The notes under the pieces are model-generated. The model made no database searches, was not told where the DNA came from, and worked only from the letters and a program-made list of their open reading frames with translations. A stretch of 64,000 bases of DNA from Rubripirellula sp. (GTDB lineage Bacteria > Planctomycetota > Planctomycetia > Pirellulales > Pirellulaceae), in NCBI GenBank assembly GCA_965216875.1, contig OZ244207.1, positions 352,001 to 416,000 on the forward strand, given 5' to 3'. How positions within the stretch are numbered: position 1 is the stretch's first letter; each line of letters opens with the position of its first letter. Shown here one piece after another: positions 1 through 64,000 of this stretch. The position numbers and the translations under genes are program-made.

Positions 1-2
1 GC

Positions 3-371
3 GCCGCAAAACAAGCCAGCTTCTTCTTCGGAAGTGACCCCGTGTTTCAGTTCAACGCGGCGAAGCAATTGCGACGAGCCTACTTTGGCGGTGAGCGTCT
101 CGCGGCGCGGGATGGCCAGCTCATGCGACTGGCCAAGCAATCCAGCGGCGGCCGATTGCAACTGCTGGAAACACCTCTCACCGAGGACGAACAGGCGTCC
201 GCCCTGAAGGTCTTGCAGAAGTGGTTGGACGAGACGGAGAGGTCCTTTTGTTCAGACGCTTCCTCGTGGCAGGTCTGCGAAGAATCACCGGGGCAGTTTC
301 TCGGCTTGGCGCGTCAATGGTTTGATGAGCTGGATGGTCACGTCGATATCGCAGACACACCCAACGCGTGA
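3..371 (+). CDS. Hypothetical protein, 5' end probably outside the window
   Basis: Frame is open from position 3 to TGA at 369-371; plausible protein-like composition. Confidence 0.6.
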   Translation, partial: AAKQASFFFGSDPVFQFNAAKQLRRAYFGGERLAARDGQLMRLAKQSSGGRLQLLETPLTEDEQASALKVLQKWLDETERSFCSDASSWQVCEESPGQFLGLARQWFDELDGHVDIADTPNA

Positions 372-472
372 TCTCGTAGGTCATGCTCCGCATGACAATC
401 CTCAGGTGTCATGCACAGCATGACCTACCTTGGCTGACGCGATCGCGGGTTATCGGATGTTTGTTCTCTTCC

Positions 473-681
473 CTCGTTCCAACGCTCCGCGTGGGAACGC
501 ACTCTTCGGACGCTCCGCGTCCTCTTTATCTTGAGCCGTACGCGCTAGCGTCGGGCCTTACCATCGTCTTGCGTCTCTGGGAGAGGCCCGACGCTTACGC
601 GTACCGCTCACAAGAATCACGGACGTTCGGGTTATGGGCAATGGAGTGGAAGGTCCGGCCGCTGACGCGATCACGGCTCAC
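473..681. repeat. Cluster of REP-like palindromic elements
   Basis: 473-525 (CTCGTTCCAACGCTCCGCGTGGGAACGCACTCTTCGGACGCTCCGCGTCCTCT) has an inverted near-copy at 7802-7854; GAGCCGTACGCGCTAGCGTCGGGCC at about 534-557 recurs at about 7860 and 30458. Confidence 0.8.
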
Positions 682-836
682 CGGATGAGAGAACCTCGCG
701 CTATCGCGTTTCGGCTGATCGTAGGACGTCGCTGGGCAGAAACAGGCAAAGGACTCGTCAGGCCACGTTGTGCACGTTACCGTGTAGGCATCGGAAACGG
801 GCGATCACGCTCATCAATTGAAGGAAGGATACAGCC

Positions 837-1316
837 GTGTTGGGACAATGGGTCGAAATTGAATTTGATTGTTTGCCGCTGCGAAGCGTGACGCGGCTAG
901 ATGTCCCCGTTGATGCATCGCCGGTGTACGAACAATTTGTGTTGCGCGTCAAAGAGGCGATGGGACGCCATGGGACGCACAACACCTACTACCTGCATCG
1001 CGGTCGATGTTCGTACCATTTGACGAACGACCCGCAACGCGGCACCGTCAACTTTGCGTTTGAGGGAACGGTGATGACCGACACCACGGATCGCAAAACG
1101 AAAGGGCTCGAGATCAACGTCAAGCTCGATTCGGAGACTTGCAACTGGTTGAGCGAGCCGATTGTCGGTTTCTTGTCAGAAAGCGTGCAGCATGCCGTCC
1201 TGGTGGAGTTTGATCGCTACATCGAGGCGGGGGATCTTGAGAAGACCGAACAACGGATCAAAGAGATCCAAGACGAGAGCGACGCTGCCGGCGGATTTGT
1301 CGGTATGTACCTGTAA
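837..1316 (+). CDS. Conserved hypothetical protein
   Basis: 159-aa ORF with typical codon usage; no recognisable motif. Confidence 0.8.
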   Translation: MLGQWVEIEFDCLPLRSVTRLDVPVDASPVYEQFVLRVKEAMGRHGTHNTYYLHRGRCSYHLTNDPQRGTVNFAFEGTVMTDTTDRKTKGLEINVKLDSETCNWLSEPIVGFLSESVQHAVLVEFDRYIEAGDLEKTEQRIKEIQDESDAAGGFVGMYL

Positions 1317-1362
1317 TTCAATTGATTGACCTGATTGATCGCCAGCGGGAGACGAACCGGCA

Positions 1363-1923
1363 ATGCGAGTGGAAGGTGTCTCAAACGCGCCGGATGACGA
1401 AACAGGCGAAGTCTTTCAGCGTCAGGCTCAAGCTTGGGGCGAGCCTCTGCTGCCGTACAAAGTGTACGCGCGGCGTCCAACGATCATGAAGTCGGTCGTT
1501 GGCATGTGGGATGGATTGGCCCAATCCGGACTCCTCGACGCGTCGCTCACTTCCATCATCAATCGGCGTGTCGCCAGTTTAAACGGATGTGTTTTCTGAC
1601 AGGACATTAACGCTGCAGTTGGCAGCGACCAGGGTGTTTCGGCCGAAAAGCTGATGGCGATCGGCGACTACGAAAACAGTTCGCTGTTTGACCAACGAGA
1701 GCGTGCGGCGCTACGGTATGCCGACGCGATCACGTTTTCGGACCGCGATGTGAACGAAGAACTGTTCGAAACGGTGAAGCAGTTTTTCAGTGATGACGAG
1801 ATTGTTGAGTTGACCGCGACGATTGCGTGGGAGAACTGTTCAAGTAAGTTCAACCGCGCCCTGCGGATTCCGTCGCAGGAACTCTGGCAATGCGGCGATT
1901 CCACCAACAACGACGACCATTGA
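1363..1923 (+). CDS. AhpD/carboxymuconolactone decarboxylase-like protein, predicted selenoprotein (CxxU; UGA at 1597-1599), 186 aa
   Basis: ORFs 1363-1599 and 1654-1923 share a frame, and the only stop between them is one TGA: RVASLNGCVF-U-QDINAAVG...ERAALRYADAIT...FSDDEIVELTATIAWEN...FNRAL. This is the AhpD/CMD pattern with U at the second Cys of CxxC. Confidence 0.85.
1600..1630 (+). promoter_or_regulatory. Putative bacterial SECIS element
   Basis: Hairpin CGCTGC(1611-1616)-AGTTG loop-GCAGCG(1622-1627); 17 nt separate the UGA from the loop, which has G at its second position. Confidence 0.7.
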
Positions 1924-1929
1924 GTTTCT

Positions 1930-2724
1930 ATGTCCGACAAGATGCGTCCTTGGATTTTGGCCGAATCGAATCTGGCCGAGATTCAAGCCAATCCGATTCG
2001 TGCCGCTGTGCTGCCGTTCGGCGCGACGGAGCCTCACAATTTGCACTTGCCCTACGGCACTGACACCTATGAAGTGGAAGCGTTGGGCGATCGCGCCTGC
2101 GAGGTAGCTTGGCAGGCAGGCGCGCGCGTCGTTTTGTTGCCGACGATTCCGTATGGCACCGAGACCAACATGGCGAAGTGCCCGTTGGCGATGAATGCGA
2201 GTCCGAGCACTTTGTCGGCACTGATCGGCGACATCGCGCAGTCGCTAGCCGACAACGGGATTCAGAAACTGCTGTTGCTCAACGGACACGGCGGAAATGA
2301 CTTCAAGCCCGCCGTGCGTGAGTGGATGAACCGAACGCCCGTTAAGTTGTTCCTGTGCGATTGGTTCAGTGGGCTCAGCAAAGATGTTCACCCTGAAATC
2401 TTTGAAGATGCCGGTGATCATGCTGGCGAAATGGAAACGTCACTTGGGCTGGCTTATTTCAGCCATCTCGTGCAAACCCGGTCCGACGGTTCACTTGCTG
2501 CCGATCAGGGCGAACCGAATACAACGCGATTTGAAGCGATCAACAACGGTTGGGTCAGCATCAGCCGGCCCTGGCATTTGTTGACCACAAACACTGGCTG
2601 CGGCAACCCTCATCCCGCCACCGCGGAAAAGGGTGAGCGGCTGATGGACGTGATGGTCGAGCGTCTAAGTCGGTTTCTTATCGAGCTTGCGTCGTCCGAC
2701 ATGGATGGCCGCTTTCCCTACTAA
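1930..2724 (+). CDS. Creatininase/creatinine amidohydrolase family protein
   Basis: Motifs GATEPHNLHLPYGTD, NGHGGN, DHAGEMETS, ATAEKGE. Confidence 0.9.
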   Translation: MSDKMRPWILAESNLAEIQANPIRAAVLPFGATEPHNLHLPYGTDTYEVEALGDRACEVAWQAGARVVLLPTIPYGTETNMAKCPLAMNASPSTLSALIGDIAQSLADNGIQKLLLLNGHGGNDFKPAVREWMNRTPVKLFLCDWFSGLSKDVHPEIFEDAGDHAGEMETSLGLAYFSHLVQTRSDGSLAADQGEPNTTRFEAINNGWVSISRPWHLLTTNTGCGNPHPATAEKGERLMDVMVERLSRFLIELASSDMDGRFPY

Positions 2725-3938
2725 GAATTCGCAGCGTGCAGGACGGCGGCGTAGCCAAGCACATCGTTGTGACTCTTGCAGTACTCAAGCGCGGTGTCAA
2801 AGGCCGACAGATCTCCTGCAGCTTTGGCTCGTCCGGCGATGTCAATCAACAATGGCACAATCCGCTGGGGGGGCAAATCGCTCGGCACAAGTTCGACGCA
2901 GGCGGCAACCGCATCGGCAGGACGACCAACGCGATCAAGCAAATCAACATAGGCTTCAATCGCCGCAGTTCCGTGTTCGGCAACATCGACGCTGCGTGCC
3001 TTGCGTTCGAACATCCGCAACCCCGCGTCAATGTTCTCACCGAGCAAGACCGAGAAGTAGGCCGAGTGTGCGGGATAGAAGTCGACAAACGGTTCTTCGC
3101 CTGGGTATTGGAATTGATGGTTGAGCCGTCGCCCGTACTGGGTTAGCTCCCAAGCCTTACGAAGTTCGTCGGGGTCTTCCAGTTGTGTCGCAACACGAAC
3201 GGTCGACGAAAGGTGGGTCGTGTCGAGATGGTAGCCGCCTTCGCCCAAGACCCATTTTCGCTTCTCGACCATTTGGGCCAAGTCTTCTTCGTCGCCGGGG
3301 GCGTCTTCACGCGAGGCGATGTCATTTCGGACAAGCTCGATCAGTTCGCCGTAAAGATGATTGAGCAAACGCGACGCCGCTGCTTTGCGGTCGGCTTTGC
3401 TGCGTGACACGATCGCTTGTTCGTAAAGCGTGATCGAGTTGCAGGTTCCCTGGTTGTCGATCACAGCTTGAAAGCCTCGGCCAACATCGATGCCTTCGTG
3501 CAAAAGGACTTGCACCATCTCGTCGTAGTTTTCTTCGGTGATCTCGTGATCGGCCAACAGTTCTTTGGCGAGTTCGGCGTCACCGGTTGGACGCAAGTAC
3601 ATCCAGCCCTCTCCGACGCGTCCCTGTTTCATCAGCATCGTTCCTGCTTCGCGGCACGCGTCGAGCAATCCGATTTCGAGCTGACGTTCGACATCCTCTG
3701 GGCGTGAAGGTTCGTTCTCTTCGGTGACCAATGGCAGGTCAAGCTGACTGCGAATTCGCATCTTCAACGCCTCGAACAACTCCATCGGTTGCTCGGTGGC
3801 ACGAAAGTGGTCAACCATTTGGTCGAGCATGTCGGCCGGCGTTTCACGTTTGTCGGCGAGTTGGGAAAAGATATCTGTATCGGTCGCGGCCATTTGGTCG
3901 GTGATCCAAGGTGGAGGTGGGGGCGCTGGGCGAACCAT
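2721..3938 (-). CDS. Hypothetical alpha-helical protein (start may be ATG 3893)
   Basis: 405-aa ORF; its stop overlaps the stop of the convergent creatininase gene. Confidence 0.8.
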   Translation of the reverse strand: MVRPAPPPPPWITDQMAATDTDIFSQLADKRETPADMLDQMVDHFRATEQPMELFEALKMRIRSQLDLPLVTEENEPSRPEDVERQLEIGLLDACREAGTMLMKQGRVGEGWMYLRPTGDAELAKELLADHEITEENYDEMVQVLLHEGIDVGRGFQAVIDNQGTCNSITLYEQAIVSRSKADRKAAASRLLNHLYGELIELVRNDIASREDAPGDEEDLAQMVEKRKWVLGEGGYHLDTTHLSSTVRVATQLEDPDELRKAWELTQYGRRLNHQFQYPGEEPFVDFYPAHSAYFSVLLGENIDAGLRMFERKARSVDVAEHGTAAIEAYVDLLDRVGRPADAVAACVELVPSDLPPQRIVPLLIDIAGRAKAAGDLSAFDTALEYCKSHNDVLGYAAVLHAANS

Positions 3939-3983
3939 ACAGCTTAGAAGGTCGAGGCCTGCTGCGGGAGGGCCACCGCCGCC

Positions 3984-4049
3984 AGTTCGTAGTACCGAGC
4001 TTTAGCCGGAATCTTCAGGCTCTTCCGCCTGAAGGCGGGACTACAAACT
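3984..4049. repeat. Pair of GTAG-type REP elements
   Basis: AGTTCGTAGTACCGAGCTTTAGCCGGAATCTTC (3984-4016) has inverted copies at 56091-56123 and 56134-56166; it is followed by inverted TCCGCCTGAAGGCGGGACTAC, similar to 37420-37440. Confidence 0.8.
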
Positions 4050-4171
4050 TATGTGTGCTGTGATCGCGTAGGCGGTCGGACGTTGCTGTCGCTGCTCGGT
4101 CGGCCTGCGGGGTGCGAGCGCAGCTACAATTTGGGTCCCACCCAATAGCCAACCCTCAAAAAGCCCACCCC

Positions 4172-5296
4172 ATGTTTCGACTTCGACTTCTTTGGCTTTG
4201 CGCCTTTTTCTCTCTCCCCGCGTCCGCGACCGACTTTGGCGAAGTCCAAGAGATGCTTGATGCGGCGGTGGAGGAAGGCACCGTTGCAGGTGGCACGTTG
4301 ATGATCATCGAAGAGGGGGAGGTCACCTTCAATGTTGGCTTTGGGTACGCCGACGTCGATTCGAAAACGTCGTTCAAGACCGAGACGCCAGTCATCATCG
4401 CATCGATCAGCAAACCGATGCTCGGCACGGTCGCCTTTCGATTGGCTCAGCAGGGTGAGGTTGACCTGAACGCTCCGATCACTCAGTACCTACCTGAGTT
4501 CGCTGGGCTGAAGCTCGAGTCGGGCAAGCCGCAGTCGCGACCGCCGACAACGATCGAGCTCTTCACGCATACATCGGGACTGCGTCATTCGGAAGCTAAA
4601 GGGGGGCGTCCCTGGTTCGCAAGTTGGACCGCTGGCAAACCCCTTGGCGATGTGGTCGCACGTTATGCAACCGACATTCCAGCCGAAAGCCAGCCGCGAT
4701 CTCGGTACGCCTACAGCGGGATCGGAACGGACGTTGCCGCTCGCGTTTTGGAAGTTGCGACCGACACGCCACGCAACGAGATGCTCGTCGAAGTGCTCAC
4801 GGATCAACTTGGAATGACAAGCACCTTTTATCGTGACGCCGAAAGCCTTCAACGCGTTGCCGAAATGCCGACTCGGTATCGCTACGGAAAGCAGGGGCAA
4901 CTCGTTGCCGATCGCAAACGGTTTGTGCCGCCCAAGAACATGTACAGCTCCTCAGGCGGCGCGATCATTTCCACTTCGTCAGATCTCGCGAAGTGGTTGA
5001 TGATGTTTCGCAATGGTGGGAAGCACCGAGGCAAGGTTTTTCTGAACGAGCAAGTCCTCGGCAAAATGCTGGCTCCCTACCCGCCAAGCCTTAAGACTCG
5101 GGGTGGCTTTTCCCTGCACAAACGTGCCCGAGGCAAGACGCTCGGCATTGGGCACACGGGATCCTCTGGAACCAGTTGCTGGATCGATTTCGAGAACGAC
5201 GTCATCTACATCTTGCTGACGCAAACCAAGGGCACGGACATCAAGCCTTGGCGACTACGTCTCGAGAAGCGTATTCGCGAACTCGTTGCCGAGTAA
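4172..5296 (+). CDS. Secreted serine hydrolase, beta-lactamase class C-like family
   Basis: Signal peptide; SISK (SxxK), LFTHTSGL, YAYSG, GHTG motifs. Confidence 0.9.
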   Translation: MFRLRLLWLCAFFSLPASATDFGEVQEMLDAAVEEGTVAGGTLMIIEEGEVTFNVGFGYADVDSKTSFKTETPVIIASISKPMLGTVAFRLAQQGEVDLNAPITQYLPEFAGLKLESGKPQSRPPTTIELFTHTSGLRHSEAKGGRPWFASWTAGKPLGDVVARYATDIPAESQPRSRYAYSGIGTDVAARVLEVATDTPRNEMLVEVLTDQLGMTSTFYRDAESLQRVAEMPTRYRYGKQGQLVADRKRFVPPKNMYSSSGGAIISTSSDLAKWLMMFRNGGKHRGKVFLNEQVLGKMLAPYPPSLKTRGGFSLHKRARGKTLGIGHTGSSGTSCWIDFENDVIYILLTQTKGTDIKPWRLRLEKRIRELVAE

Positions 5297-5321
5297 CGTT
5301 GCTGGCTCTGCGTCCGGATTG

Positions 5322-7586
5322 CTAGTCTTTCAATTCTCGTTGAAACAAACGGTCCGCGGTTTCGATCATTTGGTTGAACCACGCTTGCTTGTTCAGGAAG
5401 GCGTGCGGGGCGTCGTCAATCACAGTGACATTGGTGTCGACGCCAAGAGTTTGAGCTTGGGCCCGAAACTCGTCCGCATGGGTGCTCGGATCGTCCTTCT
5501 GGCCCGTGATGAACCAGCAGGGTGGGTCGTTCGCATCGAGATGCGCTAGCGGCGATGCAAGTGTGTAGTTTTCGCGGTTTTCGGTTTGCGACCCACTCAA
5601 GAATTGGCGCCAGATCTTTCCGCGTTCTTCGATCGACGAGATCTCTTTGGTTCGTTCCGACAATAAATGCGTTTGCGCCCCCATCGGAACCGCAGCTTGA
5701 ATGCTGCTGCTGAAGGATGCGTTGCCGCCGTCGCCTTCCAGCTGGGGTGTGCCACTTGATGTCGCCAGCAACGCGGTCAAATGCCCGCCCGCCGACAACC
5801 CGATCGCGCCGATGTTGTTGGTATCGATTCCAAATTCATCGGCGTTGGCTCTCAAGAACCTGACTGCTGCTTTGCAATCTTGGATCGCGGCAGGAAACGG
5901 TGCCTCGCCACTGAGGCGATAAGAAATGGTAGCCGCCACATACCCGCGTGCCGCCAACGCTTGAGCGATCTTGGTGTGACTCGTTCGGTCCCCCTTCCAC
6001 CATCCGCCACCATGGATGCAAACCACAGCAGGCAGTTTTCCCCATGCTTCCTTGGGGCGGTAGATATCCATCTCAAGTGTGCGGTCGCCATACTTGGCAT
6101 AGGTGACGTCGAGCTGTTGGTTGAGTCCAGCGAGGACTTGCCGCGGGATGGTCGTCTTGCCACCGGGCGAATGCGGCACCGAGCCAGCGGGGCGCGCGTC
6201 GAGCCTCATTTCTTCTTGGAACAGCACGGCCATCCCGCGAAGCTTTCGCGTGATTTCGCCATTTCGCACAAGCGTCTTTTCACCCGGATCCTTTGATAGA
6301 TCGTAGAGTTCCAACGACGGATTCAGGTAGAGCTTCCAGTTCCGCCAGCGGACTGCGGCCAGCGCGCCTTGGCTGCCGTGATAGAAAAACGCTTCGTGAA
6401 ATTCATTGCGTTTGATGATCGAGGCCCATTCTTGAGGTGGATCCCAACGGCGACGCAACGGGAGGGACGCATTGAGAGACTTTTTGAGCGCGGGCCCCGG
6501 CACAAACTTGGTTTCGCCCTTGAGTAGCGGACTGATGTCACGACCATCGATCACAATTCCTTCCGGGACTGCGATTCCAGCCAGCGAGGCGAGTGTTGGA
6601 TACCAGTCCATCGCACGGACGACCGCAAACGATTTTGCGTCCGACTGCAACCCGATTCCTGGTCCCCAGGCGATCGCCGGAACGCGAATGCCACCTTCGT
6701 AAGTCGACAGTTTGCGGCCACGAATGGGTTGTTTCGGTGTGCGGCCGGGACCACGTCCATTGTCCGATGCGTAAACGACGATGGTGTTGTCATCGATACC
6801 AAGGTTTTTAAGCGTCTCAAAAAGCCGACCGACATTGTGGTCAAGTTCTTCGATTGCATCACCGTACTCACCCCACTGCGATTGGCCTTTGAATTCGTCG
6901 CTGACACCGAGCGGATTGTGCAGCATTGTGTGAGGAAGATACAAGAAGAACGGTGTGTCTTTGTTTTGCGTGATGAAGTCGATCGCTTCGTCGGTGTAGC
7001 GTTGGGTTAACTCGGCCGGGTTGGCGGGGCGCTGAACGACCTTGCCGTTTCGAACCAACGGGACACCACCTTCCTTTTCGAAGTAGATGACTTCGACCGG
7101 ATCGAGGTTGTGGAGCAATCCAAAGTAGTGATCAAATCCTTGGTTAGTGGGCAGGAAGGGTTCATGAAAACCAAGATGCCACTTGCCGATGCATGCCGTC
7201 TTGTAACCTGCAGCTTGAAACAACTCGGGCATCGTCGTCTCATCGGGATGGATGCCGAATCGTGAGTCGGCACGGTGCACCCAAATCTCGTTGCCAACGC
7301 GGCGCGGATAACAGCCGGTAAGTAGTCCGGCACGCGAGGGGCTGCAGATGGGAGCAGCCGCGTAGTAGTCGCGAAACAGCGTGCCCTCGTCCGCCATCGC
7401 GTCGATGTTGGGCGTCTGCACTTCCGTTGCTCCGTAGCAACCGAGGTCATAGTAGCCCTGGTCATCGACAAAGATGAAGACAACGTTCGGTCGAGTGTCC
7501 GGTTCAGCGTGAAGGACACAAGGGCAAACGGCCAACGCGATTGCGGTGGCCAACCCAAGAAGTGGTAGGCGATTCATGCGTGACAT
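5322..7586 (-). CDS. Secreted sulfatase fused to a C-terminal alpha/beta-hydrolase (esterase)
   Basis: DDQGY, CSPSRAGLLTG (FGly motif), GKWHLG, SDNG; C-terminal HGGGW, GLSAGG, D...H triad. Confidence 0.92.
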   Translation of the reverse strand: MSRMNRLPLLGLATAIALAVCPCVLHAEPDTRPNVVFIFVDDQGYYDLGCYGATEVQTPNIDAMADEGTLFRDYYAAAPICSPSRAGLLTGCYPRRVGNEIWVHRADSRFGIHPDETTMPELFQAAGYKTACIGKWHLGFHEPFLPTNQGFDHYFGLLHNLDPVEVIYFEKEGGVPLVRNGKVVQRPANPAELTQRYTDEAIDFITQNKDTPFFLYLPHTMLHNPLGVSDEFKGQSQWGEYGDAIEELDHNVGRLFETLKNLGIDDNTIVVYASDNGRGPGRTPKQPIRGRKLSTYEGGIRVPAIAWGPGIGLQSDAKSFAVVRAMDWYPTLASLAGIAVPEGIVIDGRDISPLLKGETKFVPGPALKKSLNASLPLRRRWDPPQEWASIIKRNEFHEAFFYHGSQGALAAVRWRNWKLYLNPSLELYDLSKDPGEKTLVRNGEITRKLRGMAVLFQEEMRLDARPAGSVPHSPGGKTTIPRQVLAGLNQQLDVTYAKYGDRTLEMDIYRPKEAWGKLPAVVCIHGGGWWKGDRTSHTKIAQALAARGYVAATISYRLSGEAPFPAAIQDCKAAVRFLRANADEFGIDTNNIGAIGLSAGGHLTALLATSSGTPQLEGDGGNASFSSSIQAAVPMGAQTHLLSERTKEISSIEERGKIWRQFLSGSQTENRENYTLASPLAHLDANDPPCWFITGQKDDPSTHADEFRAQAQTLGVDTNVTVIDDAPHAFLNKQAWFNQMIETADRLFQRELKD

Positions 7587-7801
7587 GCTGTGGTGGGAGG
7601 ATTCGGCGATAATGCCGGAACAGATTCGGATTCAAGTGATGAGTCGAACTGTACTGTCGATCTCTTGGCGAGCTGTCAGGTTATCTGCCCCAGCCCGATG
7701 ATCAAGATGAAACCAACTTCCCCTGTCGGTCGGCCCGCCCAGCCCTACGACTCGCGCTCGGCTAGACCGTGGTGCTCGTTTCTGAGTCGCATGCGCTAGG
7801 A

Positions 7802-7886
7802 AGAGGACGCGGAGCGTCCGAAGAGTGCGTGACCACGCGGAGCGGGGTCACGAGGAAGTGAGCCGAACGCGCTAGCGTCGGGCTTT
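7802..7886. repeat. REP-like palindrome cluster
   Basis: Inverted near-copy of 473-525 followed by GTGAGCCGAACGCGCTAGCGTCGGGC. Confidence 0.75.
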
Positions 7887-7914
7887 TCACACGTCGGGCC
7901 TTTCACGCGTCCAG

Positions 7915-10900
7915 CTAGCGGCGGAAGTTACGTTCGTGGAATCGCATGATCTCAAGCCCCTGCTTTTCATAGATCTTCGTCCCTGAATGTGGAACATCAG
8001 GGACGATGAGTGGGCGGTGGGCGATCCCCAGGTCTTGGAGGAATTCCATGTAGTCCAAGTTGTTTTCGTAATTGAATCCATCGGTGCCGACGTAGATCAT
8101 CAGATTCAACTTGGGGGCGTCGTTTCGATCCGCGTAGCGTCGAGCCAAGTCCCACGTGTTGTCGCCCTTGGAAAACCGCAACAATTCCGACTCGGCTGAA
8201 TCGGGCGATTCGCTGATGCGCTTTTCCGTTGCGTATCCTCCGCCGCCTGCCGCCACGCTGCTGAACAACTCGGGGTATCGCAGCGATAGTCGCATCGTCC
8301 CGCGGCCTCCTTGCGAGAACCCTTCGAGTCCTCGTGCCGATCGATCGGGAATCGTACGGTAGGTTGCATCAATGTGGGGAATCAATTCTTGGATGAAGAC
8401 GTCAGCGCCATTGGCATCTGGTTGTCCAGCAACACCGATTCGATCAGGCACGTTGTAGTGGCTGACCGGACCGCCGTTGACGAAGACGTAGATCACGGGA
8501 GCAAGTTCGTGCTCTTTGCGAATGCGAACCATTTGTTCGGCGAGTCGAGCGCTCTTGGCTTCCGAGCCAGGCCGTCCGCCGTGCAGGTAGTACACGACTG
8601 GGTAACGCGCATCGGACGACTCGTAGCCGTCCGGCAAGAGAATGCCATAGCCAACCTTTTGCTTCGCCAAGCGACTTTCGAACGTCCCGTGCTTTAACCC
8701 TTTGGCGTCGAGTTTGGGAAGCGGGTTGATCCACGCAAAGGGTTTCGCCTTCTGCCGGTTACCCGAAACTTCGTACCAAAGGGTTTGGTACTTTGGCGAG
8801 ATTTCAAAGCTGATCGCGTCGCCTTTGCGTTTGGTAGGAATCTCAACGACGCGTCGCCCCTTGCCATCAAGGGCGTAAACGCTGGTGACTTGCTTGTTCT
8901 CAAGTGTCACCTTGGCATTCATGCCCATGACCTGAGTCGGACCTTGCCCCCAATCCTTGCCAACGCTGTTGCGTTGCGCGTTCCAACCCATGTTCTCGTT
9001 TTCTGTATGAGTTGAAGCCAGCAGCAATAGTTTTCGACTTTTGGTGATGGGTGCACCGTCTTGGCTGGTCAAAACCAAGGTGGCGTAATTTGGATCGATC
9101 GAGCCGACTTGCCATTCCATATCTTTGGTTTGGTAGTTCTGGTCACCGATTGTTCCCCAAACACCTTGAGTTCGACCGGTATTGATTTTCAGAAAACCCT
9201 TTGTGGGTGGCTCCGATTTCCAGCTCAATCGTCCATCCGGAGTGCTCAGGTGATTCGTACTTGGCTCTGGCAACGAAGGGGCTTTGGTGACGGTCGGCGA
9301 CACGGCAAGTCGATGGGTCAAAGCGTGCCGTCCATCGATGGGCGAGCCAATCGGTGCTAGCCGCTGATTGCGAAGCGGCGCCAAATCGCCGCGCAGGAAG
9401 ACGTTGGCAAAAACCGAAAGATTTGCGAGCTTGACCGGTTGTCCGTTGAAGCTGAAGAAGTTGATCGTTTGGTTCCGGTTCCAATCGTCTGATGTCTTGG
9501 ACGACGCATCGAAGTCGAAAAAGAAGACGGCATCCCAGTCTTGCAGCGCGGCGAGCGAGGCAGCCAACGGAACGCAGCCCGACGAATAGGGACTAGGCTC
9601 GGGGTAGTTCCACTCGGTCAGCGTCATCGGTTTGTTGGCGTACCGCCATCCCGTTCGCATCAGCAATGAGTTGGTTGGCCAATCCGATCGCGTCGGATCG
9701 GCTTCCATTGGTTCATTACCCACCGTCCATTTATCGGCACTCCACATCGCGCCGGCGGGGAACATCGGATGATGCCAATAGTTGTGCACATCGATGAAGT
9801 CGTTCAGTTTCAGGTTGACTTCGGGAGTGTGGTAATTCGCTTGGCTGGCGATGATCGGTACTTTCACGCCCAGGTCTTCTTGAAGAAAACGTTTCAGCTC
9901 GGTGACCCAAGCGATTTCGGTTTCGACCATGAAACGACGCATGTCACCATGAGCCGCAACGGGCGAACCCGCGTCGGGGATGGCAACAGAAAGGCTTTCA
10001 AGCGTTTGGTCTTTGGGCAGGGCGTTGGCTGCGGCGCCTGGGCGGAGGCTAACGCCCGCAAACTCGACAGGGACTGCCGACATGCCAAAATTCAATCGCA
10101 GGTTTGCGCCATCGGCAATCGACTCCGAGGGGAAGACAACGCGGCTGATCTTGGTCCACTGCGTTGTGGAGGCGACATTTTCGAACATCCCCAGTGATCG
10201 CCAATCGCCATTTTGCGCAGTGCTCAGTTCGATACCGACCGACCGCGGTTCATCCGATCGCACCCAGCACTCGAATGTGTAGGGGGAATCGGCCTCGACG
10301 GTCAGGTCGACCACGGAAAGTTGCATACCGTGATTTTCTTCGGTGCGTCGTTTGGGCTCGAATCGCACGGCCGGTACTTTTCCGACGCCGTCGATTTCGG
10401 CCGCTTTGATTGATCGACCCAACTCGATTTCGTCCAAGCTGTACTGCCAATGGGTCGCCCCTGGATCGAAGCTCGGATCAAACAATGGATCCCGCAGGAT
10501 CGGCTGTCGTTGCCCCCATTGAGCGACCATGTTTTTGGTGTCGCCGTATTGCGTGGTTAGCCACCGGTTCCAGGCTTTGATCAACGAAGATTGAAAACGC
10601 CGTGGCAGCTTGCGGTACAGCGAATAGCCCTGCTTGCTGAAATAGTTTTCATTGAGCATTTCGACTAGCGCGATGCCTGGATCATCGACGCGTGCCAAAT
10701 GGTTTCGGTAAGGATTCTTGTGCGTCAGCATTTCGCGACAGTAGTCCTTTACTTTGCTTTGCACGTCGGCGTCGTAGTACATCACCCACTTATTCGCGCC
10801 CGCCCACCAAGGTGCTCCTGTCAACGGCGGAAACCCCTCGGCTTCACTGAGTGTGCGGCTGCAGTGCATGTTCAAATCGGCATAGATTCCGTTTTCATGA

Positions 10901-11373
10901 AGTTTGGCTAGAAAGTAGTCGAGGCGGTCGACCATCTCGTCATCAAAAACTCGGTGCCCATCAACGAGGTCCCGCGCCCACACACCGGACGGTGCGCTCT
11001 GGCCATCCATGTGGTGAAAACGGACTGCGTTGATACCGAGTTTGGCCATGTGGGGCGCGATCGTGTCGGCATCTTCATGCTTCGGGAAGTTGCCCGCAAA
11101 GCAGAGGTTGACGCCCCAAAAACGAATACGCCCGTCGCCGGCGTAGAAGTGGCCGTCTTGGACCCTGACAAATCCCGCTTTGCCGGCAGGTGCGTCAAGC
11201 AAAACGCGGCGACTGGTGAGAGACTCAAACGCATCATCACCTGGGATCACAAACGGAAACCGCTCTGCGTCGTCGGGGACCTGTTGGGCGGTGGTGAAAG
11301 GAGAGGCCGAGAGAATCGATATTGCGATGAGGCAAACGGAACGAAGCCGAATGCAAGCGGTGACAAGATTCAT
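7915..11373 (-). CDS. Large secreted glycoside hydrolase (clan GH-A-like) with inserted CBM4/9-like module and C-terminal esterase domain
   Basis: RFWGVN, GINAVRFHHMD, MLNEN (acid/base), DVHNYWHHP, LTEWNY (nucleophile); C-terminal YPVVYYLHGG, GFSQGG, VPH. Start set at ATG 11373 ahead of a signal peptide. Confidence 0.85.
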   Translation of the reverse strand: MNLVTACIRLRSVCLIAISILSASPFTTAQQVPDDAERFPFVIPGDDAFESLTSRRVLLDAPAGKAGFVRVQDGHFYAGDGRIRFWGVNLCFAGNFPKHEDADTIAPHMAKLGINAVRFHHMDGQSAPSGVWARDLVDGHRVFDDEMVDRLDYFLAKLHENGIYADLNMHCSRTLSEAEGFPPLTGAPWWAGANKWVMYYDADVQSKVKDYCREMLTHKNPYRNHLARVDDPGIALVEMLNENYFSKQGYSLYRKLPRRFQSSLIKAWNRWLTTQYGDTKNMVAQWGQRQPILRDPLFDPSFDPGATHWQYSLDEIELGRSIKAAEIDGVGKVPAVRFEPKRRTEENHGMQLSVVDLTVEADSPYTFECWVRSDEPRSVGIELSTAQNGDWRSLGMFENVASTTQWTKISRVVFPSESIADGANLRLNFGMSAVPVEFAGVSLRPGAAANALPKDQTLESLSVAIPDAGSPVAAHGDMRRFMVETEIAWVTELKRFLQEDLGVKVPIIASQANYHTPEVNLKLNDFIDVHNYWHHPMFPAGAMWSADKWTVGNEPMEADPTRSDWPTNSLLMRTGWRYANKPMTLTEWNYPEPSPYSSGCVPLAASLAALQDWDAVFFFDFDASSKTSDDWNRNQTINFFSFNGQPVKLANLSVFANVFLRGDLAPLRNQRLAPIGSPIDGRHALTHRLAVSPTVTKAPSLPEPSTNHLSTPDGRLSWKSEPPTKGFLKINTGRTQGVWGTIGDQNYQTKDMEWQVGSIDPNYATLVLTSQDGAPITKSRKLLLLASTHTENENMGWNAQRNSVGKDWGQGPTQVMGMNAKVTLENKQVTSVYALDGKGRRVVEIPTKRKGDAISFEISPKYQTLWYEVSGNRQKAKPFAWINPLPKLDAKGLKHGTFESRLAKQKVGYGILLPDGYESSDARYPVVYYLHGGRPGSEAKSARLAEQMVRIRKEHELAPVIYVFVNGGPVSHYNVPDRIGVAGQPDANGADVFIQELIPHIDATYRTIPDRSARGLEGFSQGGRGTMRLSLRYPELFSSVAAGGGGYATEKRISESPDSAESELLRFSKGDNTWDLARRYADRNDAPKLNLMIYVGTDGFNYENNLDYMEFLQDLGIAHRPLIVPDVPHSGTKIYEKQGLEIMRFHERNFRR

Positions 11374-11640
11374 TGAAGATCCGTGGTGGGCACGCCAATC
11401 TCGAACAGCGTGGGGTGTCCGAGTGAAGACATTATGGTAGCCAGAATGCACGTTAACAAAACACTGACCCCCATTCGGCTGAGTTGTCGTCGCAGCGCGT
11501 GGGAGTGTGAGGCTTCAAGCGATGTCAAACTACAACGTTTTTAGGGAAGCTTGATGGCAGCGTCATTTGCAAGTGCCCCACCAATTGCTTCAACTATTGG
11601 AGCATGACAACACGAGTTCAAGTTTCAAGGAGAGCAACCA

Positions 11641-12951
11641 ATGAGTAGACAACACGTGATCCGAATTTGTCTCTTTGTGTCGCTTCTGTGGGGTGGGTTA
11701 ACGAATCAACCGAACTGCTTGGCTCAAAACGGAACGCTCGCCGAACCGTTCCCAGCGTCGGGATCCAACGCGGCGCTTGACTACCAACGGGCCATCATCC
11801 ATTTGGCAAATGTTGACGACACCCGAGTGCTGTCCAAGCCGATTTGGGAAGTCTTGCCGTCCGTGCCTGAGAAGCAACTTCCTGCGTCGATCGAGCGGCT
11901 GCTGACCAAGGGGCGATTTGCCGTGCAATCTGCGGCGGCAGGAACGCGGGCCCACCACTGTGACTTTGGAATCGATTTCCGCCAAGGCGGTGCCGCTGTG
12001 CAGCTGCCTCACGTGGAACCGTTGGTGAAGATTGGGCGATTGCTGACCCTTCGCGGTGCGCTCGCACAGTCGCGTGGCGATTGGCAGGGGGCGATGATCA
12101 TCTACTTTGACGGCTTGCGTCTGGGACGACATCTCAACCAACAGAACACCTTGATTGAATCGCTGGCTGGCATCGAGATTCTGCGGAACAACTATTACGC
12201 ACTCGCGAGTTGGGCATGTCATTGCCCCTCACGGCCTCTTGTTGCTCGAGCATTTGGACTGTTCGAGTCGTTGCAGTCGACGTTGGTTCAACCGGCACAG
12301 GTCATTACCCGCGAGTCCAGCATTCTGGCACTTGAAATCGAGCGGCTCGCACTCAACTATCCGGATGGCCCGTGGGCCTACCAGTTGCTTGATTCTTACG
12401 GTATCGAGCCGTCGGGCGATCCAAAGCAGGATGCCAAGAAAGCGATTGAGGTTTGCACGCAAAAGGGTGTGCCGAGTGAAACGTTCGAATCCGTCAAAAA
12501 CTTCAGGTCCTACTTGGCGAAGATTCGTTCGAGCAGCAATCGACTGACCGAGGCGATCGGTGCCTGCGTGAGCTTGCCCGCCAAGGCCCGCGTTCAGCGA
12601 GCGATCGCTTTGAAGCAAAAGTACAAGTCGCTCTTAAAGGTCCTCGATGATGACACTTCGGTCGATCCAGTCGAAGTGTCGGTGTTTATTGGCGAGCATG
12701 ATGCGGAACGGACCATCCTGCGCGTCGCTCTAGCCGTCGCAGCGAGCAAGGACGAGGGCAAGTATCCCGAGTCAATCAAAGAAGTTGCTGATCGTTTTGG
12801 TGGCAGCACACCCCAGGATCCCTACCGCGGTGGCGACATTGGATTTCACCGCAGTGAGGACGGCTCGAGTTTTGAATTGACGGTCGACTCGCTCGGGAAG
12901 CTCCCTCGCGTTCATTTTGCGAGTGTCCCACCATCGGGACCGACTCCCTAG
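11641..12951 (+). CDS. Secreted hypothetical helical protein
   Basis: AGGAG SD upstream, signal peptide, NAALDYQRA and C-terminal DPY motifs. Confidence 0.85.
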   Translation: MSRQHVIRICLFVSLLWGGLTNQPNCLAQNGTLAEPFPASGSNAALDYQRAIIHLANVDDTRVLSKPIWEVLPSVPEKQLPASIERLLTKGRFAVQSAAAGTRAHHCDFGIDFRQGGAAVQLPHVEPLVKIGRLLTLRGALAQSRGDWQGAMIIYFDGLRLGRHLNQQNTLIESLAGIEILRNNYYALASWACHCPSRPLVARAFGLFESLQSTLVQPAQVITRESSILALEIERLALNYPDGPWAYQLLDSYGIEPSGDPKQDAKKAIEVCTQKGVPSETFESVKNFRSYLAKIRSSSNRLTEAIGACVSLPAKARVQRAIALKQKYKSLLKVLDDDTSVDPVEVSVFIGEHDAERTILRVALAVAASKDEGKYPESIKEVADRFGGSTPQDPYRGGDIGFHRSEDGSSFELTVDSLGKLPRVHFASVPPSGPTP

Positions 12952-13029
12952 TCGATTGCACACGATTCCAGCGCCAATCCATCCAAACACAAAGCACGAA
13001 ACATCGACGCATCGCGTCAGGAGATAAGA

Positions 13030-14436
13030 ATGACTTCCAAACCCCACCGATCTGCAGTGACCGTCGCAGTTTCGTTGATGTTGGTCATCGCTATTTCACA
13101 ACCTTCCAGCGCTGCCAAGGTTAGCGTTGACGGCAAAGTCGTGATCGCCAACGTTGACCGATATGACGCGACGTTCAAAGTGGGAAAGGTTCGCAAGACC
13201 GTTGCGCCCAAAAAGGCGAGCGTGTTGAGTCCAAAGAAGTTCCCGATCGAAATTGAAATCTGGACCGGCGCCAAGAATGACGCGCGATGGGCGCCACAGA
13301 AAATCGACTCAGCAGGGATCTATACCTTCCGATTTCAAGCGGGACGGTGGACGCTCAGCAAACACCAAGCGAAACCAAAGTCGGCAGCGACGACGCGGCC
13401 GACTCAGTCGCAAACTCAAAACCGCGTCGCGGCTCGGCCAACCTATCGCCGAACCACCGGTTCGCGATCACGCGTTGTTCGCGGTAGCGGTCGGATTTAT
13501 CGAGGTCCGCGATTTCCACTTCTCTACAGGGTCGCCGGGGATGCACTCTGGCTGTACCGATTCATTCGTGATGAGGAAGATCGTGAGTGGATCCGCGACA
13601 TCATTCTTGGCGAAGAGATTGATCGGGAAATCGAGAGAATTCTCGATCGGCTTGATGCGGTCAACCTTCCCGCTGAGGATCGGTTGCGGTTGGAAGAGGC
13701 GATCGATGATCTGAGGAATCTGAGTGACCAAGACTTAAAGGATCTCGACGCCGCTACCAACGACGAATGGGATGCGGTCCGTGATGAACTGGGCGATCAG
13801 GTTACCGACAACGCTTGGACGGAAGTTGAGTCGGACCTCTCGGACTTGGGCGTAGATGACCTGTCAGAGGGTGAGACGGCGGACCTTGGCGATCTAGGGA
13901 TTGGCGATATCGAGAGTAACCTCGACTTTGGTGATCTCGACACCGGAAACATGGATCTGGACGCAATGGACTTGGGCGCGATGGACCAGGGCGGATTCGG
14001 TGGTTCGCTCGACAATGTTGACCTGGGCGACATCGGGGGCGGCATCGAAGACATCGATGTTGGTGACCTGGGTGGATTCGGCGGCGGCGGATTCGATGGC
14101 GGTTTCGCGCCCGGCGGTGGTTTTGAACCTGGTGGCGGCCTCGATGGTGGATTTGACGGCGGCGGCGGATTCGATGGCGGTTTCGCGCCCGGCGGTGGTT
14201 TTGAACCTGGTGGCGGCCTCGATGGTGGATTTGACGGCGGCGGCGGATTCGATGGCGGCTATGGCGGCGGTTTCGATGGTGGCTATGGCGGCGGCTTTGA
14301 CTATGACGCCGGCGGGTTCGACGATTTCGGTGGTGGCTTTGAAGACTTTGGCGGGGGCGGTGATTTCGGCGGAGGCGGCTTTGATGATTTCGGAGGCGGC
14401 TTCGATGATTTCGGAGGCGGTTTCGACGATTTCTAG
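13030..14436 (+). CDS. Secreted protein with basic N-terminus, acidic middle and Gly/Phe/Asp low-complexity tail
   Basis: AGGAG SD, signal peptide, C-terminal GGGFD/DDFGGG repeats. Confidence 0.85.
   Translation: MTSKPHRSAVTVAVSLMLVIAISQPSSAAKVSVDGKVVIANVDRYDATFKVGKVRKTVAPKKASVLSPKKFPIEIEIWTGAKNDARWAPQKIDSAGIYTFRFQAGRWTLSKHQAKPKSAATTRPTQSQTQNRVAARPTYRRTTGSRSRVVRGSGRIYRGPRFPLLYRVAGDALWLYRFIRDEEDREWIRDIILGEEIDREIERILDRLDAVNLPAEDRLRLEEAIDDLRNLSDQDLKDLDAATNDEWDAVRDELGDQVTDNAWTEVESDLSDLGVDDLSEGETADLGDLGIGDIESNLDFGDLDTGNMDLDAMDLGAMDQGGFGGSLDNVDLGDIGGGIEDIDVGDLGGFGGGGFDGGFAPGGGFEPGGGLDGGFDGGGGFDGGFAPGGGFEPGGGLDGGFDGGGGFDGGYGGGFDGGYGGGFDYDAGGFDDFGGGFEDFGGGGDFGGGGFDDFGGGFDDFGGGFDDF
14080..14258 (+). 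repeat. Intragenic perfect 78-bp tandem repeat, about 2.3 copies
   Basis: Units start at 14080, 14158 and 14236 and encode GGGGFDGGFAPGGGFEPGGGLDGGFD. Confidence 0.95.
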
Positions 14437-14446
14437 TTTTCGTTCG

Positions 14447-14686
14447 ACCTCTCCCGCTCGCGGGAGAGGTCGTGCTCTCGGTCTTCGGTTCGGTGGCTCA
14501 CGCCACCGGCACGGATATTTCGCCCTCCGGGCTACAGTTTCAAAGTCCCGCTGAGCCCGGAGGGCGGTAAATCACAGCCGGCGGCGTCATCCGCCGGTTT
14601 GCTGAGCCGCGATCGCGTGAGCGGCCGGGCCTTACTCGCATTCACGCGTCGGCAAGGGCCCGAGGCCTCACGGCCAGCGGCTCACG
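14447..14686. repeat. Composite cluster of palindromic/REP-like elements
   Basis: ACCTCTCCCGCTCGCGGGAGAGGT hairpin; inverted pair CGCCCTCCGGGCT/AGCCCGGAGGGCG; 14654-14685 is the reverse complement of 46649-46680. Confidence 0.8.
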
Positions 14687-14815
14687 GGCACTGTCTCGAT
14701 GTGAAGCTGGGGGAACCTTGACGACTGTTCCGATTTTGCTGGCGGCCGGCCGGATGGGGAATCGATAGCGAGTAGGTGTGACACCCTAGAAACCTCGCTG
14801 CGAGATGGACCGATC

Positions 14816-15538
14816 ATGTTGTCGAAAAGCCTGCCGGCCGTTGTGATTGCTTGGTTGTTTTGCGGCACCGTCGTTTCGCAAGAGCCGAACCGTTTCGAGG
14901 ATTCGAGGACAACGGCTTCGCTCGCACAAATCATCCGCACCGCGACGCCTGAGCAAATCGGACTTGGAGACCAAACGGCGGTTGCCGCGCCGGTACCGAT
15001 ACCTGCATCTCGCCACGATCCTCGTCCATTGCAGCAGGTTCAGTTCGAGGTAGTCGATACGGAACCAGCCAGGCCAAGTGGCAGGTCACTTGACGACCAG
15101 CTTGCTCAGCTGCGAAAACCGATCGGCCAAATCGTCGTCGACACTCAAAGTAGTCAGTCAGGGACCCCGGTCGATGTGCGAGTGCCCATGTCGGATGAGC
15201 TGCTCGTCACCTCCTTCGCCGCAGAAATTCCTGGCCCCGATCGGTACAGCTATCCGATGCGTCATCGTCCTCTGTATTACGAACAACCCAACCTCGAGCG
15301 ATGCGGGCACCACTTCTGTTATTTCCAGAATGGCGTCTCGGCGGTTCAATTCATTGGCGGCACGTTTCTGTTGCCTTACAAGATTGCCAAGCAGCGAGCG
15401 GATTGCACCTTGCCAAGCAAAGGCGATTGCAAGTGTTGCGAGATCCTGCCTTGTGGCTGTGGCTTGTTGCCGATCAGTGGTTGTGCCACGGCGACGGAAG
15501 TGGCCGCGCTTGCAGGGTTCTCATTCCTGCTGCTCTAG
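14816..15538 (+). CDS. Secreted hypothetical protein with Cys-rich C-terminus
   Basis: Signal peptide; HRPLYYEQPNLERCG motif, recalled from planctomycete-specific proteins; hydrophobic C-terminus. Confidence 0.8.
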   Translation: MLSKSLPAVVIAWLFCGTVVSQEPNRFEDSRTTASLAQIIRTATPEQIGLGDQTAVAAPVPIPASRHDPRPLQQVQFEVVDTEPARPSGRSLDDQLAQLRKPIGQIVVDTQSSQSGTPVDVRVPMSDELLVTSFAAEIPGPDRYSYPMRHRPLYYEQPNLERCGHHFCYFQNGVSAVQFIGGTFLLPYKIAKQRADCTLPSKGDCKCCEILPCGCGLLPISGCATATEVAALAGFSFLLL

Positions 15539-15546
15539 CCAGTACG

Positions 15547-16611
15547 CTACTCGGCAGTGTCATCAAGACCGTAGTCTTTGATCTTTTTGTGCAGCGTGTT
15601 GCGATTGATGCCCAAGCGTGTTGCAGCTTTAGTTTGGACGCCGCCACAGGAAGCAAGGATTTGCGCGATCAATTCCTTCTCCACTCGTTCGACGATCACG
15701 GAATGGATTTCGCCAGCTTTCGCGTTCGGGTCGCTCAAGCCACGCATCACGACTTCGCGAGTCAGCGAATCGATGTCTCCCGAGATGGTTGCACTCGTTT
15801 CCGGCGTTTCGCTACTGGTGACGCAACGGGGTAGCAGGTCGACGGTCAACTCGTCGGTTTCCGACATCACGACGGCACGTTCGATATAGTTCTGCAATTC
15901 GCGGACGTTCCCAGGCCAGTGGTAGTCCTGGAGCGCTTCGATCACCCCCGGTCCGTAATAGACAACGTAGCGATCGTTGACTTCGTTGTAGTACTCGAGA
16001 AAGTACGACACGAGCGCGGGGATGTCTTCGCGTCTTCGCCGCAGCGGTGGAATCTCAATTGGGACAACGTTCAGCCGCCAGTAAAGGTCTTCGCGAAAGC
16101 GTTCCGACTTGACCTCTTGCATCAAGTCTCGGTTGCTGGCGGCAATGATTCTTGCATCGGTGCTGAGTGTGCTGGTGTCGCCAACGCGTTCAAATTCTTT
16201 CTCTTGCAGCACTCGGAGCAGTTTCACTTGCAGCGTGAGCGAAGTGCTGTTGATTTCATCCAGGAAGACGGTGCCGCCGTCGGCTGCTTCGAATCGTCCG
16301 GTGCGGTTGGCGACGGCTCCCGTGAAGGCTCCTCGGACGTGGCCAAAGAGTTCGCTCTCGAGCAAGCTTTCGCTTAACGCACCGCAGTTGACTTTGACAA
16401 ATGGTCCGCCACCGCGATGGCTAAGTTTGTGAACGGCGTTTGCGATCAATTCCTTGCCGCAACCGGTTTCGCCAAGAATCAAAACCGACGCATTGCTGCC
16501 TGCGACGCGGCGCGTAATTCGATACACCTCCTGCATCGCCGGCGAAGTGCCGATGATTCCTTCGATGGGAGGTCCGCCGGACCCTTGAGGTGGGATGCCG
16601 AGAATCGCCAT
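15547..16611 (-). CDS. Sigma-54 enhancer-binding protein (AAA+ plus Fis-type HTH) lacking an N-terminal sensory domain
   Basis: [41 protein letters not shown]-terminal [15 protein letters not shown]. Confidence 0.93.
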
Positions 16612-16888
16612 AACTCGTCACGAAACGTCACTACGGTTGCCTGCGTCGGGTCCTTTCCGTTTCCGTGTTGATGGGAGAGGAACGTTGGCACAACCGTTTT
16701 TCAGTGCACGTTCATCGTGCACCGCGGCAGCGCCACGACCGATGCGTGCACTGTGCTCCAGTCGCCAAACGGTGTTGCACGCTCGTTCGACCAGTTCCGG
16801 AATCGCACAATACCCGCCAATCGCGATGCCAGCAGGAGTGACGATACCCCGAAATGACCCATCGCGGTAGCCTTGATAGCCTGGGCAA

Positions 16889-18832
16889 CTACCGAAGCGG
16901 GCCAGCTTTGGTCAGATAATGCCCCGCTTCCTGTTGGTAAAGCTGCCGATCGACGGAGGTTAACGGCGGCAAGCGGCGCATTCGGTCGATTTGCGTGACC
17001 AAATCACGAAAAGCAAACGTCGATACGGGTCTTTCGATCTGTATCGCTGGTGCGGCCCAACGCTCCGAGTCGAGGCCGATCACTTCATCTTCGCCATAGA
17101 AAACGATCGGGACATGGTGCCCGCGTTGAGTTCGACGCACGAGATCGAGCATCTCGATCGCCGTGGCATCACGCAATCTCGTCGTTGAAACGATCATGCG
17201 GATATCGCCACCGTCGCGGATGAGCCGTTGAACTTGGTTGACCGAACCGGCGATGCGGACTTCGTAACCCATCTGTCCGAGGATCTGTTCCTGAACAAGG
17301 ATGGTCTCGGGGCTGGTTTCAACGAGCACGACGGTCGGCAGTTTGTCGAGCGTTCGCAGTTCCGCCAGCGTTCTGCGGACACGGCTGCTACCGGCATACG
17401 GAGTGGAGCCTGCAAGTTTGGCGGCGACCAATGCCGCCTCGAACCGAACGCGAGGTCGGCTGTGCGTGGCCGCTTCAACCAACGGGGTGACTTTGGCGTC
17501 ACCCGATCGAAGCAGTTCCTCGATCGCAAGCGGGGTCACGTTGTCCGTGTCAACCAAGCGAATCAGCCCAATCATCGCTGGTTCATCGTCTTTTTCGATT
17601 GCCGACGCGAGCGCCCACGAGAGTGCTGATCCAGACACCGATTGTCCGTAGGCTTTTCGAACCGCGTCCTTTTGTTCGGCATCACCCCAATCGGGATCCA
17701 CCAGGACTTGGTACCCAACGTCGGTCAGAACCACTTTGGTTTGAACGTCGGCGGGAAGATAACCGATTCGCCGTAATCGAGACGCCACGTCCACTGCTGC
17801 GCGATAGTTGGCCATCATCACCGAAGTCAACTCGGCGTTGACCGAAGTGCGATCCGAACCAACCACCCAAACCTCTGCCATTTGGGAATCGTTTGGAGTC
17901 GAACGCGCGACCTTGAGCAACTGTTCAAGATGTCGTGCCAGTCCTCGAACGACTGCATTCTGTGATGGCGTTTCCAAGCCCAGTTGCTTCAAAATACCTT
18001 TGGCCGAATCCTGTTCCTCTGGTGATGCATCGGCGGCGTACAACGCTGTGATCACATCCGCCATCGACTCTTCTCGCCCCAGGCGAGCGAGCGCTGCGGT
18101 GGCGTGGCGGCGTGCATCAGGTGTTCCATAGATGGCAACCTGCTGCAATGCATCGACGCCGCCGGAACCTAAACGCATCAAGATCCGAAGCAGTTCATCT
18201 CGCGTGGCATCGCGCTGTCCAGCGGCAATTGCGGAAACGATCTCGACAACAGAAAGGTTGCCACCTTGAAGTAGTTGTCGAGAGGCGCCTAGTTGAACAT
18301 CGGTTTGATTGCTGGAGAGTTGTGAGATCGCATTCTTGAGCCGTTCGGGGGCTTGGCGAATTTTGGCTGCTTTGTCGGCCAAGCGTTTTGCCGCCTCACG
18401 CCCAGCCGGAGTGACCTTTTCATTGAGCTGTATCTTCAACAAATTTGCCGGTCCGATGATTCGTGCCACTTCTTCGGTCTCGGCGTCACTCATCGGGCGA
18501 GAGCCCGCGATTTCAATGAGCTGGCTAACTTCCTTCCACCGATTCAGCCGTGTCAATCGCTGGGTCGATTCGGCAAGTTGAATGTTGCCGCGACCGGCGA
18601 TCTCAAGCAGTTGAATGACTATCGGTGTCGGTGGGACTTCTTCTTCCTGCGGTTCTTCCTTTTCCTCTTCTGGCTCGTCCTTTTCTTCTTCGTCGAAGGT
18701 CCCCTCTGGAATATCAGGGAAGGGATCGTCACGCATCTGAGCGACCGCCATTGGTGACATACTGACCAATGAGATAAGGAACACCACGACCAAGAGATTG
18801 CGTGGATGCCAGAAAAGGTTCGTGCGTCGCAT
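16889..18832 (-). CDS. Exported HEAT/ARM-repeat protein with C-terminal receiver-like domain
   Basis: N-terminal hydrophobic segment; HEAT-like repeats (RVRFEAALV); C-terminal VVLVET..LGQMGYEVR..AIEMLDLVR..VPIVF lacks the canonical Asp/Lys. Start set at ATG 18832. Confidence 0.75.
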   Translation of the reverse strand: MRRTNLFWHPRNLLVVVFLISLVSMSPMAVAQMRDDPFPDIPEGTFDEEEKDEPEEEKEEPQEEEVPPTPIVIQLLEIAGRGNIQLAESTQRLTRLNRWKEVSQLIEIAGSRPMSDAETEEVARIIGPANLLKIQLNEKVTPAGREAAKRLADKAAKIRQAPERLKNAISQLSSNQTDVQLGASRQLLQGGNLSVVEIVSAIAAGQRDATRDELLRILMRLGSGGVDALQQVAIYGTPDARRHATAALARLGREESMADVITALYAADASPEEQDSAKGILKQLGLETPSQNAVVRGLARHLEQLLKVARSTPNDSQMAEVWVVGSDRTSVNAELTSVMMANYRAAVDVASRLRRIGYLPADVQTKVVLTDVGYQVLVDPDWGDAEQKDAVRKAYGQSVSGSALSWALASAIEKDDEPAMIGLIRLVDTDNVTPLAIEELLRSGDAKVTPLVEAATHSRPRVRFEAALVAAKLAGSTPYAGSSRVRRTLAELRTLDKLPTVVLVETSPETILVQEQILGQMGYEVRIAGSVNQVQRLIRDGGDIRMIVSTTRLRDATAIEMLDLVRRTQRGHHVPIVFYGEDEVIGLDSERWAAPAIQIERPVSTFAFRDLVTQIDRMRRLPPLTSVDRQLYQQEAGHYLTKAGPLR

Positions 18833-19028
18833 GTGCGGAACTGAATGAAAAGGAGACAAAGCGAATCGGCGGACCGCCGGGCTCCACCATCATAGTTGCC
18901 AAATCGACCTTGGCCCGGATCGCCCCAAAAGTTGGCTTGCGGCAGCAAACACCGGAGAATTCGGCTGTCGTTGCCGACGTCGGCGGGCTGTCGCCGACGA
19001 AACGAAGTGATCGCGGGCCTAGCTGGCC

Positions 19029-19499
19029 CTACAGGGGGGCGTCCTCGAGCGATTCAAGAAGGTCCTGTTTGGCGTCCCACTGCAGCGTTCCTTCTTCGGG
19101 ATCGCCCAACATTTTGAGTTGCTTGTCGACCAACTCGACGTGTCGATCCCAATGCTGTTGGACTTCGACCTTGCCGGGGACGACGCGAGGTCGCAAACGT
19201 TCGCGACGCTGACGCATGAACTCTTGGTCCATCGCGATGGCTTGGTCACGAATGGCTTGCGCTTCGGACTGAGCCCGTTCCGAACGCCGGTCGAGCCAAA
19301 TGTTGCGCGAATGTTGCTGGGCAATCGACTCGGGGCTGCCTTCCTCGAACGTCAGCGCCTTCGACCTGAAGGGCAAGCTGAGTGCCCAGGTCATGATGAT
19401 GCCGGAGAAGACGAAGGAGATCATCAGCCACAGCCGACCGTTGTTGGCTTTGCGGGCTTCAGCTTTTTGTTCAGTCGATTCCGTTTTCTTTTCGGACAC
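19029..19499 (-). CDS. Hypothetical membrane-anchored protein
   Basis: GTG 19499 with upstream GAGG; one TM helix followed by a coiled region. Confidence 0.7.
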   Translation of the reverse strand: MSEKKTESTEQKAEARKANNGRLWLMISFVFSGIIMTWALSLPFRSKALTFEEGSPESIAQQHSRNIWLDRRSERAQSEAQAIRDQAIAMDQEFMRQRRERLRPRVVPGKVEVQQHWDRHVELVDKQLKMLGDPEEGTLQWDAKQDLLESLEDAPL

Positions 19500-19608
19500 G
19501 GAGAACCTCTTTGATTTGTCCCGGTGCGGGTGAACGCCAAAACCGCGGAGCATCCAAGCGGATGATCCACGGCAGGCGTTCAAAGTTTTGGGGTGGGGTA
19601 GGGTTGGT

Positions 19609-20877
19609 TTACTTAGTCAAAATGGTAGGTAGGTTGTTGGCGATCTCTTCGAAGATCGCGACGAGCTGGTCACCATTGGCAGCGTGGTAGTGTTTTCCGC
19701 CACCAATGTTTGACACTTGTTGCATCAAGTTTTGGTCTGCACCTTCACCAAAGGTGACGGTGTGAATGGTCAGGTTGTAGTTGCCCATCAGGTCCGAAGC
19801 GACCGACACGGGGCTGATGCCACTGTTGTGGATACCGTCCGTCATCACGACCATGGTTTTGGCAGCGAAGGGGCGTGCGGCCGAGTCGAGCAGCGATTGG
19901 ATTCCTTCCTGCATGCCGCGACCGATTGCTGTCGACCCGCCGGTGTTCAAACCATTGACCGTGTTGCGAATGATCTGGAAATCTTTTTCAAGCCATGTAT
20001 CAAGGCTGGCCCAGTTGGAATAGCTGGCGACCGACACTTGTTCTTCCTGGCTGGTTCCATCAAGCACGTTAAGGAACGCGTTGACTGCTTCGACCAGATC
20101 TTCCCAAGCGGCTCGCGGAGCATCGCCCAGTCCGTAGTGGTCTTCCCAGGCCCAGGTCATGTAGTCGTTTTGCGAAACGCCAGGAGCGTAGCTGTAGCCG
20201 CCCCAGCCGTACGTCAGCAACCCTGCGTTGACGCCTGCGTTCATGGTCGAGTTGTACCAAGGCGAAGTCCCGTAGGGCCAATCCCAGTCGACATCGTCCA
20301 TCGACCCACTGCGGTCCAGGATCAAGGAAATGTCACGGTCGACTTGCATGGCGACCGACATTTGGTTGACGGCAAACTCGTCTGCGTTGAGCAGGCCGGG
20401 GATGATTAGCGGAACGCGACCGGAGAGCGAACCACCGTCGCGTCGGCCGTTGACGCGAATCGCACTGGCGACGACTTGTCCACTTTCGACTTGAGCGGTG
20501 GGGATTTTTTCGAAGTAGTAACGTCCCGTCACGCCGTCTGGCTGAGTCGTCGAGCCGAATTCGATTTCGTTTGCTGAATCTTGAGTCCGCAATTGCAGCG
20601 GCTGGCCATCGACATTGTTCAGCGCAGCAGTGACAAAGGCAGCGTCTTTTGCCGCAGCGACCGTTTGTTCTTCGCTAAAGGCACGTCCGCCAGCTCGGGC
20701 CGCGGCATCCGTTGCGACGTACAGCTCGGTTCGTGTCAGCTGCATTTGCGCGGCGTTAATACAAAACGCGGCCAGCAAAGCGAGGACAGGAAGCAAAAAG
20801 GCCATCAACGCCATCACACTACCGCGACGTCCGCGTCGGGAAACGAAGTGTTGGTTTTTAATTCGGCTGCCGTTCAT
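19609..20877 (-). CDS. TadG-like protein with vWA domain
   Basis: RRGSVMALMA pseudopilin-like N-terminus, TDAAARAG, MIDAS DRSGSM, TDG, TIHTVTFG. Confidence 0.88.
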   Translation of the reverse strand: MNGSRIKNQHFVSRRGRRGSVMALMAFLLPVLALLAAFCINAAQMQLTRTELYVATDAAARAGGRAFSEEQTVAAAKDAAFVTAALNNVDGQPLQLRTQDSANEIEFGSTTQPDGVTGRYYFEKIPTAQVESGQVVASAIRVNGRRDGGSLSGRVPLIIPGLLNADEFAVNQMSVAMQVDRDISLILDRSGSMDDVDWDWPYGTSPWYNSTMNAGVNAGLLTYGWGGYSYAPGVSQNDYMTWAWEDHYGLGDAPRAAWEDLVEAVNAFLNVLDGTSQEEQVSVASYSNWASLDTWLEKDFQIIRNTVNGLNTGGSTAIGRGMQEGIQSLLDSAARPFAAKTMVVMTDGIHNSGISPVSVASDLMGNYNLTIHTVTFGEGADQNLMQQVSNIGGGKHYHAANGDQLVAIFEEIANNLPTILTK

Positions 20878-20935
20878 GATGAGACTTCAAGGTTTGGGGG
20901 CAACGTTGTGGAAAAGGGCAAGCGTGTTGGTGCGA

Positions 20936-21373
20936 TTACTGTTGGTAGAAACCGTCGTATCGTTCGGTGCGAATCCGGGCGACCGACTGGATTTCGGTAT
21001 CGGGCAAAAAGAGCGGCGCGAAAAACGCCACTTGAGTCAGGTCGACCGCGACGGTGACCGTGATCTCCGTTGATTCTTCATCAAGATCACTCACGGTGAC
21101 CGTGTACCCGCTGCTGATCAGCGAGTCCATGATCCGCTCCGCTTCGTCGACAGCTTCGGCACTGGTTGCACCAGGGACGATTGCCTGTCGAGCAGCAAAG
21201 TAAGCAGCATCCTGTGAGAGGTTGCGCACCATGTTCATGCGTGCAAACTCGAAACAGGTCAGTGTCATGACGACCATGACATTGGCGACGATCGCGAACT
21301 CCACGACGGCCGCCCCCAATCGGCTGTCGCGTTTCTTCGTGAATCGGCGTTTTGTTCTTCGTTGACGTTTCAT
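20936..21373 (-). CDS. TadE/TadG family pseudopilin
   Basis: RLGAAVVEFAIV and AAYFAARQA motifs. Confidence 0.9.
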   Translation of the reverse strand: MKRQRRTKRRFTKKRDSRLGAAVVEFAIVANVMVVMTLTCFEFARMNMVRNLSQDAAYFAARQAIVPGATSAEAVDEAERIMDSLISSGYTVTVSDLDEESTEITVTVAVDLTQVAFFAPLFLPDTEIQSVARIRTERYDGFYQQ

Positions 21374-21424
21374 GACTCGACTCTTGACGTTTAGCCAACC
21401 GAGTTAAGGGGCATCACTAAGGGA

Positions 21425-21871
21425 CTAGTTCAAGTTCTGGTACTCTTTCCGCATCGTCACACTCGCCGAGAGCGTGAGGTTGTCAAACCATTGAGATGGG
21501 ATGAGCAGGTTTCCCGCGCAAGGCACTTGGACGGTCACGGTGACATTCTCAAGCGTGTCGGCCGCATCGAATCCGGGCGAGCTGTACGAGACAACGGTTG
21601 AGGTGTCGTAGGTAATGTTTCGCTCTTCGAGGAATTCGGTGATCCGTGCCGTCGAATCGGCATTGGTTCTTCCACGTCCCACGCCACGCCGGGCACCTTC
21701 ATAGGCCGCAAGCGTCACGGACTCCTTCAGGAACATCATTGAACACAGGTCGATCGTGCCGATCGTGAGAACCACGAGGCAGGGCAGGATGAAGGCGAAT
21801 TCAATCGTCGCAGCCGCAAGACTCTTGCGGCCTTTTCGCATTCGGCGTCGTTTTATTCTTGGAGCGGACAT
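21425..21871 (-). CDS. TadE family pseudopilin
   Basis: AAATIEFAFILP and AAYEGARRG motifs. Confidence 0.9.
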   Translation of the reverse strand: MSAPRIKRRRMRKGRKSLAAATIEFAFILPCLVVLTIGTIDLCSMMFLKESVTLAAYEGARRGVGRGRTNADSTARITEFLEERNITYDTSTVVSYSSPGFDAADTLENVTVTVQVPCAGNLLIPSQWFDNLTLSASVTMRKEYQNLN

Positions 21872-22071
21872 GACATTGGTCGTGAGTTAAGAGAAGGCAA
21901 CCACCGGCTCTGACTGAAACGTAGGTCAGAAAATCGAAGGGGGCGCAAGTTTTTTCCGATTTCGCTTGCCACGCACCGAAATGCGTGCCTATTCCCGTGG
22001 GGGTCGACGCTAAACAGATTGGCGGCTTCACCGTAGAATGCGGATCTTCGTTTCAACCGGAACCCAGATTC

Positions 22072-23922
22072 GTGAGCCGACTCCTTCACTTTGCCCAGTC
22101 TTGGAAGCTTGAAGCTTCCGGAAAATGGTCGCTCCTAGCCGCAATGGTCGGGCTGATTGTCGGCGTTGCCTGCATCGCTTTTGATGCGCTGACACAATTG
22201 GTCCATCGCTGGTCGCTCGCCCAATTCGCTGGCGTCCCCCAAGCCGAGGCGGTTGGCGAATACAGTTTCTTTGACGCCCCGATCACCGATCTTCAACCGC
22301 TCATGCTGATCGTCGTGATCACCGGCGGCGGCCTGGTCTCAGGTTGGTTGGTCCATCAATTCGCCCCCGATGCCGAAGGGGCGGGGATGGATGCTGCGGT
22401 CGACGCGTTTCACAATAAGAAAGGAATGATCCAGCGGCGCGTCCCGCTGGTGAAAACCATCGCTTCGGCCGTCACGTTGGGAACGGGCGGGTCGGGAGGT
22501 CGCGAAGGTCCGATTGCACAAATTGGCGCTGGCATCGGATCGTGGTTTGCCAACGAACTGCACCTCTCGGCACGCGACCGCAGGATTTTGCTTGCCGTCG
22601 GAATGGGGGCGGGGGTCGGTGCCATGTTCCGCGCTCCGCTCGCGGGCGCCATTTTTGCTGCCGAGATTCTCTATAGCGACGCCGATATGGAAGCCGACGT
22701 GATCGTGCCTGCTGCGATCGCGTCAATCGTTGCCTACAGCGTTCACACGCAAGCCATCCCAGCTGGGGTTCGGTATCAACCCATCTTCGGAGCGGGACTT
22801 AGCCACACGCTCAATTCGCCCCTTGAGCTCTTTCTCTATGCGTTGCTCGCGATCGTGTTGCTCTTGATTGCAGCGGCTTACATCAAGTGTTTTCGCACGA
22901 CTCAAGGGCTGATGGGCAAGTTGCCGGTTGCGCCGCACTTTCGTCCCGCGATCGGAGCGTTTCTCGCCGGCGTGATTGGAATCGCGCTCTGGTACCTTGG
23001 CGATGGTGACCGCAACTTGCTTGGTGTGTTGGGGACGGGCTATGGGTTGCTGCAGCGTGCACTGGTGGGCGATGCCGCGCTGACGATCGGAGTGTTGGCG
23101 ACGATCGCGGCATTCAAAATCGTCACCACATCTCTGACGATTGGCTCAGGTGCGCCCGGGGGTATCTTCGGTCCTTCCATGGTGATCGGCGGCTGCGCCG
23201 GGGCAGCGTTTGGGCACATTGCCCATCAGTTGTTTCCGTCGCTGGTGCCCTATCCTGAAGCCTATGCCGTGGTCGGGATGGCAGGCTTTTTTGCCGGGAT
23301 CGCTCGCGCCCCCATTTCGACGATCATCATGATTCGTGAGCTAACCGGCGACTTTGGACTGTTGGTGCCGACGATGTTGGTCGCGACGCTGACGTTTATT
23401 CTGTCAGGACGATGGCATCTCTATCGCAAACAAGTGCCGACGCGGATGGATTCGCCAGCGCACCGCGGTGACTTCCTCATCGACGTTCTTGAAGGCTTGC
23501 AGGTCGAAGATGTCTACCAGAAAGACCGCAACTTCATGACGATTCATCAGGGCACCACGCTCGATGATATCGTCCATCGACTTGCCGAAACGACCCAGCA
23601 CTATTTCCCCGTCGTCGATAGCGAAGGCAAGATGGTCGGCATCTTTTCCGACGACGACGTGCGGGCCTACCTCTACGATGAAACGCTTTGGCGACTGGCC
23701 AATGCCGAGGATGTGATGACCTCGAACATCGTGAAGGTGTCGCCGGAAGACGACTTGAACACGGCTCTCCAGAAATTCACGGCACTCAACCTTGACGAGC
23801 TGCCTGTGGTCGCCGAAGACGACCCTCGAGAGCTACTCGGTTTCCTCAGACGCAAAGAAACGATTGCCGCCTACAACCGCCTGATCGTCCAGCATCGTCG
23901 TGAAGCGGAATTGCAGACGTAG
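22072..23922 (+). CDS. ClC-family chloride channel/transporter with two CBS domains
   Basis: GSGGREGP, GGIFGP, multiple TM helices, C-terminal CBS pair. Start uncertain (GTG 22072 or 21985). Confidence 0.92.
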   Translation: MSRLLHFAQSWKLEASGKWSLLAAMVGLIVGVACIAFDALTQLVHRWSLAQFAGVPQAEAVGEYSFFDAPITDLQPLMLIVVITGGGLVSGWLVHQFAPDAEGAGMDAAVDAFHNKKGMIQRRVPLVKTIASAVTLGTGGSGGREGPIAQIGAGIGSWFANELHLSARDRRILLAVGMGAGVGAMFRAPLAGAIFAAEILYSDADMEADVIVPAAIASIVAYSVHTQAIPAGVRYQPIFGAGLSHTLNSPLELFLYALLAIVLLLIAAAYIKCFRTTQGLMGKLPVAPHFRPAIGAFLAGVIGIALWYLGDGDRNLLGVLGTGYGLLQRALVGDAALTIGVLATIAAFKIVTTSLTIGSGAPGGIFGPSMVIGGCAGAAFGHIAHQLFPSLVPYPEAYAVVGMAGFFAGIARAPISTIIMIRELTGDFGLLVPTMLVATLTFILSGRWHLYRKQVPTRMDSPAHRGDFLIDVLEGLQVEDVYQKDRNFMTIHQGTTLDDIVHRLAETTQHYFPVVDSEGKMVGIFSDDDVRAYLYDETLWRLANAEDVMTSNIVKVSPEDDLNTALQKFTALNLDELPVVAEDDPRELLGFLRRKETIAAYNRLIVQHRREAELQT

Positions 23923-23959
23923 TATCGCCGGCCGGCCGATCGCGTGATCGCAGCGATGC

Positions 23960-25636
23960 TTAAGGTAATTGATAGACCGCGTAAGTCCCGTTGGGGTCAA
24001 ACACGTTCGGGTAAACCTTCACCAAAGGTAGGCTCGTTCCAGCCACGCGCTGGTCGACGATCATGTACCGTACGTTGTACTTTTCACGATACTCGCGCAG
24101 CGAGCTGTAGCGAATCGTGACGCGCATTCTTCCCAACCGTTTGGGAAAGACTTCACCAAAACGCCGGTACCATTCGCGTAGGCTCTCGGCATCTTGCGGG
24201 ACGTCTTTCCAATTGACCACTTCGGCGCGTCCCGCATACCACTTGAACGTCTGTTGGTGGCGCGGGGTGAGGAAGACGTCGTCGGGTCCAGATGACTCGG
24301 CAGCCCATCGGCACACCGCTTTCCAGTCGTCAAACGCTTGACGCTCCGCCTGAGTCAGTTGGTTTTCCTTCCACTGCCGGAACGTTCCCACAGGTTCTCC
24401 CGCTGCTCGCGCGGTTTCCCAAGTCTGCTTGGCTTGCAGCAGTTCTTGCTCGGTGTAGGTTTTGCGCCAGCCCAGCAGTTTTGAAGTCGCCGATGGTGGG
24501 ATGCCCTTGGAATGTCGTTGCAATGCACTGTTACCGGCCAACAAGACCGCAACGACAAGTGCTACGATTGCCCCCGCCTGCGGGAGTCGTTTCGCATGGG
24601 CGATCAGCCGCACGACCAAGAGCCCAAACATCAAGGGCACGACAGCGTCTGTGAGTCGGAACCAGTAGTAGCGCAACAGTTTTGCCGCAAGGTCTGGCAC
24701 GACTGACGGTAAGATGCCAACGACGAGCCCCGCGACGGCGATGGCAATGGCACCAATCGTAAACCACGTCATTCGCCGCCAGGGTTGATGGTGGCGAACA
24801 TGAAACCCGATCGCCAAAGTCATCACGACAAGAGCGATGTGCCGAGCGTACCAATGGAAAAAGAAATCGGCCGGCAACAAGTGGTGTCGGATTCGAAAAT
24901 AGGCGTAGATTCGAGCTGCCGCCGCCGAATCTTCACTGCTTGCCCCCAGCGTCAATGCGAGTGCTGGCACCAATCCAAACAGTGACAATGCACCTCCGAG
25001 GAAAAGCCACCGCGTGAATAGCGGTTTTCTGTCGGTCTGTTTTCGCTCGGTGACCCACCAAGCAAGCATGGCCGCGATCACGGACCAACCGCCCGAGAGG
25101 ACATGAAACGCGGCGGCACCTCCGAGCAACGGCCAAACTCGATTCCAGTTGCGGTCGACCATTTCGGCCAGACCAAGCAAGACGAGTCCATAGGCCGGGA
25201 CTTTGGCTTCAATGCCGCCGATGACCCATTCACCCGCCAAGTTGCCCTGTTCGATGCCCGCGATCCATAGGGTAGCGACACCAAGAGATGCCAACGGGAC
25301 GCCAATCAGCTTTGCAGACAGGCGGTGAAGACCCCAAGCGATGAGAAACCATCCGACAATCCGGCCAATCCATGCAGTCGTTTCGAGCGACACAAAGAGT
25401 GTTGGCCAGCCGAACAGATAGTAGAACGTGGTGTGCGCTTTTCCCGAAGCAGCGAAGAGGTCGTTTTGGCACCACTCGGGTTGCCAAAAGTTCTTCGCTT
25501 TGACCAAGTAGTGCGCCTCGTTCACCATCGGCGGGAAGTCGCCGGCGTAGAGGAAGAACAGCATGACCAACAGAAGCACTTCTCCGAAGTTGCTCCAGCG
25601 ACTCGCCTGACGATCGTTGATTGTTTCGCTATCCAT
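23960..25636 (-). CDS. Polytopic membrane protein (DUF6798-like)
   Basis: Many TM segments; VNEAHY, RIRHHL and VVNWKDVP motifs; start overlaps the pdxA stop. Confidence 0.7.
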
Positions 25637-26627
25637 CGCGCGTTGTCAGTTGTGTTCCATCCGCGTTGTGAGGACACAGGTCGATTGCCATGTTGATCGC
25701 GGCGAGCATGCTGCGATGATTCGCTTTGCCCTGCCAGGCCAAGTCCATGGCGGTGCCGTGGTCAACGCTCGTGCGAATGATCGGAAGTCCCAACGTTACA
25801 TTGACCGCATCATCAAACGATAACGCTTTGAGTGGAATCAATCCCTGGTCGTGATACATACAAACATAAGCGTCGGTGTTCGCTCGCATGGCCGGGGTGA
25901 ATGCCGTGTCGGGCGAAACGGGACCGATAGCATTGATCCCTCGTGCACGTGCTGATGCGATCGCGGGAGCGATGATGTTGGACTCTTCGCCGTGCGAGAA
26001 CATCCCGTTTTCGCCGGCGTGTGGATTGAGTCCACAAACCGTGATGGCCGGTGACGCCTCGCTGCGATTTCGGCGGCTTGCCGCATCGGCCGCCAATCGA
26101 ATGGCCCGTTCAATCTTTTGCTGCGTCAGCTGTTGGGGAACATCGGCCAGTGCGATGTGGATCGTTGCCAGGACACATGAGATTTCGTCGCTGGTGAGCA
26201 TCATGCTAAAGTCGGTCGTCCCCGTTCGCTCGGCCAACAATTCGGTGTGGCCGGGGAACGTGATGCCCGCAGCCTGCCAAGCCTCTTTTTGGATTGGACC
26301 GGTCACGATGGCATCAAATTCACCCGAAAGTGTCCCCTCGATCGCTCGGCAAACCGCATCATAGGACGCCTTTCCGGTGGCTGCGTTGTATTGGCCGGGT
26401 GTGACTGCCTCTGGGGACAGGTCGCCAATGTCGACCGTCGCTGGGGCTGGTGGCAGGCCGACGTGTTGGCTGATTCGCGAAAGGAGGGTGGCTGGGCCGA
26501 GTAAAATGGGATCACACCGCTCAGTGATCTCCGGCAGCGAAACGCAGAGCAGCGCCAGTTCGGGGCCAACCCCAGCGGCATCGCCGACCGAAATCGCAAT
26601 CTTGGGCTTTGCTGGCGGAGTGGACAT
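25629..26627 (-). CDS. pdxA: 4-hydroxythreonine-4-phosphate dehydrogenase
   Basis: [42 protein letters not shown]. Confidence 0.95.
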
Positions 26628-26725
26628 TGGTCTGGTGGCGACGGGCGAGGAAAGTAGACAATGGTGCTGAGTGCAGGGATGTTAACGAATGATTGCAGCT
26701 TAGCCGATTGGTCGGCATTGATTGA

Positions 26726-28267
26726 ATGACAAGACTTCAACGGATCATCGCAATTTTGGCCGGAATCGTCACAGGTTCTGTGGGGGCCGTGCCGTCGGCG
26801 ACTGCAGCAGACGCAGTGGTCGTCTGCCCGGAGAATTTTCGCGCTGCGCTAAAACCTTGGCTTGACCACCGTGAGGCTCAAGGGCTTTCGGTTCAGGTGA
26901 TTCCGTCCCAGCGAAATGCCAGCACGCTGCTCGAGAAGATTCGCGAAGTGGCAACCGAGTCAACGACTTATGTGGTGCTTGTCGGCGACGCCCCCGTCAT
27001 CGGCGCCCCCTGCAATTCGCTGAGGCAAGTTCCAATCCACTACAAGCCGACCAAAGTTACATCGGCCTGGGGAGCACCACCGACGCTCGCGACCGACCTG
27101 AGCTACGGTGATTTCAACAACGACGGAAAACCGAACGCGGTGGTCGGACGTTTGCCCGTGGACGACGCTGACCAATTGAGCCAGCTTGTTCGTCGCATCG
27201 TCGCTCATGAAGAGAGTGTCGATTTTGGTGCGTGGCGTGGCAACGTTCAACTCACCGGCGGTGTGGGCGGATTCGGCATGGTCGCCGATGCGGCGATCGA
27301 GTCGGTCACGCGGAGCGTGTTGACAAACGTGTTGCCAACCGAAACACGAAGCTGCGTTGCCTATGCCAGTCCCGGGCACCGCTTTTTCCCAAAAAACGAC
27401 TCGTTTACCAACGCCGTTCTGGAACGCTACAAGTTGGGTTCGCGGTTTTGGGTCTACGCGGGGCACGGGAATGTCACCGCGCTTGATCGCGTTCCACAAA
27501 ACGCGAGTGGTCAACCTGTTCTCGATCAACGGACCGTCCAACAACTCGCTCATCCGCACGGTGGTAGTCCGATTGCACTGATGTTGGCTTGCTATACCGG
27601 TGCGCTCGACGCGTCGGAAGATTCCATTGCCGAGGAAATGCTGCTTTGCGACGGCGGGCCAATCGCCGTCTTTGCCGGCAGTCGCGTCACCATGCCCTAC
27701 GGAAACGCAACCGCAGCGGTTGGATTGATCAACGGCGTCTTTGAACAGAAACTACCGCGTCTTGGGGATGCATGGCTTTGCACACTCAATCAGATGCACC
27801 AGGAACAGACCGAGGATCAATCCACCTCACGGGTCATGATCGATGCGCTCGCTGCCATCGTCAGCCCACCTGGAACAAGTTTGGTGGGTGAACGTCGCGA
27901 GCACATGCAACTGTACAACTTGATTGGCGACCCAACTTTGCGACTCCATCATCCACAAGAAGTCGCGATGACGGTTCCGCCTGGCCATGACGCGGGCCAA
28001 CCGATCTCGCTCGATTTAAACAGTCCTATTTCAGGGCAATTGGTGGTGTCGATTGACCGCCCGCTCGGCGCGGTCGTTGATGGGGATCCTAACGAGACCA
28101 CCGTCACAACACTCCAGCGAACGGTTGTCGCCGACACGCCGGCGACGATGGCAATTCAATTGCCCGACGAGGTGAAAGGGCCCGTGATTGTTCGCGCGTT
28201 TGTCTCCGGTGAAAAAACCTGGGCGACAGCAGCGGCACGCACCATTGTGCGTCAGAAGGTTCGCTGA
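26726..28267 (+). CDS. Secreted C25 (gingipain-like) cysteine peptidase
   Basis: Signal peptide; YVVLVGD, VGRLP, YAGHG (His), LACYTG (Cys), YNLIGDP. Confidence 0.85.
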   Translation: MTRLQRIIAILAGIVTGSVGAVPSATAADAVVVCPENFRAALKPWLDHREAQGLSVQVIPSQRNASTLLEKIREVATESTTYVVLVGDAPVIGAPCNSLRQVPIHYKPTKVTSAWGAPPTLATDLSYGDFNNDGKPNAVVGRLPVDDADQLSQLVRRIVAHEESVDFGAWRGNVQLTGGVGGFGMVADAAIESVTRSVLTNVLPTETRSCVAYASPGHRFFPKNDSFTNAVLERYKLGSRFWVYAGHGNVTALDRVPQNASGQPVLDQRTVQQLAHPHGGSPIALMLACYTGALDASEDSIAEEMLLCDGGPIAVFAGSRVTMPYGNATAAVGLINGVFEQKLPRLGDAWLCTLNQMHQEQTEDQSTSRVMIDALAAIVSPPGTSLVGERREHMQLYNLIGDPTLRLHHPQEVAMTVPPGHDAGQPISLDLNSPISGQLVVSIDRPLGAVVDGDPNETTVTTLQRTVVADTPATMAIQLPDEVKGPVIVRAFVSGEKTWATAAARTIVRQKVR

Positions 28268-28413
28268 TCCCTCGGCCTTCTGTTGAGGTCTTGGACCTTC
28301 TGTTCAGGGAACTCGCCGTAATTCGAGGTGATGAAGGGGCGTCGTTGATTGGCTAGACTAGACGGCCCCGCTTACTGATTGCCCACCACGCTACCCACCT
28401 CGGAACCCGCGCC

Positions 28414-29928
28414 ATGATTCGTCTTTTTGCTGTCGCGCTGCTGACGCTCGTGTTTGCTGCCGTTTTTTCTGTACACGCACGGGCTGATGAATTGCCGCCA
28501 CCCAACGTCGTTGTCATCTTCATGGATGACATGGGCTATGCCGACATCAACCCCTTCGGTAACAACCAATACAAAACGCCCCACCTTGATCGGATGGCTG
28601 CCGAAGGGCGGAAGTTCACCGACTTTGTGGTTTCATCAGCGGTCTGTTCGGCATCGCGTGCAGCGCTGCTGACCGGTTGTTATCACCGCCGGGTCAGCAT
28701 CAGTGGTGCGTTGGGGCCAAAGTCGAAGCAGGGGCTCAATCCAAGTGAGACAACGCTGGCAGAGATTTGCAAAAGCAAAGGTTATGCGACGGCGGTCTTT
28801 GGGAAATGGCATCTTGGCCACAATCCCAAGTTCCTGCCAACCAATCAGGGATTCGACGAGTACTACGGGATCCCTTACAGCAACGACATGTGGCCGCTGC
28901 ACCCCTCGTCGATTGCGAAACGATTGAAAGATCCTCTCGCGAAAATCAATTGGCCAGCGCTGCCGATGATTCGCGCGACAAAAGAAAAGGGAGTTCGCAT
29001 TGTCAACGATGATGTGCAACCCGAGGATCAAGAAGCGATGACGCGTGAGTTCACCGAACGCGCCGTCAATTTCATCAAGGCCAACACTGAAAAACCATTC
29101 TTTCTGTACATGCCGCACCCGATGGTGCACGTGCCGCTTTATGTTTCTGACGAATTTCGGGGCAAGAGCAAGACGGGGTTGTTCGGTGATGTGATGATGG
29201 AGATCGACTGGTCCGTCGGCCAGATTCTAGGAGCCATTGAGGACATCGGCGTTGAACGCAACACGCTTGTTGTCTTCACCAGTGACAATGGGCCTTGGCT
29301 CTCGTACGGCAATCATGCTGGAAAGGCGACGCCCCTGCGCGAGGGCAAAGGGACGATGTTCGAAGGGGGATACCGCGAGCCGACCTTGATGTGGTGGAAG
29401 GGCAAGATTCCCGCTGGCACGACTTGTGACAAGCTTTGCAGCACCATCGATATTTTGCCAACTGTTGCCAAATTGATTGGGGCCGATTTGCCAAACCACA
29501 AGATCGATGGGCAAGACATTCGACCATTGATGTTTGGTGATGAAAATGCCCAATCGCCTCACGACGCTTTCTACTGCTACTACAAAGGCGGCGAGCTTCA
29601 GGCGGTGCGGAACGAGCGATTCAAGTTGATGTTCCCCCATCAATATCGCACGCTCAAGGGACATCCCGGCGGTTTTGGTGGACGCCCAATCCCGTACCAA
29701 TCAGGCAAGATTGTTGTGCCAACGTTATTCGACTTGGATAACGATGTTTCGGAAACAAAGAACGTCTACAGCGACCATCCCGACGTTGTTCGGCAACTCG
29801 AGGCTGCCGCCGAACGGGCTCGGGCTGATCTTGGTGACAAGTTGACCAAGCGTAAGGGATCAGGCATCCGTGAGCCTGGGAAGATGGTCGAGGGCGATGA
29901 AGAATTGCCGCTCGATTGGACGAAGTGA
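28414..29928 (+). CDS. Secreted arylsulfatase-family sulfatase
   Basis: DDMGY, CSASRAALLTG, GKWHLG, SDNGPW. Confidence 0.95.
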   Translation: MIRLFAVALLTLVFAAVFSVHARADELPPPNVVVIFMDDMGYADINPFGNNQYKTPHLDRMAAEGRKFTDFVVSSAVCSASRAALLTGCYHRRVSISGALGPKSKQGLNPSETTLAEICKSKGYATAVFGKWHLGHNPKFLPTNQGFDEYYGIPYSNDMWPLHPSSIAKRLKDPLAKINWPALPMIRATKEKGVRIVNDDVQPEDQEAMTREFTERAVNFIKANTEKPFFLYMPHPMVHVPLYVSDEFRGKSKTGLFGDVMMEIDWSVGQILGAIEDIGVERNTLVVFTSDNGPWLSYGNHAGKATPLREGKGTMFEGGYREPTLMWWKGKIPAGTTCDKLCSTIDILPTVAKLIGADLPNHKIDGQDIRPLMFGDENAQSPHDAFYCYYKGGELQAVRNERFKLMFPHQYRTLKGHPGGFGGRPIPYQSGKIVVPTLFDLDNDVSETKNVYSDHPDVVRQLEAAAERARADLGDKLTKRKGSGIREPGKMVEGDEELPLDWTK

Positions 29929-29972
29929 TTCGCGATTGCGATCTGGTTTTTTGATGGAAGGTGACGCCGACG

Positions 29973-30410
29973 ATGGATCCGTTCTTGCAAGCAGCGCTGA
30001 ATGAGGCGTATCGAGGTTTTGAGGAAGGCGGTATTCCGATTGGTTCGGTTTTGGTGATCGATGACCAGATCGTTGGACGCGGGCACAATCGTCGCGTGCA
30101 AAAGGAGAGCGCGATCCTGCACGCTGAAATGGACGCGATCGAGAATGCCGGTCGTTTGTCGGCGCGGCAATATCGAGCCGCGACGCTCTACTCGACCCTT
30201 TCACCCTGCGATATGTGCAGCGGCACGTCGCTGCTGTACGGCATTCCGCGAATCGTCATCGGCGAAAACGAAACCTTTCAAGGACCCGAGGACTATGTCC
30301 GTTCACGAGGCGTCGAGTTGACGGTTGTCGAAAGCGAAGAGTGCGTCGCGCTGATGCGCAAGTTCATCAACGAAAACCCCGAGCTTTGGAACGAAGACAT
30401 CGGGGTTTGA
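29973..30410 (+). CDS. Cytosine/nucleoside deaminase (yeast FCY1-like Zn deaminase)
   Basis: GGIPIGS, HAE, SPCDMC, C-terminal WNEDIG. Start ATG 29973 or GTG 29961. Confidence 0.92.
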   Translation: MDPFLQAALNEAYRGFEEGGIPIGSVLVIDDQIVGRGHNRRVQKESAILHAEMDAIENAGRLSARQYRAATLYSTLSPCDMCSGTSLLYGIPRIVIGENETFQGPEDYVRSRGVELTVVESEECVALMRKFINENPELWNEDIGV

Positions 30411-30455
30411 GGTTTCTCTGATGTGGCGGCGCTCGCCAACGAGGCTGCGGTTATA

Positions 30456-30583
30456 GTGAGCCGAACGCGCTACGTCGGGCCTTTTCTACGTCGTTGCAAG
30501 CGAGCAATGTTGTGGATCTGTGCCGGATCTGCGTCGCTGTCGCTCCTTGATCCGGCCTACACACGCTAGCGCGGTCGGCTCAC
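30456..30583. repeat. REP cluster between convergent genes
   Basis: 30522-30560 is the exact reverse complement of the 39-bp element at 51701-51739 and 56017-56055, flanked by GTGAGCCG.../...CGGCTCAC arms. Confidence 0.85.
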
Positions 30584-30602
30584 GGGGGGCAACCCCGCGC
30601 GA

Positions 30603-31172
30603 TCAGGATGCTTGATCGCTCGGAGCTTTGTACATCACGTCCGTGCGCAAGACGTACTTGATTCCCGACTCCACCGTTGCGCCTTCATGCAATTGGCGGT
30701 GCCGAAAAAGCAGCAGACTACCGGCCCGCGGTGGGACTTGGAAATGAGGCCCAAAAAAGGTTGTCTGACCGCCTTCGAAGTCATCGTTCAAATACATCAA
30801 AAAGGTGTATTCGCTACGCTCGCCATTCTCGCGTTTGTAGGCCCCGTCGAAGTGTTGGGTGAATGCTTGGCCCGGTTCGTACTTGTAGAATCGGAAACGC
30901 TCATTCAGACCGATCGCTTGGCGTTTGGCGACCGGCGAGACGATGTGATCTTTGGATTGTGCCCAAAGGTCGCTGGCAAGAGCAGGATCGTCCAAGATGA
31001 CGCGTGTGTTGTTGCGAATGTCTTTGCGCATCACCGGGCCTGATCGCGTGGTGATGGGAGCATCAATGAAACCGATTGATTCGCCGAGATTGATGAAGTC
31101 CTGACACTGCGTTGGCGTCAGGAATTCGTGAACCACGTAGACTTTGTTTCCATTGAATTGCTCGGTCTGCAT
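30603..31172 (-). CDS. 2-oxoglutarate/Fe(II) oxygenase, prolyl-4-hydroxylase-like
   Basis: RFYKY, HFD, YLN, GGQT, HEG, KYVLRTD; AAGGAG SD. Confidence 0.9.
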   Translation of the reverse strand: MQTEQFNGNKVYVVHEFLTPTQCQDFINLGESIGFIDAPITTRSGPVMRKDIRNNTRVILDDPALASDLWAQSKDHIVSPVAKRQAIGLNERFRFYKYEPGQAFTQHFDGAYKRENGERSEYTFLMYLNDDFEGGQTTFFGPHFQVPPRAGSLLLFRHRQLHEGATVESGIKYVLRTDVMYKAPSDQAS

Positions 31173-31357
31173 CCGCAATCTCCTTTGGATCGGATTCGAT
31201 TGACTTTGAACGCTCCATCAAAAAGACACCCACATCCGATGCAGGTTCGGCGCCGAGACGCCTTCGTGCTAGGACAGCGGCGTCATTGCTATAATTTGAG
31301 TTTTACGTGTGGCTTGCAGTGCCCACGCGCCCATTCATCCTCTCGCACAGACTTGTC

Positions 31358-32029
31358 ATGACGGACCAAGCTCATCCAGAAGCGGGCGGATCGGACGAGG
31401 ACAGCTCGGACCGTGACGACGTCGATTCTCTCGAAACACCAACGCTCGTCTACACCGCCAACGGCAACCTCGAAGCTCATTCCGCCGTCACTTGGCTTCG
31501 GTACAACGGGATTCGAGCCTTTGCTGTCGAGGACAACTCGGGCGCGAGTTTGTTCGTTTTCGGAACGATCAGTCAGTTCCACAAACCGCAAGTCTTTGTG
31601 GAGAAACAAGAGCTCCGTAACGCGCGTGACCTTTTGAGGCAGTTTGAGACTCAGCGGAGCCAGCGACGTCGTGATCACGAAGATCAATCGCCGATCGAAG
31701 CGGAGTGCGAAGAGTGTGGCGCGGTGAGCGAGTTTCCTGCTTCTCAGGATGGCACGACACAGAATTGTCCCAAGTGCAATGCGTACATGGATGTTGGCAG
31801 CACCGGCTTTCCTGATGATTTCGATTTTGGCGAAGTCGACCAGGCACCGGCTCGCGAGCTAACGGTGGACGAGGCGCTCGATGCCGCGGCGCAGCTTGAC
31901 TCCGAGGGCGACTGGGACGAGGCGATCAACGCATTTCGTGAGATTGCGACGCGCTGGCCCGAACACGCAACCTATGCGTCCAACAGCATCGCGGCGATTC
32001 AAGCCAAGATCGATGCGGCAAAGGGTTGA
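31358..32029 (+). CDS. DUF2007-like domain protein with zinc ribbon and C-terminal TPR-like helix pair
   Basis: VYTANGNLEAH...L...GI N-terminal domain; CEEC...CPKC; WDEAINAFREIA. Confidence 0.75.
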   Translation: MTDQAHPEAGGSDEDSSDRDDVDSLETPTLVYTANGNLEAHSAVTWLRYNGIRAFAVEDNSGASLFVFGTISQFHKPQVFVEKQELRNARDLLRQFETQRSQRRRDHEDQSPIEAECEECGAVSEFPASQDGTTQNCPKCNAYMDVGSTGFPDDFDFGEVDQAPARELTVDEALDAAAQLDSEGDWDEAINAFREIATRWPEHATYASNSIAAIQAKIDAAKG

Positions 32030-32115
32030 TTGGATCGCCGTTCCATTCGGTCACTCGATGCATCATTGGATGCACGCTTGGGCGATCGAGCGATACTCGA
32101 CCACCTTCCAATCGG

Positions 32116-32244
32116 CCGATGCTCAATCGCACGCTAGGCTCGCATGGTACGTTCTGGCTCTACGGGATCATCTGCTTGATGGGAGCCCTCGTGTTGGCAA
32201 TCAAGCTGCCCGAAACCAAGGGGCATTCTCTCGAGCAGATTCAA
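32116..32244 (+). pseudogene. Relic C-terminal fragment of an MFS sugar-porter gene
   Basis: PMLNRTLGSHGTFWLYGIICLMGALVLAIKLPETKGHSLEQI matches the last TM helix plus the PETKGxSLEEI signature; the rest of the gene is absent. Confidence 0.75.
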
Positions 32245-32376
32245 TCGAACGAGCATTCGCGAGCTGCGGACACATCCCCGGAAACCTGCTGACGGCACGC
32301 TCGGACGCACCCAAGCAAAGCCCTGCCTTTGCTGTTTATCCAACCGTCCTTGCCTGTTCCCCTGCCCCGGCTCCAT

Positions 32377-32468
<92 letters not shown>

Positions 32469-32582
32469 GCCAAGGTGATGCAATCCGAATCGACCCGTGC
32501 TAGTATCGTTCAGAGCAACAGTGCCCCATTTAGATCGATTGGGGCGTGACGACTCGCGTCTCTTTTTGGATCGGCGATCTCC

Positions 32583-33203
32583 ATGAAAACCAATCGATGT
32601 TTTGTACTGATTGCAGTTTCGTGCCTGCTCGGTCTGGCAGGAGCAACCACAGTATCAGGAGCAGAGGATTCTCAGACGAAGACGGCGACGTTTGGGGGTG
32701 GTTGTTACTGGTGTGTTGAAGCAGTCTTTCAACGAATCGAAGGGGTTTCCAATGTTCGGCCCGGATTCATGGGCGGGCGTAACGCGAACCCGACCTACCA
32801 GCAGGTGCTGACTGGTCGTACCGGGCACGTCGAAGTCATTCAGTTGGAATACGATCCCAGTGTGGTTTCATTCGAAACGTTGTTGCAGGTGTTTTGGCGA
32901 ACGCACGATCCGACCACGCGCAATCGGCAAGGTCCCGATATCGGGAGCCAGTATCGAAGCGTGGTCTTCTTTCATTCGGATGAGCAACGCGAAGTCGCCA
33001 ACGACTACAAGCGATTACTCAACCGGCAGAAGGCGTTTCGATCACCGATCGTCACCAAAATCGAAAAGGCCAAAGAGTTTTATCCGACAGATGCGGACCA
33101 TCTGAACTACTTCAACCGCAATTCCAAAAAGCAGTACTGCGAAACCTACATTGTCCCCAAGCTGGAAAAGCTCAAGAAGGAGTTTTCGGACAAGCTCAAG
33201 TAG
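32583..33203 (+). CDS. msrA: Peptide methionine sulfoxide reductase A with signal peptide
   Basis: FGGGCYWCVEA, TGHVEV, HDPT, RQGPDIGSQYRS. Confidence 0.95.
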   Translation: MKTNRCFVLIAVSCLLGLAGATTVSGAEDSQTKTATFGGGCYWCVEAVFQRIEGVSNVRPGFMGGRNANPTYQQVLTGRTGHVEVIQLEYDPSVVSFETLLQVFWRTHDPTTRNRQGPDIGSQYRSVVFFHSDEQREVANDYKRLLNRQKAFRSPIVTKIEKAKEFYPTDADHLNYFNRNSKKQYCETYIVPKLEKLKKEFSDKLK

Positions 33204-33247
33204 AGAATCGTTGCGTATTGATCGTCGAACGAATCAAAGTCCAGCGT

Positions 33248-34804
33248 CTAGATTTCTGGCGTTGGCGTTTCGCACAGTTTGCGAAGTTTCTTCGGCACGC
33301 GATTGAGTGGGACGGCGGCGACACCATACATCACCATGGGCTCGCCCCAGTTCAGTTCTTCATTGGATCCCATTTGTATCTTCGACGGACGATTGACCAA
33401 ACACATCCATATGGAAAGCTCTCGGTCGACACTCACGCCCGCCCCGATACCCGGTTCGTCACGATCAAGGAAGGAACCGTTTTCGAAGATATGGGGGCCT
33501 TCATCCAAACCGATGACGTCGCCAGTTTGGACATAGTTGTCGGTGAGCCAAGCGGGGTGTGGTAGTCGATCGTCCCAGAAAACGAAGACGCCAGCAGCTT
33601 GGGCAAGGCTGAGATAGATTTCGACGTCGTATTGGCGTTTACGGTTGTTGAAGAGTTTGACGTAGTCCGCCCCAACCAGATAGTTGGGGATGCCTCGCGA
33701 ATCGGCACCGTTCCATTGGTGATAACCACGATCGGCATAGGCCAACGCATCTTCGCGAAGTCCCGCGGGAACGATTTCATAGAAGCAGCGTCGACCCGCT
33801 TTGGTTTTCAAGTTGTCGGTGACACCGGAAATGACGCTCGCCTTGGGGACGGCGAAACGTCCCGTTTCATTGGCTGAGGGAAACCAATGCGAGACAATGG
33901 CTTCAAGCGCTTGGACGTCTCCTGCCGGGCTCAGTTGAAGCCCTTCGCCGATCCGCAGCCGTCGTGGTTGCGTGCTCGCGTTGAAGGCCGTGCTTTTGAC
34001 GTCGACTTCGCCGGAAAAGACGGCGACGCTTGTGGTTTCGTCGTCGCCGACGCGGACACCAAACTGCGTGCCCAGATCGACCACGTCCGCGCTCGGCGTT
34101 TCGACTGAGAATCCGATTGCCTCGGGGCCAACCGACGCACGCATTTGTCCTTGTTCAAGCCAAACGCGCATGCGTGAAATCGGTGTGATTGACGTCGGGC
34201 CGCGGACAGTGACTTCCGCGCCGTTATCGAAATCGAGATCGAGTTGGCCGCCAAACAGGATGACTTCTTCGCCCGCTCGCACCTGGGCGGTTCTTTCGTA
34301 AATGCGACGGTTACCGATAAACCAGCGGACATTGTCTCCTTTACCACTTACCGTTGCGGTGGCGACCTTCTCGTTGTCGTTCGAACGTGTCAAAGCAAAT
34401 GGGGCGACGACGGCAAGGACCGCTGCTGCGATCGCCACAACGATGGCAAGCTTGCGGCTGTGACTGGTTTGAGATCGCGTCGGTGCGGCGTCGTACTGTT
34501 CGGCCTCGTATCGTTCGGCGTCGACAACACATGCCTGGGTCAACTCCAGATCGCAACTCGTTTGGTCATCCAGCACCGACCGTGCTTGCTCTTGCGAGAT
34601 CGCATTGATCGAAAACCAAGCGTGGATTTGTCGGTAGTCAGAATAGATCTCGCGGGCACGTTGGCTCGACTTGAGGATCTCTTGCAACCGCTGGAAATCG
34701 GCAGCGTCGATGGTGTTCTCGCAGTGCGCCGCCGCGAGCATTCGAATCTCGCCTTCATCGAGCGGCTCGTCAGGCGATCGGTTGCCTTGAATCGGTTGGT
34801 TCAT
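33248..34804 (-). CDS. FecR-domain anti-sigma factor
   Basis: N-terminal anti-sigma helix region, one TM, FecR motif GFSVETPSADVVDLGTQFGV; directly downstream of an ECF sigma. Confidence 0.88.
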   Translation of the reverse strand: MNQPIQGNRSPDEPLDEGEIRMLAAAHCENTIDAADFQRLQEILKSSQRAREIYSDYRQIHAWFSINAISQEQARSVLDDQTSCDLELTQACVVDAERYEAEQYDAAPTRSQTSHSRKLAIVVAIAAAVLAVVAPFALTRSNDNEKVATATVSGKGDNVRWFIGNRRIYERTAQVRAGEEVILFGGQLDLDFDNGAEVTVRGPTSITPISRMRVWLEQGQMRASVGPEAIGFSVETPSADVVDLGTQFGVRVGDDETTSVAVFSGEVDVKSTAFNASTQPRRLRIGEGLQLSPAGDVQALEAIVSHWFPSANETGRFAVPKASVISGVTDNLKTKAGRRCFYEIVPAGLREDALAYADRGYHQWNGADSRGIPNYLVGADYVKLFNNRKRQYDVEIYLSLAQAAGVFVFWDDRLPHPAWLTDNYVQTGDVIGLDEGPHIFENGSFLDRDEPGIGAGVSVDRELSIWMCLVNRPSKIQMGSNEELNWGEPMVMYGVAAVPLNRVPKKLRKLCETPTPEI

Positions 34805-34816
34805 CGCGTTCTCTCG

Positions 34817-35344
34817 TTAGTTAACCAGTTTCTGACGGGAGATCGTGCGTTCAACACAGCGTTGTAACGAACCACGAATTCGCGCTAGACGTTTGTAAAT
34901 GGTGCTTTCTGGGGCGCCCGATGCGTTTGCAAGCCGATGGACGTTTTCGCCTTCGAGGTACCGGCGTTCAATCAATTCACGATCGGGTAGCGGCAACTTT
35001 TTGAGGCATTGGCGAACCATGTCAAATCGTTGCTCTTCCTGACGCTCGATTTGTTCCATCGAAAGCGTCTCCATCAAGCTCTCGTCGAACCAAAGCCGAT
35101 CTCGGGCGTGGCGCTGTCGATAACGCAACACGCAGTTGTACGCGATGCCGCACGCCCAGGGCAGGAACTCTCGTTCCGGGTCGTACTTTTCCATCGACTG
35201 CCAGAGGGCGATCGAAACTTCCTGCATCAAATCATCGACGTCGCTTCGGTTGGACACGAGCGTTGTCAGGTAGCCGTAAATTCCCCATTGGTTTTTCGTC
35301 AAAAAGCAGACGAAATCCTCTTTGGATATCTGTACGGATGACAA
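34817..35344 (-). CDS. ECF sigma-70 family factor
   Basis: DVDDLMQEV, FLPWACGIAYN, C-terminal HTH TIYKRLARIRGSL; TTG start. Confidence 0.92.
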   Translation of the reverse strand: MSSVQISKEDFVCFLTKNQWGIYGYLTTLVSNRSDVDDLMQEVSIALWQSMEKYDPEREFLPWACGIAYNCVLRYRQRHARDRLWFDESLMETLSMEQIERQEEQRFDMVRQCLKKLPLPDRELIERRYLEGENVHRLANASGAPESTIYKRLARIRGSLQRCVERTISRQKLVN

Positions 35345-35395
35345 CGTGGAAACCCCAACAAAAACAGCCAGCAGTGGTGGTGGCGTGTGTCACTT

Positions 35396-35535
35396 GGCAA
35401 TGTGCAACGGTGTCGGCAACGTGCAACGGTGGCCGCAGCCGTGTTCGGTCGACCGTGACCCTCGCGACCGACATGCAGCGTTCATACGAATTGCACATCA
35501 ACTCAATGCGCCCTCGCGAACTCAATGCGCCCTCG
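35396..35535. repeat. Two pairs of 17-bp direct repeats, each with 19-bp period
   Basis: GGCAAYGTGCAACGGTG at 35396 and 35415; AACTCAATGCGCCCTCG at 35500 and 35519. Confidence 0.8.
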
Positions 35536-35843
35536 AGGCGAAATTGAGACGGGCTCTGGCACAGTAGACCCTGAGCAGCCTATTCCACAGTGCCGACGCC
35601 TTTTTGCCATTGAATCTTAGAAAAAAACAAAAACATGTCTTTTCTGAAACTTGCTGCAAATTTTTTGGCAATTTGAACACCCAGCGTTGAATACCGACCG
35701 GCGGATTTCACCCGCCTGAGTCACCCGTGTGACGCCCCCACTGTTGCGGGGACTTTTCTGATTCGATTCAGCGTTTTCCCGGGCACCTCATTCAGGGCTC
35801 GGTTTCATCTTTCTTCTGCAGACTTTTCTTTGAAGGTTTATCA

Positions 35844-37106
35844 ATGCAGTCAGTTCACCACAAACGCGCAGGGTTCACGCTCGTGGAACTGTTGGTGGTC
35901 ATTGCGATCATCGGCGTTCTTGTCGGGCTACTCCTGCCAGCTGTCCAAGCTGCTCGCGAAGCGGCAAGGCGGATGTCGTGCAGCAACAATTTCAAGCAAA
36001 TTGGGCTCGGCATTCACAACTACCATTCGGCATTCAAACAGCTGCCGACCAACATGACGGGCACCGACCGTGCCTACAACGGAGACATCACCTACAACAG
36101 CAGCCGGTTGAGATTGAGTTACCACGTTGCCTTGCTGCCCTACATCGAACAGCAAGCATTGTGGGAACAGATTTCCAATCCAAGCACCGATCTGGCACCT
36201 GGCGTCAATGCGATGCCCGGTCAAGTCACCAACGGAACTTGGCCGCCGATGGGGCCCGCGCCATGGCGTCAACAATACCGTCCATGGGCGACCAAGGTTC
36301 CGACGTTGCGTTGCCCAAGTGATCCAGGTCAAGGCGTGCAATTGGGACGCACCAACTACGCCGCCAGCTATGGTGATTCGTTCAACTATGCATGGAACGG
36401 TGGAAAGAACGAGCGTGGCTATGTCCAAAATGGCAACGGCGACGCCAACGACTTTGACGAAAACTGGATGGTGACTCGCGCTCAGGCGGGCCAGCGTGGT
36501 TTCTTCCGCGGTCGTACGGAAATGAAATTCCGCGACGTGCTCGACGGGCTGTCCAACACCGTCGCTGCTGGTGAAATCTGCACTTCACTTGGCCAGCGAG
36601 AAACAAAGGCTGATTACGTTCGTGGCTTGACCGCCTTGCTTTTCCCAGGTGGTGGTGAGCACATTGGTGTTCCGATCAACTGCGCTACGGGAACCCATAT
36701 CGATCCCGAACGCCCGTCGTTCTTCGCCGTTAGTGCGAACGTCAACGGCGGGATCAACAACGGGCGTGGCGCACGCTGGGCCGATGGGCGGATCGCCTAC
36801 AACGGTATTCAAACGATCTTGCCGCCCAACAGTCCAAGTTGCGTCCGGAACAACAGCGACGGCAACCATGGCTTCTGGAGTGTCAGTAGTCGTCACCAAG
36901 GTGGGGCTCACATTTTGATGGGCGACGGTGCGGTGATTTTTATGACCGACAGCGTCGAAGCGGGTGACCAGACTCAGCCAACGGTCTGTCGTAATGGGCC
37001 GAGTCCGTGGGTCAACATCGCTGGCGTTCAAAGTCCGTATGGGCTTTGGGGAGCGATGGGCTCTCGCGCTCACAAAGAAACGATCGAAGAAGAGCTCAAC
37101 CAATAG
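35844..37106 (+). CDS. DUF1559 family prepilin-type N-terminal cleavage/methylation protein
   Basis: GFTLVELLVVIAIIGVLVGLLLPAVQAAREAARRMSCSNN, RDVLDGLSNT, SRHQGGAHILMGDG (H-X9-DG). Confidence 0.95.
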   Translation: MQSVHHKRAGFTLVELLVVIAIIGVLVGLLLPAVQAAREAARRMSCSNNFKQIGLGIHNYHSAFKQLPTNMTGTDRAYNGDITYNSSRLRLSYHVALLPYIEQQALWEQISNPSTDLAPGVNAMPGQVTNGTWPPMGPAPWRQQYRPWATKVPTLRCPSDPGQGVQLGRTNYAASYGDSFNYAWNGGKNERGYVQNGNGDANDFDENWMVTRAQAGQRGFFRGRTEMKFRDVLDGLSNTVAAGEICTSLGQRETKADYVRGLTALLFPGGGEHIGVPINCATGTHIDPERPSFFAVSANVNGGINNGRGARWADGRIAYNGIQTILPPNSPSCVRNNSDGNHGFWSVSSRHQGGAHILMGDGAVIFMTDSVEAGDQTQPTVCRNGPSPWVNIAGVQSPYGLWGAMGSRAHKETIEEELNQ

Positions 37107-37138
37107 TCAGGTTGAGTTTTTACAGCAACGCTTACTCA

Positions 37139-37166
37139 ACACGTCGCCCGCGTGCGGGCGGCGTGT
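37139..37166 (+). promoter_or_regulatory. Intercistronic GC-rich stem-loop
   Basis: ACACGTCGCCCGC / GCGGGCGGCGTGT inverted repeat between the DUF1559 and lipoprotein genes. Confidence 0.5.
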
Positions 37167-37197
37167 GTTCCTTTGATTGGAAGAATTCAATAACACA

Positions 37198-37377
37198 ATG
37201 ACCAAACTGATCAACTTCGCAATGTTCACTCTCTGCGCCTTGGTTGTCGCAGGATGCTCAAGCAACACGCCTGTCGCTATCGAGCAGACGATGAGCCAAG
37301 AAGAAATCGACCGTATGGATGCTGAATACGAGGCCGAAATGGAAGCGGCCGAAAACGATACGCTTGGCGAAGGCTAA
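37198..37377 (+). CDS. Small acidic lipoprotein, DUF1559 partner
   Basis: MTKLINF...VVAGC lipobox; 59 aa. Confidence 0.8.
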   Translation: MTKLINFAMFTLCALVVAGCSSNTPVAIEQTMSQEEIDRMDAEYEAEMEAAENDTLGEG

Positions 37378-37516
37378 ACCAAACCCATTCGTACACACTC
37401 GCTGTGGTCAACACCGTTCGTAGTCCCGCTTTTGGGCGGATGATCCTGAGGATTCCGGCAGTGCAATCGCACTACGAACAGACGCCCAGCAACGAATCTC
37501 AGCCCCGACGCAACGA

Positions 37517-38812
37517 TCATTTGTTGCGTCGGGCTTTTTTCGAAATCGCAGCCAGCTTCCAGTATGCAGCAAGATGGAAGATCACCCCACAGCTGCTGTG
37601 CGCGGAATAGTCGATTCGCGCCATGACTTCCTCAAGGTGCGCTCTTTGCTCCGCGGTTGCCTCAGCATTCGGGCTCATCAGGGGTATCAACGCCGCCTCG
37701 CCCGCTTCGCGACTGACATGCCAGATACGGCGGTACTCGCCCCACTGCGGGTTTGGGTACGTGTCGAGGTTGATCCATTTCGGCACGTTGCGCCAGTTCG
37801 GTCCGAGCATCGCCAACTGCTCAGGCGTAAGCCCCTTGAGGGCAAGGTTCGTATGCCTTTGCCGCTCCAAGGCGAGTTCGCTGACGTGTTGCATCGTTGT
37901 TGCAATCTCAGCTCTAAGCTCTGGTTCGGGCTCAAGCTGATGAAGTAGCTCCAGTGAAGCTTGCATTTGTAGTAGGGCATAAGCAGGGTTGTGTTTGCTT
38001 GGAGCCTTCGATTGTTCACACGCATCGACGATGTATCGGCGCCATTGATCGTGGTACACAGGATTGCGTGTGACATCCCATGCCGCCGCATAGATCATGG
38101 GAAGTCTTGCTGCTTCGTGAGCCTGTACTTGCCACATGCGGCAGATCCCCAGCGGACATCGAGATCCGTCGGCGCGACCAAAGTCGTAGTTGTTCTCTGC
38201 TGTGACGAATTCGAGCATTCGATCCGCAACCTCCGAGAGGCGTGTTTTGATTTGCTGCTTTGTCGCATCGTCAGCAAGTCCACTGCGGTAGTACTTCCAA
38301 AGCCCATGCACAAAGTGGGTGTATTGGTCGCGCGATGAGTTGATGTAGACACTTTCGCCATCTTCTACACAGACATTCCTGGCAATGAAGCCAGGGACGT
38401 TGTGTACGGTGGCACATCGGTTCATGCCGCGAAAAACGCGTTTGGCTTTAGATTTCAAACTCGCGTCTGCGGTAACTGAATAGCGATCCGAAAGGGTGCT
38501 AAGCATGGCACCTCCAAGGATCATCCCGTCCTCCATTCCAGTGCTATAGCCGCATGGATTGGGGTATTGGCGTTTCACTTCATCAGCGCTGGGAAGGTGA
38601 GCAAGCTCGCGGCCATCGGAGTAGCTGCTCAAGTAGTCCATGAAGGTCTCGGTGCCGCTATGAAAAAAACGATTCCAAGTGACGTCCCAAGCCTGTTCGA
38701 CGCACGAAGGGGAGTGCGGAGGTTGGGCACGTGAGGGGGCGTCGTTGGTTAGCGCAATCGAGAGTGCGATCAACCAAGAAAATGGGGTCGGACGCGTAAA
38801 ACGAGTGATCAT
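37517..38812 (-). CDS. Secreted hypothetical protein, possibly (alpha/alpha)-barrel glycosidase-like
   Basis: Signal peptide; helical with aromatic-rich motifs (TGMED, GFIAR, SSRDQYTH). Start ATG 38812 or GTG 38839. Confidence 0.7.
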   Translation of the reverse strand: MITRFTRPTPFSWLIALSIALTNDAPSRAQPPHSPSCVEQAWDVTWNRFFHSGTETFMDYLSSYSDGRELAHLPSADEVKRQYPNPCGYSTGMEDGMILGGAMLSTLSDRYSVTADASLKSKAKRVFRGMNRCATVHNVPGFIARNVCVEDGESVYINSSRDQYTHFVHGLWKYYRSGLADDATKQQIKTRLSEVADRMLEFVTAENNYDFGRADGSRCPLGICRMWQVQAHEAARLPMIYAAAWDVTRNPVYHDQWRRYIVDACEQSKAPSKHNPAYALLQMQASLELLHQLEPEPELRAEIATTMQHVSELALERQRHTNLALKGLTPEQLAMLGPNWRNVPKWINLDTYPNPQWGEYRRIWHVSREAGEAALIPLMSPNAEATAEQRAHLEEVMARIDYSAHSSCGVIFHLAAYWKLAAISKKARRNK

Positions 38813-38895
38813 CGAGCTGTCGGGGCGAAAGGCAGGCACAGTTCAAGGCGGGCCCACATTTTAACCGCTCCTGAAACGAGTTCCCTGGGCTCAAG

Positions 38896-38932
38896 AAAAA
38901 CGCTCGCGGCAGCTGGGCTACCGCGAGCGTTT
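38896..38932 (-). terminator. Intrinsic terminator after the EF-Tu-like gene
   Basis: Stem AAACGCTCGCGG/CCGCGAGCGTTT ending in a T run on the minus strand, 20 nt past the stop. Confidence 0.8.
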
Positions 38933-38951
38933 CGCGTTTACCAATGATCGA

Positions 38952-40145
38952 CTAGTCGAGTACGCGGGTGACCACGCCTGAACCAACGGTGCGGCCGCCC
39001 TCGCGAATTGCGAAGCGGTCACCGTCACGAATCGCAATGGGTTGGCCAAGCGAAACATCGAGTTGAACGCCGTCGCCGGGCATCACCATGTCGATGCCAC
39101 CAAGCACGCGAGTTTTGCCCGTCACATTCGTCGTTCGAAAGAAGAATTGCGGTGTGTATCCGTCAAAGAACGGAGTGTGTCGACCGCCTTCTTCCTTCTT
39201 CAGCACGTACACTTCAGCCTCGAACCGTTGTCGCGGCATGATCGTGCCGGTAGCTGCCAAGACTTGCCCTTTGCAAATCATGTCATGGGCAGTCTTTCGC
39301 AAGAGCAGACCAACGCTGTCACCAGCTTGGCCGCTGCCCATTTCTTGACCGAACGATTCCACCTGAGTGACAACGTCGCGAGTCGGCTCGCTGGCGAGAC
39401 CAACGATCTCGATGTTGTCACCAGCTCGGACAATCCCCTGTTCGATCCGGCCGGTCACCACAGTCCCGCGTCCACCGATTGAGTAGACGTTTTCGACCGG
39501 CATCAACAATGGCTTGTCGACCGATCGAATGGGATCGGGAATCGCGTTGTCCAATGCAACAAGCAATTGCTCGATGCACTCGATCGCTTGCGGATCAGTA
39601 GGGTGATCGTGCGCGATCATCGCCGAACCTCGAATCACAGTGATGTCGTCACCGGGATACCCGAACTCGGACAGCAATTCACGCAGGTCCATCTCGACCA
39701 GGTCAAGCAACTCGGGGTCGTCGACCAGATCGCACTTGTTCATGAACACAACCAAATGGGGCACGCCAACTTGCCGTGCCAGCAGCAAGTGTTCGCGCGT
39801 TTGAGGCATCGGGCCATCGGCAGCCGATACCAACAACACCGCACCGTCCATCTGGGCAGCGCCGCTGATCATGTTCTTGATGTAGTCGGCGTGACCTGGG
39901 CAGTCGACATGCGCGTAGCGTCTGTTTTCAGTCTCATAACGAACGTGCGAAGCGATCACGGTGACTGTCTTGTTCTTGTCTCGAACAATACCTCCGCGCG
40001 CGATCGCCTCGTAGCTCTTGTAGTGGGCCAATCCCTTTTCGGACTGCACACGCAACAATGCCGAGGTCAAAGTCGTTTTTCCGTGGTCGATGTGACCGAT
40101 GGTGCCAACGTTGACAGCCGTCTTTTCGATAGCGATTTGAACCAT
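38952..40145 (-). CDS. tuf: Elongation factor Tu, divergent stand-alone copy (397 aa)
   Basis: [54 protein letters not shown] 10 nt before ATG 40145. Confidence 0.93.
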
Positions 40146-40317
40146 TGCTCGTAAACCTCCAGTTTCAAAGTGAACCGGTCGCGTCACTCGCCAGTGACCA
40201 AGGTGAGCAGCCTTGGAAACCTTTTTGCCCGCTCGGGCGCCAGAGGAACGACAACGACAACAAAGTGAATGGGATCCGGCGTATTTCACGCCATGCTTTG
40301 GGGACTTGATCACACAC

Positions 40318-40355
40318 AAAAAAAGCCCGCTCGATTTGCTCAATCGGGCGGGCTT
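40318..40355 (-). terminator. Intrinsic terminator in the tuf 5' leader (attenuator)
   Basis: Minus-strand RNA AAGCCCGC-C-CGAUU-GAGCA-AAUCG-A-GCGGGC-UUUUUUU, about 170 nt upstream of the tuf start. Confidence 0.85.
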
Positions 40356-40385
40356 GCGATTTGCGTCTCTTGCAATGCTCTTGCG

Positions 40386-40469
40386 TCAACACACACAACA
40401 TGCCAAGCCCGGCTCGACAGAAGACTGCGAGTCGGATGAGGAAGCTGGTGAGGATGACGAAGGTTGCAT
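40386..40469 (-). CDS. Putative Ser-rich leader peptide, 27 aa (MQPSSSSPASSSDSQSSVEPGLACCVC)
   Basis: Short ORF ending 30 nt before the terminator; codons 18-22 carry a near-copy of the terminator 3' arm; weak AAGG SD. Confidence 0.6.
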   Translation of the reverse strand: MQPSSSSPASSSDSQSSVEPGLACCVC

Positions 40470-40656
40470 TGCAAAGACCTTTTGCGGAGGTGTCTCCAAA
40501 CGTTGGATCGCAATGCCAGACACGATGCCGGCAAAAGGGTTCGCATCAGTTTCGAGATCACGGCGAACCACGTGCCGTCCTTGCGTGTCCCCTGCATTGG
40601 AATCGAACGACGACTTCGCAACCTTTTTCGTACGCTTTGATCAAGCGTTGACATCT

Positions 40657-41910
40657 ATGGCGAATTTTGACGCTGGTTTCTTCAGCAAAGTTCTCGGGGA
40701 CAATGGGGCCGCTCTCACACTTCGCGTCGAGCGTTACCTCCGTGACGCGACGCCCAACGACGCACTTGTCGCTTGCAGCGATCTCGATGTTGAACAATAC
40801 AGCAGCCTTGGTCATTGCAGCTTGAGGCCCACCGAATCTCCGCCGCCCCATTTTTGTCGCTACTGGGGTGGCGAGGACCATGACCAGCTCTTCAGCTCTT
40901 TTGAGCAGGTGGTTTGGGAAGTGGATTGGCAAGATCAAACGCTTCAAGTCGTGAGTGTGCAATGGGAAACCAGTTGCGGTAGCAGCAGTCGCGATTGGAT
41001 TGTTGCTTCCTCAATCGAACTTGCCGAGGCGTTCTTGTTAGATGTCGAGCGAAAGACACATGCACCCGGCGAAGCGATTCTCGTCTTCAAGAACGGCTAC
41101 TGGCGGCGCAGCAGTGCGTTGTTCGAAACGGTTCAGTCGTCTTCATTCGATGATCTCGTCCTCGCCGACGATCTTAAACGCGTTATTCGTCAAGACTTCA
41201 ACCAGTTTCTCAAATCGGAAACGCGTTACAACCAATTGGGGATCGCATGGCGCCGGGGTGCACTGCTAATTGGTCCGCCTGGCAACGGCAAGACTCATTG
41301 TGTCCGCGCGCTGATTAAAGAGCTCGATGTCCCGTGCCTCTACGTGCAAAGCCTTGCTCACAGTCACTACACAAGTGAGCAGATGTGGGACCAAGTGTTT
41401 AGCCGCGCGCGAGGCCTTCGCCCCTGCGTGTTGGTGTTGGAGGACTTTGATTCTCTGGTCGATGACGAGAATCGTTCGTTTTTCCTAAACCAGTTGGACG
41501 GGTTTCAACGCAATCACGGGATGATGATCTTGGCGACGACGAATCATGTCGACCGAATTGATTCATCGATCGTGGATCGTCCCAGTCGATTCGATCGAAA
41601 GTACCATTTTCGCATTCCAACCAAAGCTCAACGCAGCGAATTTTTCTCCGGTTGGCAAAAACGGTTGGCCCAAGAAACGGGCTGGGATGACTCCGATATC
41701 GATCATTTGGCGATGGTGACAGATGGTTTCTCCTTTGCCTATCTCAAAGAACTCGTCGTCAGTTCAGTGATGCAATGGATGCACGATTCGAATGAAGACT
41801 TCTCTGCCGTTGCTTCGGCACAAGCAAGTCTGCTTGGTGCTCAAATGAAGACCGAAGTCGATGCTCCACCCGTCCGCCGCAGACGGCGACGCGACCGAGG
41901 CAGCACGTAG
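40657..41910 (+). CDS. AAA+ ATPase with uncharacterised N-terminal domain (417 aa)
   Basis: RRGALLIGPPGNGKT, VLVLEDFD, ATTN, DRPSRFD. Start reassigned to ATG 40657. Confidence 0.9.
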   Translation: MANFDAGFFSKVLGDNGAALTLRVERYLRDATPNDALVACSDLDVEQYSSLGHCSLRPTESPPPHFCRYWGGEDHDQLFSSFEQVVWEVDWQDQTLQVVSVQWETSCGSSSRDWIVASSIELAEAFLLDVERKTHAPGEAILVFKNGYWRRSSALFETVQSSSFDDLVLADDLKRVIRQDFNQFLKSETRYNQLGIAWRRGALLIGPPGNGKTHCVRALIKELDVPCLYVQSLAHSHYTSEQMWDQVFSRARGLRPCVLVLEDFDSLVDDENRSFFLNQLDGFQRNHGMMILATTNHVDRIDSSIVDRPSRFDRKYHFRIPTKAQRSEFFSGWQKRLAQETGWDDSDIDHLAMVTDGFSFAYLKELVVSSVMQWMHDSNEDFSAVASAQASLLGAQMKTEVDAPPVRRRRRRDRGST

Positions 41911-42235
41911 GGTGTGTGCTTGCACGCACCATGCTACTGCGGAAAAAACATCGGTCCATGGATAGGCTTGCCCCACGTAGGGTGTGTGCTTGCACGCACC
42001 TCGCGACGAACTGCCGGCTATTGACCCGTGCTTGGCACACTTTGAGTACGCCTGGGATCAGTAGACAAAAAGAAGGTGGACAGAAAGATGAAGGCGGACG
42101 TGCTGGTTGCGACGTCGCTTTGTGGACAAGATCGATTGGCCACGAAAAGCACGAGAAGACACGAAAAGAGCCTCGCAAAAAACCAACGGTCCATGGGCAG
42201 GCTTGCCCTACGTAGGGTGTGTGCTTGCACGCACC
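41907..42235 (+). repeat. BIME-like cluster with three GTAG REP copies
   Basis: GTAGGGTGTGTGCTTGCACGCACC at 41907-41930, 41977-42000 and 42212-42235. Confidence 0.92.
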
Positions 42236-42242
42236 AAGAGAC

Positions 42243-43589
42243 CTACTTTGGGCTGCCGGGTTGATCGACGTAGACGGGCTCGGGCAGGTTGTCTGGTTTG
42301 CGGATCACGGTGGCTGAGAGGATTCGGTCTGGTGGCAGAACGACCTCGCCCTTCTCTTTCTTCTTGCTCGGGTCAACTCGGCGAAGCGACGAAATCACAT
42401 CCATCCCTTCGATCACTCGGCCGAAGACCGTTTGATGGATGGGGACTTGAGTCATGGGAAGGAACAAGATTGCGAATTGCGAGTTGCCTGAGTTGGGAAC
42501 GAATTTTCCGGTCTTTTCGATCGGCTGCTTGGCCAGCACAAGGGAGCCGCGAAAGGCGTTGCGGGCGTTGGGGTTAGCATGCTCGTCCTTGACGAACGGC
42601 CCCTGAACTTGCAGAGAGGTTCCGTTCCCTTTGTCACCGGTCAGTGCAAGCAGGTTGTCCATCACTTGGTAGAAATCAAGCTCGTCATAGAAACCGGTTT
42701 CGACCAATTTCAGGAAGTGGCTCACCGTTGACGGCGCGCTGTCGAGAAAAAGTTCGACGACAACCTCACCACGCGTGGTGACAAATTTGACCCTTGGCTG
42801 GTTGTCGAGTTCAGCCTCTTTGTCGCGGATCAGTTTCTCTTCGCGGTATTGTTCTTCGAATTTATCGATCTGGTGAAACAGAGCGCGATCAGGTTCATCA
42901 AACTGTTCCTGGTCGAGTGCTTCGTACAGCCGACGCGCGACTTCGAATTCACCCGACACGACCGCCGATCTTGCTGCGGCATGAAACAGGAAGAGTCGTG
43001 GCATGCCGTTCTGGATCAGGCGGGCTCCGCCCTCGGCAGTACTGTAGTTGTAAATGTTCTGTTTCCCGCGATGCTCGATCACGGTCATGATGTACTGGAT
43101 GGCGTCCCTGTCGGGCTTGAATTGCACGACGTCGATGGCAGCCCTGTAGACCTCTTCCATCAGCCGCCGCGATTCGTTGCGGTGTTTGCGGTAGGCCTCT
43201 TTCGCCTGCTTGCTGCGATCAACGTCATTCAAAAAACGAACGTGTAGCGCTCGCTGCTGGCCAAGCGACTCCTCGAGTTGTTTGCGTAGCTCAACGAAGC
43301 GCGCGTCCGCTTTGTCGGCTTCTTCGCGGTACTCTTCCGGCACCACGTAATCCTCAGGAGAAAGCTGTTGGTTTTCGGAAACGCTGACGCTGTCGTCGGC
43401 GAGTTCCGACGGAGGAAGCGGCGCGGATTCGTCGGCCGATTGCGGCAACCCCGTGGTGGGCTTGGTGCCAGCGCGATCAAAAGACGGGTCCTGACTCGAG
43501 CCGTTTTCGGCAAGACCCAAGAGCGTGGCGAGGCAGACGCCCCCGATGAGGTGTAGGGGATGTCGTTTGACGCTGGCGAACAGAGACAT
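42243..43589 (-). CDS. Exported cyclophilin-type peptidyl-prolyl isomerase-like protein with helical N-terminal domain
   Basis: TTRGEVVVELF..AP.TV..F..LV..GFYD, SGNSQF, TVFGRVIEGMDVI. Start set at ATG 43589. Confidence 0.85.
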   Translation of the reverse strand: MSLFASVKRHPLHLIGGVCLATLLGLAENGSSQDPSFDRAGTKPTTGLPQSADESAPLPPSELADDSVSVSENQQLSPEDYVVPEEYREEADKADARFVELRKQLEESLGQQRALHVRFLNDVDRSKQAKEAYRKHRNESRRLMEEVYRAAIDVVQFKPDRDAIQYIMTVIEHRGKQNIYNYSTAEGGARLIQNGMPRLFLFHAAARSAVVSGEFEVARRLYEALDQEQFDEPDRALFHQIDKFEEQYREEKLIRDKEAELDNQPRVKFVTTRGEVVVELFLDSAPSTVSHFLKLVETGFYDELDFYQVMDNLLALTGDKGNGTSLQVQGPFVKDEHANPNARNAFRGSLVLAKQPIEKTGKFVPNSGNSQFAILFLPMTQVPIHQTVFGRVIEGMDVISSLRRVDPSKKKEKGEVVLPPDRILSATVIRKPDNLPEPVYVDQPGSPK

Positions 43590-43757
43590 GGAAAGGGAAC
43601 CTGGGGCAAAAACAGGGACGGGCCATCGGGAAAAAAGACCCAACTCGACTGCTACGCAGCGAGGAAGCGATCGGTTTTCCACCTGCGGGCAATCTCGCCA
43701 AGAAAGTGACAATCAAGGTCCTTCTCGGCTCTGGAGGGCACTTTATACTAGGGCCTC

Positions 43758-44444
43758 ATGAACGGAAAACGTAGCAAAAAAGGAAAGGCGACGCCCGCAA
43801 AACTGCGGGTCATTGGTGGCGATCTGCGCGGTCGCCCGATCGAATACCACGGCGAGGAATTCACTCGCCCGATGAAAGACAATATCCGCGAAAACCTATT
43901 CAATATTCTTGGTCGCGCGGTTCGCGGGGCACGTTGCTTTGACCTTTTCGCGGGCACGGGGGCTCTTGCGATTGAGTCGATTTCGCGGGGAGCCATTGCC
44001 TCGATTGCCGTCGAACGCAACCGCATGGCTAGTCGCGTGATCGCGAAAAATGCAGACCGCTTGCCTCTCGGCGACAAGCTGCAGGTCTTGACCGGCGATA
44101 CCTTTCAAATCGGGCCGCAATTGCTCGCCCCGCCGACCGATGACACGCCGTGGATCGTCTACCTTTGCCCTCCCTACGTGCTGTGGGAAGAATCGCTTGA
44201 TCCACTTTGCAAATTGATTCAGCTAACGCTCGACAACGCTCCTCCAGGCAGCGTTTTGGTTGCCGAGACCGAAAAGCGTTTTGATCACGACCGATTGCCT
44301 GCTGGCGATTGGGATCTCCGCGAATATGGTGGTACGCGACTCGCATTCATCGAGCCAGCGATGCGATGCGGGCTTGAGCTCGACGCGTGTGACACCATCG
44401 ACTTCGCGACCGACCAATCCGATCACGAATCCCACCTCGACTAA
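43758..44444 (+). CDS. rsmD: RsmD-family rRNA methyltransferase
   Basis: LRVIGG, TRP....RENLFNIL, DLFAGTGALAIESISRGA, CPPY. Confidence 0.9.
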   Translation: MNGKRSKKGKATPAKLRVIGGDLRGRPIEYHGEEFTRPMKDNIRENLFNILGRAVRGARCFDLFAGTGALAIESISRGAIASIAVERNRMASRVIAKNADRLPLGDKLQVLTGDTFQIGPQLLAPPTDDTPWIVYLCPPYVLWEESLDPLCKLIQLTLDNAPPGSVLVAETEKRFDHDRLPAGDWDLREYGGTRLAFIEPAMRCGLELDACDTIDFATDQSDHESHLD

Positions 44445-44477
44445 CCCGCCTTCCCTTTTCCCGCCTGGACCAAAACC

Positions 44478-46568
44478 ATGAAGAACGCTGCGTTTGCAGT
44501 CGGCGTCATCGTTGCGCTTGCACTTCTTTCTCACTCACGAACGTTTGCTGACCAACCATCCGTCGACGCCGACGTCGTGATCTATGGGAACACGTCCGCC
44601 GGCGTGATCACTGCTGTGCAAGTTGCCAAGATGAATCGGTCCGTCATCCTGGTTGGCCCGGACAAACACCTCGGTGGCCTTTCCTCAGGCGGTCTCGGTT
44701 GGACGGACTCAGGCAAGAAAGAAACCATCGGTGGGCTCGCTCGCGATTTCTACCACCGCGTTTGGAAGCACTACGACCGATCGGACGCGTGGCGTTGGCA
44801 AAAGAAAGAAGCGTATGGCAATCGTGGCCAGGGGACAGCAGCGATCGACAAGGACCAACGGACGATGTGGATTTTCGAGCCCCATGTTGCCGAGACGATT
44901 TTTGAAGACTTGATCCGCGAAAACGAGATCACGCTCTTTCGCGACCAATGGCTCGATCGTGATTCGGGTGTCACCAAATCGGACGGTCGCATTCGCGAAA
45001 TTCGCATGCTTAGCGGCAAAGCGTTTCGCGCCAAAATGTTCATCGATGCAACGTACGAAGGTGACCTGCTTGCTGCTGCGGGAATCGACTACCACGTCGG
45101 ACGCGAAGGAAAGGATGTCTACGGCGAACGCTGGAACGGAGTGCAGGTGGGTGTGCTGCACCACAAGCATTGGTTTCAAGCCCCGGTCAGTGCCTATGTG
45201 GTTCCCGGTGATCCGACCAGCGGAGTGTTACCCAAAATCTCGACCGAACCACCTGGAACGAAAGGCGAAAGTGACAAACGTGTTCAAGCCTATTGTTTTC
45301 GCATGTGCCTAACGAACGTTGACGAGAACCGCGTGCCGTTTGCGAAGCCTGATGGCTACGATCCTGCACAGTACGAATTGTTGCGCCGCGTCTTTGCCTC
45401 GGGGTGGCGGGAGGTTTTTAACAAGTTCGACCCCATCCCCAATGGCAAGACCGACACAAACAACCACGGTCCGTTTAGCACCGACAATATCGGAATGAAC
45501 TACGACTATCCCGACGGCAGCTACGAGCGCCGCAAGGAAATCATCGCCGAGCACCGTCAGTACCAGCAGGGTTTGATGTACTTCTTGGCCAACGATCCAA
45601 GCGTTCCCGAAGACATCCGCAGCAAGATGATTACCTGGGGATTGTCAAAGGACGAGTTCAAGGACAATGGGAATTGGCCGCACCAGATTTATGTTCGCGA
45701 AGCCCGTCGCATGGTGGGTAAGCATGTGATGACCGAACACGATTGCATGGGAGCTCGCGAGGTGACCGACTCGGTTGGCATGGGCTCTTACACGCTCGAC
45801 TCGCACAATGTTCAACGTTACATCAAACCTGATGGTACCGTTCAAAACGAAGGCGACATCGGTGTGCATCCCGGCCGTCCCTATCGCATCTCGTACGCGA
45901 GTTTGGTCCCCAAGAAACAGCAGTGCGAGAACCTTTTGGTCCCGGTTTGCCTGTCGAGTTCGCACATCGCATTCGGATCGATTCGCATGGAGCCTGTGTT
46001 CATGATTCTAGGTCAATCGGCGGCGACGGCAGCGGTGATGTCGATCGAACAAGAGATCGCAGTTCAAGACCTCCAATACAACGCTCTCTCAAAGCGATTA
46101 AAAGCGGACAAGCAAGTGCTGGTCTACGACGGCCCGGCCGTTTCGCATGGCGGCATTGATCCCCGGGAACTCGAGGGCATCGTGCTCGATGATCGCAAAG
46201 CCAAGAAGACAGGAACGTGGTCGGAAAGTCACGCCGTTGGGCCGTTTGTCGGTTCGGGCTATTTGCACGATGGTGACCAAGACAAGGGGAAGTCGGCGAT
46301 TCAATGGACCGTCGAACTTCCCAAGGCAGGACGTTACGAAGTGCGAGTAGCCTACTCGCCGAACCAAAATCGCGCCGCTGCCGTGAAGGTCTCGGTCGGT
46401 GATTCAGGCGTTGCGATCAACCAACGCAAGAAACCCGCAATCGACGGCCTTTGGCATTCGTTGGGCGTTTTCGAGTTGAGTGATTCGGTGACCATTCGAA
46501 TCAGCAACCAAGGGACCACCGGGCATGTGATCGCAGACGCGGTCCAGCTGATTCCTCGCGGGCAATGA
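44478..46568 (+). CDS. Secreted FAD-dependent oxidoreductase with C-terminal carbohydrate-binding-like (golvesin/xanthan lyase-type) domain
   Basis: DVVIYG, GGLSSGGLG, FIDATYEGDL, YVREARR, SSSHIAFGSIRMEP; C-terminal VIADAVQL. Confidence 0.88.
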   Translation: MKNAAFAVGVIVALALLSHSRTFADQPSVDADVVIYGNTSAGVITAVQVAKMNRSVILVGPDKHLGGLSSGGLGWTDSGKKETIGGLARDFYHRVWKHYDRSDAWRWQKKEAYGNRGQGTAAIDKDQRTMWIFEPHVAETIFEDLIRENEITLFRDQWLDRDSGVTKSDGRIREIRMLSGKAFRAKMFIDATYEGDLLAAAGIDYHVGREGKDVYGERWNGVQVGVLHHKHWFQAPVSAYVVPGDPTSGVLPKISTEPPGTKGESDKRVQAYCFRMCLTNVDENRVPFAKPDGYDPAQYELLRRVFASGWREVFNKFDPIPNGKTDTNNHGPFSTDNIGMNYDYPDGSYERRKEIIAEHRQYQQGLMYFLANDPSVPEDIRSKMITWGLSKDEFKDNGNWPHQIYVREARRMVGKHVMTEHDCMGAREVTDSVGMGSYTLDSHNVQRYIKPDGTVQNEGDIGVHPGRPYRISYASLVPKKQQCENLLVPVCLSSSHIAFGSIRMEPVFMILGQSAATAAVMSIEQEIAVQDLQYNALSKRLKADKQVLVYDGPAVSHGGIDPRELEGIVLDDRKAKKTGTWSESHAVGPFVGSGYLHDGDQDKGKSAIQWTVELPKAGRYEVRVAYSPNQNRAAAVKVSVGDSGVAINQRKKPAIDGLWHSLGVFELSDSVTIRISNQGTTGHVIADAVQLIPRGQ

Positions 46569-46593
46569 GGATTGTGAGCGGCAAGACGCTAGC

Positions 46594-46829
46594 CGCTCAG
46601 GAAGATTGGTGCGTGCAAGCACACACCCTACGAAATTCGGTAGTGCCTGTGAGCCGCTGGCCGTGAGGCCTCGGGCCCTTGCCGACTGGATCGGCGATCG
46701 CTCAGGAAGATTGGTGCGTGCAAGCACACACCCTACGAAATTCGGTAGTGGCCGTGAGTCCTCGGGCCCTTGCCCATCGGATCGGCGATCGCTCAGGAAG
46801 ATTGGTGCGTGCAAGCACACACCCTACGA
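46594..46829 (-). repeat. Tandem BIME-like cluster: three 40-bp units containing the GTAG REP
   Basis: CGCTCAGGAAGATTGGTGCGTGCAAGCACACACCCTACGA at 46594, 46699 and 46790; the spacers resemble each other. Confidence 0.92.
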
Positions 46830-48614
46830 TTGTCCGAGTGATTCGGCGAAGGCGGCTTTGAGTTTTTCGAGGGCTTCGGCGCCTTTGGAGGCGTCGATGA
46901 CGGCGTTCACTTGCAACTCACTGGTGTTGATCATTTCGACATTGATGTTGCAAGCGGCCAGTTGTTCGAAAAGCAGCGTTGCGACATGGGTGTGACTGCG
47001 AAGGCCAATTCCGCTGACCGTCACTTTGGTGATGTCGCCTGCACCTTGAACATCGCGCATGCCATGTTTGGATTGGATTTCTTTGCCAACCGCAACGCTT
47101 TGATCCAGGTCGTCTGCATTGACCGTGAAGCTGACGCTGGTGGAACCGTCTTCGCCATCGTAGCCTTGGACAATCATGTCCACAAAGATGTCCGCTTGCC
47201 CAATCGTTTCGAACATGTCTGCGGCGATGCCCGGATGATCGGGCACGCCATGTAAGGTGACGCGAGCTTGTCCCTCGGTAAGTGAAATGCCGGTCAAGGT
47301 AAGGGCTTCGAGTTCGTCGTCTCGCAGTCGCGCGACCAACGTTTCGACGTCCGCCTTTTCGCGGTCGGCTTTGATCTCGCTCCACGATTTGGCATCATCT
47401 GGACGCTGGTGAAGCGAAAAGGCTTCGTGAACGGCACGCAACGCATCGGCAGCTTGATCGCGCGGCACGAGTGCTGACGTTTTGATTTCGCTTGTCGTGA
47501 TCATTTGAATGTTCACGTTGGCATCGGCAAGTGCGCGAAACATCTGCGAGGCGACGGCGGTCTGGGTGGCCATGTTCAAGCCAACCGCCGACACTTTGGA
47601 GACTTGGTCATCATGCGTGATGCCTTGCGCGCCAACTTCTTCCATCACCGCTTCGACGGCCGCAATCGTCGTCTCGAGTTCGGCACTTGGCACGGTGAAC
47701 GAAACATCGGCGCGCCCTTCGTTTCCGACGTTTTGCACGACCATGTCGACAGCGATCTTGCGTTTGGCGATTGCTGAGAAAATCTGCAAGCTCTTACCCG
47801 GGACGTCTGGCACGCCAAGGACGGTGACGCGAGCTTCATCGGGAGTAAGTGCCGCGCCGCTGACCGGTTGGGTCGACGATTCCGCTTCGGCAACAATCAT
47901 CGTCCCTTCGGTGTCCGAAAAGCTGCTGCGAACATGGATCGGCACACCGAACTTTTTGGCGAATTCGATCGAACGGCTGTGCATCACACCCGCTCCGAGG
48001 CTGGCCAGTTCAAGCATCTCGTCGTAACTGATGACTTCGACGCGACGGGCTTCGGGCAACTTGCGCGGGTCGGTTGTGTAGACGCCGTCCACATCGGTGT
48101 AGATTTCACAGGCATCGGCACCCAAAACAGCGGCCAAGGCGACGGCGGTTGTGTCGCTGCCACCGCGACCGAGTGTGGTGATGTTCAAATCGTCGTCGAT
48201 ACCTTGGAATCCTGCGGCAACCACGATGTTGCCTTCTTCGAGTAGCCGTTCGATCCGTTCGGTGCTGATCGATTGGATGCGTGCCTTGGAAAAGCTATTG
48301 TCGGTCTTCATGCCGATTTGACCGCCAGTCAGACTGACCGCTTTGGCGCCCAGGTCGTGGATCGCCATGGCAACCAGTGCAACACTGACTTGTTCGCCGG
48401 TGCTTAGCAGCATGTCCATTTCGCGAGCCGACGGTTTTTCGCATACGTCGCTTGCCAAGCCGAGCAACAGGTCGGTGTTTTTGCCCATTGCGCTGACAAC
48501 CATCACGACTTGATGACCTTGGCGCTGAGCGCGAATCGCTTTGCGTGCGGCGGCTCGAATCTTTTCCACATCGGCAACGCTGGTGCCGCCGAACTTTTGA
48601 ACAATCAGAGACAT
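46824..48614 (-). CDS. lysC: Aspartate kinase with duplicated ACT regions
   Basis: VQKFGGTSV, VVSAMG, TTLGRGGSD, IYTDVDG; two ACT-pair repeats. Confidence 0.95.
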   Translation of the reverse strand: MSLIVQKFGGTSVADVEKIRAAARKAIRAQRQGHQVVMVVSAMGKNTDLLLGLASDVCEKPSAREMDMLLSTGEQVSVALVAMAIHDLGAKAVSLTGGQIGMKTDNSFSKARIQSISTERIERLLEEGNIVVAAGFQGIDDDLNITTLGRGGSDTTAVALAAVLGADACEIYTDVDGVYTTDPRKLPEARRVEVISYDEMLELASLGAGVMHSRSIEFAKKFGVPIHVRSSFSDTEGTMIVAEAESSTQPVSGAALTPDEARVTVLGVPDVPGKSLQIFSAIAKRKIAVDMVVQNVGNEGRADVSFTVPSAELETTIAAVEAVMEEVGAQGITHDDQVSKVSAVGLNMATQTAVASQMFRALADANVNIQMITTSEIKTSALVPRDQAADALRAVHEAFSLHQRPDDAKSWSEIKADREKADVETLVARLRDDELEALTLTGISLTEGQARVTLHGVPDHPGIAADMFETIGQADIFVDMIVQGYDGEDGSTSVSFTVNADDLDQSVAVGKEIQSKHGMRDVQGAGDITKVTVSGIGLRSHTHVATLLFEQLAACNINVEMINTSELQVNAVIDASKGAEALEKLKAAFAESLGQS

Positions 48615-48690
48615 TGAATTTCTAGGTACGACAAATCGGAATCAATAAACTGGAATCGGTGCGTTCAATAGACGAAGGCTTCGAGAGCCA

Positions 48691-49911
48691 TCATCCTTTG
48701 ATGAACGCGTCCATCAAGTCCCATCCATGATCAAAACGACGACCGCTCGCTTCGGCGGCGACCTCGTCGTAAGTCTCCTGCGAGTCGGTCTCGACGCCCG
48801 TGCCATTGATCACCAGCGGAACCATGCCGTGGCTGTGTTTTTTGGTGCTGCAGCGTGTTGGATGGTCTGGGGTCACCAGAATCCGGTGATCACCATGTTG
48901 TTTGAGCGCCTCGGTCAAGGGCACGACGATGTGCTTTTCAATCTCTTCGAGCGCTTCGATCTTGGCGTCGTGTCGGCCTTCGTGGGAAGCTTCGTCAGGC
49001 GCTTCGATGTGAATGCAAACAACGTCATAGTCGTTGAGGGCTTCGACGGCGGCGCGTCCTTTGGCGGCATAGTCGGTGTCGAGGTAGCCGGTGGCACCTT
49101 CGACTTCGATTCGTGGCCAGCCAACCAGTGCACCGATCCCTCGCAGCAGGTCGACCGCCGTAATCATCACGCCGCGAACGCCATAACGTTCTTCGAACGA
49201 CGGAAGATTGGGAGCGCCGCCGAGACCCCAAAGCCACAAATTGGTGACCGGGCGCTTGCCGTCGGCGATTCGTTTTTGGTTGACGGGATGGTTGGCAAAC
49301 AGCTCGGCCGATTCGCTCATCAGACGGACCAGCGTGTCACTGCCAGGACCACGTGGGAAATCATCACTGACACTCAGGTCGGTGAGATCGTGCGGGGCCG
49401 AGGTGCGAGTTTCTTTGGAAAAGGGTGCTGGGGTCGATGCGTCGCCGCGATAGATCAAGAGGTTGCGATAGCTGACGCCAGGGACGAACTCCATGCGAGA
49501 ATCGATCGGGCCATCGCCGAGCAATTCTTGCTGGGCCGCTTCCAGGAGTGCTTTGCCTTCCTCGCTGGTGACGTGATCGGCGGTAAAGTCGACCATGATC
49601 TGGTCTTGAATCGTTACCAGATTGCATCGGACCGCCCAATCGTGAGGGCCAAGGGTGACGCCTTGTGCGGCAGCTTCGAGCGGCGCGCGTCCGGTGAAAT
49701 AGACGTCCGGGTCGTAGCCGAGCAGGCACAGGTTCGCAACTTCGCTGCCAGCGGGAAGGTGGTCGGGCGTGTTGTTGGCTGCAGCAACCATGCCGCCTTT
49801 GGCCAGGGCATCGAGTGCCGGCAAATTGGCTGCCTGGAGCGGAGTCTTACCACCGAGTTCTTCAATGGGATCGTCGGCGCACCCGTCGGGGATGACGATT
49901 ACGTATTTCAT
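48691..49911 (-). CDS. Cofactor-independent phosphoglycerate mutase family (ApgM-like) protein, possible homoserine kinase
   Basis: PDGCAD, GKTPL, GSEVANL, GRAPLEA, APDEASH, DH; directly upstream of lysC. Start ATG 49911. Confidence 0.88.
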   Translation of the reverse strand: MKYVIVIPDGCADDPIEELGGKTPLQAANLPALDALAKGGMVAAANNTPDHLPAGSEVANLCLLGYDPDVYFTGRAPLEAAAQGVTLGPHDWAVRCNLVTIQDQIMVDFTADHVTSEEGKALLEAAQQELLGDGPIDSRMEFVPGVSYRNLLIYRGDASTPAPFSKETRTSAPHDLTDLSVSDDFPRGPGSDTLVRLMSESAELFANHPVNQKRIADGKRPVTNLWLWGLGGAPNLPSFEERYGVRGVMITAVDLLRGIGALVGWPRIEVEGATGYLDTDYAAKGRAAVEALNDYDVVCIHIEAPDEASHEGRHDAKIEALEEIEKHIVVPLTEALKQHGDHRILVTPDHPTRCSTKKHSHGMVPLVINGTGVETDSQETYDEVAAEASGRRFDHGWDLMDAFIKG

Positions 49912-50260
49912 TTTGAGTCCTTCTTGCCCCTTCATTTGTTTGTAGTTCCGCCCAAAAAGGGGCGGGAATCTGGTCAAAGCCAGTACTACGAACGGGCGCA
50001 AACGTACATTCGATTCTCTCGAGGAGGTCTCCAGTGTCTCCGTCGATCGGCAAACACGAAAGGGGACGTCATCGGCGGGAAAACCGGTGTATTCCGACTA
50101 TCTGGCGCGACCGGGGCTCGATTGCGGGTCGACCGACGCTTGCTTCCGCTACAGCGGGGGAAGATTCGATTCGCGACCTAGGTTTCATCAGTTGTCGTTT
50201 CACCGCGTCGCCAGGCCATCGGCACCGCCGCGGCTGCCGTATTTTATTGCCATCGCCATC

Positions 50261-50482
50261 ATGCGTTTCGCGCTCGTTATGACCGTCGTCATCGTCGCCC
50301 TCGGTTCCGCCGGGAGGTTGATGTACGAGGGAGTGTTTGTGGGGCGGTTGGCACCGAAAGAAGCTCGCTCGGGATGCTGTTCGGGACGCTTCCGCTCGAC
50401 GGCCGAAAGCTGCGAGAGCAAAGAAACGCGATCCGACGCGGGGAAACCGAGCGAAGTCATCAATAACCCCTTCGCACAATAG
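50261..50482 (+). CDS. Possible small exported or membrane protein
   Basis: MRFALVMTVVIVALGSAG hydrophobic N-terminus, 73 aa, co-oriented with the acyltransferase. Confidence 0.4.
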   Translation: MRFALVMTVVIVALGSAGRLMYEGVFVGRLAPKEARSGCCSGRFRSTAESCESKETRSDAGKPSEVINNPFAQ

Positions 50483-50544
50483 ACATCCAAGCTGTTCGGG
50501 CGAGCCCAAAGTCTGGTCAAGCTCCGAATCCATCAAACGACCCA

Positions 50545-51648
50545 TTGATGACTCAAAGCGAATCGCAATCCGAAAGCACGGTGCTCACGCCGCATCGCCG
50601 CATCCTCGAGCTGGACGCGTTGCGCGCACTGGCAGCGATCAACCTGGTGTTGTTCCACTTCACTCATGTCTATTCGGTGAAGTTCGGGTACTCCAGTCCG
50701 CTTGGGTTTGAATGGCCGTACGGGGCCTATGGCGTTGAGATGTTTTTCATCTTGAGTGGTTTCGTGAACAGCATGTCGCTGTTGCGGCGTGGCAAGCCCG
50801 TCGACTTCGTTGCCGCTCGCATGATACGGATCATTCCCGTGTTCATGATGGTGATCATTGCGAACGTGTGGATTTTGCAGCTGGCTCCGATGGGCGAGCA
50901 TGTTTCGACAGCCCAATTCCTTGCCAACATGACCTTGTTGCCAAAGGTGCTTGGGTACGAATGCCTCGACCCGGTGATGTGGACGTTGCAGGTCGAGATG
51001 ATGTTTTACTTGACACTCGTGACCCTGTTCAAAATCGGTGCGTTGCGGCGTTACTTCCTCGGTTGGGGAACCTTGTTGGCATTGTCCTACATCGTTTGTC
51101 CCACTCTCGATTCGCTTGCGTCCACCTATCAGCACGCGGGATGGTTCTCGGCGGCATCGTCACTGCGTCGCCTGATGCTGCTCGATTTCGTGCCGCTGTT
51201 TACGATCGGTTTCTTGCTTTACATGATCAAAACCGACACCGGCAAACGCTGGCAAAACATTGCCGGCATCCTTGTCGCAGCGTTTGTGTTCCACAGCATC
51301 GATCACGGCAAACATAATCCGCTGGCGACGGCGTTAATCATCGGTTTGGTGACGTTGAGCGCGTATGGAAAGTTGCCAGTCTTGCGGTTGAAACCGCTCG
51401 TTTTTATCAGCACGATCTCGTACCCGATCTATCTGTGCCACAACAATCTGGGTTGCGCATTGATCCATCGTTTTGACCTGATGGGCGTGCCGCCGAGACT
51501 CTGTTTCGTGATCGCCGTCGTCTTCTCGATTGCCTTGGCGATCGTGGTGACCAATCGCATCGAACAACCGATCACCGCGGTACTGAGAAACCTGTGGAGT
51601 CGATGGCGTACGGCAGAGCCAACACCGGCGACGCCCTCGACGAACTGA
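50545..51648 (+). CDS. Acyltransferase-3 (OafA-like) membrane O-acyltransferase
   Basis: RILELDALRALA, GVEMFFILSGF, WTLQVEMMFY, ISYPIYLCH. Confidence 0.92.
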   Translation: MMTQSESQSESTVLTPHRRILELDALRALAAINLVLFHFTHVYSVKFGYSSPLGFEWPYGAYGVEMFFILSGFVNSMSLLRRGKPVDFVAARMIRIIPVFMMVIIANVWILQLAPMGEHVSTAQFLANMTLLPKVLGYECLDPVMWTLQVEMMFYLTLVTLFKIGALRRYFLGWGTLLALSYIVCPTLDSLASTYQHAGWFSAASSLRRLMLLDFVPLFTIGFLLYMIKTDTGKRWQNIAGILVAAFVFHSIDHGKHNPLATALIIGLVTLSAYGKLPVLRLKPLVFISTISYPIYLCHNNLGCALIHRFDLMGVPPRLCFVIAVVFSIALAIVVTNRIEQPITAVLRNLWSRWRTAEPTPATPSTN

Positions 51649-51659
51649 TCGATACCCAC

Positions 51660-51739
51660 GTAGGCCGGATTGATGCCGCGTAGTCGGGATCAAGGAACGC
51701 GTAGGCCGGATCAAGGAGCGACAGCGACGCAGATCCGGC
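51660..51739 (+). repeat. GTAG REP elements
   Basis: GTAGGCCGGATCAAGGAGCGACAGCGACGCAGATCCGGC at 51701-51739 plus partial copies from 51660. Confidence 0.85.
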
Positions 51740-52129
51740 GTGATCCTATGCACCTGTTCCGAACACGTTCGTGGCAAGCGATAGGCGGCGAGCGTTGGAT
51801 CGCTTCATGACCCGTCGCTCTCGCGTTCGGCTCAAAAAACAAAGGCCACCCCGCCAATGACGGTTGGCCTAGGATTGGCGTGGCGAGTCGCGTGCTGTCT
51901 CTTTCGCCCCGAAAATCACGGGCAAGCTTGGACGTAAATGGTCTTCAAAAGGTCATGTGACGGACTCGAAACGTTTTTGCCAAAAATGTCAAGAATGGCC
52001 ATTGGCACAACTTGACGGGGATCGTTACCGCTAGAATGGAGGGCCGGTTGGCGCGGGTGTTTGCGCCGACAGTGTTCGTTGTTGGTCGCAAACAATACAA
52101 AAACCGACCAACTAATTTTGGAGATCGAT

Positions 52130-52447
52130 GTGGGTAAGAATTTGTATTGTGGTAACTTGCCATATAACGTGCGCAGTGCTGAGCTCGAACAAATGTTCGC
52201 AGAGCACGGTGAAGTGGTAAGTGCTCAGGTCATCGAAGACCGGGAGACTGGCCGCAGCAAAGGATTTGGGTTTGTAGAGATGGGATCCGAAGAGGCAGCT
52301 TCGGCAGCAATTGAGACGCTCGATGGCGCCGATCATGGTGGGCGTCCACTGCGAGTCAATGAAGCCAAGCCACGCGAACCACGTGGTGGTGGCGGTGGCG
52401 GACGTCACGGCGGTGGTGGCCATGGTGGTGGCGGACGCCGCTACTAA
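52130..52447 (+). CDS. RRM RNA-binding protein with Gly-rich tail
   Basis: RNP2 LYCGNL, RNP1 KGFGFVEM; GGAG SD before GTG 52130. Confidence 0.93.
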   Translation: MGKNLYCGNLPYNVRSAELEQMFAEHGEVVSAQVIEDRETGRSKGFGFVEMGSEEAASAAIETLDGADHGGRPLRVNEAKPREPRGGGGGGRHGGGGHGGGGRRY

Positions 52448-52602
52448 GACAGCAACCTCTTTTTGATGAGCGTTCGGTGTCAAACGGATTTCACGCCGAA
52501 CGGCTAGCTTCTTCGGGATGTTGACCGCCACCGTGGCATTGGGCTCGACCAGTTCGGCCCAATCCCAGGCGCCATATTTGAAGTGGACCGCACCCGACGC
52601 CG

Positions 52603-53814
52603 CTAGCCAATGAGCTCTCTCAGATTCGCGACGGTGTGATTCGTGTCGCTATCGGTCCGCATTCGCAGGGCCACCTCTCTCTGCCGCTGCGTCAACAGAA
52701 TCGGTTGGCCCTGCTCGGGCAAACACGCGACGAGTTCTTGCTCGATCGCCAGCATCAGTTCCTTGATTCCGTCGCCGTGAAGTGCTGCGGTTTGATAGAT
52801 GTGATCAGACCGATGACGTGAAAGTTCGTCGGGTTCTCGATGGGAATCATCCAGCAAGTCGCACTTGTTCAGCACCCGCAGGCAAGGCTTGTTGTGCCAG
52901 TCCGGGAGGGATGTTGGCGAAGTTTCTTGCCCGCTCGAAATGGCTGGTTCGGTGACGAGAATCACGAGGTCAGCATCGGAGATCGCAATGGTGGCTCGTT
53001 TGATTCCCGCCTGCTCGATCGTGTCGGGGGATTCGCGGAAACCCGCAGTGTCACTGAGGCACATTGGGATGCCGCCAATCACCGCCTCGGCATGAAGCAC
53101 GTCTCGGGTTGTACCGGCCTCATCAAAGATGATGCTCCGTTGGTAGCCCAGGATGGCGTTGGACAAACTGCTTTTGCCAACGTTGGGTGGTCCGCAAATC
53201 ACAACTCGAAACGGATCGGTCAGTCGAAGCGTGAATTCAGCAAGCTCGAGCATGACGTCGAGCTGACGATGGAATTCGCCGACCAATCTGCCGCGTGCGG
53301 GTTCGTTCGAGGTGAGTTGTTGTTGCCAATGCGATGCCCAATTGACCAGCGTTCCGCGCGTCTGCTCAAGCACGATTGCGGCAATGCGTTTGGTGCGGCA
53401 CTGGTTGAGGACGCCTTTCGCTTCGACCACACATCGAGGTGTGTCTGGCCCGTTGGCAAGCGTTTCTGCCGGCACTTCGGTTGCTCCAAAACCCCGCAAA
53501 TCATTGAGGATTCGTGTAATTGCGGCTTGCCCGCCGTGACAATGGATTTCGATCGAATCGTCAGCCATGGGGCTGACAACGACCGACTCGGCATGCTCTT
53601 CCTCGCCGCCACCATGCCAGTCGCCATAGCGGATTTGCGTTGGTGCGTAGTCGCGCTGAGTGACCGGATCAAAGCATCGGTTGATCAACGCTTGGGCATC
53701 ACCACCGCGTAGCGCGATCACCGCCACTGCGCTGCGACCGGGACCGGTAAGCCTTGCACAACGCGCATCGACAAAATCGGTTTTGATTGAATCTGTGTTT
53801 TTGGGTAAAGACAT
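52603..53814 (-). CDS. MnmE/TrmE-like GTPase, shortened
   Basis: GRSAVAVI, EIHCHGG, GPPNVGKSS, GTTRD, DTAG, NKCD; no C-terminal FCxGK. Start set at ATG 53814. Confidence 0.85.
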   Translation of the reverse strand: MSLPKNTDSIKTDFVDARCARLTGPGRSAVAVIALRGGDAQALINRCFDPVTQRDYAPTQIRYGDWHGGGEEEHAESVVVSPMADDSIEIHCHGGQAAITRILNDLRGFGATEVPAETLANGPDTPRCVVEAKGVLNQCRTKRIAAIVLEQTRGTLVNWASHWQQQLTSNEPARGRLVGEFHRQLDVMLELAEFTLRLTDPFRVVICGPPNVGKSSLSNAILGYQRSIIFDEAGTTRDVLHAEAVIGGIPMCLSDTAGFRESPDTIEQAGIKRATIAISDADLVILVTEPAISSGQETSPTSLPDWHNKPCLRVLNKCDLLDDSHREPDELSRHRSDHIYQTAALHGDGIKELMLAIEQELVACLPEQGQPILLTQRQREVALRMRTDSDTNHTVANLRELIG

Positions 53815-53879
53815 ACTTGCGCGATTGATTAAATTGACGCAGCACTGCGTTTGCTCACTAGGGATCTGCATCACGTGTT

Positions 53880-54902
53880 ATGGCCAAATCGACGCCAAAT
53901 CTTGCAAAGATGAGCGACGAGCAATTGCTCGACACTCGGATGTGTGATTTGAAGCTGAGCATCCGTGATACTCCACTTGAAAAAAGAGTGGAACAGCTCA
54001 ACGAAGAACTTGCCCATCGCAAGTTGAATTTTCGCCCGCATTGCTGGCTGAGCGATGACTGGTTCTCGCCAGATGGAATTCCGGGGATCGCGATTCCGTT
54101 TTACCTGGCTCACCCACGGTTGGCCCGGCTGGAGCGAAAGCAGCTGCTTGAGGTCGAGGGAGGCACCCAGGAGTGGTGCATGAAGATCCTTCGCCACGAG
54201 GCGGGGCATGCGATTGACACCGCATTTCGGCTCAGTCGCAAGGCAAGCTACCGAAAAATCTTTGGGAATTCTTCCCAACCTTACCCAGAGTCCTACCAGC
54301 CCACTCCATCGAGCCGTGATTACGTGCTACACCTGGAGATGTGGTACGCCCAGGCGCATCCGCTTGAGGATTTTGCCGAGACCTTTGCCGTCTGGCTCAA
54401 GCCTGGATCGAGGTGGCGTACCCGATATCGCGACTGGCCCGCGATCAAAAAGCTGGAATGGGTGGACGACTTCATGAAATCGATCAACGGCAAGAAGCCT
54501 GTGGTGTGCAGTCGACGAACGACGGATCCGCTCTCGAGGATTCGCCGGACGCTGCGGACCCATTATCGCCGCAAGCGCGAGCACTACGGTGTCGATTATC
54601 CGAGCGTTTACGACAAGGATTTGCGGAGGCTCTTTTCGTCCGACCCGGCTCATCGCCGCAAGATCACAGCGGCCGCATTTCTGACCCAGATTCGGGCGGA
54701 GCTTCGTCGTACGGTCGCCAAGTGGACCGGCGAGTATTCTTACACGATTGACCAAGTCGTCCAGGAAATGATTCAGCGATGTCGTGAGCTGAATTTGCGG
54801 TTGGGCAGCCCGGTCGACGAAGCGAAACGTGATGCGATGATTCTGGTCGCGGTGCGAACGACCAACTTCCTGCATGAAGGACGTCATCGTGTTGTCGTCT
54901 AA
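53880..54902 (+). CDS. Putative zinc-binding metallopeptidase
   Basis: LRHEAGHA (HExxH) and YAQAHPLEDFAETFA. Confidence 0.85.
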   Translation: MAKSTPNLAKMSDEQLLDTRMCDLKLSIRDTPLEKRVEQLNEELAHRKLNFRPHCWLSDDWFSPDGIPGIAIPFYLAHPRLARLERKQLLEVEGGTQEWCMKILRHEAGHAIDTAFRLSRKASYRKIFGNSSQPYPESYQPTPSSRDYVLHLEMWYAQAHPLEDFAETFAVWLKPGSRWRTRYRDWPAIKKLEWVDDFMKSINGKKPVVCSRRTTDPLSRIRRTLRTHYRRKREHYGVDYPSVYDKDLRRLFSSDPAHRRKITAAAFLTQIRAELRRTVAKWTGEYSYTIDQVVQEMIQRCRELNLRLGSPVDEAKRDAMILVAVRTTNFLHEGRHRVVV

Positions 54903-54962
54903 TGCCCCATCCGACGCAGCGAAAAGGCTCGTTGGTCCTCGACGTGAATCACAGGCGGTGGC

Positions 54963-55991
54963 GTGAGCAAACTCAAAGTACTCGTGCTGGTCCGTGAAGG
55001 GCATGTCCCACCGCTCACGCTCGAAGGGGTCGCCAAGAAAGATCTCGATGCTTGGAAGGCCGAGTTCGATGTTTGCGAGACGCTGCGTCGTCTCGGACAC
55101 GAAGTGCTGCCGCTGGGCGTCTACGACGACCTCGCGCCGATTCGAAAGGCACTGTTCGAGTTCGAGCCCAATATCACCTTCATGATGCTGGAAGAATTTC
55201 ACGGCGTTGTGACGTACGACTTTGCCGTCATCAGCTATTTGGAATTGATGCAGCAGCCCTACACGGGATGCAACCCACGCGGTCTGTTGCTGAGCAAGGA
55301 CAAGGCGCTTTCAAAGAAGGTGTTGACTTATCACCGCATCCCGACGCCTCGGTTTGCCGTCTTTCCCCTCGGCAAAAAGGTCCACCGTCCGAAGAAGTTG
55401 GCCTTTCCACTGTTCGTCAAGTCGGTGGTCGAAGACGCTTCCTTCGGTATCTCGCAAGCTTCGATCGTGCACACCGACGAAGCGCTCGCCGAACGTGTTC
55501 AGTTCGTGCATGAAAAGACGGGCGATGACGCGATCGCAGAACAATACATCGAAGGACGCGAGCTTTACGTTGGCGTGATCGGCAACACGCGTTTGCAAAC
55601 GTTTCCCGCCTGGGAAATGGACTTCGGGAACTTTCCCGATGATGTGGCGCGGATCGCGACCAGTCGCGTGAAGTGGGATCACAAGTATCAGGAAAAGTAC
55701 GGGATCACAACGAGCGCCGCCAAAGGGCTCGACGAATCGACCGAAGCGAAGTTGTCCAAGATTTGTAAACGTGTCTATCGCGCGTTGAACATGAGTGGTT
55801 ACGGACGCATGGACCTGCGGTTGACCGACAGTGGCGACATCTACGTGATTGAAGCGAACGCCAACCCGAATATCGAATTTGGCGAAGACTTTGCCGAGTC
55901 AGCCGAGGTGGTCGGTGTTTCCTACGAAGCGCTCATGCAACGCATTCTAAATCTCGGCCTGCGCTACAAAGCCGCTTGGATGACGGTTTGA
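54963..55991 (+). CDS. D-Ala-D-Ala ligase-like ATP-grasp enzyme
   Basis: PYTG, DKALSK, FPLFVK, EQYIEGRE, GYGRMDLR, IEANANP. Confidence 0.88.
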   Translation: MSKLKVLVLVREGHVPPLTLEGVAKKDLDAWKAEFDVCETLRRLGHEVLPLGVYDDLAPIRKALFEFEPNITFMMLEEFHGVVTYDFAVISYLELMQQPYTGCNPRGLLLSKDKALSKKVLTYHRIPTPRFAVFPLGKKVHRPKKLAFPLFVKSVVEDASFGISQASIVHTDEALAERVQFVHEKTGDDAIAEQYIEGRELYVGVIGNTRLQTFPAWEMDFGNFPDDVARIATSRVKWDHKYQEKYGITTSAAKGLDESTEAKLSKICKRVYRALNMSGYGRMDLRLTDSGDIYVIEANANPNIEFGEDFAESAEVVGVSYEALMQRILNLGLRYKAAWMTV

Positions 55992-56016
55992 GGCGATGAC
56001 GGTTTGAGGAGATCTC

Positions 56017-56168
56017 GTAGGCCGGATCAAGGAGCGACAGCGACGCAGATCCGGCATCGTTCATCGTCCCGCTACTAGGCGGCAAGAGCCGAAGATTCCG
56101 GCTAAAGCTCGGTACTACGAACTGCTAAGAACTGAAGACTCCGGCTAAAGCTCGGTACTACGAACTGG
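56017..56168. repeat. REP cluster of two families
   Basis: 39-bp element at 56017-56055; two 33-bp copies at 56091 and 56134, inverted relative to 3984-4016. Confidence 0.88.
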
Positions 56169-56328
56169 TTACTCGTAGAACATCACAACCACTACAACCG
56201 GAACAGTCTGCGCGACCCTGACTCCAGTGGCTTTCGCGATCGTGGAACTGGCGGCGGCCACCGCAGTGCCCTCCGCCGCGACCTAGCTTTAGGTGTCTCA
56301 AACCGTAACCACGTGATGGCATTTTCCG

Positions 56329-56790
56329 ATGAAGGCACTCTTTCCATATTCGCTAGTCGCTCTTTTGGCGGCTCTCGTTTCAGGATGTAGCGCCGATCCG
56401 GAAGCGTTGCAGTCTTTGCAAGACGCCGTCAATCAAGTCAACCTTGCCGCGGCCAATGACGTATTGGTCCCGCAAGTGCGATCAGATGAAGTGGAATACA
56501 CGCCTCCCTTCCCAGATCGGATTGATCCCTTCACTTTCCCTGCGGGGGCGGCAGCCGTCACGCAGCAGACGGGAACCAGCATCACGTCGGCCGCGCAGAT
56601 CACCGTGCTTGGATTTGCCGAAGTGGACCAACCACGCGTCTTCTTGCGCACACGTGAAACCACGCGTTCTCTCGTCGTTGGCGACACTATGGATGGCGTG
56701 GAGGTGATCGCAATCAATCCGCCCACCGTCGATTTGCGGATGGGATCGCTTCAGTGGCGGGCATCGATGTTCGAGACCAACTCGCAGTGA
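56329..56790 (+). CDS. Lipoprotein, PilP/GspC-like
   Basis: VSGC lipobox; Y...RIDPF linker, then VLG...VGD..DGVEVIAI beta domain. Confidence 0.65.
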   Translation: MKALFPYSLVALLAALVSGCSADPEALQSLQDAVNQVNLAAANDVLVPQVRSDEVEYTPPFPDRIDPFTFPAGAAAVTQQTGTSITSAAQITVLGFAEVDQPRVFLRTRETTRSLVVGDTMDGVEVIAINPPTVDLRMGSLQWRASMFETNSQ

Positions 56791-57071
56791 TCATCAGGAT
56801 CCGTTGTGATCATCACGATCGTTGCCGGTTGTCTTTCTCGCCGATGGCCCAGTTTGCCTGGCGAGTGAATTTTCATTGAGACTGGTGTCCAGGCAATTGA
56901 GTCTTGTCGTAATTCAACGATGAGACCCGAGAGTTTTGTTCGAAAACGGCTTGGATCGTCCAATTCTTAGACCGTCTCTGCTATCCTCTTGCACGACGCC
57001 GCTGCGCCCTTGTCACGCGTGAATACCGGCAGTTTCGAAGAGCGATCAAGAGAGAGTTTGAGCAAGAATCG

Positions 57072-58178
57072 ATGAGTGAGTCGGTGTGTCGATGGGGGTT
57101 CCTGAGCACGGCGGGGATTGCCCGAAAGAACTGGAAAGGCGTTCGCCTCAGTGGCAACGGTCGCGTTTCGGCGGTGGCGAGCCGAAGTGTGGAAAAGGCC
57201 CAGCGTTTCATTGATGAATGTTCGGCCGAAGTCCCACAAAGCCAACCGGTCGAAGCCGTTGGCTCGTATGCCGAGTTGTTGCAACGCGACGATGTCGATG
57301 CGGTGTACATTCCCTTGCCGACTGGAATGCGGAAGGAGTGGGTGATTGCAGCTGCCGAAGCAGGCAAGCACGTGTTGTGTGAAAAGCCAGTGGCGATCAA
57401 CGCAGATGACGCGGCAGAGATGATCGAAGCTTGCGACAACGCAGGCGTTCAGTTCATGGATGGCGTGATGTTTGATCATAGCGCGCGAATCCAAGAGGTT
57501 GTCGACCGCGTTCATTCGGGTGAAGCGGTTGGTCGCATGCGGCGGATTGCCAGTCACTTTTCGTTTGCGGGTGACCCGGCGTTTGTGCAGTCGAACATTC
57601 GCACCAACAGCACGCTCGAACCCCATGGCTGCCTGGGCGACCTCGGTTGGTACAACATTCGGTTCACACTTTGGTTGACCCGATTCACGATGCCGACCAC
57701 GGTCACCGCTCGCATGTTGTCGTCACTCGGTGGTGACGCTTCGGGCGGCCAAGTCCCTGGCGAGATGGTGGCGGAACTGCAGTTTCCCGACGGCGTCTCG
57801 GCATCGTTCTATTGTTCGTTCTTGACGATCAATCAGCAGACGGCACACGTGTCGGGCGATCAGGGCTACATCAGCCTCGATGACTTTGTGCTGCCGCTTG
57901 TCGATTCCGAAGTGGCTTGGAAGGAGCATGCTCATGTGCTGGAGATCGACAATTGTCGTTGGAACTTTGGCCGTCGTTCCCAACGACACGCCATCGCTGA
58001 ATACCACGCTGGTGAATCGAATTCCCAAGAAACGGTGATGTTGCGGCGATTGGCCGACATCGCGCTGAGCGGAACGGTTGACCCTCAATACAGTTCCCGC
58101 GCCCTGCAAACGCAAACGATCCTCGACGCGTGTCGCCAAAGTGCGATTGCTGGTGGCAAAGTCATTGAGTTGACCTAG
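57072..58178 (+). CDS. Gfo/Idh/MocA family oxidoreductase
   Basis: WGFLSTAGIA, DAVYIPLP, GKHVLCEKP, GCLGDLGWY. Confidence 0.93.
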   Translation: MSESVCRWGFLSTAGIARKNWKGVRLSGNGRVSAVASRSVEKAQRFIDECSAEVPQSQPVEAVGSYAELLQRDDVDAVYIPLPTGMRKEWVIAAAEAGKHVLCEKPVAINADDAAEMIEACDNAGVQFMDGVMFDHSARIQEVVDRVHSGEAVGRMRRIASHFSFAGDPAFVQSNIRTNSTLEPHGCLGDLGWYNIRFTLWLTRFTMPTTVTARMLSSLGGDASGGQVPGEMVAELQFPDGVSASFYCSFLTINQQTAHVSGDQGYISLDDFVLPLVDSEVAWKEHAHVLEIDNCRWNFGRRSQRHAIAEYHAGESNSQETVMLRRLADIALSGTVDPQYSSRALQTQTILDACRQSAIAGGKVIELT

Positions 58179-58237
58179 CAGGCCGCCGAATCCCGCCCCG
58201 CATTTCCATCTCGCTCCTCCCTCCCTTCACCACAGCA

Positions 58238-59866
<1,629 letters not shown>

Positions 59867-60142
59867 TTGATGAAATTCCGATGAATCTGACTCCCGGTAT
59901 GTGGAGTACGTCGAGAGCTTCGACTTGATTGAAGATTGGATTTGATGGGGGATGGGGCAAACGCTTGGTGTCGCTGTTGCTCCTCAATCATTTGGGCAAC
60001 AGACCGAACCAACGCTTTGGTTAGGCCCACATTGAAAGCGTTATCCAACGCTGTGAGCGCGCGTGCTTGAATCGTTCTCTGGTATCGGTCGATGGGACCA
60101 ATGCCACGAGCGCCCTGAACGATTCATGCTGGGCTCACGAAA

Positions 60143-63100
60143 TTGATGAGCCCCATGGTCGACGAAAGATTCAAAGAACCATCCTCCGACACTCGCGTGC
60201 GCGTCCAAGGCGACAAGGACACGGCGCATGGTGAGGGGTCGGCAAACGACATGAAACCGCCCTGGAACGAGGGCGATGTTTTGGGTGAGTTCGTGCTTGA
60301 GAAACAGCTTGGTCGAGGCACGAGCGGGTTCGTCTATCGTGCAATGGATCAGCGAGTTCAGCGTCGCTGTGCGTTGAAGCTGTTGATGCCGATGATCCTG
60401 CCCGAAGATTTGGTGCGCAACAAACTTGGCTTTCGTCGGATGATGTCGATTGAGCATCCGAGTTTGTTGAAGGTTCATCGGATCCACCAGCTCGACAAAA
60501 CGACAGCGATGTCGATGGAGGAGGTTCACGGTAAGACGCTCAACCATGCCGTGAAAGAACTCAAAAAGCTCGATGCTGCGGAAGCCTATTCGCGGCTGGT
60601 CCGGCTCACACGCGACTACGCCGCTGGATTGGCGGTCATGCATGTCAACGGCTATGTCCATCGTGACATCAAGCCCCAGAATCTAATGGTCGATTCTGAG
60701 GGTCACGGGCGGATCATTGATTACGGATTGGTGGGCACGTTTGATCCTGAGACCGATCCGAATGGTTATCGGCACTACCTTGCCGGGACGCCTCGCTATT
60801 TCTCGCCGGAAACGCTGTGGTACCAACACTACTTGCCAGCCGGCGACATCTTTTCGCTTGGTGTGGTGATGCTCGAAGCATTGCACACGATTAAATGGGA
60901 GCATGAAGAAGACGTCTTCAAGCGAAGCGAAAAGAGTAGCCGTGATGATGCTGAGAACCTGAGCGAAGCGATCGAAGGCCTCGACCAGTCCGTGCCGGAC
61001 GAGCTGCGCGAGATGTGCCTGGAAATGTTGCAACGTGAACCGGGTGAGCGTCCCACGGCAATGGAAGTTGCCCGCGTTGGGCTCACAACCACATTGAGGT
61101 TCGATTTTCCTCAGGAGACATCGCTTGTCGGTCGCCGACAGGAACGAACCACCGCTTTGAATTGGCTGGACGATATCTACGACGGTGGCGTCGGCCGTCT
61201 GCATATCACGGGGCGATCAGGAATCGGCAAAACACGCTTGGTCGACGAGATTGAGCGTTATGCACATTTGAAGCGCTGGGGCCAAGTCTTCCGCGTTCGC
61301 TGTCGATCTCGAGAAAATCAACCGCTGCAGGCTTTCGACCAGGTATGCGATGAGATCGCAAATCGATATCGGCGGGGTGATCGAGAACCGCTCGAACTTG
61401 ATACGGTCAGTGCAACGATCCTGCACAACATTTTTCCCGTGCTGAAAAATGTTCTGCAGTGCAGCATGAAGATGGTTCCTCCGGGGACATCGACCGAAAG
61501 GCTCGATGCGCTCGAAGCGGCGGCGCGTCTGAGCGTCCAGCTTCGCAAGGTTGGACCGGTTGTTGTGATTCTTGACGATGCCCAGTGGGCCGACCGAGAC
61601 AGTCTCAACGCGCTCGATCGACTGCAAACGGCTCAAGATGATCGTGGTTTGGGCATCATTACCGTATCGCGTGATGCCGAGGACCCGCAAAGGTTGCCTG
61701 CAAGTTGTCGCATTGATGTTACGCCGCTTTCGGAGAGTGATTCGAAAACCATTTTGAAAGCTGCAGCCGAGCGATGGGATGTTGGCCTGAGCGATAAGAT
61801 CATGGATCGTTTGATCGAAGTCGCCGAGGGTGTTCCGTTTCGCTTGCATGAACTGGCGGACGAGTTTCGGCCCGGGCGGGCGCTTGCCGACCTGAGCGAG
61901 CTTTCGACCATGGATGCTTCTGTCCAAAACGTCGGTCAAATCCAGTGGCTTTGGCAGCATCGTCGTGCTCGGTTGAGCGAAGAGGCGTATCAGGTCTTGC
62001 TTTATGTGGTGACGGCGGGCTGCAAGGTTTCGACGGAGCAGCTTGGAAGGTTGACGACCCTTGGTGACGCCGTCGATGCGGCGGTATCCGAATTGGCCCA
62101 GCAGCGTTTGGTGATTGATGATGCGACGGGCGGTGAGTGCATCCAAATCGTGCACGACCAAGTTGCCGACAGCTTGGTGGAAACGCTCACTGGCGAAGAG
62201 AAACGCAAAGCCCATCAGGCGTGGGCAGCGCTCTTGGTTCGCGAAGACCATCCCGAGCGGCTCGCCGCGCGGATTGCGGGCCACTTCATAGCCGCCGAAC
62301 AGCCGTGGCGCGCCGTTTCGTACGCCGTGCTGGCGGCCGAAGAGGCGGAACGATTGGTTGCGATGACCGAAGCGGCTCGCTGGCACGCGATGGTCGTTAA
62401 CCACGTCAAAGGCAAGGAAAAGATCACGCGGATCCGTCACGCAGCACGCTGTTTTCATCAGGCGGATCGACCTGTCGAGGCGGCTGAGTATTACCGGCAA
62501 CTGCTCGAGCACGTCGATGAGAACGAACGCGTCGAGTGTCGGCTCCTGATTGCGAGTTTGTCGATTCGGAGTGGACGCTTTGAGGATGCGCGGCAACAGG
62601 TTCAGCAATTGGCAAGAGTGATCGGTTTGCCACGTCGAAAGAGTTCGCTCGTGAGCAAGCTTTCGCTTGGTTACAAAACGCTGAGCGTCATGGTTCGCGA
62701 GCTGATCAGTCGCAACGAGTCGATCGAAGAAAAACTGAACAAGCCGCCGCGGAGCGAAGGTGAGCAAGCTCATCTCGCCCAGCAACAACTGCGAGTTTGC
62801 GTGACGCTCGCGCGGCCGATGTCGATGTTCGAAAACCTTCATTCGGCTGAGTTGAACATGATGGGCCTTTGGTTGGCCCAACGCGATGGGACGGCGGCGC
62901 AGCGTGTCCATGCGATTGTGGGGCGATCGGTTTTCGGTTGCTATGACCGCGGCAACAATCGAGTGAACAGCGAGACGGCGCTGTACGACATTCGCCCCTT
63001 CGTGAAAGAACTGGGCAACCCGCGGGCCAGCGGTGACATGTGGGCTGGCGTTGCCTACTCACATGCACTTTCACATCGTTGGCAACAAGTCCCAGAGACG

Positions 63101-63916
63101 GTCGACTTGAGTGTCAAGCACTACGCCGAGGTGACGGACTCGAACGGATTCGAAATGTCGCACACGCGGTGGTTGGCCGTTTGGGCCCACTGGCATCTCG
63201 GTAGTTGGAGCAAGATGTTCGACATGGCCGACTTGATGCTTGAGGATGCGATTCGGCGCAACGATCTATTTCAACAACTCATTCTTTGCGAAGGATACGG
63301 TTGTTCGGCATGGCTGGCTCGCGACCGCGTTGCCGAATGGGATCGGCTGGCGACGCATCGGAACGAAGTTGCGTTTGGACGTTCGACCCAGTTGTTTCAT
63401 ATCTTTTCGTGGATTGCATCGGTCCATCGAGCCATTTACGAGGGGCTGTTTGACACTGCGTGGCAACACTTCAAGCAGATGGAATCCGAAGTCCGTCAGT
63501 TGCCCTATTCGAAATTGCAATTGCTGAGAGTGGTGCAGCATTCCCTCGGCGCGTTGACGGCGTTGCATCTGTTTCGTCGCGAGCAGTCACCGCGTTGGGC
63601 TCGACGAGTCGAAAAACAGATTCGGCGGCTGCGCAATGAGCGTCTGAAGTACGCCAGCGTTGTGGCTGACTTGTATGACGGCCTGTATCGCATGTTTCGA
63701 GCCGAAACGCCTGAGCAAGTTGCCGTCGCTGAGGGCTTGCTGAAGTCCGCGAGCTGTGATGCCAATGAGTTAGGGTTGAAGCCGTTCCAGCTTGCTGCTG
63801 ACGACGCGCTGTCCCGCGTCGGGCTGGGCGAATCAATGGGAATGCTCAGGGAACGAATGAAGGCGCGGGGTGTCGTTCGCCCAATGTTGTTCGAACGTCT
63901 CTATACGGTCACCTAA
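60143..63916 (+). CDS. Ser/Thr protein kinase fused to a P-loop ATPase and helical/TPR region
   Basis: LGRGTSG, ALK, HRDIKPQN, DYG, GTPRYFSPE; GRSGIGKT, VVILDDAQW. Exact start uncertain (60143, 60146 or 60155). Confidence 0.92.
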   Translation: MMSPMVDERFKEPSSDTRVRVQGDKDTAHGEGSANDMKPPWNEGDVLGEFVLEKQLGRGTSGFVYRAMDQRVQRRCALKLLMPMILPEDLVRNKLGFRRMMSIEHPSLLKVHRIHQLDKTTAMSMEEVHGKTLNHAVKELKKLDAAEAYSRLVRLTRDYAAGLAVMHVNGYVHRDIKPQNLMVDSEGHGRIIDYGLVGTFDPETDPNGYRHYLAGTPRYFSPETLWYQHYLPAGDIFSLGVVMLEALHTIKWEHEEDVFKRSEKSSRDDAENLSEAIEGLDQSVPDELREMCLEMLQREPGERPTAMEVARVGLTTTLRFDFPQETSLVGRRQERTTALNWLDDIYDGGVGRLHITGRSGIGKTRLVDEIERYAHLKRWGQVFRVRCRSRENQPLQAFDQVCDEIANRYRRGDREPLELDTVSATILHNIFPVLKNVLQCSMKMVPPGTSTERLDALEAAARLSVQLRKVGPVVVILDDAQWADRDSLNALDRLQTAQDDRGLGIITVSRDAEDPQRLPASCRIDVTPLSESDSKTILKAAAERWDVGLSDKIMDRLIEVAEGVPFRLHELADEFRPGRALADLSELSTMDASVQNVGQIQWLWQHRRARLSEEAYQVLLYVVTAGCKVSTEQLGRLTTLGDAVDAAVSELAQQRLVIDDATGGECIQIVHDQVADSLVETLTGEEKRKAHQAWAALLVREDHPERLAARIAGHFIAAEQPWRAVSYAVLAAEEAERLVAMTEAARWHAMVVNHVKGKEKITRIRHAARCFHQADRPVEAAEYYRQLLEHVDENERVECRLLIASLSIRSGRFEDARQQVQQLARVIGLPRRKSSLVSKLSLGYKTLSVMVRELISRNESIEEKLNKPPRSEGEQAHLAQQQLRVCVTLARPMSMFENLHSAELNMMGLWLAQRDGTAAQRVHAIVGRSVFGCYDRGNNRVNSETALYDIRPFVKELGNPRASGDMWAGVAYSHALSHRWQQVPETVDLSVKHYAEVTDSNGFEMSHTRWLAVWAHWHLGSWSKMFDMADLMLEDAIRRNDLFQQLILCEGYGCSAWLARDRVAEWDRLATHRNEVAFGRSTQLFHIFSWIASVHRAIYEGLFDTAWQHFKQMESEVRQLPYSKLQLLRVVQHSLGALTALHLFRREQSPRWARRVEKQIRRLRNERLKYASVVADLYDGLYRMFRAETPEQVAVAEGLLKSASCDANELGLKPFQLAADDALSRVGLGESMGMLRERMKARGVVRPMLFERLYTVT

Positions 63917-64000
63917 TCGGTTGCGGGCTGGCGGCGGACTCGATGGTTCGCCCGTTCGGCAATCGCTCGTGCCCTGAGCGTCTTTGCGACCCGCGCTGGT

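What the first reader, a model, noticed from the sequence alone, without database searches (positions are those of the whole stretch)
40146..40469. Ribosome-coupled attenuator with a Ser-rich leader peptide upstream of a divergent EF-Tu
Seen (minus strand): a 27-codon ORF (40469-40386) in which 10 of the first 17 codons are Ser, all from the UCN box. An intrinsic terminator with U7 (40355-40318) follows 30 nt later, then tuf. Leader codons 18-22 contain UCGAGCCGGGCUU (40417-40405), a near-copy of the terminator 3' arm UCGAGCGGGCUU, so it can pair with the 5' arm AAGCCCGCCCGA as an antiterminator. Established: this is the layout of amino-acid and antibiotic-responsive attenuators. Inference: a ribosome stalled in the Ser run leaves the antiterminator free and switches tuf on, while complete translation masks it and transcription terminates. 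The signal could be Ser-tRNA shortage or EF-Tu/ribosome inhibition. I know of no description of a leader-peptide attenuator on a tuf gene. The element is hidden under long spurious ORF extensions.
Basis: partly seen in the sequence, partly recalled or inferred. Interest (0 to 1): 0.85.

Follow-up and report, generated by a model that had tools for sequence, protein, structure and literature searches.

The report
Two-layer switch before spare EF-Tu
A planctomycete keeps a spare, altered copy of the translation factor EF-Tu behind a serine-rich leader peptide that most likely lets transcription through only when ribosomes stall, followed by a second, uncatalogued folded RNA that appears to cover the gene's ribosome-binding site.

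Summary
Observation confirmed base for base. The leader is conserved: all 29 type-A copies of this EF-Tu paralogue in 401 family genomes carry uORF + terminator; 1 of 92 other tuf loci did, and that one is a paralogue. The antiterminator sits at codons ~18-22, covaries with both terminator arms in two lineages, and folding frees it only for ribosomes at codons ~1-15. Ser is enriched in frame (115 of 300 codons vs 55±6) but varies from 2 to 10 per leader, so general stalling with a serine bias is likelier than pure Ser sensing. Mechanism known (whiB7, vmlR), target and second RNA not found in print in my searches. The scan noted this leader on another genome (e1-7721345). No expression data.

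The parts
40518..40542 (-). Promoter-like motif GAACC-N14-GTGTCT (ECF-sigma-like by recalled consensus); start of transcription inferred near 40510
   Evidence: Present 150-235 nt upstream of the terminator in 37 of 40 type-A leaders; coordinates
40386..40469 (-). Leader uORF, 27 codons
   Evidence: a 18-29-codon uORF at this place in 39 of 40 type-A loci
40419..40460 (-). Ser-rich (UCN), G-poor codons 4-17: the stall-sensing stretch
   Evidence: stall scan
40365..40478 (-). Long anti-antiterminator hairpin of the untranslated leader; buries the uORF AUG and the antiterminator strand
   Evidence: MFE; antiterminator probability 0.00 in naked window RNA; weaker in 13 of 20 homologues
40405..40417 (-). 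Antiterminator strand (codons 18-22), pairs with terminator 5' arm
40318..40355 (-). Intrinsic terminator, U7
   Evidence: present in 40 of 40 type-A loci
40174..40258 (-). Conserved three-way-junction RNA: P1, unpaired UGG(C), P2, A-rich joiner, P3 (11 bp, 40221-40193) with invariant 7-nt loop CUGCUCA (40210-40204)
   Evidence: single copy in the genome; no Rfam match
40147..40178 (-). Shine-Dalgarno hairpin (SD GGAGG 40160-40156) and invariant GAGC (40150-40147) complementary to the P3 loop (putative pseudoknot)
   Evidence: SD at least half paired in 21 of 22; GAGC-N-AUG invariant in alignment vs 2 of 768 SD-anchored starts in the genome
38952..40145 (-). Accessory EF-Tu paralogue (397 aa), GTPase motifs intact, N-terminus shortened
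   Evidence: paralogue clade SH-aLRT 98 in a quick tree
40565..41910 (+). Divergent AAA ATPase gene (40657-41910) with its own copy of the promoter motif (40565-40590); neighbour, not conserved beside orthologues

Best explanation
A two-layer stress switch for an accessory EF-Tu. Layer 1 (well supported, inferred from comparative evidence): transcription starts at an ECF-type promoter; a coupled ribosome translates the uORF. If it runs past codon ~16-18 it covers the antiterminator strand and the terminator forms; if it slows anywhere in codons ~1-15 the strand at codons 18-22 captures the terminator's 5' arm before the 3' arm is made and tuf is transcribed. The signal is slow elongation in general (shortage of active ternary complex, tRNA damage, ribosome or EF-Tu inhibitors), with UCN serine codons making the leader most sensitive to seryl-tRNA supply, as alanine does in whiB7. 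Layer 2 (structure shown by covariation, function inferred): the three-way-junction RNA, the SD hairpin and the loop-GAGC pairing hold the tuf initiation region closed and act as a translational operator; because it occurs only before this gene, the likeliest partner is EF-Tu itself (autogenous control), about 0.3. The paralogue then supplies EF-Tu activity under translational stress, like Streptomyces EF-Tu3.
For: uORF+terminator in 39 of 40 type-A loci, the exception being a frameshifted tuf; 29 of 29 type-A matches among 41 paralogue matches in 401 family genomes; 1 of 92 other tuf loci, itself a paralogue. Ser-Ser/Ser-Pro word in frame with the AUG in 20 of 20 non-redundant leaders, 49 of 51 occurrences. 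Ser 115 of 300 codons vs 55±6 shuffled; UCN 106 vs 47.6±5.5, AGY 9 vs 7.4±2.3. Antiterminator availability drops when the P site passes codon 14-19 in 20 of 20. Arm, 3' arm and antiterminator change together (CCCGCC/GGCGGG to CCCGUC/GACGGG) in L041 and L113. Layer 2: 89.5% of cells paired, 20 of 32 pairs compensated, 0 of 500 shuffles as high, slid controls 28-49%; model hits only this leader. Same promoter motif before tRNA arrays, EF-G paralogue, Thg1, KptA.
Against: No transcript, 3' end or ribosome data. At equilibrium on the full-length leader the terminator still wins for most stalled positions, so the switch must be kinetic. In 13 of 20 homologues the antiterminator also forms with no ribosome, so the anti-antiterminator is not universal. 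Antiterminator duplex beats shuffles at p<0.05 in only 11 of 20. The window uORF has no clear SD. The four core pseudoknot pairs never vary, so covariation says nothing for them, and flanking pairs hold in only 13 and 8 of 21. The promoter motif is only modestly enriched genome-wide (25 at spacing 14 vs 4-19 at other spacings) and I chose 10 of 40 sites by eye for annotation. Eleven type-B paralogues use a different 5' RNA and several lack a uORF next to tuf. Related genomes are not independent.
Confidence: 0.72

Rival explanations
1. Classical amino-acid attenuator specific for serine (uncharged UCN-reading tRNA-Ser).
For: In-frame Ser z=10, only UCN codons enriched, UCA 52 vs 20±4 although UCA is 11% of Ser codons genome-wide; Ser peaks at codons 9-15, just before the switch point; UCN-specific slowing under Ser starvation is known in B. 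subtilis (PMC3862929, abstract); a classical Leu attenuator exists in this genome.
Against: 2-3 Ser only in 3 of 20 leaders; regulated gene is not serine biosynthesis or SerRS; G-poverty, needed to avoid pairing with the C-rich arm, itself disfavours AGY; any stall in codons 1-15 works in folding.
Confidence: 0.2
2. Drug-tuned leader: Ser/Thr richness is for context-specific arrest by chloramphenicol-type drugs, or the switch answers EF-Tu inhibitors to which the paralogue is resistant.
For: Ser+Thr+Ala = 55% of codons 2-16; Ala, Ser, Thr in the penultimate position favour chloramphenicol arrest (10.1101/2021.06.17.448903, passages); paralogues change otherwise conserved domain-2 residues (GRIERG to GKIEQG, TGVEMF to TQVESF) that I recall as pulvomycin/GE2270A contact positions; Streptomyces EF-Tu3 is stress-expressed and GE2270A-resistant (PMC12309360 passage).
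Against: Ala, the best context, is not enriched (5 vs 9.2); an altered EF-Tu would not relieve chloramphenicol arrest; the resistance positions are recalled, no paper with them was retrieved; the kirromycin-linked motif RFAIREGG is unchanged.
Confidence: 0.12
3. The second RNA is a metabolite riboswitch (for example for a guanine nucleotide or alarmone) with a loop-RBS pseudoknot as expression platform.
For: Invariant junction nucleotides (UGG, A-tract, C-G closing pairs), fixed 11-bp P3 and fixed 49-55 nt loop-to-GAGC distance; layout resembles translational riboswitches (general knowledge).
Against: Found before one gene only, whereas riboswitch classes usually serve several gene families; no Rfam family.
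Confidence: 0.2
4. The second RNA is not a switch but a constitutive structure (mRNA stabiliser, processing site or dampener of initiation), or merely an antisense terminator (hairpin followed by U-tract on the + strand).
For: One search lists 40198-40216 (+) as terminator-like; stems alone could stabilise RNA.
Against: Many G-U pairs on the tuf strand (e.g. 18 of 21 at one P3 pair) would be A-C mismatches on the other strand; an antisense terminator does not explain P1, the junction or the invariant loop and GAGC.
Confidence: 0.25
5. The uORF is not translated; the region is an RNA-only or Rho-dependent switch and the codon pattern is a by-product of C/U-rich pairing strands.
For: 5' half is G-poor, C-rich and pairs with the G/U-rich 3' half; no SD in several uORFs.
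Against: Frame lock in 20 of 20 despite indels, no stop in frame 0, Ser excess over dinucleotide shuffles.
Confidence: 0.04

Closest known systems
whiB7/wblC 5' leader of Actinobacteria (uORF-mediated antitermination; PMC10274678 abstract and section 7)
   Same: uORF of variable sequence enriched in one amino acid (Ala there, Ser here), antiterminator/terminator, read-through on ribosome stalling from starvation or drugs
   Different: Controls a transcription factor, not EF-Tu; longer uORF; unrelated sequence; no three-way-junction RNA at the next RBS
vmlR leader of Bacillus subtilis (PMC9226507 abstract)
   Same: uORF, anti-antiterminator, antiterminator, intrinsic terminator; multi-layered control of a translation-stress gene
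   Different: Drug-specific stall on a short uORF; target is an ABCF protein; second layer here is a separate structured RNA
Classical amino-acid attenuators (trp, leu, his, thr; Rfam Trp_leader/Leu_leader)
   Same: Four-segment layout; codon enrichment for one amino acid
   Different: Only 19 and 16 bits vs cut-offs 41 and 50; regulated gene is not biosynthetic; control-codon number not conserved
Streptomyces tuf3 / actEF-Tu (PMC4342817, PMC7157823, PMC12309360 passages)
   Same: Divergent, dispensable-looking second EF-Tu tied to translational stress
   Different: tuf3 is activated by WblC at its promoter; this paralogue arose within Planctomycetia EF-Tu and carries its own attenuator. The 2015 survey names actEF-Tu as the only distinct bacterial EF-Tu subfamily
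Salmonella tufB autoregulation (Brandis 2016; only the reference title seen; mechanism recalled)
   Same: A tuf gene that senses translation speed through its own mRNA
   Different: Recalled as using the first tufB codons and Rho, no uORF or intrinsic terminator, housekeeping gene
Ribosomal-protein autoregulatory leaders and translational riboswitches with RBS pseudoknots (recalled)
   Same: Structured 5' RNA confined to one gene family, closing the initiation region
   Different: No Rfam match; ligand unknown

Membership tests
Ribosome-mediated transcription attenuator | Short uORF upstream of an intrinsic terminator, conserved in orthologues | tested here: met
   39 of 40 type-A loci; 1 of 92 other tuf loci, a paralogue
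Ribosome-mediated transcription attenuator | Antiterminator mutually exclusive with terminator, with covariation | tested here: met
   three-way change in L041 and L113; p<0.05 vs shuffles in 11 of 20
Ribosome-mediated transcription attenuator | Ribosome position on the uORF decides which structure can form | tested here: met
   In silico only, on the co-transcriptional intermediate: switch at codon 14-19 in 20 of 20; not at equilibrium on the full leader
Ribosome-mediated transcription attenuator | uORF translation and stall-dependent read-through in cells | not testable with these tools
   No RNA run holds the stretch; frame and codon signals are indirect
Classical amino-acid (Ser) attenuator | Conserved run of control codons for one amino acid | tested here: inconclusive
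   Ser strongly enriched overall but 2-10 per leader
Classical amino-acid (Ser) attenuator | Regulates biosynthesis, transport or charging of that amino acid | tested here: not met
   Gene is EF-Tu
Rfam leader/riboswitch families | Covariance-model score at gathering cut-off | tested here: not met
   0 matches in the window; best 19.4 bits vs 41, none over 40174-40258
EF-Tu | NCBIfam cut-off and intact G1, G3, G4 motifs | tested here: met
actEF-Tu / EF-Tu3 | Descent from the actinobacterial paralogue | tested here: inconclusive
   Paralogues nest within Planctomycetia housekeeping EF-Tu (quick tree), which argues for separate origin, but no EF-Tu3 sequence was in the tree
Translational riboswitch or autogenous operator | Covarying structure that overlaps or pairs with the initiation region | tested here: inconclusive
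   P1 and P3 covary; SD hairpin in 21 of 22; pseudoknot core invariant, one compensated flanking pair
Translational riboswitch or autogenous operator | Ligand or protein binding changes translation | not testable with these tools
   Needs probing and reporters

The most novel reading that the evidence does not exclude
The leader is an AND gate that reads EF-Tu function twice: the uORF senses slow elongation, and the three-way-junction RNA (11-bp arm with a 7-nt loop, close to the dimensions of a tRNA acceptor/T half) is bound by free, active EF-Tu, which clamps the loop-GAGC pseudoknot over the initiation site. The spare EF-Tu is made only when ribosomes stall and housekeeping EF-Tu has lost tRNA binding (drug, toxin or tRNA damage). 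This would be the first structured mRNA operator for EF-Tu, or else a new riboswitch class, heading a Planctomycete translation-stress regulon that also opens tRNA arrays through similar attenuators.
Probability: 0.25. Interest if true: 0.87.

Novelty: new variant of a known kind. Interest (0 to 1): 0.66.

Why it matters
It puts a stall-sensing attenuator directly on a core elongation factor, defines a second distinct bacterial EF-Tu paralogue family besides the actinobacterial one, and adds an uncatalogued, strongly covarying RNA motif at its ribosome-binding site whose ligand can be sought in vitro. The shared promoter motif and similar leaders before tRNA arrays give a testable picture of how Planctomycetes rebuild translation under ribosome or tRNA damage, and of what spare EF-Tu genes are for.

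Tried and rejected
Rfam at gathering and E-value level: nothing relevant. Sigma-70 promoter scan: none. Metagenome scan with the paralogue alignment returned mostly housekeeping tuf (80 loci); used as controls, one paralogue (L115) among them. GTDB pattern scan: 54 hits, 18 at tuf (all Planctomycetota), 1 remnant (L101), 35 without tuf and without the other parts, taken as chance. Expression: no RNA holder listed; four possible RNA runs of the same species label gave essentially no cover of 35000-49000; no evidence either way. The long in-frame upstream extension of tuf (463 aa) is not conserved (open frames 394-486 aa) and was rejected. A second uORF in the 172-nt spacer was rejected because indels break its frame. 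Antisense-terminator reading of P3 rejected on G-U asymmetry. Pairing of the type-B loop with codon 2 is weakly supported: GCC in 12 of 12 type B but also 16 of 23 readable housekeeping starts. The model of the three-way junction does not match type-B leaders (best 10.9 bits). Literature for elfamycin-resistance positions and for a Planctomycete ECF promoter motif was not retrieved. The careful tree did not finish; only the quick tree is cited. Anticodon-loop and T-loop mimicry of the 7-nt loop were considered; it fits neither consensus as recalled.

Full report
OBSERVATION. Every stated feature is present. On the minus strand a 27-codon ORF runs 40469-40386 with 10 Ser in the first 17 codons, all UCN. 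The hairpin with U7 spans 40355-40318 and the near-copy of its 3' arm lies at 40417-40405, codons 18-22. That strand pairs with the 5' arm at -15.7 kcal/mol against -9.0±1.8 in 300 shuffles; the region folds at z=-5.9. The gene downstream (40145-38952) is an EF-Tu above the NCBIfam cut-off, 62-64% identical to the housekeeping tuf that follows tRNA genes elsewhere in the genome.

DISTRIBUTION. A search with the protein alone found the paralogue in 5 of 60 relatives, all with a uORF and the same terminator. A profile of 12 paralogues gave 41 matches in 39 of 401 family genomes: 29 of type A (leader as in the window), 11 of type B (different 5' RNA, EF-Tu starting MAK) and 1 without upstream sequence. 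A second family gave 6 matches in 201 genomes: 4 type A, 1 type B, 1 housekeeping; a phylum-wide draw gave 4 of 401 at a strict threshold. Named records are Stieleria, Rubripirellula, Rhodopirellula and Planctomycetota MAGs. In a quick tree of 66 proteins the 32 A and B paralogues form one branch (SH-aLRT 98) inside Planctomycetia EF-Tu, with type-A leaders on its deepest branch (careful search unfinished). Across 40 type-A loci, 40 have the terminator, 39 a uORF (the exception, L044, has a frameshifted tuf) and 37 the motif GAACY-N14/15-GTGTC upstream. As a control, the same script found uORF+terminator at 1 of 92 other tuf loci with enough flank; that one (L115) is a paralogue.

LAYER 1, THE ATTENUATOR. 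In 20 non-redundant leaders the Ser-Ser/Ser-Pro word is in frame with the AUG in 20 of 20 (49 of 51 occurrences) although AUG-to-arm distances vary from 95 to 116 nt. In codons 2-16 Ser makes 115 of 300 codons against 55±6 in 1000 dinucleotide shuffles; Asp and Phe are also enriched, Leu, His, Ile, Arg depleted. The excess is all UCN (106 vs 47.6±5.5; AGY 9 vs 7.4±2.3). Yet Ser per leader ranges from 2 to 10 and uORF length from 18 to 29 codons. What is fixed is geometry: masking the RNA up to 15 nt past each P-site codon, the antiterminator is available on the co-transcriptional intermediate for codons 1 to about 14-15 and lost between codons 14 and 19 in 20 of 20. In L041 and L113 the 5' arm, the 3' arm and the antiterminator change together, while L112, of the same genus as L113, keeps the common form. 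Against: on the full-length leader at equilibrium the terminator usually wins even with a stalled ribosome, so the switch must be kinetic; in 13 of 20 leaders the antiterminator also forms with no ribosome, whereas in the window a long hairpin (40478-40365) blocks it; the duplex beats shuffles at p<0.05 in 11 of 20 only; and kin are not independent.

LAYER 2, A SECOND RNA. A pattern from the spacer gave 25 matches in 24 of 401 genomes (reversed control: 5 matches), 22 of them directly before the paralogue. An alignment of 21 non-redundant copies folds into a three-way junction: P1, unpaired UGG(C), P2, an A-rich joiner and an 11-bp P3 with loop CUGCUCA. For the structure I named, 89.5% of cells pair, 20 of 32 pairs show compensatory change, none of 500 shuffles reaches these values and slid controls give 28-49%. 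G-U pairs fix the strand as that of tuf. The loop's GCUC is complementary to a GAGC at -5..-2 of the AUG that is invariant in the alignment but found at 2 of 768 SD-anchored starts in the genome; it was also present in all 19 type-A loci first found by protein alone. The four core pairs never vary, so the pseudoknot is inferred, with one compensated flanking pair in L224. The SD is at least half paired in a local hairpin in 21 of 22. A covariance model finds one copy in the genome, 8 in 151 class genomes, 7 before the paralogue and 1 in a complete leader that has lost tuf, and nothing in type-B or housekeeping loci. Rfam has no match.

CONTEXT. The promoter motif occurs 25 times at spacing 14 against 4-19 at other spacings. 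Of 40 sites at spacing 14-15 I picked 10 by eye; they precede an EF-G paralogue, an AAA kinase with Thg1, KptA, a metallo-beta-lactamase-fold protein, a metallophosphoesterase, DUF4291, PcfJ-like, a 2OG-Fe oxygenase and an ECF sigma operon. A related motif with uORF and terminator precedes two tRNA arrays, a third tRNA group and a tRNA-Leu, with the antiterminator on the uORF stop codon. Some orthologous loci neighbour RlaP, an RNA ligase, Ro60, Macro or RbfA-like genes, most do not (69 proteins from 26 loci). Long tRNA arrays are induced by ribosome-targeting drugs in Anabaena (PMC8421152, passages). That the motif is ECF-type is recalled, not retrieved.

MECHANISM. Shown by sequence comparison: conserved uORF, frame, antiterminator position, covariation, second structure. 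Inferred: translation of the uORF, stall-dependent read-through, closure of the RBS. Most likely the leader reports slow elongation in general with a serine bias, as the alanine-rich whiB7 uORF answers many starvations according to its codons (PMC10274678, abstract and section 7), and UCN codons are known to slow selectively under serine shortage (PMC3862929, abstract). The paralogue keeps its GTPase motifs but changes conserved domain-2 residues; their overlap with pulvomycin and GE2270A contacts is recalled only. For layer 2 I rank autogenous binding by EF-Tu (about 0.3) with a constitutive structural role (0.25) and a metabolite riboswitch (0.2).

NOVELTY. The mechanism is that of whiB7 and vmlR (PMC9226507, abstract). 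A leader-peptide attenuator on a tuf gene, a distinct Planctomycete EF-Tu paralogue and the junction RNA did not appear in my searches (open-licence library only). The 2015 survey of translational GTPases names actEF-Tu as the only distinct bacterial EF-Tu subfamily (PMC4342817, passages); tuf3 is WblC-activated (PMC7157823, passages); an attenuator survey mentions tuf only as part of the rpsL operon (PMC2965389, passages). Verdict: real, a new variant of a known kind; interest 0.66, higher if the second RNA binds EF-Tu or a ligand.

Noticed in passing
G000:C1 minus strand, uORFs at 594904, 632966, about 608330 and 1045176: Two tRNA arrays, a third tRNA group and a lone tRNA-Leu each follow a similar promoter motif, a 28-52-codon uORF and a terminator whose antiterminator overlaps the uORF stop codon: candidate stall-sensing attenuators on tRNA genes.
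   Followed up: partly
L215-L218, L220, L221, L226, L227, L229-L232: Type-B paralogues carry a different conserved hairpin with a YUGGCAA loop before tuf; some have a uORF (L231 with terminator), several follow an RbfA-like gene, one follows Ro60.
   Followed up: partly
G000:C1 978766, 1437064, 1847276, 2300134 (+); 6271624, 7142654, 1585715, 383248, 3737084 (-): Same promoter motif before Thg1, an EF-G paralogue, KptA, DUF4291 and other RNA-repair-type genes and an ECF sigma operon: a possible translation/RNA-damage regulon.
   Followed up: partly
L101: Junction RNA and promoter motif kept, but tuf reduced to its last codons fused to the SD region, apparently an internal deletion.
   Followed up: partly
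L250, L248, L044: Decaying copies: complete leader without tuf (L250), uORF replaced by unrelated sequence (L248), frameshifted tuf with uORF running into the terminator (L044).
   Followed up: partly
G000:C1 5482455 (-): Classical Leu-rich leader peptide with terminator before a leuA-like gene (gene named from its sequence, not searched).
   Followed up: no
G000:C1 7747973 (+): Promoter motif followed by a tRNA-like sequence that ARAGORN did not list, opposite a tRNA-Val.
   Followed up: no
window 40565-41910 (+): AAA ATPase transcribed divergently from its own copy of the promoter motif, overlapping the region of the tuf promoter.
   Followed up: partly
window 37517-38839 (-): 440-aa protein just downstream of tuf with no Pfam or NCBIfam match.
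   Followed up: no
G408 and G069: Genomes with two paralogue matches each.
   Followed up: no
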